Source: Octopus vulgaris (Eukaryota). Taken from it: a stretch of DNA of 64,000 bases. The notes beneath the pieces are model-generated. The model worked only from the letters and a program-made list of their open reading frames with translations, was not told where the DNA came from and made no database searches. The position numbers and the translations under genes are program-made. Below are positions 1 to 64,000 of the stretch, one piece after another. Position 1 is the stretch's first letter. The number at the start of each line of letters is the position of its first letter. The stretch is from NCBI GenBank assembly GCA_951406725.2, contig OX597816.1:41416001-41480000 (forward strand), given 5' to 3'.

Positions 1-777
1 TTCCACGCTTTGCAATTAAAAGCCCAAATGAAATAAGCTAAAAAATTAAAAGTAGTATTACGAAGGTGAGTTTGGGTCTCTATTATATTGCTAACACATT
101 AGAAATTATGTACTATCACATTATTAGCCACAGGACAGATATTTCCCCAGGGATTATAAATTTTTCCAGATCACTGGAACCTATATTCATGTAGCTTGTG
201 TTCGAATCTGTATCACTGAAATATCCCTTTAAAAATGAATTTCATTTTATCGATATTTCATCGGAAGGTTTGTATTACGATTTTGCAATACGAATCTTGC
301 AACGAAATTATATATTTCTAATTGATAAGCATTCACCACTATAAATGCATTTAATTATGCACGTGCCCATTGTTCGTATATACATTTTATATTTCTCTTG
401 CTATAATTTATCCATTCAGCCATCAGTAATTGCTCTTCACAATATTGTTTTTTTACCAACGGGCGATTACGTAATGTTCTTACATTAGCTCCATTTCCTT
501 TTGAAAATGTTACGCTTTTCAGTTATTTTCCACAATGATATATTATGAATTGATTCCCTTGTTCAACTTGCACAATCAAAGATGGGTAACTAAAACCTAT
601 ACAGAAAGAAAAGCACTTGTTGAGCTTCTGTACCAAAACAAGAAACAAATTATCTCTACATTCAGAATTCAGTTCTCGCTTTATCCTCTTTTGTTTACAC
701 TACTCTTTTCAAAGACGCATATTTCTGAATGCAAACACACGCATCCACGCATGTATACACATATATGTATGTATGTT

Positions 778-1180
778 AGGCGGCGAGCTGGTAGAAACTT
801 TAGCACGCCGGGCGAAATCCGTAGCTGTATTTCGTCTGTCGTTACGTTCTGAGTTCAAATTCCGCCGAGGTCGATTTGCCTTGCATCCTTTCGGGGTGGA
901 TTAAATAAGTACCAGTTACGCACTGGGGTCGATATAATCGACTTAATGCAAGTGTCTGTCCTTGTTTGTCCTCTCTCTGTTTAGCCCCTTGTGGCTAGTA
1001 AAGAATAGGTATTTCGTCTGCCGTTACGTTCTGAGTTCAAATTCTGCCGAGGTTGACTTTGCCTATCATCCGTTCGGGGTCGATAAAATAAGTACCACTG
1101 AGGTCGATGTAATCGACTTATTCCGTTTGTCTGTCCTTGTTTGTCTCCTCTATGTTTAGCCCCTTGTGGGTAATAAAGAA
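778..1180 (+). mobile_element. tRNA-derived SINE family A (Meta-domain-like core) with a tandem head-less second unit from ~1009
   Basis: Head AGGCGGCGAGCTGG, B-box-like GAGTTCAAATTCC and core GCCTT(G)CATCCTTTCGGGGT..AAATAAGTACC. The same sequence recurs at 6527, 23910, 25817, 27010 and 48600. Confidence 0.85.
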
Positions 1181-1264
1181 TTATATATGTATGTGTATAT
1201 GTATGTATTAATGTATATATGTATAAGTGTGTGTTTGTATGCGCGCATGTAGGGGTGAGTGTGT

Positions 1265-1310
<46 letters not shown>

Positions 1311-1884
1311 CTGAATACGCTTGAAGTGATCGGTGTATTTGCATGACGAAATAGAGTGAATTGCTTTTTTTACGGGTTAGAATATGACTGAAGCATATTT
1401 GAAATCGTAACAGGTTTGTATTTATGCACATCACTGCTTAACACTGCCAGCCACATAGTTATTCTCTTGGCGAGCTGCTGAATAGCTAATTTATTCATCT
1501 AACGATGACAGGAATACCATAGCTAGGGATGTGTCTCTCGTGTCAGTTAGTAGCGTCTGATTTCCACCTCTCTGTTGTTGAAGGGGAGATAACCACTCCG
1601 AAGTTGATGCATTCAACAAACTTATTAGGGCGCGAACCTATTTAACTACAACGAGAAAATTTCCCCTTTACAAAATACACGGCTTTCTTACGGATTCGAA
1701 TATGCCTTAAGAATATTTGCACTGGCAACAGTTTTTGCACTTGTACACATCACTTATTACCAGTCATTCCGTGTATATATATACACACACACACATATAT
1801 CTATATATATATAACTCAACTTGTGTGTCTGTGTGTGTATCTGTGTGTGTGTCTATATGTTTAACTTCCCGGCACATCTCCTCC

Positions 1885-1915
<31 letters not shown>

Positions 1916-2047
1916 TTGATAAGCGGTTATGTTAACCGCATGAAGGGTTGGCATCATCCAATAAAATACTGGTCTAATACCTAGTATTCTGGGAAAATTA
2001 ATTTCCTTAAAATAATACTAACATATATATAAAAGCAATATAGTTTA

Positions 2048-2390
2048 TCTATTATATAATATCCGTTCTGTCTGTCTGACTGTGTGTGCCGTCTAGGATC
2101 TCGGGCATCCTCCATCCGTTTGCGCTCAAATTTTATATGTAGATACTAACGATATCAAGGCGTGTATAAGTCTTGAGAAAATTCCAAAATTGAATCCAGG
2201 TGAGAATGCGATCGATAAAGCCGTGAGAACGTGCAATTGTACGCGCAAGTACATCAGTGGTTGTGATCGATACTACGCGTACGCGAGAAAATTCCACGTG
2301 CAGTTTGTGCAAAAAAATTATCATGCTTTTCCATCTAGATTTATCACCAGCTAACCCATTTGCATGCATCGGTTTTTACCTGTACATTAC
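2048..2390 (+). mobile_element. Probable non-autonomous Helitron-like element
   Basis: Starts TCTATTATATAATATCCGTTCTGTCTGTCTG, a typical Helitron 5' end. A decayed CTAACCC..hairpin-like 3' end lies near 2351-2385. Confidence 0.45.
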
Positions 2391-2929
2391 TGAACCATCC
2401 ATTTTTGTTGTTGTTTTTGTACTGCTTAATGGCACGTTTCTTTCCTTCCAAGCTTACTGTTCAAACCATGTTTGTGTTCTCCCAGTCAACAGCCTTATCA
2501 TTACTGGTACTTTAAAATCTTCGGTTGCATATTTGTGTAAATAAAATCCATTTTCTTTGGAATAGAAAACAAGTGTATCTTTGTTTCTTCTTTTGCTGGT
2601 GTCTCAAATTTAGGTTAAATCAGTGTTTCTCAAAGAGGAGGTCTATGGGACGGTCGGATAAGTTGTTTTGAGAAAATTTGGTTTAAATGTTTGGCAACTC
2701 AACACCGTCCATTGGACAGGGGACGTTTTGCTCGAATTCATATAATGGAAGAAAAAGAAAATGGAGATGGGGAAGTTAATAATTGTTTATTATTAAGAGC
2801 ATGTTAATCATCTTCACTTACAGTTGTTTCAATTAATGAACCAGCTGTAAGAGAAGATAATTAACTTGCTGTTAATAATAGACAATTATTAATGTTCCAA
2901 TCTCCATTCTCTTTTTATTCTTTATATGT

Positions 2930-3160
2930 ATCCGTCTTTGTGTGGGCGTTTTTTATGTCTGCGTTTATCCCTCACTCAGTCACTTGACAGCCGATGTTGG
3001 TGTGTCTAGGTTTCCGTAAATTAGCGGTTGGGGAAAATGACGATTAAGATAAGAACTAGGTTTACTAAAAATAACTGCTGGGGTCGATTTCGTCGACTAA
3101 AACCTATTAAGGTGGTGCTCCAGCATGGCAACAGTCAAATGACTGGGACATGCAAAAGAA
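2930..3160 (+). mobile_element. SINE family B 3' half (decayed)
   Basis: CTTGACAGCCGATGTTGGTGTG...GGTGGTGCTCCAGCATGGC..AGTCAAATGACTG matches the 3' part of the 12531-12930 copy. Confidence 0.7.
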
Positions 3161-3273
3161 TATATATATATATATATATGTTTGTGTATGTGTGTGTGTA
3201 TATATATATATATGGATGTGTATATATGTATATGTGTGCGTGTGTAGATGTATGTATATATATATGTATGTGC

Positions 3274-3349
<76 letters not shown>

Positions 3350-3902
3350 GTATTCGAAGGAACATTGTAAATTAGATGCTTTTTACACTGAAATTTTAAG
3401 TAGCTTACATTGATATAGTCAGAAATGGAGAAGCAAACATTTGAAAGAAATTACTCATCTAGAATAATAAGAAAGAACCACGTAAGACAAACATTGAAGA
3501 AATGGTAAATAGTGCTTTATTGACAGGGACACAGAACATGACATGTTCAAACAAATCGCTAACCGTCTGTATTCAGTGTCAAGACGACAAACAACGTAAA
3601 TCAAACATCGATAAGTACTTAGAAAAAAAAATGTGGAAAAATATAAAAGTGGAATATAATGAAAAGTGCAACAGGCTGTTCTAAGCTAGAGAATACAATA
3701 GAAAATCAAAACTATACGTGTGGCTAAATTGTATGAAGATGAAAGTATATTGATCTTGTATACTTCCATTTGTAAACCTATCGATATTTTTCAGCATTAA
3801 TACTTACACACACACATATATACATATGTGTGTGAATATGTGTATACATAGATGTATACATTCATATATATACATATACATACCCTCCCCCACACACATA
3901 TA

Positions 3903-3940
<38 letters not shown>

Positions 3941-3941
<1 letters not shown>

Positions 3942-4513
3942 TTAGCTTCAGCTCAGAGCTGTGGCCGTGCTGATGCACCGCCATTTTGCTACACTGTTAT
4001 TACTAAGAGCCTCGTCTACTATGTGGCACTTGGTGAATCATAGAGCTTGATATAACTAACCTCATTTGTACCTCTTGCCGTGAGGTAGCTTCATCTGGGA
4101 CTCTCGACAGGAAGAGATCCAGTTTTGATTTATAAACCCCTACATCTACTTTGTGCAAGTTCCTCAGACCCTTTGCGAGAATGTTAAAATGCTGTGGGCC
4201 CTTGAAACCCAGGCTGTTGCAGTAACTGGTCCTGAAGCATGATGGTATTGCTGTGACATTTGGCACTATGCAGTGTCGTCCCGTTCTGGCATTGGTGTAG
4301 CTCTCAATGCCGAAATTTGGTACAGTTCCTTCGAGGATCTTCCAGATATATATTACTGCATACCTCTCCCCGTCTTCTCTCCAGGATGTAAAGTCTTAAC
4401 TGTTTCAACTTTTCCCAGTAGCTGAGCTGTTGCAAAGAGACGATCTTCTTTGTGAATCTTCTCTGGGCTGGTTCAAGATCCGCTGTTAATTTCACACTGG
4501 TGGTTGACCATAG
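3941..4513 (-). mobile_element. CR1/L2-group LINE 3' fragment, frameshifted
   Basis: Peptides LEPAQRRFTKKI..LSYWEKLKQLRLYILERRR and GFKGPQHFNIL..YKSKLDLFLSRVPDE are typical of CR1-group ORF2 C-termini. Flanked by TA tracts. Confidence 0.85.
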
Positions 4514-4539
4514 CTGTATATGTATATATATATATACAT

Positions 4540-4950
4540 ATATATATACATATGGCTGTATTGTCACAGGCATTAAACTTTTGCCATGCTGGAGCACCAC
4601 ATTTTAGGATTGTTATAACAAAACCAGCCAGCATTTTCCTTATTTATTTTATTTGATTTTATTTATCTATTCATTATGTCGCTGGTATGTTTTGCTGAAC
4701 ACCAAGTAATAGAAACGTAAGCAATCTAGCACCATTTGTGAATCAGATGTATTTATCTCACACATAGGAACGCAATGATTTACGACGCTCAACCCAATTT
4801 TCCCTTTATGAAATTCAAAAATCTATTCGCTGGCTCCGGACTATAGAAGAAGATACTTACTTGGGAGCGGTAGTGGTTAGTCGTTCAGTAGTGTGACTGA
4901 ACCTGAAACCACAAGTTAGTGAAGCAAATATCTTTATTACACAGCTATAA
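4540..4950 (-). mobile_element. SINE family B, decayed
   Basis: GCCATGCTGGAGCACCAC and ACTATAGAAGAAGATACTT...ACCACA..CACAGC are reverse-complement similar to 12531-12930. Confidence 0.5.
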
Positions 4951-5184
4951 AGTTGGAAATAAGTTCCTGTCTCTCGTTACGGATACGATGGTTGTTATAA
5001 TATAATACCTTTTGTAATATTTTTTATAAAGCTTCTGATAAACATTACTATGTAAGTAGGCTTGTGTATAGTATATTTTATTATTGGAAGTTTTGTATTG
5101 AGTACAACGAATGTTACTGAAAATGTGTCTATATGTTATATTGTATATAAAGCGAACGAAAGTTTCCTAACGTGAGAGAGGATG

Positions 5185-5294
5185 TTATATGGGGATGATA
5201 CTCTCCTGACCATCTAGAGAGCTATATAGGGATGATACTCACTTGACTATCTAGATAGCTATATAGGGATGATATTCACCTGACCATCTAGAGA
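5185..5294. repeat. Minisatellite, ~37-bp unit x3
   Basis: Unit CTATATAGGGATGATACTCACCTGACCATCTAGAGAG repeated three times with few changes. Confidence 0.85.
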
Positions 5295-6526
5295 TGATCT
5301 TAGTTTGAATTTCAAAATCCGAGAAAACGTCTTCATACTTTCTTTAGATACTTTGATTTTTCTATCTCCTTCAAAATGCGTAATAAAATAGCGAAGTTAT
5401 ATACGTCTTTTAACCGATTAGTTTATAACTCTAACAGCATATATAATATTGGAGCGAACATTTAGATTGAGTGTGTTGCCATTCTTAAAAGGTCTGCTCA
5501 ATGTAAGTACAAGCACAGGAAGGCGACTCCCAATTTCTCTATCCAAAAGTATATTGAGTTTAAAAGATGATATTAAGAAATTTGAAATGGATTGATATAG
5601 AACGGAATACCCATCATTTACATGAATAGTTTCCAAAATGTGCTGTCAACCACTCAGAGAAGAAGTGAAGCACTATTCTAAAGCAATTTTGCAAACGTAA
5701 GCAAAAGTAAAAAGTAAATGATGATATTTTGCTTGCTATATTGTTTTATTTCCTATATTGTTTTATTTCCATTCATATTCTCAGGTATTAAATTAGTGCT
5801 TCATTCCTATACTGAATATCTACTATATTAGTTCTATAATATTTCAATGTTTTCGAAATTATAGCAGCTCTTATTTCGTCTCGTTTATGCACATTATATC
5901 AAGGGATGTATAACATTAATTCATTTCTTAGGAATAAAACTAATAATAACGACGTGAGCAACAACAGCAGATGTAACAAGAACTGAATCAAAATAATAAA
6001 AAAGAATAGCAAAAACCACCTAAACAGCCACAACAATAATATGTACATGTGCAAAACGTATATTCGATGTTAAGCGGTTAGGACGCTATAGCAATTTATA
6101 GATTCAAGAACACTATAAAATATATATTAAGCAACAGCTTTCTTTAGGAAGATTGAATCTCACCGCAGGCGTTTTACAAATGAACATGAAAATTTAAATG
6201 GTGATAATAAATTTTGATTAGAATAAAATGAGGTATAGTATTTTAAGTAAGATGTTCAAAAATAACACGTCATGTTTTAGGATATATAACCTAAATCAAT
6301 TAGCATTTTGAGGAATAGATTTTAATTACATATTCCAAATGAACAAGTCGACATTATCTATGTTTTTTGATCGTTTTCGAAACAGACAAGCATATTCACA
6401 AATGTTTAGATAATACTGTTCGGGATCACTTAAAAGATAATGTAAGTACTAGAATCTTTATACATAATTGAAATCAATCCCCACCCCCAAAAATTTTCTA
6501 TTATATCAATATAAATATAATTGTTA

Positions 6527-6845
6527 AGGCGGCGAGCTCGCAAGATCATTAAACTCGCCGGACAAAATGCTCAGCGGCATTTCGTTCGTCCTTATCATCT
6601 GAGTTCAAATTCCGCAAAGGTCGAATTTGCCTTTCATCCCTCGGAGTCGATCAAATAAGTACCGTTTAAGCACTGAGAGCTCGATTCAATCGACTTCCCC
6701 ATAATTGTTGGCTTCGTACCATAATTTGAAATCAATCAACAATATTTCAAGAAATTTAGTTTCAAATTATTCGTAAAATGTTTAGTGGTATCTCGTCTTT
6801 TACGTTCTGTGTTCAAATAACACCGAGGTTGACTTTGCCTTTTCC
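6527..6845 (+). mobile_element. SINE family A copy plus partial second copy
   Basis: AAGGCGGCGAGCTC...GAGTTCAAATTCCGC...GCCTTTCATCC, with a second GTTCAAATAACACCGAGGTTGACTTTGCCT at ~6812. Confidence 0.75.
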
Positions 6846-6899
6846 TCTAGATAATCTATTTCCTTTTTTCTTTTGTATCAGTTTGAATATTTAGATTCT

Positions 6900-8720
6900 T
6901 TTTCTTGTCAGTCACTATTATCCTCGACATGTTTGGTCCTGTATTGTTTCGGTGTATGTAGGGATGTCACTCAACAATAGCAGTTCATCGCTCACGATGG
7001 CCTCTTTTTGTAGACTCCAGAAAAATATAGCTATTTTTCTGCATGCAAAACCTATTTTCTTACTAAAATATCAGTGAAAAACAGCTGCAGGTTCATAATC
7101 TCTAAGTTGGAGTCTGACAAAAATACCTTCTTTCAACTTCGCCTGTGAGATTCTGGAATTTTGTTTACAACATACTTAAACACTCTGGCATTTTTCTTTC
7201 CTAGTCTCTTTACACACTGTTTCATCAGGCCAAGCTTTATTTGCAAAGGAGGCAATGGGAGATTACATGGATCTGCAAGAGGTGTATTCTTAACGCTAGA
7301 GAGTCCTTGCTGGTGTTTTTTTTTTGTCTGCCAGTTTGATTCCGAATAATGTCTGTCATTTGCTTGAATATACCATGGACACAAGAAACAACAGTATTTT
7401 GTGAAACCTGACTGCATTCCCATTCGCATTCCAATGAATTCCACATATTTTCCACGAGTATCTTTCATAGGCAATGGCATGAAGTAAAATTTCCATATTT
7501 TAATGATTCATGAAGATGATCGGTGTGAGCAATAGGAATGGAGGGCTTCAAATTACCATAATGGAGAATTACAACTTTTAAACTTGGTTTTGGAGAGTCA
7601 ATAGACAAATGCCAATTTCCAGGACCATGATATTGTAATAAACATTCGAGAAGTCTATCGACGTTACTACATAAGCAAAGAGGGCCTTCAAAAGAAAACA
7701 CATTTGTAGAACAGCGTTTCTCTGCCGAAAAATGTTATACGAACACCGTGATCTAGCAGAACCTGTGCTCATTCAGTCTTGATGCCATCAGTTCTGCTTC
7801 ATCTTTTGAGAGGGATAGGTCTCTGACAAGATTATTCAGTTCAGCTTGTGAAAATTTCTGAGATTCAAAGCTGTCGTGCTCAGCCACGAAATCTTCCTCA
7901 CCAGCACTATCGTGACAGTAAGCATCATCATCTGATGTTTCAATACCATTATAAGCTGGAACTGGAATTGGCAGACTTTCATTGTGGCGCACAGATCTCA
8001 TTGCAGAATCGAAATTGGGATACACAATTTTGTGTTTATTCTTCACAAAAATTCCTGTGACATTTACTTTGCAAAAATAATAGTCATTAAAATGGTCTTT
8101 CGGCTCCCTCCACATCACTGAATGGCAAAAGTCATGGACTTCGTCTTATTATTGAACCAGTAACGTAAGCCATTTGAGCAAGCTGAGCAGATAAATTGTG
8201 GTGCCTATAACTAGACCTGATCTTCAAGAGGCCATCAAAAATATAGCTTATAAATCTTGATCTCTGGTGTTATTGTACGTTTTTGAACTTTTGAACTTTC
8301 ACAATATATTGTCTACAGGTATCAGGAGGATTTCTACACTATCTTGACGTTGTTAACACTGTAAAACAAGTAAGGAAATAGATACAAAGAGTTGTACTTA
8401 TACTGAATTAGAGATGATGAAATATTTCATCAGACCAATTATGCCTGGACAATATGACATGCTGAAATACCCATTTCATCAGACCAAATTTGCTTGGTAA
8501 ATTTAGGATGATGAAATATTGCAAGTGAACTGGGCAGCAATGAGTAATGTAGTTTATTTTAAAGGAATGTTTCCATGAGGTAAATGAAGAACATACACAC
8601 ACGTCATTAATGGGAATTTCTATAAAATGCATGAACTAATTTTATATTTGAAATCAGCATTAAAAACTACACTAAATGCACCTTTGCATATGCGTGATGA
8701 AAAATACACATTAACCTGTG
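6900..8720 (-). mobile_element. Decayed DNA transposon, Chapaev3-like (CMC group) transposase pseudogene
   Basis: Fragmented peptides in order: APQFICSAC, MWREPKDHFNDYYFC, YPNFDSAMRSVRH, FSQAELNNLVRDLSLSKDEAELMASRL, WHLSIDSPKPSLKVVILHYGN, GMQSGFTKYCCFLCPW, PPLQIKLGLMKQCVK and a VSDE remnant. A CAC-type terminus lies near 8720. The family name is assigned from motif recall. Confidence 0.7.
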
Positions 8721-8816
8721 TTATTGTCTTTAGTCTTCCGCAGTTCTCTGCCTAAATCCTGATATTTTTCAGGTTTTTCAATTTGTGATATCCACATTAT
8801 TGTTTTTTGTTTTTGC

Positions 8817-8847
<31 letters not shown>

Positions 8848-8891
8848 ATTCTTCTTCTTCTTCTTCTTCTTCTTCTTCTTCTTCTTCTTCT

Positions 8892-8922
<31 letters not shown>

Positions 8923-9446
8923 ACTATAATATTTGTCTGTATATTTCCCTAGCGAAAAGCTAGTAAATCAAGATAGCAAAAACGATGTAGGAGTAGAAGA
9001 ATATATATTTTTAAGGGCAATTCTTAATTTTGAATTTAGGAAATAAATCACTTTTCAAAAGAAAGTGATTACTATATTCTCAATATGCTTCTAAATGCGC
9101 ACACATGCACATAAACAAACATATATAAAGTATTATACACAGGTATACAAATTCACATACACAACACATTCACAGGCACACAAACACACGAATACACATA
9201 CACACGTACACACACGTAGGTGTATATATATGGGAGCGTTTGAAATATGTTTCACAGCGTAATTATAAGCAATAAATCAAAGAATACTTATTCTGTAAGG
9301 TAGAATTACATAGAATTTTCGCAACATTCATTTCTTTGAGAAAATACTTGCAGTTACTTTGTTAGTAGTTGCCTGAAGAAATATCAGTATCTTTCACCGA
9401 ACGATCTGCATTGAATACACACGCGCGCGTGCGTACACACACATAG

Positions 9447-9483
<37 letters not shown>

Positions 9484-9822
9484 TACACACTTATATACGT
9501 ACATACATACATAAACGCATACATGCCTACATGCATACATATAACTATAGAAAGACGCGTGTTTAGAAATATATAAATATATATATTGTTCAAAGGAATT
9601 CCAATTCTGACTTTTTTAATGTTTTATTTATATTCTTTATAACATTAATGTAGAATATAGAATATATAGTATAAATATTATATATAGTAAAATGAAATGA
9701 AGTATTGATTGTCTTAGATGAAATATTGAATATCAAATATTAAGGGACTAGTATACTTTCTTGCATTAAAGTAGTCTTCAAGTTCCCAGGTTGTGACAGG
9801 AGTGTTTCAACTGTGGTATACA

Positions 9823-9893
<71 letters not shown>

Positions 9894-10379
9894 CTACCTG
9901 CGGTAATCATACTAGAAAATTTGATTATTTATCTAACTGAAATAAGGAACCAAATAAGTTTTAATGATCGACAGAAATGTTTTTTTTCTTTCTTATTTTT
10001 GCCTCAGCACTTCAATATAACCAAGCTATTCCTTAAATTCTTTAAATATCTATAATAAGTGGTTGTAAATCAATCCCTTACATTATACACGCAAATAAAA
10101 CTTATTGTTTGTAGGAGTCGGGTTTGATAAATGATGTATATTTAATCGCCAATCTATTCTCAACGGAAACAATCATAATCGAAGAATATATACATTGTAT
10201 TGCGTTCGACTTTGAAAAAATAAACACATTCATAACATCGGTTCGTTGCACATGAAGTATATGTACACACACACAAACAGGCACACACACTCACAGACAC
10301 AGACACACACAAAAATAATAAAAACGGTAAACAATATTATATATACATCTATACATAGCTATATATATATATATATATA

Positions 10380-10476
10380 GTTAATCCAAACAAGAGAGCA
10401 CAAAAAAATACAATAACGTGAGGACGTGGAACAAATATAGTATTATTGGACGCTCAGGAAAGAAGGGAAGAAGGAG
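10380..10476 (-). mobile_element. 3'-end fragment of TA-anchored PLE-type family P3 (also 15657, 41480)
   Basis: (TA)n followed by GTTAATCCAAAC...GAGGACGTGGAACAAATATAGTATTATTGGACGCTCAGGAAAGAAGG, near-identical to the other two copies. Confidence 0.75.
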
Positions 10477-11119
10477 ACATACATACATGCATGCATACAC
10501 ATATATATATATGAACTAAAAATCTAATAACTCTTGTCCATTATTATTTAATATAATTCTCATCTCGGTAAAATAGAAATACCAGTATAACAGAGAAGAA
10601 AATAAGAAAAGTCTTAAGGAATTCCTGAGTGAAATTTATTATATTGAAAGGCATTCATTTTGCCTCGGATAATAATAAAAGAAATGTACGTTACTGAAAC
10701 AAGGTAGAAAAAAATAGAAATAGAAAAGTATAAGTACGAAGGAAACTATAGCTGTTGGATATGCGGAGCGAAACATGCTAAATTCTGCTAACTGAACTGT
10801 TTCGATCTTAAACATTAATTAACATTTTTCAAATATTAGAGAGAGAATTAGAAATTGGATGCAAATGCAATTTTAAACGTAAAATTGCCTGTGTGTGTGT
10901 CTGTGTGTGTGTGCGTGCGTGTGCATGTGCTTGTGTGTGTCTGTGGTTCTGTGTGAGTGTTTATTGACTGTTGACATTAAACTGATGTTTTCATTTATCC
11001 TAAATAATACACCATACTTAGATAACTTAGATATATTTCGACCAAAGATTCGACCACCTGATAGAATTATTCGAATCCTGCTTAAGTCAAGTTTTGTTTA
11101 AGTCAAGTTTTGTTCAAGT

Positions 11120-11667
11120 AGTGAGTTCTTGTTGGGTGAGTTGTATCCAATTATGGGTGGCTTATCTGGTATTCTTTGAAGGAATTTATCCAGACTCCGT
11201 TTAAAGTTGATTGGATCCTTTTTCTCCTTGATCTCCCTCGGGACAATGTTAAATAGGGCAGGGCCTGTTGAGGAAAAGAAATTATGTTGCAGTGTACATA
11301 TATGTTGTGATCTTGAATTGGTGGTCCCAGTCTTGGATGAACCTTGAAGCTAATGTTAAGGTCGTTTGGCGGTATATTCTCCACATCGTACAAATGATGT
11401 ACCGCTCACGGCGACGCTGGAGGGAGTAAAGTTTCAAGGCTTTAAGGCGATCCCAATAATAGAGAGCAGCCATGCCTTCAATTCGTTTAGTGAGTGCCCT
11501 CTGGGGTGACTCAATCCACAGTGGGCAGCATTATTCAAGGTGTGGCCGTACAAAGGAGGAGAAAAGTGGTATGATGACACCTTGTTCTCTGGACCGGAAA
11601 GTTCTTAAGATCCAGGAACTCATCCTACGAGCTATATCGACCTTCTTGTTGATGTGTGCACTCCAAG
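11120..11667 (-). mobile_element. CR1/L2-group LINE 3' fragment
   Basis: WILRTFRSRE..., LVRPHLE-like segment, YWDRLKALKLYSLQRRRERY, HPRLG. Confidence 0.8.
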
Positions 11668-11726
11668 TTATTTTCCCTAAAATACTTGTTGTTTATTTAT
11701 ACACACACACACACATACACACACGC

Positions 11727-11817
<91 letters not shown>

Positions 11818-11988
11818 GAGCCCCACGACATATATATGCAAAGAAGAGGTGTATTCCCATTCTGGATAAATATAGAATTTGTTCTTGAAAATAAACCTGA
11901 ATTTGAAGAACGTGTTGTTTTTCAATAGATTTATTGACATGCATACCCGACTAGTTTCAACAAATTTTTTATCAATAATATATATATG

Positions 11989-12020
<32 letters not shown>

Positions 12021-12031
12021 CGTGTATGTAT

Positions 12032-12083
<52 letters not shown>

Positions 12084-12089
12084 TTACAG

Positions 12090-12490
12090 GCGAAGGCGTG
12101 GATATCGGGTAAGAAGATTTCTTGTCAATCACTTGGTCTCAGATTCAGACCCGCTCCGTGTCACCTTGGGTAAGTGTCTCCTTCTAAAGCCTCGGGCCAA
12201 CCAAAGCATCGTGGGTAAATTTGCTAGGCGGAATCTAAAAGTTGTTTGTTTGTGTGTATATGTTTGTTTCTGTGTGTGTGTGTGTGTGTGCGTATGGGTG
12301 TGTGTGTGTGTGTGTATTTGTCAACAGTTGGTGATGCATTTACGTCGTAGTAACTTAACGGTTCAGCAAAAGACTCCGACAGAATATGTACATGTCTTAT
12401 ACAACATAAGTACTGGGGGCGATATATTCCACTAAAAAGAAAAGGCATTGCTCCAGCGTGGCTGAAGTCTTAAGATTGAAACAAGTAATC
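12090..12490 (+). mobile_element. SINE family B, decayed, with internal (TG)n
   Basis: CACCTTGGGTAAGTGTCT...GCCTCGGGCCAACCAAAGC, then (TG)n, then the 3' tail. Confidence 0.75.
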
Positions 12491-12530
12491 TCTCTCTATA
12501 TATCTATTCTTTTATTCGTTTAATTGTTTC

Positions 12531-12930
12531 AGGCGCAGGAGTGGCTGTGTGGTAAGTAGCTTGTTTACCATCCACATCGTTCCGGGTTCAGTCCCACTGC
12601 GTGGCACCTTGGGCAAGTGTCTTCTACTATAGCCTCGGGCCGACCAAAGCCTTGTGAGTGGATTTGGTAGACGGAAACTGAAAGAAGCCCGTCGTATACA
12701 TGTATGTATATATGTATATATATGTGTGCGTGTATGTTTGTGTTTGTCCCCCTAGCATTGCTTGTGTGTCTATGTCCGCGTCACTTAGCGATTCGGCAAA
12801 AGAGACCGATAGAATAAGTACTGGGCTTACAAAGAATAAGTCCCGGGGTCGAGTTGCTCGATTAAAAGCGGTGCTCCAACATGGCCGCAGTCAAATGATT
12901 GAAACAAGTAAAAGAGTAAAGAGTAAAAGA
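12531..12930 (+). mobile_element. tRNA-derived SINE family B (CORE-like CACCTTGGGCAAGT), near full length
   Basis: A-box TGGCTGTGTGG, B-box GGTTCAGTCCC, GGCACCTTGGGCAAGTGTCTT, internal TA/TG tract and (GAGTAAAA)n tail. Confidence 0.85.
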
Positions 12931-12939
12931 GTGTCGAAC

Positions 12940-13075
12940 ATATTGATCCCAGCACTTATTATTTGTTAACCTAGTACTTATTATACCAGTATCTTTTCCA
13001 AAACCGCTATGTTATGGGGATGTAAACATATCAACATCGGTTGACTAGCGATGTTGGAGAAACAAACGCTGGCAC

Positions 13076-13134
<59 letters not shown>

Positions 13135-13455
13135 CACAACGAGCGTCTTTCAGTTTCCGTCTACCAAATACTCTCACAAGCCGTTGGTCGGCTCGAGGCT
13201 CTACTCGAAGACACTTATTCAAGGTGGCACGGAGTGGAACTGAACACGGAACCATGTGGTTGGTAAGGTACTTCTTAACACACCGCCACGCCTATATTTT
13301 TCTTTTATTCTTGTACTCGAGCACCGCCTTCAAGAATCTTTAGTCAAATAAATCGATCCCGGGCCTTAGCTTTTCTATCAACTTCTTTTGGTCAACCGCT
13401 AAGTTACGGGGACATAAACACCTACATTGGTTGTCAAGCGTTGATTGGAGATAAA

Positions 13456-13504
<49 letters not shown>

Positions 13505-13630
13505 GTATGTGTGAAAGGCTGCTTTTAGTTTCTGTCTACCAAATCCACTCACAGGGCTTTGGTTGCCACGGGTCTATATTAGAAGACACTGGCTCAAGAT
13601 GGGACTCAACCCGAAACCATGTGACTGAGG
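12940..13630 (-). mobile_element. Two consecutive SINE family B copies, antisense
   Basis: Two occurrences of TTTCAGTTTC(C/T)GTCTACCAAA..CTCACA and AAGACACT, each with an internal TA/CA tract. Confidence 0.75.
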
Positions 13631-14002
13631 TACCCGGTAAAACCTGGGAGCGGGAATATTGTCAGTACCCATTATAATGCCTAATTTCTCTCAGATGAAC
13701 AATGAAACTAATATATAGGACAGATAACAGAAAGCGTAAGCAAATTAATTCACGAAACAATAATACAAATAAATACGTGCGGAATCGAAAATGACAATCG
13801 TTTGGTCAGATGAGTGGAAAACTGCAAATGCATAATGAATGGAAACATCAAGAAGGGAATTGTAAAGGAGTGCTTTGAAGGAAAAGAACATGAACTTTGA
13901 AAAGAAAACAACAAATTATTTTGAGAAAAGGTACTTAATTTGACGACTGTGTTTTATGGATATAGTTTCACTATATCGATTGCAGCAGGTCGAACCGACT
14001 GT

Positions 14003-14182
14003 CTTAAGTGCAGGTTTAAAGAAAGTACATGTTACGTGTTTTATCACACAATGTTGCAACGTTTTCAATCGATAATTTTAAGTGCATATGTTAAGAAAAT
14101 ACATGTTACATGTTTTAGCATGCAACGCTGCAACATTTAGAATCGATAATTGTAAGTGCAGGTGTTAAGAAAATACATGTTA
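14003..14182. repeat. Tandem repeat, ~75-bp unit x~2.5
   Basis: TAAGTGCA..T(G)TTAAGAAA(A)TACATGTTA recurs at ~14005, 14078 and 14153. Confidence 0.7.
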
Positions 14183-14329
14183 TAGCAAACTGAGAATGCT
14201 GAAACGATTAATGAACATTTTAAGCCCACAACAATTTCGGCCAAATGTCGTTAATCAGTTAATCCAAAATCAGCTTACGCTTTGTTTGAGTGGCCTAGGT
14301 AAATGGTTAGTTGTGTCATCTCATCCTTA

Positions 14330-15500
14330 GCACATGTTCCATTTGTGTATAGAATTGTAAGAAAATCGGACGAAAACTTTAAAAGTTATGACAGAAAATA
14401 AAATTCATATGAGAATTTGCATTGAAATATCCTATCGATTTTTGAAAAAAATCAATGACGATCAAAGAATAACGATTCCAAGTACGTAAGTAACCGCATG
14501 GGCATAAGACCTACATACATATCACGTTTCATCAAGATCGGTTGGATAGTCTCGAAGGAGTTAAACTAAAAAATTCACAAACACACACCCAATGGTAGAT
14601 AAGAAGTCCTGACTTTCTAAGTAATTTGAGGTTCACATGAGAATATCTCCTGTCTTAAAAGACTGATATAAGATCCTGTACCTTCTATAAGAGTTAAGTT
14701 TCATGTAGTAACTTAACAAAAATCTGATTTCCAAAAGTATTCGCAAATTTAGTAGGGAACACTGATGAGTTAAACCTTGTATATACGTAGTAGTTTGTAT
14801 AAATGTAGCTTGATTGTCAGTATATCTTTGGTTATGCATGAAATACTCAATAGATAATTCTTGAGAAATAAAATGCACTTACCTATTTAAAATCTGAAAC
14901 ACTGGGGAATAAAATCAACGAATTGAAATAATAAGGCGTAGTAAATGGAAGCGATTCGTATTGAAATGTAGAATAAGCAAAAAGTTAATAAAGATTACCG
15001 TTAATCAGATGTCTCTTTATACCCATGAAGTATATTTTGTCGAATTCCGGCATTTTCATAGAATTGAAATCTATATTAATGCATAGGACCAATTTGACGA
15101 AAAAAAATGACCATAGTCTGGCAGCGAGCCCGTGTCCTCGTAACTTTTGTGCATGTGCAAAAAACCAAAAAAAAAAAATAATTCGTCTCAAACCACCCTT
15201 AGCGCATATTCTATCTGTGCATAACACTTAAAGAAGATTAGTTGAGAAAATTGAAAGATATGGCAGAAAATATCATTCATATGAGAATTTGCATTGAAAT
15301 ATCCCACTGATTTTGAAAAATCGAAGCGGATTAAAAATCATCGCGCTTTTTGAAATTCCAAGTGCATAAGTGACCGCATGGGCATAAGTCCGCCTCACGT
15401 GTTAAGTTTCATCAGTATCGATTGGGTAATCTCAGAGGCGTTACAGTAACAAATTTACAAACGCTCAGCGTCAAACAGAGAGAAACTGTTATTTATGTAC
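14330..15500 (-). mobile_element. Two related non-autonomous Helitron-like segments (14330-14590, 15190-15500)
   Basis: Both share ATTCATATGAGAATTTGCATTGAAATATCC, ACCGCATGGGCATAAG and GTTTCATCA..ATCG..TGG..A.TCTC..AGG.GTTA, resembling a reverse-complemented Helitron 5' region. Confidence 0.5.
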
Positions 15501-15545
15501 ATTTATGTACTTATATATATAAGTATACATATATATATATGTATG

Positions 15546-15860
<315 letters not shown>

Positions 15861-15989
15861 AATTTGTATATATATCTCTCAGTATCTTTTTATCACTATA
15901 TCTCTGTATCAATGTGTTCATGTATAATACTTTTCTTGCTTGAGTGCGTGATCGTTTCTCTTTTGGGCATCTGTGATTTTATTTCTGAT

Positions 15990-16351
<362 letters not shown>

Positions 16352-16929
16352 TATATAATGCACATGCTATGAGAGAACCATTGTATTCGAAGAAATAGAT
16401 TTAACATAAATAATACAATTCGTTTTCAACTCTAAACTATCTGCAAAGTTAAGGAAAAACAGTTTTGCAGTTTCATTCGTGATATGCAGAGAGTATATTA
16501 TCTATGGTGAGTTGAGTAATAATACGAGCCAGGCGGGAATATTTCATAGATTATCATTCATCCCAATTATGAAAACTATTGAACGGGATATGTCTGAATA
16601 GTCACAGAGGAGTTAAATTAACACATTCACAAACGTACACAACCACAAACAGACAGAAATTGTAATTTATTTATATTAAGCTATATATATATATATATAT
16701 ATAGATATTCGGTGGCAATTCCTGCGAGGTCTCGTGAGGTAGATGTTTCCAAAATGCTGCGCAATAGAGTGAAACCATATTACATTCTGGAGAAAGCTAA
16801 ATGGTCGTCCGAGACGCCTTCTGTAGTCAAACTCGCTCATACGCAAAGACACTCACGCACAAATTCACACAGACACATACACACAAATGTACAGTGAAAA
16901 ACATATACTCAGTGGCTCAAACAGAGACA

Positions 16930-18290
16930 CATACATATATTCAAACATCCCCTACACTCTAGGAATAGAAGCAATCAACATTATGGTTAGACAACTAAAT
17001 CTATCAACTTCCCTCTCGTATCAAAAAGGAACTCATAGTAGAAGGACTAAGATTTATCTTAGAGAACAATTATTTTATATTTAATAATGACTACTTCCAA
17101 CAAAAATAGGACACAACAATGGGAACACGGACTGCACCTTGTTTTGCGAACCTGGTAATGGGCTATCTCGAAATTTAACTATACCACTCGAGTTATGTGG
17201 AAACTCCTGTTCAACCTACATTCAAAACAACTGGAAAAGATACCTCGATGACTGCTTCATCCTCTGGAATGAAAGTATAGAAAAAACTTTATTAATTCAA
17301 AACACTTCTAAATGCAATAAATGAAAACCTCCAATTCACGATAGAGTATAGCGAGGAACAACTGCCGTTTTTAGATATCTTTATTAAAACAAGGTCTGGA
17401 ACAAATCAGAGACAGATATATATTACAAACCCATCGACTCGAAACAGTAACTGCTATTTAATTCTTGCCACCCGAGACACACCAGGATAAATATCCCCTT
17501 TAGTTGAGCCAAAAGAATATGCACAATAGTGAGAGACACAAACACGTTATACACAATTCCAGAACTAAAAACTACACGCATCAATAGGAATTACCTACAT
17601 CACTTGATAGACAATACGATCCAGCGAGTCCTTAAATTCAATACACAGGAACTTAGACAACCAAGACCAAAGAAGGAAAAGAAATTGAAAACCCTGCCTT
17701 ACATCTCCACACGCAACCCACATAACATTGAGGCCTTCAACACTATACTACACTCCATAGTACAGCTCTACTTAAGAGGGACGTAAAGATGAATCGAATC
17801 CTCCAAACACACACCATCATCAAAAGTAAGAGGCAGTCAAAATCAATGAAGAGGATTTTAACCCAGGCCAAATTACACTCAACAATAACTACAAAACCGA
17901 CAGTAAAAAGTGCGGGAGGCCCAACTGTGGGATCTATATCAACATAATAGAAGGATCAGAATACTGATTGAAACAAGGCCAAAATTGTATCATAAAAACT
18001 AACTTTACGTGTGCATCGGGGAATTTGATTTACTTAATTATATGCTCGGGATGCAAACGGCAATTTATTGGAAACACAAAAACAGCCTACTTCTGAGGAT
18101 GGTGGTAAACAAAACCCAAACTAGAATTCCGGTATACAGGAAAATATCTGTCAGTGAACACATAGACAGATGTACATCCAAAACATATCCCAAATTCACA
18201 ACTTCTCCAATATTAAACTTCATAAACATTGCTAGCCAAAATGAACGCATTTCATAAGAAAGTATCGACCGAGTCTAAATTCTTTAACAC
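16930..18290 (+). pseudogene. Decayed Neptune-type Penelope-like RT + GIY-YIG
   Basis: Frameshifted YSNIPYTLGIEAI, TMGTRTAPCFANLVMGYLE, NNWKRYLDDCFILWN, LPYISTRNPHN, CGRPNCGI and FTCASGNLIY, colinear with ORF 38698-40851. Confidence 0.9.
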
Positions 18291-18818
18291 TGAAACTATA
18301 TGTATCTTATTCCTAAGAAATAAAGATAAGAGATCAAATAAATGCATTTCTGTGAAGAGCTCAGGGGAGATAACTTTACGACGACTCATTGCTACAACTG
18401 CTTATTTGTCTACTACGGCCACTCCTTTTGAAAACAATCTTGACAACACTACTTAATTTACCATCACAGACAACAGCTGAAAGTACTACTAGCAATGAAA
18501 CGAAAATTAATGGAAGTTACCACGTGCTCTTACAGGAAAAAAAAAGGACAATATGAACATTTATTTTATTAATAATCTCTTTTCTCTATATATGTGTAAT
18601 TTAAGGACATATTTTAATAAGGTTTATAAACAACCGAAATATGTAAAACAAAAACATTTTTTAATGTATTTATATATAGAAATTTAAACGTACCTAATTT
18701 TTTAAAGTAGCATTTTCGTTCTTCATTTTCATTAATATCTACTCGCGTGTTGCCTCTACATTTCACACACACACACACAAACACACACACACATACATAC
18801 ACGCACGCGCGCACACAC

Positions 18819-18819
<1 letters not shown>

Positions 18820-18915
<96 letters not shown>

Positions 18916-18925
18916 CAGATAGACA
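18820..18925. repeat. (GATA)n microsatellite
   Basis: Direct reading. Confidence 0.95.
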
Positions 18926-19803
18926 GATGGATACAGATTGGTAGGTAGCTTACTACATCACTACTCATTATAACTGCTGGACTCTACCACCAATAAGTCG
19001 GAGATTTATTGCGTCAAAGACGAAGTGTTAAAATCCACATAGTTACTATATATTTCACAATCTAGTTGTAAGATATACAAATCTGCAAATCTCTAAACAT
19101 CATTGACATGTTCTGTGTGCATTGACATTAACAATATACATTATAGACGTTTATTTAAGCCTACATCGCAGATACTGAGCGAGCGTGTTTCAATATCTTA
19201 GAATGGAACTGGTGGCCCTGTTTCAAAGCAGAAGTTCCCTGAGCCTGAGTGACCTGAAGGTCTATTGCTTACAGTGGCACTGAACTGCTTTAAAATTTTA
19301 TTTTGATATATGGTGACACTAGAAGAAAATTCAATTATACATGTGTCTCGTTAAACAACAAATCCATTGTCACCTTGATGAGCAATCCTACTTCGGGTTA
19401 GACATTAAATGTAGCGAATGCCTTTATGCCAATACTATTTCAATTTTCTCAGTAATCATTCACTCTATGATCAGGTTGACACGACAATTCAGAATAAGAT
19501 AGAGACGTATTATGTTTTTATAAGGTTACTGTTATTTCTCGGGAAGCTTTATGATAAATCATAAATAGTTTTCTGGAACCAGTTCTCGTAATTTATGGAA
19601 AACTGTCAAGAACCTGTCAGATCATATATCTGAATTCAGAATAGTTTTATGTGACATATTTCCAATTCAAACACACACTTATACAAACACATACATACAT
19701 ACATGCATACATACAAACATACGTACATGCATACATACATACATACATACATACATACATACATACATACATGCATGCATGCATACAAACATACATACAT
19801 ACA

Positions 19804-19837
<34 letters not shown>

Positions 19838-20755
19838 CATACATACATACATATATATAAACTCAGAGACATACACCCACTCACAAACACCCACGCTCAC
19901 ATACATGTAAATACAAGATATATGAATAGTGATAAAGATTGCTAGAAGATTACTGCGAAAGCATATTGTTTCACAAAGCGGATGTTATATGAGTGTTTAT
20001 GAACAATATACGAATCACTGCTATACTGAATTACTGAAAAACCATTTGAAAGGCTCTACTGAGTGTGACATTTCAAGAAAAGTTTCTTCATAAATAATAT
20101 ATTCTATGAATTCCAAAAAGACTGTAATTATTTCTATCTTCAATGAAATGTCTCACTTCATACGATGTTGAGTTTACGTCACGCTGATTATCTCTAAACA
20201 GAAGAAATGCTTACATGAATATCAATGACTAGAGATATGAAGAACAACGTATTAGTTTTTTTAAAAAATGTCAGTATTTATGCATTTTCATAATAATTCT
20301 TCAGTTCCAATTTCAAATTCTTAATCCTGCTTTATATTATGAAGAAATGTATATCTTACTTCGAATAGCAACGATCGTTCGGGGGTGAGCACTTTGCAAT
20401 AAATTTGAAGTTACATCCAACTGTTTCCTTTTCTTCTCAGTCCTGTTAAAACGCTTAGATAAGATTTTATTTTCTACTATTTGGTTTCCTTTTACTGCTT
20501 TCGTTGTTGTGGATGTATTTATTTCGTTCTCAGTTTCCGTGAGTTGCTTACTCATAATATTACTTTATAAGTTTATCCAGAGTTGCCGTTCTTAGGTACA
20601 TGTCGTTGACAAGAATCAAATAAAGGTCTGAGATTCTTAGCAGTTTCGAAAGGGTAGTCACAACTGCAGTTCCAACTGGAAGTTTAAGGGCTTGTCAGTT
20701 TGAGGACTCTGAACGGATAGCTGTTAATTTGAGCCACCCTGACGCAAATCCTCTC

Positions 20756-20807
<52 letters not shown>

Positions 20808-20809
<2 letters not shown>

Positions 20810-22216
20810 TAAACAGTAAAAATAATTACAGACATGGACAAGAACATGAAACGCCACAGAGACGACACAAGAACCACAGGACGGGACATTCGAAGCCCTC
20901 AGTCATCAGTCAAGAACCAGATCATCTTAGCAATTTCGGCTGATTAATCTTGAGATTGCTCCGATATGGGCAGCCCGCCACGGGAAATCTAAGCCAAGTG
21001 CATTAGATCCCCTGGAAGAAAGCTTCGAATGTATACAACACGAGGACGGAAAACGAACGAAGTACACGAACAAAAATACAGAATACGTGACAACAATAAG
21101 AATACAAAAACGTAAAAACAATAACGGTAAAAATAAAGTATAAAAAATAAATAAACAACAAAACAAAACCAGGACGTAGGACAAGGGTCTTTCGACAGGA
21201 CGAATTGAGCATGGGGCTGGCTTATGAAGTTGTGCCTAATGGCCACAGGGAGACGAACAAGTACGTGTTGCTTCAACGGCTGCTGGAACGAAAAGAGCGC
21301 TCAACAGCGGTCAGCGGTCACGTGAGAACAAAAGACAAGAGAAAGGGACAGATGAAAAGAGAGAGAAGGTGGACGAGGGAGGAGAAGAAAGAGACAGATC
21401 GAGGGGGCTGGAGGTGAGAGAGATAGAGAAACGTAGAAGGGGGGGGGAAACGGATGGAGAGGGAAAGAAAGGAGGGGGAATAAGGTAGGAGAGAGAGAGA
21501 GAAAGAAAGATTAAGAGTCGTATCAATGCTTGAGAAAAAAATATACTTATCGTATAAGGACAATTGTGGATACGTAGCCGCCGATTATATAGGTAAACAG
21601 TAAAAATAATTACAGACATGGACAAGAACATGAAACGCCACAGAGACGACACAAGAACCACAGGACGGGACATTCGAAGCCCTCAGTCATCAGTCAAGAA
21701 CCAGATCATCTTAGCAATTTCGGCTGATTAATCTTGAGATTGCTCCGATATGGGCAGCCCGCCACGGGAAATCTAAGCCAAGTGCATTAGATCCCCTGGA
21801 AGAAAGCTTCGAATGTATACAACACGAGGACGGAAAACGAACGAAGTACACGAACAAAAATACAGAATACGTGACAACAATAAGAATACAAAAACGTAAA
21901 AACAATAACGGTAAAAATAAAGTATAAAAAATAAATAAACAACAAAACAAAACCAGGACGTAGGACAAGGGTCTTTCGACAGGACGAATTGAGCATGGGG
22001 CTGGCTTATGAAGTTGTGCCTAATGGCCACAGGGAGACGAACAAGTACGTGTTGCTTCAACGGCTGCTGGAACGAAAAGAGCGCTCAACAGCGGTCAGCG
22101 GTCACGTGAGAACAAAAGACAAGAGAAAGGGACAGATGAAAAGAGAGAGAAGGTGGACGAGGGAGGAGAAGAAAGAGACAGATCGAGGGGGCTGGAGGTG
22201 AGAGAGATAGAGAAAC
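20808..22216 (-). mobile_element. Non-coding TA-anchored element family P1 as a partial tandem (two ~625-bp identical units, period 784 bp), pLTR-like
   Basis: 20808-21432 equals 21592-22216, and the ORF track is repeated at an offset of 784. It abuts (TA)n at 20807 and contains a structured RNA domain with CUGAUGA and GAAA. Confidence 0.85.
20886..21032 (-). ncRNA. Candidate permuted/pseudoknotted hammerhead ribozyme (second copy 21670-21816)
   Basis: The minus strand reads AGCAAUC-UCAAGA-UUAA-UCAG-CC-GAAA-UUGCU...UCUUGA-CUGAUGA-CUGA, enclosed by the 11-bp stem ACAUUCGAAGC/GCUUCGAAUGU. Confidence 0.6.
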
Positions 22217-22427
22217 ATGTGTGTGTGTATGTATGTATTTATGTATAACTGTGTATGGGGGTGTTTGCTTCGCAACCGGCGCTGGTTTGTTCCCATCAAC
22301 CACTTCCGGAAATGTGACAAGTATGTCATACCAGATGCCCCCATGCATCACTGGGATCTATTCAAGACGGTATTTCAACGACTCGAATTCCAACAGCTGA
22401 ATCAATCCAAAACGAGATTAAGATAAT

Positions 22428-22490
<63 letters not shown>

Positions 22491-22599
22491 GGATCATAAA
22501 ACGAATAGTTTATACCAGGTAGCTTACTGATAAAGCACGGTCACTTTCAGAGTGATCGTTAAGTAAATAACAAAGGAAAATATATATACAGAAGATCTA

Positions 22600-22833
22600 T
22601 ATATATATAAACAATTTTCCTCCGTCTGGCTTTTTCTCTCTCTACAAAACAGAAAGTTGCCTTATGGAACAGTCATTTTAACGAGATTTTTTTTATTTAT
22701 TTATCACCTGACAAGATACATCTGCACCACCGTATATTCCTGAGACAGAGGAGTCGATGCTAGTTGTGTCGAAACAATTGTTGTGATTAATAATATATTC
22801 TCGTATATTCCATCTTCTATTTTTCATTTGTTT
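22600..22833 (+). mobile_element. Family P2 second copy with type I hammerhead (22703-22787)
   Basis: ATCAC-CTGACAA-GATACATCTGCACC...GATGCTAGTTGTGTC-GAAAC-AATT-GTT-GTGAT, with TA tracts on both sides. Confidence 0.75.
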
Positions 22834-23589
22834 TATATATATATATATGTGTGTGTATGTATGTGTTTATGTATGTATTAGTACACTTCCAGAGAATTTT
22901 TCTGCATAAAAAAATGTAATCGGTATTACAGATCGATAATTAATATGTTGTCAAGTATACTTATCGGAAATTCAAGTAAGATAATATCTAGCAAAATTTT
23001 GAGCTAAATTTAATTTAAATTTGTTATTTGAGAAAATATAGTGTTATATAGATAAATGATAATATAAGAATGTCTATCACAGCAATTTTAGGGTTATTCC
23101 CGCTCTGATAGCCGTGTTTATTGAGAGCCTGATAAATTCTAGAGAGCATCCCGTATAGGCGTGTACTGCAAAACACTTAGCAAAAAATAGAAAAATACAT
23201 TCAAAATAAATAGTGAAGTACTTCAATAAGAGATGAAAGCCACTCGGCAGCGTCGGGAGCGTTGCTAAATAGGTATTTCTGCTCTCTCTGGGGCTCGTCA
23301 GTACGAAGTATCGACTGGCAACAATATACTAAGAGACAAACAGAGAGGAACAATAATTTAAACATGAGTGATGTGGTAATTAGCCGGCAGATTGAATAAA
23401 AATTCGATATTCGCGACAGAAGCAGTGTTAGTCCACAAGAGAAAACAGTTCATCACAAATAAAGTAAGGAACAACTTTGAAAACTTGAAAAATGTTATTT
23501 GTCTCTAGAAAATAACCCTTGTAGACATATAGCGTTCAGAAAACTCAGAAATATACTGTTTATCTGTTACTTAGATCATAAAAAAACTG

Positions 23590-23830
23590 GGGTCATGCAG
23601 GAACACCACGTTCCAGAGAGTTTGGGTTTCACTTCTGTAATGTATTTTGCTGAAGAAGCGAGTTGGAACGAGCCGATCTACTTTGTGCCTCTTGCCGCAA
23701 TATGGGTTCATCTTGGATTTCAGGTAGAAATTTGCAAAGATGCGTTTTGAAGGTCTCCATATCTACACCTCGGAAATCTCGGAGGTTGTTTGGCAGGATG
23801 TTAAACAATTGTGGTCCCCGTAGCATAGGC
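23590..23830 (-). mobile_element. CR1/L2-group LINE 3' fragment
   Basis: LRGPQLFNILPNNLRD..FKTHLCKFLPEIQDEP, similar to the 4003-4266 peptide. Confidence 0.75.
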
Positions 23831-23909
23831 TGTTACAGCATTAAGTCATTATTTGAAGTAGAGAAACCAGAATTGTTATTTTGCAATGATGCCCAGTTCG
23901 GTGGATGGT

Positions 23910-24050
23910 ATAGCTTTTCCTTTCATCCTTTTGGGGTCGATAAATTAAGTACCAGTTTTGCACTGAGGTCGATGTAATCAACTTAATCCGTTTGTCTGTC
24001 CTTGTTTGTCCTCTCTGTGTTTAGCCCCTTGTGGGTAGTAAAGAAATATG
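23910..24050 (+). mobile_element. SINE family A 3' half
   Basis: CCTTTCATCCTTTTGGGGTCGATAAATTAAGTACC...GTAGTAAAGAAAT. Confidence 0.8.
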
Positions 24051-24084
24051 TATAGCTTTTAAATTCAAAGTAAAGCGCTAAAAC

Positions 24085-24143
<59 letters not shown>

Positions 24144-24185
24144 ATATACATATATATATATAAACGCATATGCGAGCATTTCTAT

Positions 24186-24219
<34 letters not shown>

Positions 24220-24306
24220 GTATATGCATTTGTATATGCGTATATATATATACTTACATAAGCATACATAGTATATATTATATATACATGTATATATATA
24301 CATACA

Positions 24307-24363
<57 letters not shown>

Positions 24364-25256
24364 AGATAGATAGATATAAACACATATATGTGTTATATTA
24401 GGAAAGTTTTATTTATACGCATACACACATACATATGTATAAAGATAGGTAGATAGATAGAGATATAAATACAGATATTCAAGTGGAGATATGTATGTAG
24501 GGAACACATTAAGGTGTGTGGTGAGTGAGAACTTTTATCAAATAACTGAATGTTTAAATATCACAGATAAAAGAGACATCTCATCACCGTTAATAACAAG
24601 TCAATATATAATTTTTCTCTCAGACATTTTATTCAATTATATCCCTTCTGATTGAAATATCAGATTAAAAGAGAAAGATATTAATATAAACGCTCAAATA
24701 TCAAGTTATAGATAAAAATATCGAAATGAGAAAAAATATATAGATATATTGCTAAAATATAATTACTTTCAATTATAAGTATTTCTAATTAAAAAGCATT
24801 AAATGACTACATCAAATATTAAATATGATCAATGGTGTGATATCCATTACGTTAGTTTTGAAGTCACTGATAATTCAATTGATCGTTTAATGCTTAAATT
24901 TCTATGTTGATTTTTGCGTAATTTGTTAATATTTTTTCGTTTGTTTTTTCTTTTTAATTCAATGGTTTTAGATGTCAAGTAGATGCTAAAATAAATTTAG
25001 TAGCTGTTTTTGTTTTAAACTATAAGTGATTAAACATTTATTCAATTCGCTGAGTCAGCTCTGGCTTAATCCTAGAAGTATATCTAAGCAGTCAGGACCA
25101 GATATTCACATAATATATAGTTTCCCTCTTTCTCACTTTCTGTTCTTCTCTATCTATCTATTCATCATCTCTTTGTTCCTCTATGTCTCTGTCTCTCTCT
25201 ATCTATATATCTATTTACATATACACACTTACGTATATACAGACATACACATATAT

Positions 25257-25311
<55 letters not shown>

Positions 25312-25816
25312 TATATACGTATATATATAATGGTGTTTGTTACGGCCAAATAGAGAGTGACCATTGGCTTCGTACCTATAACGTGCTTAGCCACAGGCAA
25401 CTTGTCAGACACAAATGACCGGAGGCGTATAACGTTTCTATAACGGGAGGAAGGGATGTAAAATGGTTAGTTGATCTTATAAACAAAAATTCGAGAACGC
25501 GACTCTAGTGGCTAAACCTTGGCCGAGTTGGATTTATTTCCCTGAGACTGGTTTCAGTTATATCCAGAATCCCTGCCGAAGATGTTTGAAGATGAGAACA
25601 TTTACCAAGTCGGTAAATTGAGAATTTTATGACGACAACTCGAATTTTCTTCGATGAGGTCCCCGAATGAGCGTCTTTGCATTTGCAGTTTAAAAACATC
25701 CTTGATTCAAACTAGTTTCTCGGGAGTTTTACCCTTCAGTCAAGCAAAACTTACATCATTTACTTCCAATGACATGCGGCCCCACCTATGCTAGGAGTCG
25801 TTATTTAATCATGCAT

Positions 25817-26051
25817 AAGGCGGCGAGCTGACAGAAACGTTAGCACGCCGGGCGGAATGCCTTGCCGTATTTCGTCTGCCGTTAAGTTCGGAATTCAAAT
25901 TCCGCCGAGGTTGACTTTGCCTTTCATCCTTTCGGGGACGATTAAATATGTACCAGTTACGCACTGGGGTCGTATTAATCGACTTAATCCGTTTGTCTGC
26001 CCTTGTTTTTATCCTCTCTGTGTTTAGCCCCTTGTGGGTAGTAAAGAAATA
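25817..26051 (+). mobile_element. SINE family A, full length, with target-site duplication
   Basis: Complete head to tail. GTTATTTAATCAT occurs at 25800-25812 and 26052-26064. Confidence 0.9.
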
Positions 26052-26469
26052 GTTATTTAATCATACGTGTTGTACATTCCTCTTTTAGACACCATACATA
26101 GTTTGATAGGAACGTGATGTTGCGCTTTTCAGGTATCCTAAAAGAAAATCTGCATGAGCTACATGTAGAACTGACATATTTCCGTTTCTATGACCTAATC
26201 GTGGTGATGTTACAGCTGCTGTTGTTGCTGTCGGTTTCCGTTCCTATGTTATTGTTACTGACGACTCTGTTGCTGGTGCGGCCGCTGTTGCTATCACTGA
26301 CGGCCATATTTCTGGTGCAGCTTCAGCTGTTGTAAATTTTACTATTGCTGCGATTCACCTCCTGTTGTTCTACATATGGTTGTAGGAGACGAAACTTTCT
26401 TAACTTAATCCGCAGTTAGATCGAGATCAAGCGCAAAGTGATTAGAAAATAATTTAAATATATATTTAA

Positions 26470-26780
26470 ATGCCTTGTGAGTGGATTTGGTAGACGGAAA
26501 CTGAAAGAAGCCTGTCGTATATATGTATATATATATATATGTATTTGTATGTGTATGCGTTTGTGTGTCTGTGTTTGTCCCCCCTAGCATTGCTTGACAA
26601 CCGATGCTGGCGTGTTTACGTCCCCGTCACTTAGCGGTTCGGCAAAAGAGACCGATAGAATAAGTACTGGGCTTACAAAGAATAAGTCCCGGGGTTGATT
26701 TGCTCGACTAAAGGCGGTGCTCCAGCATGGCCGCAGTCGGATGACTGAAACAAGTAAAAGAGTAAAAAGAGTAAAAGAGT
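26470..26780 (+). mobile_element. SINE family B, 5'-truncated
   Basis: GCCTTGTGAGTGGATTTGGTAGACGGAAACTG through the (GAGTAAAA)n tail. Confidence 0.85.
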
Positions 26781-27009
26781 ATTTCTTTAATTTTTAAATT
26801 TCTCATTTAATCCAGCAAATACAATTTAATAAAACACGTCAGTGATACAGATGTTTCTGTTGAGATATGAGGTAGAAATGCACTTGATTAAATTACCGAT
26901 ATCTCACAAAACATAGATATATGCTACAATATGAAATGATGAATAATTCGACTATTTCTAGAGATTATATCGATTCGACTACTCCGATACAGTATATGAA
27001 GTTATAATT

Positions 27010-27230
27010 ACTTCAAATTTTTGCCACAAGGGCAGCTTGGGCGGTGGGGGGGGAGATGAGTCGATTATATCGATCCCAGTGCATAACTAGTACTAATTTA
27101 ATCGTCCCCGGAATGTTGAAAGGCAAAGTCGGCCTCGGCGAAATTTGAACTCAGATCGTAGCGGCAGACGAAATGCCGCTTAGCATTTCGCCCGGCGTGT
27201 TATCAATTCTGTCTGTTCGTCGCCTTACTA
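27010..27230 (-). mobile_element. SINE family A, antisense
   Basis: GAAAGGCAAAGTCGGCCTCGGCGAAATTTGAACTCAGA...CATTTCGCCCGGCGTG...CGCCTT. Confidence 0.8.
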
Positions 27231-27856
27231 TGGGAACTAGTATCAATCACCAATTCCATAAGTCCAGTCGGAATGGAGTCACGGTTCCCTGTTTCTGTAC
27301 CATAAATTTTAATACAATTTTACTTTGGTATTTATCATATTAAGAGTAAGTGATTTTGTTTTAAGTTAATTTGGTACAATTTATTAGTGTTATGTATTTT
27401 TGTTTTCAAAATATTCAGCGTAATGTTTGATGAAATTTATTACGCCGCCATTCAAGACAATGTTTTACTAAATGGATTTCGAGTAGGTTTTACAACTATA
27501 TTATGGCAATGATTTTTATATCCTTAATAAATATGTAAATCTATCTAGATGCCTTAAAATATTTCAGGAAAAAATGGAATAAATAATAAATATTAGACGT
27601 TATCAGGATTTATGTCATAGCTATATCAATAACTAACAAATAAGAAACATCTTCATAATCCTGAAGGAGCCATATACTGCAATATTTGGTGTTTATATAA
27701 ATAAACATTGTTTTAAATCAAATTATCTTTGCTACGTAATATATTTACATATTTCGGTGCTTTAAAACTTTATTAAAATATCGTGGACAAGAAGAGTCTT
27801 ACGTGTTTGAAAGAGATTTCTTAAAAACAATATATTTTGTATATGCACAACCACAC

Positions 27857-27907
<51 letters not shown>

Positions 27908-27910
<3 letters not shown>

Positions 27911-28256
27911 GGGATCTGGGACTCCCTTCGGTCACGACACTGACCATGGGATTGCACCTAGAAAGTTACCCTCCTAGTCACAAGTCTGGGCAAAGTGGTT
28001 TTATGGAAGACCAGCAGTCGCCCATGCATACCGGCTTCCCCTCTCCACGCCATCAGTGTTATCCAAGGGAAAGGCAAAGGCCGATACAGCTTGGCACCCG
28101 TGACGTCGCAACTCATTTCTACAGCTGAGTGAACTGGAGCAACGTGAAATAAAGTGTCTTGCTCAAGAACACAACACGCAGCCTGGTCCGGGATTCGAGC
28201 TCACAACCTCACGATCGTAAGCTCGACGCTCTAACCACTGAGCCATGCGCCTTCAC
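27908..28256 (-). mobile_element. tRNA-derived SINE family C (V-domain-like CTTGAGCAAGACAC), full length
   Basis: Minus strand: A-box TGGCTCAGTGG, B-box GCTCGAATCCC and TTCTTGAGCAAGACACTTTA. Flanked by TA tracts. Confidence 0.85.
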
Positions 28257-29329
28257 ATATATATATACATGTAGGAAATATATTTGAAATTTATGTGTGC
28301 ATGTGCATGTGTGTGTATATATATATATGTGTGTATGTGTGTGTGAGTGTGTGTTAACACAAATCCACTAACATCTGCAAATAATTTGTCACTTTGCTTC
28401 TACTTGAGATTTATGGTGACGTTCCACATTTCGATGTAAAGCTGTGGTAATTGTCACAATAATTCAATGAGATGCTTGTCCGTTGAAACTAGTGACAAAA
28501 CACTGTGGCGTTGATATATAGATGTGCATATATGGGTACAGGACGTCACCAACAGTAAATAACATGAAATACGAAAACAAGTGATTTTAATACGCAAACA
28601 ACGAGAAAAACATATGGAAATCAAGTCAAATAACACAAAGAACGGCACTGCATCTGTTGCCTACCGTCTATCTACTCTTCATTTTGAGCATTGAAATAAT
28701 TCATTGCCCGTTTTCGAATGAAATTGTGGTGTCAATTTCAACTGTACAGTGTAAAAAAATCGAAGAAACCACGTTAGTCTCAGACACTTTTAATACGAAA
28801 AATATGCTGTTTGGAGCATTATAACTAACATTCTGATTCTCGTTGAAAAATCAATCCACATATTCTCATAACCCGCCTACGAAAATTAGTCAAATGCTTC
28901 TGAAATCTCTACAAATTTTCGTAAAGGAAAGGAAGCACTACATAATGCATGCCTAGACACTGCTGGAAGAATATCGAAGTGACTAGGATCTACACAACAA
29001 CGTAAAAAAGATTCACCAATTCAAAAGCGTCTATGTTTCAACAAGTAGAATTGGATCTCTTTGAAATGTTAATTAATATAAAATATTTCAATATAAAATA
29101 TTTCAACATCACCTTATATGTATTATTTCAACTTCCTGCACCAATATTGTTCGTTAATCTGAGCTTCACAACGAATTTGTTTTTCAACGAAATATATTAT
29201 ACTTACAAATAGATTATAGAATATGCGAAATACTTATTACATCAAGTGAAATGTTTAGCACTGAATACATAAAGAAAAAATAAATAAATAAATAAAAATA
29301 ACTAATATATATATATAAAATTCCTACTA

Positions 29330-30690
<1,361 letters not shown>

Positions 30691-31717
30691 GCAGGAACTT
30701 TATGAAATTTTACTCATCATACATTTAAGGACAAATCTTTCAATTTACAATTTAATATAGTGGAGCATTTAGTATATGTGTATATATATATATTAACTAT
30801 TATATACATTATATTATTTTTGTAATTTACTTAATCTTAACTTTTTAATTGTCGTTTTAATTTTAACCTTTCTATGATATGCACTTTTCCAGATGGTGTA
30901 ATTTAATTGTTCATTTTGAATTGATAAAAGGTGTTTTCTTTCTAATATTTTATGTATATTCATGTATATATATATATATATATATATATAGTAGTATAAA
31001 TATCAACACAAATATTTCTCCTTCCTCCTCTTTTTTTCTTCCTCTCTTCCCTTCTCCAAGCTCATACACACCCACACCCACACACTCTCGCACACACACA
31101 CACACACACCTCCACAAAACAATCATAAAAAGAATTCCTCTTCTCTAAACCCAAAAAACCATTTGACCATCCCTCATTAAACACACACACCCACACACAC
31201 ACACTCTCTCTCAAAATAATAAAAAGAAATATAATTTATGGTCTACCTCCCCGCCAACACACACTCAATAACACTATGAAATGGTCAAAACTGAAATTCT
31301 TTTCCCCCATGATCTTAAACCCACCCTTGAAGCCAACATCCTGTTCAGCAGAGCAAAAAAATTATTTTCTTCTTCTTCCCTCTCCCTTTCCCTCTGTTTC
31401 TTTAGCACTCATTCCAAATCCAAAAACACACACACACGCGCACACACACACATACACACATGCTCTCTCCCTCTCACTTTCTCCTCATCCATCACTCTCT
31501 TGTACTGTCTTATATTCCTCCCCACCTCTACAAACTCAATACCACTATCAAATGGTCAAAACGTTTCACACAGCAACTTAGTTTGATTTGAAAACCTCAC
31601 TAGAATGGGAGAAAGCGCTAATACATGATCTAAGTTATATGATGTATAAAAAATGTAATATAAAAATAAATATCTGTAAATATAAACCATCCGATTTTCT
31701 GAGTACCTCATTTCTTC

Positions 31718-31752
<35 letters not shown>

Positions 31753-32291
31753 TCACAATATTTTCTGTATTCAGAGAATGTAAAAATAATGAACATGATA
31801 AGATTCAACGTAGATTAATGAATTGAAAAGATGCTGAAGATACAAATAAATGGTTAGAAGGTAAATGTGTATTGAATTATTATTCAGACATACACATACG
31901 TAAACAGACACGCACATGGAACCTCATACCATACATAGGTACGCACGTAAGCATACGACAGAATTAAAGCCTGTATTCATGTACGTGAGTGTATGCATAT
32001 ATATGTATGTATGTATATATGTATGTTTGTATATATAATATATATATACACACACAAACACACACACACGCACACACACACATATATATATACACATACA
32101 TATATATACACCTATATATGTATATTATGTATATATATATATATATACTAATATATGTACATATACATGCATATATAAAAGCTTATATATATACATACAT
32201 ATATACACATTCACAAACATATATACAGAGAGAGAGATGGAGAGTGATTGCACATATGCAAGTATATCTAATTATGTATATGCGTTTGAGC

Positions 32292-32369
<78 letters not shown>

Positions 32370-32373
<4 letters not shown>

Positions 32374-33380
32374 CTCTGGTAACACACACAGAAGAAGCCC
32401 TCCAAAGGCTCATTAACTGTTTTGAGCAAGCATGTAACGACTTTGGCTTAGCTATCAGCCTTAAGAAGACCAACATCATGGGCCAGGCTACATCGGACAT
32501 CCCAAACATACATATTGGAGACCACAGATTACAAGAGGTGGAGAGGTTTACCTATCTGGGCTCTACCGTCACCTACAACCTATCCCTTGACGCTGAGCTC
32601 AATATACGCATTGGCAAGGCAGCTGCTGCTATGGCCCAACTCTCCAAACGGGCTTGGGACAACAATAAGCTGACCAAGACCACAAAAATGAAGATCTACC
32701 AGGCATGTGTACTCAGCACTCTACTGTATGGAAGCGAGACGTGGACGCTATACACACGCCAAGAGCGTCGCCTAAACATCTTTCACCTGCGCTGCCTCCG
32801 AAAAATCCTCCACATCAAATGGCAGAATCATATCCCCAACAAAGATGTCCTCAGGCAAGCAGGAATACCAAGCATGTTTGCACTCCTCACACAAAGACGT
32901 ATGAGATGGCTTGGGCATGTTAGCCGTATGAAAGATGGCAGAATCCCCAAGGACATACTCTACGGAGAGCTTGCTAGGGGTACTAGGTCTGTGGGTAGAC
33001 CGATCTTACGTTACAAGGATGTTTGCAAAAGGGATATGAAGGCCTGCAACATCAACATTAGCGGTTGGGAGGCAGTCGCCGGCAACCGTGGAGAATGGCG
33101 ACGTGCAGTAAAAGAGGGTATACAGAGGAGTGACAGAAAGAGAGAGGAGAAATGGAAAGAAAGGAAGAGACATAAACAAGAGACCATGGCACTACAACCA
33201 GCCAGGAACAATCTTCGCTACATTTGCAGTACCTGCCAGAGGGAGTGTTTGTCCAGGATAGGACTACACAGCCACAGCAAGAAATGTAACAGGAAATAAA
33301 ATATAACAGCCGGACTAGACCTAGAAAAAAAAAAAAAATGCGCAACTCCATTGTCTCCCGAGACAGAAAGGATGCCAAAC
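32370..33380 (+). mobile_element. RTE-clade LINE, 5'-truncated, uninterrupted C-terminal ORF (to 33299)
   Basis: [59 protein letters not shown]-terminal CxxC..HSH and a 3' hairpin TGTCTCCCGAGACA. The ORF-track N-terminus is only microsatellite. Confidence 0.93.
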
Positions 33381-35052
33381 TATATATACAGTTCTGTTTA
33401 TTTACTCAAGGATACACACACATTCATGCACGCATACATATATTTGCTTACGCGCGAAATAAGCACTTGAGACATGCATATATTATAAATCTATTAGTAA
33501 GGAATTTGTTGCATACATTCATTTATTAGTGTTCTCAAAGTTCCAAGATTTCAGGTGTAACATTATATTACATCATAAGGTTATAATTCACTCAAATGCT
33601 ACTCGGGAAATCCTGAGACTTTGAAATAGGTTTTATCGCAATTATTCATCTTGTGACTAGCAACTTTAGCTAATATCACGACAATTCTCATAAGCTGAAA
33701 TAAGCTGAAGACAGCACCCTTGTTTTACGTTTTCAATGGAAGGCTTCATCTTTGAAACACTTAAGGTGTAGATTTCACTTTATTGGTCCGTCATCTATAG
33801 AGAATTCTCCACGGCAATTCTCTAACAACCGGAATGATTATGCAAAGCATATATTTAGAAAGTTATTTAGTACGGATATAAAATAATATAGTTGATATGT
33901 AACTATTAACGTATAATGTGCAAAAATGAAATTAAACAGATGAAACTTCTAGTGCTGCCATAGCCAGACGAGGGAAATATATACACAATGAAAATTTCAA
34001 TTCACACCGTCATGAATCTTATTCTCTAAATAGAATACAAGTGATGTTATAAAGTATGGATTATTTGTCAACCAGAGAGTCAGTTCAATGGATTAAGAAT
34101 GTGAAATATTTTAGAACTACGAGTTGATATCAAAATGTTTCCGACAGGCATCTGACCGCCTTAGGAAGGGATATATCATAACTGAATACACTATTAAGGT
34201 ACATTTCTTTTATTATGTTTCTTGGATGCGAAAGTCACTATAAAAAATAGTCCATAATACGTATAAGCAAGAAACATTGTCTCTGAGATATACGAAAACA
34301 GATGGAGGAAGACTAAGATGACTTATTTTAAACAAGCATTTTTATGTTAATGAAGTCAGCAATGCAACAGAGTTTTCTCATGCTAGTATGATATTTGCAA
34401 CAGGCACATATATTAATCGATATGTAACGAAGTTTTCAACACCAAAAAAAAAAAAATAATAATAATAACCATGTACTTGAAGATTCATAAGTAGTACCTG
34501 GCTGCACAGCACGATGAGGAACTTCGACTTGACGTCAACTCAAGCCATCAACTTGGAACTTTGAACATTTCTCAGCTTTCTTGCTTATGGGAAGATCCTT
34601 TACCAAAATCTCGGCAACGTATAAAGAATTATACAGGACTTGGTGATTAGATTTTAAAAAGCCCATGTTATTAGCAGCTACACTGTTTCAGATTTAAATA
34701 AAAACTGCTAATTCAATTTCCTTTTTCCAGGACCTCATAGAACGCTTGCAAGAAAATTGTACGTAGTTGTCAGAAAACCACTGTGCCAAACTATGTTAGA
34801 GAGAATGTTGAAGACAATGTTGGAGAAGAAAGTAGAAAAAATAGCAAATAGTGGAAGTTAATTGTTAATGTGTGAACAAGTTTTTATTCAATCAATATAT
34901 CTTAATTTCCTCTGTCGTCTTTTATGATTCTCTACCCCATCACACATACACGCACATACTCACACACACACACACAAATATAAACATATACATGAATATA
35001 TGTATGCGTATATATGCACGTATATATGTAAATATATACAACGCACACACTA

Positions 35053-35104
<52 letters not shown>

Positions 35105-36351
35105 GTGAAAAAGAAAGATGAATAATCTTGAAGTAGATTAATCAAAAGTTTAACCGATACCTTAGTAGCAAAAATCACAGCAGTAAAACAGCACGGTTGG
35201 AGGTACAACCATATGGTGTTGCAACCGTGCGTTGGTGCGGATAATTGAAATTAGAACATTATTGGTGAATTGAAGAAATGGAGCTGAACGCAGATTGAAC
35301 AGAAATCGTTTTATTTCATTCTACACGTGTTTCGAAAGGCACAAATTACCAAAATCCGATGGAATAATGGGACCATATTGTGTCTTTCTCTTCAGGAAGA
35401 AAATAGGAAATCCGTTGGAAAAACAAAAACAGAACAGAGGCGGAGCAAAAACAAATCGAACTATGCTCCTAAGAGCCCATGGCGAAACCGTTTATCAGTG
35501 TATGTTGAGAACCGGTGGCTGAAGAATTCAACGGGTCAGGCATCGGTCAATCATGTGGGTGAGGGGGCGTAGATGTTCTTTGTGACCGAGAATAAAGTTC
35601 TGACTATTTAAGGAATATTGGATGTTTTATAAGGGGTGAGAAAAAATCTACTTAGAGACGTGTGTGTGTGTATACTGTTCTATATACGTGTGTGTTGGCG
35701 TAGGGGTAGAAAACATTTTTTGTGTACGTGTGTGCGTTTGATCGTTCGGCTGTCAGTGGCTACTGCCGTGATGACCGTTGGGTGGCAGAAAAAAAATATA
35801 CATCATGTTTTATGTGTGTGTGTGTTCTCATCTAAACCTGCCTTGTCAAGGAAACCCCCCGCTGTGAAAAAACCAAGCCCCGTTTGTCTTACAGGAGTAA
35901 TTCCCCTTGCAGTGGTTAATCGTAGATATCTTAAAGGCTATTTCAGAATTTGTTACCAAGGGTTATGGGTGCCGGTATTATTTATAAACGCTATTTAAAA
36001 GCCAGATAAGTGTAACGCCGCCAATGGGGGCATCGAAAAGCCGACTGTAAAAGCCCGTTTACCATCCGGCCTCTGGCAAACAAAATATGGAAGAGTTCGG
36101 AGACACAAAGGTTGCACTGCCTTCTGCCCCTATCAAATGGGAGGGCCACCGACAAAATTGACCATTCCAGCCTGTAGCTTAAGTTCGTATCCTTCAGTCG
36201 CCATATTAGCTTACTGAGTCCCGTGGTCTGGCGCTTGTTCATGTCCCGAAAAGTTGCGTAATGGTTGGAGACACGCAAAGACAATCTTGAGGATGAGGCC
36301 CCTACATAAGTGAAGACATCTGAGTCCGTGTAAACCTTGCATTGGTAGACG

Positions 36352-37248
36352 GTTAACTCGCATAAAGTTAGGATAGCTTTCTCCAACACTAAAAACCTCG
36401 CCCAGATAATCGCCTCCCATAATAATAGGCTACTTACTAAGACCCTATCACCTTTTTCCGGAGGCACAGCCTCTTCCGCTCCCGGTTTAATGCTCAGTAG
36501 GAATAATTATAGTAGTAATAATGATATGAGAGCCAGTACAGTGACACATAATCTCAGCTCCAGCCAGGGAGTACCCACTAGGGGTATGGTTATAAATAGG
36601 GGTGTTGTGGTTGACGGTAACAATGGGAGTAGGGTAGAGAGCCCCAATAGCATCCCCAGCATCATTTCCCGCAATAGCAGCACCACGGGCAGTAGCAATG
36701 ACAGCACTTTGATAGATAGTGGAGAATCAGGGGTTATTCCTATAGTTAATAGTGACGTAGTGGAAAATAGAGTAGTAAGCGGCTGCAGGTCTCGGAACGA
36801 ATATAGTGACAGGAACGCAGTTCTAATTTCAGAAACTAATCCTAGCAGAATTAGATTCACGTCGGCGAACTCCAAGATCAAAAACGCCGTCTACCAATGC
36901 AAGGTTTACACGGACTCAGATGTCTTCACTTATGTAGGGGCCTCATCCTCAAGATTGTCTTTGCGTGTCTCCAACCATTACGCAACTTTTCGGGACATGA
37001 ACAAGCGCCAGACCACGGGACTCAGTAAGCTAATATGGCGACTGAAGGATACGAACTTAAGCTACAGGCTGGAATGGTCAATTTTGTCGGTGGCCCTCCC
37101 ATTTGATAGGGGCAGAAGGCAGTGCAACCTTTGTGTCTCCGAACTCTTCCATATTTTGTTTGCCAGAGGCCGGATGGTAAACGGGCTTTTACAGTCGGCT
37201 TTTCGATGCCCCCATTGGCGGCGTTACACTTATCTGGCTTTTAAATAG
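36352..37248 (+). CDS. C-terminal part of PLE ORF: end of RT thumb, Ser/Asn-rich linker, GIY-YIG endonuclease
   Basis: The frame is open from the inversion junction: VNSHKVRIAFSNTKNLAQIIASHNNRLL...AVYQ...YVG...R..NH...LSKLIW.LKD...W.IL...CNLCVSE...N...CPH. Confidence 0.85.
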   Translation, partial: VNSHKVRIAFSNTKNLAQIIASHNNRLLTKTLSPFSGGTASSAPGLMLSRNNYSSNNDMRASTVTHNLSSSQGVPTRGMVINRGVVVDGNNGSRVESPNSIPSIISRNSSTTGSSNDSTLIDSGESGVIPIVNSDVVENRVVSGCRSRNEYSDRNAVLISETNPSRIRFTSANSKIKNAVYQCKVYTDSDVFTYVGASSSRLSLRVSNHYATFRDMNKRQTTGLSKLIWRLKDTNLSYRLEWSILSVALPFDRGRRQCNLCVSELFHILFARGRMVNGLLQSAFRCPHWRRYTYLAFK

Positions 37249-37833
37249 CGTTTATAAATAATACCGGCTCCCATAGCCCTTGGTAACAAATTCTGAAATA
37301 GCCTTTAAGATATCTACGATTAACCACTGCAAGGGGAATTACTCCTGTAAGACAAACGGGGCTTGGTTTTTTCACAGCGGGGGGTTTCCTTGACAAGGCA
37401 GGTTTAGATGAGAACACACACACACATAAAACATGATGTATATTTTTTTTCTGCCACCCAACGGTCATCACGGCAGTAGCCACTGACAGCCGAACGATCA
37501 AACGCACACACGTACACAAAAAATGTTTTCTACCCCTACGCCAACACACACGTATATAGAACAGTATACACACACACACGTCTCTAAGTAGATTTTTTCT
37601 CGCCCCTTATAAAACATCCAATATTCCTTAAATAGTCAGAACTTTATTCTCGGTCACAAAGAACATCTACGCCCCCTCACCCACATGATTGACCGATGCC
37701 TGACCCGTTGAATTCTTCAGCCACCGGTTCTCAACATACACTGATAAACGGTTTCGCCATGGGCTCTTAGGAGCATAGTTCGATTTGTTTTTGCTCCGCC
37801 TCTGTTCTGTTTTTGTTTTTCCAACGGATTTCC

Positions 37834-37927
37834 TATTTTCTTCCTGAAGAGAAAGACACAATATGGTCCCATTATTCCATCGGATTTTGGTAATTTGTGC
37901 CTTTCGAAACACGTGTAGAATGAAATA
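37834..37927 (+). ncRNA. Type I hammerhead ribozyme, intact core (mirror copy ~35312-35405 on minus strand)
   Basis: TTC-CTGAAGA-GAAAGACACAA...TTGTGCCTTTC-GAAAC-ACGT-GTA-GAA, with palindromic stem III ACACGTGT. Predicted cleavage is after 37917. Confidence 0.85.
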
Positions 37928-37979
37928 AAACGATTTCTGTTCAATCTGCGTTCAGCTCCATTTCTTCAATTCACCAATA

Positions 37980-38035
<56 letters not shown>

Positions 38036-38083
38036 AAACAAGTCAAAAATAGAAAATGCTAAGATGATTTATAGTGAATCTTT

Positions 38084-38121
38084 CAGTACCGGTTTCGGTC
38101 ATTTTGAGACCTTTTCAACTG
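38084..38121 (-). ncRNA. Minimal type I hammerhead, U3-A8 core variant
   Basis: Minus strand CAG-TTGAAAA-GGTC-TCAAAAT-GACC-GAAAC-CG-GTA-CTG. Confidence 0.75.
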
Positions 38122-38697
38122 TAACGATTAAATAATTAAATTTAGAAAAATTTAGAAAAATTAGAAGAAAGGTTTTTTTAAAGGAATACTTCCATAGTAG
38201 TGTTCAGATATAGGTGGCATTCTGCCTTTCTCTGACTCCCTTGTTTGCACTTGTGTATTCGAGGTCGTTGTGAGTTCTTGAGGGGGTGGGAGTGGGAAAA
38301 TCTGGGCTGGTCAGTGGCGACCGGCAGTCGCTGCGTAGGCGTTATACTTAAAGACGTTAGTGACAAGGTTAAGGGGTAGAAGGTGGAGAAGTAGAAGAAG
38401 AAGAAGAAGAAGAAGAAGAAGAAGAAGATGACGGTGCCGATGATGATGACGATGAAGAAGAAGAAGGAGAAGGAGAAGATGACGATGATGATGGTGGTGA
38501 TGACGATGACGACGATGATGATGGTAATGATGATGATGAAGAAGAAGAAGAGGAAGAAGAAGAAAAAAAAAAAAACAGAGAAGGGAGAATATGAATGGGT
38601 GAAGATATAGCTGTGATGGGGCGATTAGTAATGGATTCTATGGAATGTAATATTTGTGTGTGTATATATATTTCTTTTATTCTTAAGTTGAGGTATA

Positions 38698-40851
38698 TTA
38701 ATTGTTTGTCGTAGACCCGTTAAGAAGTGGCCTGTATTTTATAATAAAGAGATTTTCTTTACTTATTCGTTGTCTCGAGGTTGTATCGTCCCTAAATTGG
38801 TAGAGGGGGAAAATTCTGAAGTTTGGTGTTTTTTTGTTGGCGCAAGTATCTATGTGTTGGCTAAAAGCTATTTTTCTGTTTTGGGGAATTTTTATCTGGG
38901 ATCTGTGCAGGGCCATTCGTTTACGCAAACCATTTTTTGTTTGGCCTATGTACTGCTCTTGACACCCGGAGCAGGTTAGTGAGTATATTAGGTTCTCCGA
39001 AGCACATGTGAAGTTGCTTTTCACTGTAAACCGTTGTCCCTGTTTGAAGGAGAACTCAGAACCCTCGATTAGATAGTCGCATATCCCGCAATTGGGTCTT
39101 CCACATTTTTTTACTGTCGGCTTCTGTGTTGAAGAGTGAATTCGGGCTTGTGTTGGGAGACTTTTCATGGATCTAGGCTGTCTTTTGCTTTTTATGATCG
39201 TGTGTGTTTGGAGGATTGTGTTCATTCTGTGGTCTTTTTTTAGGAGGGGTATGTTGTGGAGGATGGTGCCGAAGGCTTCGTTATTGAGAGGGTTGTGTGT
39301 GGAGATGTATGGTAAGGCTTTTGGTTGTAAGTTTTTCTTTGGTTTGGGATGTCTCAGTTCCTTGATGTTAAGTTGAAGGGCACGTTGAATGCACTTGTCA
39401 ATAAGTGAAGGTGGATAGTTCCTGGTGATAAGGGTATCTTTTAGTTCTTGTAGTCGTGTGTCTCTGGTGTTTGCGTTAGAGACTACAGTGCATATCCTTT
39501 TTGCTAGATTGAAGGGGATATTCATCCTGGTGTGTCTGGGGTGGCATGAATTGAATGGAAGATATTGCTTAGAGTCTGTAGGCTTATAGTATATGTCTGT
39601 TTCTATTATATTATTAGCTTTCTTAATGAGGATATCGAGGAAGGGAAGTTGTTGCTGGCTATATTCCATCATGAATTGGATGTTTACGTCCAGCCCGTTT
39701 AAAATTTCCGGGAATTCTATGAGTTTTTCTATATTTTTATGCCAAAGAATGAAACAGTCATCTAGATATCTCTTCCAGTTGTTTTCTATGTAGATGGAGA
39801 AAGGGCTGCCATATCTTTCTAGAACCTTACGATACAGACTGATCTCTAGGTATCCTATGACTAGGTTGGCAAAGGAGGGGGCCATTCGTGTACCCATCGC
39901 AGTCCCCGATTTTTGTCGGTAGAAGTTGTCATTGAAGGTGAAGAAGTTATTTTCCAGGATGAATTTAACCCCTTCTATCACGAATTCTTTTTTGATGCGG
40001 TGTGGTAGTTCGTTGGCGTGATTCTCTAGCCAGAATTGGATTGCCTCTAGTCCTAGGTTGTGGGGGATATTGGAGTAGAGGTTGACTACATCGAAGGATA
40101 CCAGTATGCTGTTTTGGTTTATAGTATTCGGTAGGTGATTGAGCATATCTAAGTCGTCCCTTATATAGCTTTTGACATGTTTGAGGAGTGGTTTTAACAG
40201 GGTGTCTAAAAAGTTACTGAGGCGGTGGATTTCGCATGCGGGACCTGCTATTATGGGTCTCAATTTGAGGTCATTGGGATTAGGGACTTTAATTATTTTG
40301 TCTGTGGCTATCTTGCATGCGTTGCTTATTTTTTCACTTTTGTGGATCTTAGGTATACCGTAGAATTGGCTAGTTTTACTTGTGAAATTGGTCATATAAT
40401 CATATTCTTTGTCGGTGAGCCCTGCTTTGTATGGGTTAAATATGGATTTTAGTTCCCTCATTATTTTTTGTTGACTGTAGTTTTGTGCCTTTTCATAGTA
40501 TGTTGTGTCTTCCAGCATAGAAAGAACCAAAGTTATGTAAAAAGTCGTATCCATTAAGACAACAGCACTCCCTTTATCGGCCTCTTTGATTGTTATTGTT
40601 TTATCTTGTTTTAATTTGTTCAACTCAGCCCATTCTTTTTTGCTGAAGTTTGGTTTGTGTTTTTGTTTGTGCATATGTTGATATGGGTAATTAGATATGT
40701 GGTCACAGAAATCATCAAGTGTTTTGTTCTTACCTTTCGAGGGGGTGTAGTTACTCCTATTTCTGGCTAACGATTCGTCCTCGTTGTATTTATCGTATAG
40801 CTCCTCAGTAAGTCTTAATTTTCTGCAGAATTCTGCGATGTCTTCTTTCAT
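38698..40851 (-). CDS. Penelope-like reverse transcriptase + GIY-YIG endonuclease (717 aa, N-terminus truncated)
   Basis: KEADKGSAVV, FYGIPKIHK, LRPIIAG, LVSFDVVNLYSNIP, GTAMGTRMAPSFANL, RYLDDCF, LPFLDILI, YYKPTD, SCHP, CGRPNCGIC and LIYSLTCSGCQEQYIGQT. Confidence 0.95.
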   Translation of the reverse strand: MKEDIAEFCRKLRLTEELYDKYNEDESLARNRSNYTPSKGKNKTLDDFCDHISNYPYQHMHKQKHKPNFSKKEWAELNKLKQDKTITIKEADKGSAVVLMDTTFYITLVLSMLEDTTYYEKAQNYSQQKIMRELKSIFNPYKAGLTDKEYDYMTNFTSKTSQFYGIPKIHKSEKISNACKIATDKIIKVPNPNDLKLRPIIAGPACEIHRLSNFLDTLLKPLLKHVKSYIRDDLDMLNHLPNTINQNSILVSFDVVNLYSNIPHNLGLEAIQFWLENHANELPHRIKKEFVIEGVKFILENNFFTFNDNFYRQKSGTAMGTRMAPSFANLVIGYLEISLYRKVLERYGSPFSIYIENNWKRYLDDCFILWHKNIEKLIEFPEILNGLDVNIQFMMEYSQQQLPFLDILIKKANNIIETDIYYKPTDSKQYLPFNSCHPRHTRMNIPFNLAKRICTVVSNANTRDTRLQELKDTLITRNYPPSLIDKCIQRALQLNIKELRHPKPKKNLQPKALPYISTHNPLNNEAFGTILHNIPLLKKDHRMNTILQTHTIIKSKRQPRSMKSLPTQARIHSSTQKPTVKKCGRPNCGICDYLIEGSEFSFKQGQRFTVKSNFTCASENLIYSLTCSGCQEQYIGQTKNGLRKRMALHRSQIKIPQNRKIAFSQHIDTCANKKTPNFRIFPLYQFRDDTTSRQRISKENLFIIKYRPLLNGSTTNN

Positions 40852-40873
40852 TTCGTTGTAGTTGGGGTGTTGT

Positions 40874-40953
<80 letters not shown>

Positions 40954-40954
40954 A

Positions 40955-41425
40955 AGAATTCAATGAAAAAGCGTATAAGAGAATGTTGTGCTAGCTTGGG
41001 ATGGGGCTTCCTTAAGAAACTCAATGAAAACGTACAATTTTGATTGTGTGAAATGTGTGGTCATGTACTCCTTTCTGGGGCTGGGTATGTCAACTATCTA
41101 AAGTCACATGAAGAACGAACTGAGTACAACGTCCTTACCCGAGTCCGGGTATTTTGACTTCTGTAGTATGTGAGAGAACTTGAAAGTCGCCTTGGGTTCT
41201 GGAGATTTATTTGGCGATTCAGAGCGATTATATCTCAGAAAGCGATACGATCAGTTCAGTGAAATTAAAACGTTAATGTATCACCTATGTTTCAAGCCAT
41301 CCTGACCTGCAGCAGGACTGAATAACCATCTGAGAGGTCATAGACGGAATGCGAGGAATGCCACTGACAAGAAAGCTCCGAGAAACGACAATCATTTGTG
41401 AAGATGGAACAATCACCAATCACCA
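40955..41425 (+). pseudogene. Decayed RTE-type LINE 3' end with C2H2-like fingers
   Basis: Remnants CVKC..LLSGAGYVNYLKSH, CVVCER and LCFKP...AAGLNNHLRGH, followed by an RTE-like short tail. Confidence 0.55.
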
Positions 41426-41479
41426 TATATGTGTGTGTGCCTGTATGTATATATACATATATGTATATATATATATATA

Positions 41480-41698
41480 GTTAATCCAAACAAGAAGGTA
41501 CAAAAAATCACAACAACGCGAGGACGTGGAACAAATATAGTATTATTGGACGCTCAGGAAAGAAGGGAAGAAGGAGGGTTTAACGTTTCGAGTGGAGCTC
41601 TTCGTCGGAAACATAAGAGAAGGAAAGATCTCGAGAAGGGAAGACAGAGGAAAAAAAATCGCCAACGGTACACACGAGGTCACATTTTGAAATCCAGG

Positions 41699-41700
<2 letters not shown>
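41480..41700 (-). mobile_element. Family P3 copy with HHR-like motif (41578-41612), TA on both sides
   Basis: Minus strand GTTT-CCGACGA-A-GAGC-TCC-ACTC-GAAAC-GTTA-AAC. Confidence 0.75.
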
Positions 41701-41792
<92 letters not shown>

Positions 41793-41793
41793 C

Positions 41794-41835
<42 letters not shown>

Positions 41836-42770
41836 CATACATACATACAGATACATATATACATATAGTTCCTTCAAGCCGTGCCGCTATAACAATTAGG
41901 AATATTCATGACGCTTCTTTCGAAACCAGTAGTTTATATATTGTTACGAATAAATACAATACGTTGTAAATTGTTTTTTATGTATTCTTATAGGTTTTGT
42001 ATATACATGTTTCGAGAATACCTAAGTGTATGTAATTAACTGCATATTACTATGTTGTAAATAAAACATCTGATGAACGCAATAAAAATTGTTAAATAAA
42101 ACGCAAACCTAATTTCAGCATAAGGAAAGAAAGGTGTGAATTTAATGCTTATCTTATATCAAATTGTACGTAAAATTATTTTATTGTTAACATATTTATG
42201 TTGACGTTTCCTATATTAAATGGTATGAATATTAAATCCAGGTAGAATTTAGTATTGACATCATAACTAAGGACTCAAATACTTAAATTCGTATTCATAA
42301 AATTGCTTATGGTATGTATACGACATTGTTTCGGAATAGTTTATGATGATACGACCATCAGTGAGCGAAGCCTCAACAGTCTCAATAAGGCCTTTCACAC
42401 TTTTGATGTCCATAGAATATTGACTTGACAAGTATCGCAGCATCTGTTCAACTTCAAGATCTCTTCTGTGAAAGTGAATCATTCTGTTTCTGACAGAAAA
42501 GAATATTGAAGCATCATTATTCATAAACGTATATCATTTTACTTACAGCTAGGAAGATGAGTATAAATTGAATTATAACATTTTAATATATTTCAGAAAT
42601 ATTACCAAAAAACAGCAAGAACAAAGAAAGAAGAACATGGAATTATACTTGTCATGTATAGTTGTAATATCTAACCATTATGATAATATACTCGTTGTCA
42701 GAACACACGTTAACATTTATGCATTTTGTAATGATATGCTTAAATGCCTCTCGTTAAAAGTCAATTTTGA

Positions 42771-42774
<4 letters not shown>

Positions 42775-42814
<40 letters not shown>

Positions 42815-45526
42815 CAGTTTGTATGTCTGTGTGTCTGTCCAGTGCCTCAAGGGCGCCTTTGTGTGCCATAGTGTAATCGTCCCATACGATGAGTTTGCAT
42901 CTGCGCAGAATGTCGGCCTGTTCTGAGTTCTTGGCGATGTTGCAGATAGGTGACTCGGACTTTGCCAGATCGAACGGGATTCTGAAGGCAGAGTGGGCGG
43001 TTCTGTCACCCGGAAGCAACGTCGCCACGATACCAGAGGAGGCTACAGCCAGGGCAATGTCCGTGTTGCGTCTGACCTCCGCCAGAGGTGTGTGAGCAAT
43101 CACACACACCCAAATGCCTTCAAAACACACACACACACCCAAATGCCTTCAAAACACACATACACGCCGATGCCGTGCGCGCGTGCCTTAAGTCGTGAGC
43201 TCACCCTGACCAGGTCTTTTAACCGATTCTGATGAAACTTGACACACACATAGCTAAATGTCATAATTCAAAACTAACGCAGCGAAAATTTTGAAAAGTT
43301 TCCAGAGTTTTGAAAAGAATCGATAAATTCGACATGGGGTCGAGAATCTATGCTTTTCATATGCAACACATTTTCTGTTGTAGTTTTCGCAACTTGCAAT
43401 CGATTTTCACCATGTTACCCTAAGAAACTTAATTCTGACGTTAGTTTTCCATGCAATACCTTACCATCAGAAAAAATCGATAAAATCATGCCATTTTTTG
43501 GAAATCGCGTTCAAATTCAAGATGACATATTTTCGACAATATCTTAAACAAATTGGCAGGAACTTTTTTTTAAATTCACAGCGAGCATCATGTCTGCTCC
43601 AAGGAGCTATATGGCCCTTTTTATTCCAATAGGATACTTTATTACTGGAAAAAATCGGTTAATTAAATCATATGTGGCACACATAGCAAACCGATTTGTG
43701 TATTAAACAGAAACCACAGACTGTCTAGGGGACGCAACTCGACCTTCTTTAACTCTCTTATTCCCCCAACTAACTATTAAACAGCTATCGATAATTCAAC
43801 CCACAGGAGGAAATCTAGACTTAATCTTCAAGGTATCCCACATACAAACCAAAGATTAGTGCCCTTCCGTCGAGATCACGTTCACCAACTTCATTTACAA
43901 TTTTGCGCTTATTCAACTCGAAGACGCTGTCATCGATATGGGTGGTTCTGCTTTAACGGACTACGGCCTTCCACTAACCACACGACAACACGCCAATGTT
44001 ATGTTTGCTGAATTGTTACGCCGAAACTTCCTACTGCATTGAGGAACTGCACTAGTACGTCCAAGATAATGCCACGACTGCTTCCAGACCAGCGCATAGC
44101 CTACAACACCATCGTAGACTCTGTCAGACAGCAACGTGGGGGGATTTACTTTCTTGACGCACCTGGCGGCACTGGCAAAATATTCGTCACGAAACTAATT
44201 CTGGCGGAGGTCAGACGCAACACGGACATTGTCCTGGCTGTAGCTTCCTCTGGTATCGCGGCCACGTTGCTTCCGGGTGGCAGAACCACCCACTCTGCCT
44301 TCAGACTCCCGCTCGATCTGGCAAAGTCCGAGTCACCTATCTGCAACATCGCCACGAACTCAGAACAGGCCGACATTCTGCGCAGATACGAAATCATCGT
44401 ATGGGACGAGTGTACTATGGCACACAAAGGCGCCCTTGAGGCACTGGACAGGTCCCTGCAAGACATCAGAGATTCTACGGCTCGCATGGGAAGATTGACT
44501 TTACTTCTTTCGGGAGACTTCAGGCAGACTCTACCCGTTATTCCAAAAGGAACCCGTGCCGATGCCGAGCGCGCGTGCCTTAAGTCGTCAGCTCTTTGGG
44601 CACATGTGCGGCCCTTGCACCTCCAAACTAACATGCGCGCGCAGTTGGTTGGTGACAGCGGATCCGCTGCATTCTCCAGGGAGCATTTATCGCTCGGTGA
44701 AAATGGGATGCCGGCTGATGCGGACAGCTGCGTTCAATTGGACTCACTTTGCACCACTGTCGACACCCTTGATAGCCTCCGGGACGCTGTCTTCCACGAC
44801 CTACAAAACAATTTACGTGACCTAAAATGGCTGGCAGACAGAACTATTCTCGTACCCAAAAATACAACCGGCAACTCCAACTCTACAAATATATAGATAG
44901 GACAGCAGACCCCGCCAAGCTTGCCGATTATCCTGTTGAATTCCTGAATTCACTTGAACTGCCAGGCCTGCCGCCACACATCCTGAAGTTAAAAATCGGT
45001 GCGCCCATTATACTCATCAGGAATTTGGTTCCCCCTAAACAGTGCAACGGCACACATCTGGTTGTGAAACATTGGCACCACATTTAATAACGGCCACAAT
45101 ACTTACCGGTTGTGGGAAGGGAGAGGACGTCTTCATTCCACGCATGCACCTTCAACCGTCGTGCGCTGACCTACCAATCCACTTCAGGCGTTCTCAGTTT
45201 CCTGTTAAACTCTGCTTCACAATGTCCATCAATAAATCCCAAGGCCAAACGCTACAAGTCGCTGGGTTACATTTGGGAGAACAGTGCTTCGCCCATGGTC
45301 AGCTCTACGTGGGCTGTTCACGCGTTGGGCGCGCAATGATGTTTTCATGTTTTCGCCCAAAGGGACAGCTAGGAACGTCGTATACACAGAAGTATTGGAG
45401 TGAAGAGAAGACATTGCAACCTACACATGCGCCTTCGTTCCCTAGAGGGAAAGGACTAGATCGGGATTAGTCGTTGCCTACTAGGGGCTCTTACATACCC
45501 GGGCAACGCCGGGCTATACTGCTAGT
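42775..45526 (+). mobile_element. Internally deleted Helitron
   Basis: 5' (TA)nAAAAGACAGTTTGTATGTCTGT, ACCGATTCTGATGAAACTTGACACAC, helicase remnants, 3' hairpin CCCGGGCAACGCCGGG (45498-45513) and CTAG-T terminus (45522-45526). Confidence 0.88.
43900..45400 (+). pseudogene. Helitron RepHel Pif1-type helicase domain, frameshifted
   Basis: FLDAPGGTGK, ASSGIAATLLPGGRTTHS, IVWDECTM, GDFRQTLPVI, LPPHILKLKIGAPIILIRNL, QFPVKLCFTMSINKSQGQTL and FAHGQLYVGCSRVG. Confidence 0.93.
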
Positions 45527-45635
45527 ATATATATATACATATATATGTGTGTGTGTATCTGTGTGTATTTGTGTGTTTGTGCGTGCGTGTATCTGTGTGC
45601 ATTTGCTAGTGTGTGTGCGTGCGTGTGCGTGTGTG

Positions 45636-45782
45636 TGTGAAGGCATTTGGGTTCGTGTTTAAGATATTCCTATAGCGATCGTAAAGTCGTGAGTGAGATG
45701 TGACGTTGTATTTTTGAGTAACACACTTTCACGTTTGCTTCAGTGCATTCACTTGGCAAAAACTAGTAATGCCTGTATTTTC
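45636..45782 (+). mobile_element. Decayed SINE family C-like head
   Basis: GTGAAGGC...CGATCGTAAAGTCGTGAGT...TTGAGTAACACACTTTCACGTTTGCT resembles the 27908-28256 head. Confidence 0.5.
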
Positions 45783-46530
45783 ATGCTTGCACGAAGTTGG
45801 TCCCGGTGTTGGAGTTGATTTTGCAACGTGTTTTTACAATGGTGTTAAAACGCTGCTTTTCGGTGCACTTTCATTTCTGGGAAGAGATGGAATATTGCAG
45901 ATTCTAAATCTCTTGAATAGGGTGGGCCGTGGAAGAGATAGCTTGTTGTTGTTGGCAAGAAACGTGCAAGTGAAGAGAGCTCGGTAACGGGGTGAATTAC
46001 TGTCGTTAAGAATCCAATCCTTCGGGCTCCACAGATCCTGTCGTTCTCATTAAGCGCTTCAAATGTCGTTGATTGTCCTCCGACGATCCCCATGCACAAG
46101 CTGATAAACTTTCTCCTCATTTCCCGGGGTGACTCACGTGGTAGGTCTTCTAGATCGCGCATCGTCTTACAGGGATATTTCTTCCGATTTTGAAGCGCCC
46201 TTGCCATTCGAAACATTGCGTACGTTCCATTGCTCCTCTACCGTAAGCTTGTCGAAACATGCTCAATAACTTTGTAGCAGACTTCCGAAGTTTAAACCCA
46301 AATTCTACGTTGGCTCTTTGTTCCAACTTCTTGTCCATGACAAAAATCGTAGACTACAGCATACACGTGACCACAAAACACAAATTACACAACTTACGAA
46401 GGAAATTTAACAATGTCAGTCAGCACAGTGCCTCATGAAGCTCATCACTAGCTCTCACTGCACATGCAACCATGTGCTGTCATTTGTTGGTGCGTTACAA
46501 TGCTAGTCCGAGAACATTTTGATACTTCCG
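45783..46530 (-). mobile_element. Mariner transposon 5' half, decayed
   Basis: MDKKLEQRANVEFGFKLRKSATKLLSMFRQAYG..M..TQCFEW..RFK.GR helix-turn-helix region, plus a TIR-like TAGTCCGAGAACATTTTGATAC near 46505-46525. Confidence 0.85.
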
Positions 46531-47234
46531 TAAATTGCGTAATTATACTAAACAGAAATTAAGTAACAACACCAAACTTATAAATGTATGAATTAATATA
46601 GAACACCTACAAATGAGAGACATTACTTAGATGTAATATTTCTGTGGCATAAGATTAATAACTAAGATATCACTAAGCGCTATCAAGAAAGTAATCGACA
46701 TTAATAATTCATTTATCCCAGTAGCAACATCTCGTTATATTATTTTCATCTACATGCTAAATGAAGTAGTAAGACGAAGCAGTAAAAAAAAAGATAATGA
46801 CTAGTTTTAGAGTATACGCGCAAAATCTGACATAAAAATATATTTACAACACATACAGCAATGTATGAGATTAAGGCAAGCAGAAAACGATATTATAAAA
46901 TCTACAGTAGGACTACGGTAATATCAAATAATGGGCAAGTATAAACTAATAGAAAATCTATGAATGCAGGGAAGTGTGAGATTAAGCCAACCAGAAAATT
47001 ATTATAAAACAGCCACAGAGTGAGAACGCAGATATTAATAATGAGCAAATGGAAAAAAATAATGAGCTAAAGGAAAACCTGTGATACATTGTCTTCTCAC
47101 TAGAATGAAAATAACAAATACTCCAAACGTTAGACTGATGTGATCGGTTGTTTTGAGGAAAAGGATGAAACGAAACAAAGCACACAATTCTAAAAGTCGA
47201 AACGAAACAAAACTACCGTTACATATTTCCATTC

Positions 47235-47760
47235 TATAGGCTTTTCCGGGAAGTTCATGCCGATTTATAGTAGCTTACCTTTCGACTTATTTTAGAACAT
47301 GGTTGAGTCCATAAAATAGGATTTGACTACACCTCCATTTATAGCACAGTTTAAGCTATCTTTTCGCCGAAGAAAGCCTATGTTCCTATAACCTGTGTTA
47401 ATTCTGGAACCCTTTAAAATGGAATATAAGGAAGTTCATTTTTGGCACTTGATGCTTTAGGAACCAGACAAAAATTGCTGCAACTCGGCTGGGATGTGTT
47501 ACCCCCACCCTCCATATTCACCAGATATTGCTCCTTCGGATTTCCACTTATTCAGGTCTCTGCAAAGATACCTTGATGAATTATTTGCCATGAAACCACC
47601 TCAATTCTGGGAAGAGATAATTTTCAAGTTATAAGGAAGATGAAGACGCATTGTGCAACAAAATGGTTCATATTTCGCTGACTAAAAATGTAATGGTAAG
47701 TGTTTATTGATCTTTTTTCTTTCCTTTAAAATTGGTACGAACTTTCCGGACAACCCAATA
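47235..47760 (+). mobile_element. Internally deleted mariner with both TIRs
   Basis: Left TATAGGCTTTTCCGGGAAGTTCATGCCGATTT and right AAATTGGTACGAACTTTCCGGACAACCCAATA, with internal LGWDVLPHPPYSPDIAPSDFHLFRSLQ. Confidence 0.9.
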
Positions 47761-48169
47761 AAACGTTATTAAGAAAAGTGCCTGTCAGATTGTTAAAACC
47801 TAAAATAACTAAACATTTTCAAAGAAGTCCAAAAATATTTGATGAAATGAGTGCAAAATCAGGTATCTAAACTGAAACTGTAAGATAAATTTTGCGAGAA
47901 AATATCAAAACTTAACACATGAAAAGAAAAAACAAACAAAATCATATAATGTAACAGAATATGTTACATAATTTTAGAATTATTGATTCCGGAAAAAAGG
48001 GAAAGGAAATATACAGTTACTTTGTTTCATTCCCTCTTTCTATGTCTGCTAGACTTCAGAAATTATACAATGGCAATTACACCAGCATTATTTTAACAAA
48101 AATAAAATGTTATAAACATATGCTGGAAAATGTTCCTGCTCAGAGATAAGTAAGTGCATACTGAGAAGA

Positions 48170-48275
48170 CGTGTCTGTGGAGTGCTCAGCCACTTACACG
48201 TTAAGTTCACGAGTAGGCTGTTCCGTTGATCGGATCAACCGGAACCCTCATCGTCGTAACCGACGGAGTGCTTCC
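48170..48275 (+). mobile_element. 5'-truncated SINE/LINE 3' end with 10-bp TSD
   Basis: ACTGAGAAGA at 48160-48169 and 48276-48285 brackets a GC-richer 106-bp insert. Confidence 0.7.
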
Positions 48276-48599
48276 ACTGAGAAGATGTAGGTTCACAATC
48301 TAGCAATCGTTACCAAATGTCATGAAGTGAGGAGGATCGACCGAATAAAATTTTTAGTCACAGAAGAAAAGAAAACATGTCAAAAAATTTAGTAGATGAT
48401 GCACATATATGCTTTTCGAAATAGTCATCTATAAAAAGACCATTATTCCAAAATAGATATTGTCAACGACATTCAAGATCTGAAGCCACTACATAGGCCA
48501 TGCGTCATGGTCTTCTAGGAAATAGAAAATTAAAATAAAAAATTCACACTCAAACTTCGCAATATACTTTTGAAATACAAAAGCACGATTGCAGAATAA

Positions 48600-48810
48600 T
48601 CATTTCTACTTTAGGAACAAGGCCCGAAATTTTGGAGGAGGGGGTCAAGTGGATTAGATCGACCCCAGTACGCAACTGGTACTTAATTTATGGACGCCGA
48701 AAGAATGAAAGGCAAAGTCAACCCCAGCAGAATTTGAACTCAGAACGTAAAGACAGAGAAAATGCAGCTAAGCATTTCGCCCGGCGTGCTAAGGTTTCTG
48801 CCAGCTCATC
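48600..48810 (-). mobile_element. SINE family A, antisense
   Basis: ACTGGTACTTAATTTA...GAAAGGCAAAGTCAACC...ATTTGAACTCAGAACG...CATTTCGCCCGGCGTGCTAA. Confidence 0.8.
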
Positions 48811-49872
48811 ATTTCTATTATATAATGTGAGGGCGTAGGGAGATTGTTTTTTATAGCGATGAAGTCACATTTCACTTCTGCTCGAATATTTTTGTTGCAT
48901 TGGGCTTCTGTACAACTAAAGGAAGACGAATATATGATAAAATTGAGATGTTCGGTTTAGAAATTATTTGGCTGCCAAGTCTATCAAATTCATCGATCAC
49001 TCAGTAGCTCCCTCTTTGTAAAGAGATTATTCTGTAGTTAAACCAGCAATGTGGTTGTGGTTCCACATAATTCGGGATCACCTTGCATATCACTTAGTGA
49101 TGACCCTGCTAGTCCCAATATGATACAATTCATATCAAAACAAACGTTATTTCGTGGTTTCAGACAGGAGATCCCTGCTGTTGTGAAAACACAATGTCCA
49201 TATCAAAAGCAACATGGAGAAAAAATAACGAATTTCGTTAATGTTTGGGTATCAAATATTGTTTCTGTGTTTTTATTAAAATTTTATGCTTCTCAAATAT
49301 ATTCCTTTAATTGGACTATGAGGACTTTAAGGAATCAATAAGCTTTACCTTTCTGGAATGCAAAAACGAAGAAAGAAAAAATGTAAAATGGGAATGAATG
49401 ATGCATCTTTAATACTACCATTATCAGTAAACAGTAGGACATTTAATAAAAAGAAATATTTGAACGAAGAGAAATTTCAATATTCTTTATTCCTTTCATT
49501 TTTTTCTGTTTGCCGTTATTTTGTAAATTCTTTCTGCCTTTTTCCAATGTTCAAAAACAAAAGAACAAATATAATAAGAAAATGAAAAAAATGGCAGGAA
49601 TGGGATTGCTTGGGGTGAAAGAAATATACTGGCCGCAATGAATGTTATATGTATTTCCTCGGATGAAACGAAATGGTGCTGGTATACTAAAGTTAATTAC
49701 AGATGAAAATGAAAGAAGAAATGTTTTAAGTATACTACGATTAATACGTATATGCAAACGTTTTTCAGGTATTTTTTGGTAAATTATAAATATATACACC
49801 CATATGTACACACACATACATATAAAATATGTAGGAGTGTACTATGTAAATATATATACATATATATATATT

Positions 49873-49940
<68 letters not shown>

Positions 49941-49944
<4 letters not shown>

Positions 49945-50360
49945 GTGAAATAGAAAGATGAATAATCTTGTAGCAGATTAATCAAAAGTTTAACCGATAC
50001 CTTGGTAGCAAAAATCACAGCAGAAAACAGCACGGTTGGAGGTACAACCATATGGTGTTGCAACCGTGCGTTGGTGCGGATAATTGAAATTAAAATATTA
50101 TTGGTGAATTGAAGAAATGGAGCTGAACGAAGATTGAACAGAAATCGTTTTATTTCATTCTACACGTGTTTCGAAAGGCACAATTTACCAAAATCCGATT
50201 GAATAATGGGATTCCTATTTCTTCCTGAAGAGAAAGACACAATATGGTCCCATTATTCAATCGGATTTTGGTAAATTGTGCCTTTCGAAACACGTGTAGA
50301 ATGAAATAAAACGATTTCTGTTCAATCTTCGTTCAGCTCCATTTCTTCAATTCACCAATA

Positions 50361-50368
<8 letters not shown>
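49941..50368 (+). mobile_element. Miniature fold-back derivative of the 35101-37983 PLE family, in (TA)n
   Basis: Same left extension, perfect 121-bp inverted arms at 50091-50211 and 50248-50368, and a complete HHR on the sense side. Confidence 0.92.
50216..50308 (+). ncRNA. Type I hammerhead ribozyme, intact core
   Basis: TATTTCTTC-CTGAAGA-GAAAGACACAAT...ATTGTGCCTTTC-GAAAC-ACGT-GTA-GAATGAAATA. Predicted cleavage is after 50298. Confidence 0.85.
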
Positions 50369-50428
<60 letters not shown>

Positions 50429-50778
50429 TATGCGTGTGTGTTTATGCATGTGTCTGTGTGTGTATTCCACAGATGAGGCAAAGCATTTCTTATGCAGAGC
50501 CAGAAATCCGGGATCTGGAATGATACAGTAAATTTTTTGCTAGATTATTGTTTCTTTTTGTCTTCTCTCCTGGTGCTCTATGAACATTTAATTTGGTTTT
50601 AGAGTCATGTTTTGGCTGCTATTTCCAGCGTGGTGGTATCTGTTAGATTCCCTAAATTATAACTTTAATAATAATTATTACATTTGAAGGTTTTAATTGG
50701 CATGCTGGACACTTGATAAGATCGATATTTAAATAACGCTCTTATCCTTATTAACACAGACACACACACACACAGACA

Positions 50779-50860
<82 letters not shown>

Positions 50861-50861
50861 G

Positions 50862-51385
50862 TAATGAATATCTACACCGCGATTCCTTACGAATACAGAA
50901 TAGGAGCTATATGATTCTGACTCGAAAAATTTCCAATGTGACATTCCAGACTGAATGAGAAAAGGGCTTATCATAGAAGGGCTAAAATTCATTCTAGAAA
51001 GTTTCTTTTTTAGCTTCAACTAAAATACCTACATAGAAAAATCTAGGCCCGCGGTGGGATCAAAAGGTAATCTCTACTTTTACTAATCTTGTCATGGCAT
51101 ACTTAGGAGTCCAAATAGACCCCAAATTGAAACTTGGTAACCGTTTCCAAAACTAGTTACACACCAACTTGACGATTTCTTTATTTCATGGTCACATGAT
51201 CTTTATCCTGTCTTGGAATAAAAAAAAGAATTAACATTAATCGTAGTATCCAATTGGCAATGAAATACAACCACAAACAACTGATTGTTCTGGACATTTT
51301 AATCATAAAATGAGGTACCAACAATGGAACCAACATCTACTTTAAACCAAATGACTGAGAATAATATCTTTTATTTTCAACTATT
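50862..51385 (+). pseudogene. Heavily decayed PLE reverse transcriptase fragment
   Basis: NIYTAIP, LIIEGLKFILE, TFTNLVMAYL, LDDFFISW, QL.VLDILIIK and NIYFKPND are colinear with ORF 38698-40851. Confidence 0.7.
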
Positions 51386-51842
51386 GTTTTTGTGTAAAAT
51401 ATTTTCAAAAACAAAAACAACAAAATCAAAATTAATATTAAAAACCTCTGCAGGCGTCGCATCAGCTCCCAATTCGGAAAGGTCAAAATAAAAAGTGTAT
51501 GCTTCGATGAAAAATTGAAATGTAGATCCCGTGTTTCTTATATCTAATATACTCAAAACTTTTAAACGTGTACATGAGTATATACATACATACATACATA
51601 CATACATACATACATACATACATACATACATACATACATACATACAGACTCATATATCGTAACTTGTGTTCCGGTTCTAAATATCAATGTTACTATTTCT
51701 GTTTTTAAGAAGGATCTTTTACGTTGTTCCATTTACCCTGGTTCTAAATCTAATCCTCGGGTAATAAATTGTCAAGCCTCGTGTAATAAATTCGAGTACT
51801 TAACGAATTCCATCTCAATATATATACCCATATAACAATATA

Positions 51843-52160
51843 TGGTGGAGGAGCAATGGCCCAATGTTTAGGGCAGCGGACTCGCGGTTGTAGGATCGGG
51901 GTTTCGATTCCCAAACCGGGCGTTGTGAGTGTTTATTGAGCGAAAACACCTAATGCTCCACGAGGCTCCGACAGTGGGGTGGTGGCGATCCCTGCTGTAC
52001 ACTTTCGCCACAACTTTCTCTCACTCTTTCTTCTTTTGGCCTGTTCGCTTAGCCAGCGAGGTGGTGTCATTTGAAGGCTAAAGCGATTAGAAGCGCATTG
52101 TGACCAGCGATGTGTAGCAACATCTGATAGCCTGGTCGGTCACGGTAATCACGGTGATAA
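51843..52160 (+). mobile_element. tRNA-derived SINE family D
   Basis: A-box-like TGGCCCAATG, B-box TTTCGATTCCC and a 3' repeat TCACGGT x2. Confidence 0.75.
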
Positions 52161-52977
52161 CAATATATGACTTACAGCTATGTCTCTACTTATACATATA
52201 TATATGTGTGTTAGTGCTTGTTTTTACACTGCAGGAGAGTAACTAGCGTGTAAGTGATCGTATAATTTCAGCTATTGTATTTTTACTTTATTCGTCCGTG
52301 TCTATAATATTATAAAAGAACTAGAAAGTTGATTGCAATTAACTATAGTACAATTCGTCACTTGCAATATGTAAATTATAATTTGGTTCAAATATAATAA
52401 TATAGAAATATTTCTCGTGCGTTAAATGAGATACCTTATGTTTCAACAAAGATATAAAATATAGACAGCATTAATAACAACACGGGATTGGCGCCTACAC
52501 ATTTTCAATACCTTTAATAATTAATATAAAGCAAAACAGCAAAATATAATCTGGATGTTTAGCTTAATTTTTGAGAATATGTAAGAAATAGTGTGAAACG
52601 TTCAATTCTGAATAATACATAATTGTTTTATTTTTGCATAGGTTCTGCAATATTGAATACAAATGTCTTCGAGGCTTGGATATCTCTTCAGATCTGGTCA
52701 AAAATTGGTAGCTGTAAAGATAACTGTTGTAATATTTTTTTTAAAAATTGCTCATATGTTAAGAAAATCTATTAATATGCGCCTCTGTTGATATATTACC
52801 TAAGAGCTATATGCTTCTTTACTCGGGTGGTAATTTATTGTAGAAACAGCAAATAGATTGCTAGCAGGTAATTGGATCCAAATAGAGTCAACTATACATG
52901 TAATATTCAATATAAACACATTGGTAGATAAACATTTCAGCATTGAAATATTTATTCTCTTTCGAATCATGTAATAT

Positions 52978-53038
<61 letters not shown>

Positions 53039-55295
53039 GTGTGTGTGTGTGTGTGTTTGCGTGTACGTATATATATGCTCTTTCTGTTGCATGCATATAT
53101 ATATATATATATATATATATGGATATATATATGCATGCATGCATGGAACAGAAAGAGCATTTCGAAGATTGGAACAAACAGAATGAAACAATCAAAAACA
53201 AAATTGTTGCGTTATAGCAGCGCAAACCCGGAAAACCGAAAAGCAAAAATAATTGCATAATGTCTATGAGATGAGAGAATAATAACCATTAGTAAATATA
53301 TAGTATAGAAAAAATAACGGGAAATAAAGAGAGAAATATTCGGTGAGGGAATAATAAAAATCAAAAACAGTATTAAAAAGAAACGTTATAATTTTTGTGC
53401 TCGCGTATGTAAATGAATGTGTGTGTACTGTCGAAGCATAAATGAAGATAAATAGGAAATTGAGAGAAGCTGCCTTGCAGGGGTTTACGTAATCGCACCA
53501 GCACAAGGGAATCAATTGAAGTATATATAAAAATGCATGTATCAAGTGAACGTATTATAATACGTTATGGCGCACACATGCGTATAGACATATCTTTTCA
53601 CAGGTATGAAGACGAAAACGTACTTCTCTATAAAAAAAGTCAACACATGTGCATCTATAACGTTTATTTCTTAGAACTCTAGGCCTATTATATAAAAATA
53701 TATCATGTACAACCAATCCAGCCCCCATATATATGTGTATATATGCGTGTATACGTGTATCTATACCTAGGTGTACATATTTAATGGGCGTGAATACATA
53801 TACGCTTACAGAATAAATCACTTGATTTTACTTTGGGAATTATTTTCCTGATTATTAGATTTTATAGAATAATTTGCTAGAAAGTGATGAATCCTATTTC
53901 AACTATCCAGCTTGACTCATTAATGCAGATATTACTCTGTGAAATTTAACATTGCCACAAAATTATAATGAATATATATTGTTAAATTCAGTGAAAATCC
54001 AAAAAAAATATCCCGAATATTTACTGTGGTAGAACCAGATACGATATCGTGAAAAATGAAGCTAATCTATATTCAATGTGTGAAAAACAACATCTAGCTT
54101 TTACACAGATTAGATTAGTTTTGTAGTTACGGTTGTTTATGATATATTTTGTTCACGTTTTGTTACGTACATATTTTATATGAGACTCATAACACCGGGT
54201 AACACAATTTTATTTCTTTTTGCCATTGCTCAGTTAGTGATGTTTCTTATTTGCTTCTGTTGTTTCAAATTTTGGTTTTTTGAGGTGGACATCAATGTTT
54301 TGAAACTGAACTATTTTCCATTAGATTTCAGACAGATTCCGCGCTGGGATGCTGAAGCAGAAATATTGTTATAGCAAATATTTTGCTCAATACCATAGAT
54401 TTGCTAATCATTTCCTTGGCCGTAAATATTTGAGCCTGCTCCTTAGTGGCTGACAATATGTAAATCTTTGGTGATGAGCTGGAGTAATGTGGGAGAATCA
54501 TAGCCATGTGTCAAGAAGGATTCTTTGGGGCTTAAATAAAGATAAGAAAACAGAGTCTGAAAGAAATATTAGCCATTTTTCATACATTCCAGGCCTCAGT
54601 AAGTAGGAAATAACAGTTTCTACTCGAGGATAAAAATCGTGTTACACAGTTTAATCAAAGACGATAGGGCTTTCAGAATCTCTTTCACTTTCGACCCATT
54701 GTTTAGGACTTTATTTGTAGTATAATTCATGGTTTTGGAACATTCACTATTTCTAATAAATCTACTGATCACGTAGATGCGTATTCATGAGTTAGAATAA
54801 CTGTTTTGTTGTTAGTTTTTTTTTCCTTAACCCTTCTTTACGTGCAATTGGGTAGTCCTGTAATGAGTATAATTCCAGCTGTAAACACACATCGGGTGTT
54901 TTCTGACATAGCAATCTAAGTCACAGATAAATATGTATCATATACAAAATAGAAATATACGGAATAAAATGGAACATAATTTATTTTTAGCACTCTCATA
55001 TAGTGGAAAATACAACGTTGTATATTCCTTTTAGTTTCATAAATCAATTAAACTCTGATAAATTGTAACCAACCAAAATATGATGATATGCACTTCCATT
55101 TCCTCATCCAGGATGCAGGAGAAAAGACAAATATTATTAGTGCCTATCAACATTGAATGTCATTATACTGAGTAGAAAACGGACCGACACAAATCTTTTA
55201 CGTACTTACGATCTCGCAATTGCTGTGATGCAGCTAAAATAAATACCATATACCCATATACATACATACACATGCATACACCCACACCCACATAA

Positions 55296-55358
<63 letters not shown>

Positions 55359-55359
<1 letters not shown>

Positions 55360-55728
55360 TGAAAAATAGGATAAAATCTTTATAAGAATTTATAAAGTAG
55401 TTAGCCTGAAAGACCTCATAAGGGAAAAAATCCATCAACTATTCCTTTTAAATATATTTATATATATTAAGGGCATTACTATACATAAATGCCTCATGCT
55501 AGGAGGGAATCTTGAAGTCAAAACTACCATAATAAAATACATTGCAGCGAACGCGAGGGAATGCAACCCACCTCGAAGCGAGCCTTTTAAAACTAAATCC
55601 AGTTTCAAAAAGGCTCGCTTGGAGCGTTGTATTCCCTCGAGTTCGGTACAATGTGTTTTATTATGGTTGTTTTGACTTTAATAGTCCCTCCTAGCGTGAT
55701 GCTTTTATGTATAGTAATACCCTTAATA

Positions 55729-55735
<7 letters not shown>
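55359..55735. mobile_element. TA-flanked imperfect palindrome with ~100-bp left-only extension
   Basis: Arms ~55460-55594 and 55601-55733 with a 6-nt loop AAATCC, and (TA)n on both sides. Confidence 0.8.
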
Positions 55736-55775
<40 letters not shown>

Positions 55776-56502
55776 GTGATATATATATTCGTGATATATA
55801 TATGAAACTGCACATTATGTAAGTGGAAGTGGATTAAAGGAATTTGTGTGTTTTCATAAAATTAGGTCGGAGTAACGTTATGTTATGCAGTTTATATTTA
55901 TGCAGTTTGTGTAATTGTGGTTGAAGATGTAAGCGCAGTGACTATCAGCTGTTTGTTTACCCATGATTAAATGTGACTTATGTTTATATCTCTGCGTAAT
56001 AAATTTGAGAAATGCAAATATATGAACAGTGACATTTGAGTTTATTATACAAACATAAATGGTTTTACTTCCTAGCGAGCATGTTTCCATGAAGTAACTC
56101 AGTTAGTTGATACAGAAATAAAGGAAATACTTTGTTTTAGTTTTATGCAATGTGTTGCCATATTTGTTTTATTGTGTTCTCTTGATAAGCGATAATTGTT
56201 TGTGATGTAACTATTTGATAGATATCATTTAATAGATAAATATTGCGTAGGTCATTCTCTAGTATGACGATATCAAGTAAAATTATCATCCGTGCTTATA
56301 ATTCGTACATTCCATAGTGCAGTGTTTGCTAACTATGATAGGTCTCACAATGCGAAGAAAACTGGTAGTACACAACACAACCGCAGGCAGCACATGAATG
56401 TAGAGCTAATTATCGAATGGTGCACAAAGTGTTGATATATAGCAGATGCTCCATTTAAAAAAAAAATCACCATGGAATTTGATCCCATGTTTCTCTAATG
56501 AT

Positions 56503-56737
56503 ACTCTCTTTTACTCTTACTCTTTTACAGGTTTCAGTCATTTGACTGCGGCCATGCTGGAGCACCTCCTTTAGTTGAGCAAATCAACCCCGGGACTTAT
56601 TATTTGTAAGCCCAGTACTTATTCTATCGGACTCTTTTGCCGAACCGCCAAGTAACGGGGACGTAAACACACCAGCATCGGTTGTCAAGCAATGCTAGGG
56701 GACAAACACAGACACACAAACACATACACACACATAC

Positions 56738-56769
<32 letters not shown>

Positions 56770-56942
56770 ATACATATATACGACAGGCTTCTTTCAGTTT
56801 CTGTCCACCAAATCCACTCACAAGGCATTGGTCGGCCCGGTGCTATAGCAGAAGACACTTGCCCAAGATGCCACGCAGTGGGACTAAACCCGGAACCATG
56901 TGGTTGGTAAGCAAGCTACACCACACAGCCACTCCTGCGCCT
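56503..56942 (-). mobile_element. SINE family B, full length, antisense
   Basis: Reverse complement of the 12531-12930 consensus, including the head CCACACAGCCACTCCTGCGCCT. Confidence 0.9.
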
Positions 56943-58544
56943 ATGTTCACAATAATATCATAGGTAGTGGGAGTTTAATTGTAAGTGATTTCTCTGCTCA
57001 ACATTGGGACGTCATGTTTGTTGTACTATTAGGTATGAGCTATGTGGTTATGTGTGTGCAGAATAAAAGACAGGAATCAAACTTGTTTTGCTTTTGAAAT
57101 AAGAGTTTATGACAAATATATGCGTATAATACTAATTCAGGTTTTAAACATGCATTTCCAATTTAAAATATACATTCATAAGGGAATCACGTCCGAGTCA
57201 GTAACATAGACTCCTAACTGAAGTAAATTAAAAAGAATAACAGATAAAAAACGATATAATGGAGAAACTATTTGAATATTTGTGTATCGACGGTAACGGT
57301 CGAATCTCAAACAGAGATTCTCAGTAAAAGCTAAAACATATTTGACGCTTTAAAGCATGTGAGGAATATTAAATCATTAGATCACGCTCTCTTTTCTTAG
57401 ACCCATTTTGTACGTCTCACCAAAAATAAAGTCTTTAATATTATTTGGGTTTCATATTCACATTGATAACAATTATTGTCATTAAGCAGATCAACACTAA
57501 TGCAAGTTTCTTTATCTTCTTTTCCAGCCTCATATTCATGGTTTTGCTGTTCAGATTAAGCGTAAACAACACAGAATATGTTAAGATTTGTATTGTCATC
57601 GAATGATATAGAAGCTATGTATCATCATATACAATATCATCCAATAGTTCGTAATTAATTATTCATATAGTCATAGCATCTCAGTTAGTAAAGACCGAAT
57701 GGACAGGAAAGGAGTGAGATGCGGATGCGATGCAGTCTTGGAATGTATTCTAAATATAAACACGCGTATGATATTCATAATAAATGCAAAGAGTTAAACA
57801 TGTAAACGTCTGAATCAATGGAATCCTGTGCGCATGCATGCGCCACTTTCAGTATACGAATAGCAACCTGTTATATTATTATACGAGAGATGGTCTCGAA
57901 TAATATATTGTCACTCGAGGAAAATATAATTAAACGTTCATGCATACCAATTAGTATATGGCGAATTTTCTGTCTGGTTTGTTAAAGAGGATATTGTCCA
58001 TAATTCTGTAAACCTAAGCAAGTTGATAACCAGAGGCATATTTCGTAACTTAAAAGACCATTACTATTGCGTTGCAGGTAATAAGATAAGATGAAGTCGA
58101 ATGTTCATCTCATCAAACTTGTTATAAACAGAATGCCGCTATAACAAAATTCTTGTAGGCTTTCTCGGCGATCTAATGTTATGTTGTTAATAATACTTTA
58201 TATATGCTAATTAAATTTTAATAATCACAAAATATATTTTATACACGAAGTAAATATTCTGTACAAGAAAAAACGAGAGCATACATTCGTGTGTATGTGT
58301 GTGTATGCGTGTGTGTGTCTGAGAACTTATCTTTCTGCATTTCAGAATTACTCCTCTATCTATTAACACACAGACACACACATTCAAACACGCAGACACT
58401 GGCACACACACATACACCTACGTTCATGTATTTGTTTTAATGTGAAATCGTGTGTTACTCTTATTGCCATTGTTATTGTTATACATGGGAATGGTCATAT
58501 TTTGCCCCTCAAATATTCCTGTTATATTTGGTCTTCACTAAAGC

Positions 58545-58633
<89 letters not shown>

Positions 58634-59915
58634 CATTCAGTAGTTTTATTTTTATAGCGTGCTTTCACTTCACTACCGAGCACAGCTCTCTATGCCTTGG
58701 GTATGTGCTGTAATTTGTTGTGATGCTCTGATGGTTATTGTATGGAAAGTGTTCTGCGTAGGATGTGTGCAGTGCCTAATAGTGCAATTTTCTGTATGTT
58801 ATATGTGTTTGTAAGTCCTGGTGTTTTTGTTATATATTTGTCTGAATATTTTTTTTATCATGCCTAATGCACCTACTATGATAGGAATTGTTTCTGTTTT
58901 CAGATTCCACATTCTAGTTACCTCTATTTCCAGGTCTTTGTATTTTGAGAGTTTCTCCATTTCTTTTAGAGACACGTTGTCATCAGCCGGTATTGATACA
59001 TCAATTAGAAAGCATTTTTTTCTTCATGATCTCTGACAACTATATCTGGTCTGTTGGCCTTAATTTCTCTATCTGTGTGTATCGGCATATCCCAGAGTAT
59101 GGTTGCTTTCTCGTTTTCTGTGACCTTTTCTGGTGTGTGCCTATACCATCTTTTTTCTGTTGTTATTCCATAATGTTGGCATAGCTTCCAATGTATCTAG
59201 GTTCCAACTCTGTCATGTCTGTGAATATATTCCTTCTTAGCCAAGACTGGGCAGCTAGAGATAATATGATTTATTGATTTTTGTCCATCTCCGCATATTC
59301 TGCAGTTACTTGTAATATTTCTTTTCATTACATGTTTTTGGTAATTTCTGGTGGGGAGGCTTTGGTCTTGTGCTGCAATTAAAAATCCCTCTGTTTCTGC
59401 TTTGAGTCCTGAGCTTCTCAACCATTGCTGGGATTTTTCTTTGTCTATTTCTTTTGCGTTTAGTTTAGTGCAGTATTTACCATGAAGGGGCTTTTCTTGC
59501 CATCGTTTTATCATGGTTCGTTGCTGTTCTATTTTTAGTTTGGATTTCATTTGTTTTATAGCTTTTGTTGTTTCTTCATCTTCTTCTTCTTCTTCATGTT
59601 TATTAGGTGGTATGATTTCTTGTTTGTATTTGTCAGCTTCCTTAAATACTGAGAACAGTTTTTTGTTTTGCTCGTGTTTTGCCGCTATCTGGATCAGTTT
59701 TTCTTCCTTCTGAAGTAGATATTTTTGCAGTCCTATGGTGGTTATTTTATAGTAGTTTTCCAGCTGTATAAGGCCTCTACCACCTTCTATACGTTGTATA
59801 TATAGTCTTTCTATGTCAGATTTTGGGTGATGCATCCTAGATCCTGTCATTATTTTTCTTGTTTTCCTATTTTGGTCAGTTCATTTCGTGTCCAGTTAAG
59901 GATATTGTAGCTGTT
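58634..59915 (-). mobile_element. R4/Dong-type non-LTR element (restriction-like endonuclease), 5'-truncated, in (TAA)n
   Basis: HHPKSDIERLYIQRIEGGRGL, AAQDQSL, CRICG..INHIISSC and HRHDRV, then a premature stop. TAA tracts on both sides. Confidence 0.9.
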
Positions 59916-59918
59916 AAT

Positions 59919-60011
<93 letters not shown>

Positions 60012-60019
60012 TTATTATT

Positions 60020-60478
60020 ATTTTTCCTTCTTTCTTCAAATTTTTTTCCGTTTCTCGCAGAGTGTTTTCCATACACCTAGGGCAGAGAAGCTCATTGTAT
60101 GAATTCCCAGATTACACGCTCAAATTCACAGATAAAATATGTATCTAAAAATTAATAAATAAATAAATTCATGGATGGATGTTGTTTTCACAGCGATAAT
60201 GCTCTTCTCAGTACATGAGCCGTTCCAGTTAACACGATTTTTTGCAATTCATGTAGGGATGGTAAGCCTGGAATCATTTTGATATAGGTTTCAGAACTTT
60301 TTTTTTATCATTCCTAGAGATCCTACAATTACTGGTATTGTAGTTGTCTTGATATGCCACATTTTTTCAATCTCATCGTTACAGAATTGGCATTTTGGGT
60401 CAATTCATTTTTTATCACATTGGCTTGGTAGTTCCGACTTAATAAGCTTTGGTCTTGAGCAGCTAATATGAAACCTTC

Positions 60479-60480
<2 letters not shown>
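60020..60480 (-). mobile_element. Second R4/Dong subfamily 3' fragment with internal deletion
   Basis: EGFILAAQDQSLLSRNYQANVIK...DPKCQFCND joined directly to EIEKMWHIKTTTIPVIVGSLG...LQKIVLTGTAHVLRRALSL. Confidence 0.75.
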
Positions 60481-60563
<83 letters not shown>

Positions 60564-60570
60564 GTTATTA

Positions 60571-61937
<1,367 letters not shown>

Positions 61938-63075
61938 TTAGTCTCTTTTTCAAATCTCTTTCGTCACACATCCAGTGTTCTCTTCAGTTACTCTTTATTT
62001 CACGTGTCTCTTCTTGTTCCGCTTATTACATTTTATTTCTCCGTATTCTTATCTGCCTATGCGGTTGCAGCTGTATCTGTTTATCTGTGTGTGCTTACGC
62101 ATGCGTGTATGTACAACTGATTAGTAAGTGTGCTTACTATGTGTGCTTTGCGTGCTTGTATATGTCTTTCCATACTACGCTGTACCCGTGTCTTTTTTGT
62201 CTATTTTGTTTATTTATTCCCTTCCTTACTCTCTCTTCATTCGTCAGAATGCGCAGTGTGGTGCAGTGGTGCGTGTTATTATTCCATTCATGTTTTCTGT
62301 TGAAACTTGATCTGTGTATTACAACATGTGTCCTCCGTAATCTGTCTGAATATCATGTCTCTTCTATAATTGCTAATATCATAACATCTACGTTATTAAC
62401 CGTGCCTCTATGTTCCAAACTGAGCATGTTGGTGGAACACTGACGAGCGTTTCTTCTCCTTTAGCGTTCACCTATCCTCTCACCTGTCCTACGTGTTGTC
62501 TCCAAATTGTATTGTCTGGTTTCTGCACCCTCCATCACTACAAATTATACTGAAGACTACATTTCTGAAAGTTTACCTGTGGATTCATGGTACACTCCAT
62601 ACAATTGCTATACATGCAGGGAGTACTTTCAGATACATATGTTGTACAGATCAGGGATGGATTTTACGGGGTCCCCGGGCTCTCTACTACTTTAATTTGT
62701 AGATTCGTCATACCTAAGGTGTTTCTAAAAAGATGTGATAATTCGCCCCTAAGAAAAGATAAATCTATAGATAAATATAATAAATATTTAAAAGACATGA
62801 ATGCAAACAGTATAATAAGTAAACCCATGAACACACACACAAAACACACATACTAAAAGCATAGACCCCCCACAGACGCACAGACACAGATACAGACGAG
62901 AGCTCATAGAAATATACTGATGGCACTCCAGAAAGACAACACGGAATAAGCAGAAAAAGAGGAACGCGAGGGATAAAAGTCTTTGAAGCGGTCACAGGCT
63001 GTATGGCAAAAGAACTTGAACAAAAAAGGAAAATAAAAATAAGTTGAAATGACGACCAAATATATAATGCGTGCA
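61938..63075 (-). mobile_element. Old PLE 3' fragment (decayed GIY-YIG) with probable inverted 3' copy
   Basis: Minus-strand remnants GELSHLFRNTL..LQIKVVESPG, ETTRRTGERI, SSVFHQHA, RQITE and RKHEWNN. An HHR-like CTGAAGA..GAAA lies at 61950-61990, and 62940-63030 resembles the reverse complement of 61940-62030. Confidence 0.55.
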
Positions 63076-63117
63076 CTTAATTGACAAAAATATGACCATC
63101 CCCACGTATAGCAATAT

Positions 63118-63187
<70 letters not shown>

Positions 63188-64000
63188 ACACACACATACA
63201 CACATACAGACACATACGCAAGCACTATGCACACACGCGCATATATCCGATCTGGACGGTATTTATATTCTATCAGAAATGGCCGACCAATTACTATATA
63301 TCCTCAATGCGGGAATGATACTCAATTCATTGATCCCATAACAATGGAAGGCAACGTCTATCTGGGAGTAATTAGAACGGAGAATGTAAAGACGGAAAAA
63401 TACAATAAAGCATTTTGTCCCGCATGGTAACAATCCTGCTATTCACCCTCATCCGGCATAACGGCATGAAAACAATTTATACTAAAACATAGAGTCCGTC
63501 TTCTCATATGGGGAAATTAAGCGAGCTTATTCAAATAGCATGAAGACCAACACCATTATAGAATAATAATAAACGTTATTTTATGGATTTAAGCCATAAT
63601 ATTGAGATAAGTCTAATGTTCAATGGCAGATAGTTAAGAAATTGCTCTAGCTTCGGTCACACTGATTATAACATATACATGCACATGTGTGTGTTTGTGT
63701 GTGTGTATGTGTGTATGTATGTATGTATGTATATATGCATAAACAGAAACTAGATTGCAGATATTGAACACATACATTTGATGACTGTGGAATAAAGAAA
63801 TGTCAACGATGAAAATGAACAATTATACGGATTTAGAATCAACTTCTGCAATTTTGACTAAATTTTCAGTTTCATAATTTAATTATCTGCAAATATGGAA
63901 TGAAGACAAGCTGTCTCTCCGAGTGGTCTTGTTAATTTACACTAGCTTTCAACCATAGGAATTTTAATGCATTATCTATTTTCTGTTCTTATTTTAAATT

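Follow-up and report, generated by a model that had tools for sequence, protein, structure and literature searches.

A candidate self-cleaving hammerhead variant in a high-copy repeat of Octopus vulgaris, with stem II drawn from upstream of the predicted cut

The window, by which we mean the whole 64,000-nucleotide stretch of Octopus vulgaris DNA analysed here, carries on its minus strand a real, conserved and high-copy variant of the hammerhead motif. Judging from the sequences of this motif and its relatives, we put at about three in four the probability that it cleaves itself using a stem II strand that lies upstream of the cleavage site. Such a layout interrupts the block that joins CUGANGA to stem II. 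This interruption appears to be new, and it corresponds to none of the six permutations of Eckert et al.

The motif sits in a 784-bp repeat unit (20802-21585, minus strand) that is non-autonomous and retrozyme-like. Its 3′ end joins a (TA)n target repeat (20762-20807), and the predicted cut follows unit base 632. Head to tail with the full unit lies a 5′-truncated upstream unit (21586-22216, minus strand; unit bases 154-784) that is 100% identical and holds a second, identical copy of the motif (21670-21816, minus strand; predicted cut between 21738 and 21737), spaced 784 bp from the first. The unit contains no ORF of a Penelope-like element (PLE), no similarity to reverse transcriptase (RT) in a tblastn search with the window's PLE protein as query, and no Naiad-type ORF, with its N-terminal GIY-YIG and C-terminal RT. 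Across 20 regions of 9.5 kb, the long ORFs upstream of the motif belonged to APE-type LINEs or were of low complexity, and no PLE ORF linked to the motif was among them. A non-autonomous Penelope-like element or a non-LTR retrozyme is laid out in this way. Like the animal non-LTR retrozymes described in bioRxiv 10.64898/2026.07.22.740005, the unit is non-coding, tandem and shorter than 1 kb, with one ribozyme motif per unit and a link to PLE pseudo-LTRs. The hammerheads in the described part of that collection are of type I, whereas the one here is not, and its fold would escape the type I descriptors applied in that work.

The unit is abundant. In the 2.8-Gb genome, a 201-nt probe matched at 100% in the best 40 of 2373 candidates, and a 27-nt stretch specific to the window's subfamily occurs at 247 places in which the cut site is read through intact. 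The 3′ end is constant in 29 of 30 loci, while 5′ ends vary and arrays reach up to three units. Contigs from four sequencing runs, whose RNA origin is a guess, cover the unit and display no joints, start sites or end sites. At the unit junction (21592-21560, minus strand), TATATAA stands right at the unit start, and solo copies start at unit base 41 in 3/30 loci and at base 72 in 2/30; these are possibly a TATA box and a start site. The motif-bearing tail also forms inverted head-to-head pairs at three loci (L015 2179-2578, L042 and L138), an arrangement described for PLE insertions.

Read 5′ to 3′ on the minus strand, the motif begins with one strand of an outer stem, P0 (21018-21032; 15 bp, -20.9 kcal/mol as a duplex), which holds the chain ends. 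Hairpin H follows (20978-21015) and ends 2 nt before G10.1. Next come the stem II 5′ strand GGCUG (10.1-10.5; 20971-20975), upstream of the cleavage site, the interaction helix strand CCAUAUC (20963-20969), and the stem III 3′ strand with C17 (20954-20960; AGCAAU at 20960-20955, C17 at 20954). The predicted cut falls after 20954. Beyond it are the stem I strand UCAAGA (1.1-1.6; 20948-20953), a UUAAU linker from stem I to stem II (20943-20947), the stem II 3′ strand CAGCC (11.5-11.1; 20938-20942), and GAAA (G12-A15.1; 20937-20934), which together with the stem III 5′ strand spans 20929-20937 and is invariant in alignments A1 and A2, partly by selection. The second interaction strand GAUCUGG (20917-20923) and the second stem I strand UCUUGA (2.6-2.1; 20910-20915) then lead into CUGAUGA (C3-A9; 20903-20909). 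Stem II does not follow there; instead, the 3′ strand of P0 (20886-20900) begins 2 nt after A9. The CCAUAUC/GAUCUGG helix ties stems I and II, as does the interaction helix of Eckert et al., starting one base past the upstream stem II strand and ending one base before stem I. The core residues CUGANGA, GAAA and NUH and the A15.1-U16.1 pair are all present, in homologues that were partly selected on the core.

Much of this anatomy had been recognised in a first-pass annotation. Its quoted strings lie at their minus-strand positions, including the outer stem formed by 21032-21018 with 20900-20886, and stem III (AGCAAU/AUUGCU) and stem I (UCAAGA/UCUUGA) each have six Watson-Crick pairs. It correctly placed the motif close to the 3′ end of a Penelope-like unit that targets (TA)n, predicted the cut between 20954 and 20953, and described the order NUH, GAAA, CUGANGA as pseudoknotted and as no circular permutation of types I, II or III. 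That order is not new in itself, since Eckert et al. described and tested it in 2023 as type SGC. The tandem twin 784 bp upstream and the CCAUAUC/GAUCUGG helix go beyond the earlier description.

An any-order descriptor built on CUGANGA, GAAA and UH, with six or more Watson-Crick pairs in each of stems I and III, matched twice in the window, once at the motif and once at its tandem twin, and had no match in 100 of 100 dinucleotide shuffles. Plain minimum-free-energy folding, which does not extend to pseudoknots, recovered P0 and H (z = -2.2), and an Rfam scan gave no match at the gathering score. Across the genome, three loose patterns in S, G, C order matched 5987, 1205 and 3460 times, compared with 0, 8 and 21 for the reversed patterns. 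A pattern scan of metagenomes returned three matches, none with the stems on inspection, and we took these as chance. At one further locus (L105; G000:C1:195237070 and 195240578), a GAAA-then-CUGACGA match recurs at 3.5-kb spacing, and the six-helix fold is not evident.

To follow the helices through the family, we used a MAFFT alignment of 23 copies that was not fitted to the model. The six-helix model is 81.5% paired in it, and 22 of 45 pairs have changed on both sides. None of 500 shuffles, which ignore the relatedness of the copies, paired as highly, and slid controls gave 24-46%. Stems I and III are 94% and 95% paired, with four pairs in each changed on both sides, and the interaction helix is 84% paired, with changes on both sides in five of its seven pairs. 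P0 and H covary weakly (73% and 76% paired). Alignment A1, of distant families, is off by one or two columns at stem II and the cleavage block, and it was therefore excluded from the pair counts.

The same alignment distinguishes between two possible partners for the strand that precedes GAAA. The first-pass annotation had proposed UCAG/CUGA as stem II, with a CC bulge before GAAA and a 4-nt linker, and had treated GGCUG/CAGCC as an alternative helix. UCAG and CUGA are complementary, with four Watson-Crick pairs in the window's subfamily, but they are only 42.9% paired in the 23 relatives, and 162 of 500 shuffles do as well. GGCUG/CAGCC is 81.7% paired, has four of five pairs changed on both sides and is equalled by 0/500 shuffles. 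With this pairing, the supposed CC bulge is part of CAGCC, and the linker is UUAAU. Because GGCUG/CAGCC is conserved and UCAG/CUGA is not, CUGAUGA is separated from stem II.

A broader set agrees with this placement. We extracted 106 unique copies in 14 clusters from fetched loci, using nothing but stems I and III to locate the cleavage block and leaving L111-L113 out of the tally. With stems I and III and C11.1 as selection criteria and the best partner taken within a 30-nt window, an upstream stem II of at least 5 bp occurs in 76 of the 106, against 16.5 expected when the upstream stretch is shuffled. Through this upstream strand, the canonical G10.1-C11.1 pair adjoining G12 is G-C in 21 of the 23 aligned copies. 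The strand lies 34-43 nt before GAAA in every family representative except one truncated copy; 12 of 33 clusters, singletons and many of them truncated, were left out of this family comparison. Stem II itself exists in four unrelated versions (GGCUG/CAGCC, GGGCA/UGCCC, GAAGG/CCUUC and GAGCA/UGCUC), and Naiad tails have GACACC/GGUGUC. Support is good for an upstream stem II and weaker for the exact junction.

That junction lies between A9 and G10.1, where P0 and hairpin H are likely to bridge the step inside the core. In a two-strand fold of the flanks, 12 of 19 family representatives have at most 2 nt between A9 and the start of P0 and at most 3 nt between the end of H and G10.1, and in five representatives all three junction steps are free of unpaired bases. 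Each step in the window's copy leaves two bases unpaired, unlike the tight junctions elsewhere, and in 7/19 representatives the P0-H junction is absent from the two-strand fold. The set comprised 18 representatives and the window; two of 21 representatives were left out for a stem II shorter than 5 bp, and the copies dropped were L075, L053 and the truncated L100. We chose the two-strand fold because constrained single-strand folding under-predicted P0 across a large forced loop, and we did not rely on an automatic parse of P0 and H, which was noisy.

We found no tested precedent in the literature for a two-helix insertion at this step. The nearest is the CChMVd (+) hammerhead, which tolerates one extra base, an A, at A9-G10.1, and in which A10C or A10G is strongly harmful (PMC3705267). 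The site of insertion is shared; one base is inserted there, whereas two helices and the chain ends are inserted here. The core insertions given by Perreault et al. 2011 in the portion available (PMC3088659) are of 1-2 nt only, and the available portion of PMC3376415 has no passage on the extra A.

How does this layout relate to the known hammerheads? As far as the accessible text of Eckert et al. 2023 (PMC10085705) goes, blocks S, G and C are assumed to be uninterruptible, giving six permutations, of which SGC and CSG were validated. Neither was found there in the genome of any known organism, and CSG came from two metagenomic sequences. The motif has the block order S, G, C, which excludes the pseudoknot-free three-way junctions of types I, II and III (CGS, GSC and SCG). 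It shares with type SGC (HRIMA-1 and variants) the order of cleavage site, GAAA and CUGANGA, all core residues, a short linker between stems I and II, and an interaction helix at their other ends. In type SGC, however, the stem II strand directly follows CUGANGA, whereas here it lies upstream of the cleavage site. Because block C is not intact, having no stem II strand 0-2 nt after CUGANGA, we do not file the motif as type SGC.

The closest likeness in detail is to the validated CSG-1. Both have a 5-bp stem II strand, 1 nt, a 7-nt interaction strand, 2 nt and the cleavage block, followed by the same five letters UUAAU, stem II and GAAA, and the cyclic order is that of CSG-1 and CSG-2. In type CSG, an intact block C comes first, and the module of second interaction strand, stem I and CUGANGA precedes and joins stem II. 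In the octopus motif, this module sits at the 3′ end and CUGAUGA is the last core element. Moving the module to the 3′ end is what cuts block C. The motif likely works as the SGC and CSG ribozymes do.

A similar arrangement recurs in Naiads, a PLE clade in which Craig et al. 2021 (PMC8557442) reported no canonical hammerhead and flagged only 'HHR_core' or 'half_core' in the entries available. The annotation's suggested link to a clade described as lacking hammerheads is borne out by the same fold in Naiad tails. In the octopus genome, 12 of 30 Naiad-RT loci have a motif tail 0.7-1.4 kb downstream on the same strand (10 of them nearly complete), and none has one on the other strand. Remnants of the Naiad-type ORF (N-terminal GIY-YIG, C-terminal RT) precede the tails of a related family. 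Of 733 Naiad candidates we scored 150; the copies are broken, and the longest open frame in the 149 matches measures 300 aa. Three loci found by a Naiad coding motif are likewise broken, with no tail in range. The genome also matches exactly a 25-nt motif of the published Octopus Naiad.

In the supplement of Craig et al., we parsed tails by eye, covering 13 of 54 entries. The split-core order is present in six tails: Naiad_Bfor, Naiad_Obim, Naiad_Ovul, two cnidarian entries and the Acropora entry (before Naiad_Anas). Naiad_Esco conforms partially, and four tails (Mmer, Omin, Adux and Skow-2) gave no parse by eye. The catalytic residues, again by eye, are all kept in the Naiad tails covered, from ctenophore to octopus. 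Two nematode tails, standing before >Naiad_Hcon and >Naiad_Hpol in File S5, read by eye as plain type CSG, with block C intact and long interaction helices. The window's unit resembles Naiads, as far as that source describes them, in its (TA)n targets, partial tandems, 5′ truncation and six-helix fold in the 3′ tail. It differs in having no ORF, and no sequence similarity to a Naiad tail was detected beyond the fold. Neither a split core nor a Naiad hammerhead turned up in the literature, covering few subscription journals.

Cutting of the RNA, followed by copying of the 3′ product, should give insertions that start at the cut or slightly after it and rarely just before. The genome fits this expectation. 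(TA)n is joined exactly at +1 in 108 loci and at -2, where the microhomology is better, in 11. Reverse-strand starts, counted about once per locus in windows of ~15-20 nt, number 797 at -9 to +12, 79 at -17 to -3 and 73 at about +39 to +59, with differing anchors and no normalisation. Among the matches listed, and by eye, starts fall at +1 or later rather than upstream in 34 of 34 distinct loci, eight of them exactly at +1 (binomial P = 5e-9). The corresponding counts, likewise by eye among the matches listed, are 34/36 in a sequence-unrelated family (binomial P = 5e-8) and 36/42, with five exactly at +1, in the window's own subfamily (P = 4e-6). Most starts in the pile-up lie at +3 to +15 rather than exactly at +1. 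TA microhomology inflates +9 to +11, yet a perfect ATAT at -14 to -11 takes only 3 of 42. Among 30 sampled +1 copies, 29 are solo inserts ending in (TA)n 126-178 nt on. The 30 have 30 different flanks and 11 haplotypes, eight of these belonging to the CUGAUGA subfamily, so +1 copies arose many times. The excess of shortened copies starting at the predicted cut suggests, indirectly, that the motif cuts in living cells.

Several other readings deserve weight. That the complementarity arose by chance within a repeat has in its favour only that the core words are short, and we give it practically no credence: the forward patterns vastly outnumber the reversed ones, and six-helix covariation together with 0/100 shuffles for the any-order descriptor leads us to reject it. 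It is improbable, though less remote, that the motif is an ordinary type SGC ribozyme whose stem II comes from the strand after CUGAUGA, either as UCAG/CUGA with a CC bulge or in a slipped register, the upstream helix being an off-state or switch. Type SGC has been validated elsewhere (PMC10085705), the window's subfamily does keep its four UCAG/CUGA pairs, and one or another of six slipped downstream registers reaches at least 4 bp in 52 of 106 copies, so a competing pairing exists. That register, however, varies between families and is missing from Naiad tails, and the contiguous canonical register, directly after CUGANGA, reaches 3 bp in 0/106. UCAG/CUGA also fares no better than many shuffles, leaves C11.1 unpaired, competes with the 15-bp P0 and is worth -2.0 kcal/mol as a duplex, against -6.8 for GGCUG/CAGCC. 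AUCAG can pair in addition with the core's own CUGAU (-3.1 kcal/mol).

A rival we consider unlikely, though the most serious of these, accepts the fold and denies that it cuts itself: the motif would need a PLE protein or a second RNA copy, or would act only as a signal for protein binding or priming, and insertion starts would pile up through a transcription start, some other nuclease or a stalled RT. The many intact read-through copies and tandems, the loose junction in the window's subfamily and the spread of most starts over +3 to +15 would all suit it. A stalled RT, on the other hand, should stop on the 3′ side of P0, a strong stem, and the counts there equal the baseline. The step in start points instead falls at the bond that the hammerhead predicts in two sequence-unrelated families, and Naiad tails from ctenophore to octopus keep all catalytic residues. 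Self-cleavage with the upstream stem II remains our preferred reading.

The window may also contain a helper for the unit. [quoted passage not shown] Its family is young and high-copy, with many 784-aa open frames in the genome, and we regard it as a candidate trans helper. Its tail (~38090-38130, minus strand) has a minimal type I hammerhead with the core UUGAAAA, U3 and A8 replacing C3 and G8, which every one of 30 matches shares, these coming from 26 of 30 loci. Elsewhere, a short PLE-like tail at 41500-41660 (minus strand) has a minimal hammerhead-like stretch (core CCGACGA) and ends at (TA)n, and decayed PLE RT or endonuclease remnants lie at 16935-18266, 29371-30009 and 50858-51382 (all plus strand). 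The window also holds a PIF1-like helicase ORF, possibly a Helitron piece (44012-44896, plus strand), and two zf-RVT fragments by (TTA)n repeats, which are LINE 3′ remnants (59197-59880 and 60815-61963, minus strand).

The most likely mechanism runs as follows. A multi-helix junction formed by P0 and H would stand in for the covalent A9-10.1 link, and the usual catalytic core would form once CUGAUGA and the 3′ strand of P0 had been transcribed, the RNA cutting part of the time. Hammerhead-cut ends bear a 5′-OH, and retrozymes form circles. A PLE reverse transcriptase acting in trans could prime at a (TA)n nick, ~150 nt downstream of the cut. Where it stopped at the 5′ end of cut RNA, short inserts of 125-180 nt would result; full and tandem inserts would follow where the RNA it copied was uncut, multimeric or circular and it read on.

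Taken as a whole, the motif probably represents a seventh way in which nature wires a hammerhead: the core is open between A9 and G10.1, two helices clamp it again, and the ribozyme is active in thousands of copies. On this account it would be the missing Naiad ribozyme, from ctenophores to octopuses, with the plain CSG form of nematode Naiads as its source by a single module move and its cutting recorded in insertion start points. If so, the stated rule that the CUGANGA-stem II block is uninterruptible would no longer hold, and non-circularly permuted hammerheads, hitherto of metatranscriptomes and metagenomes, would be present in thousands of copies in the chromosomes of animals. From the step in 5′ ends, in vivo ribozyme activity could be read in a genome alone, and a core closed by an external helix would be a natural switch point for ribozyme engineering. 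For the Naiads themselves, the split core would explain the apparent lack of hammerheads and so remove that argument against a role for ribozymes in PLE transposition.
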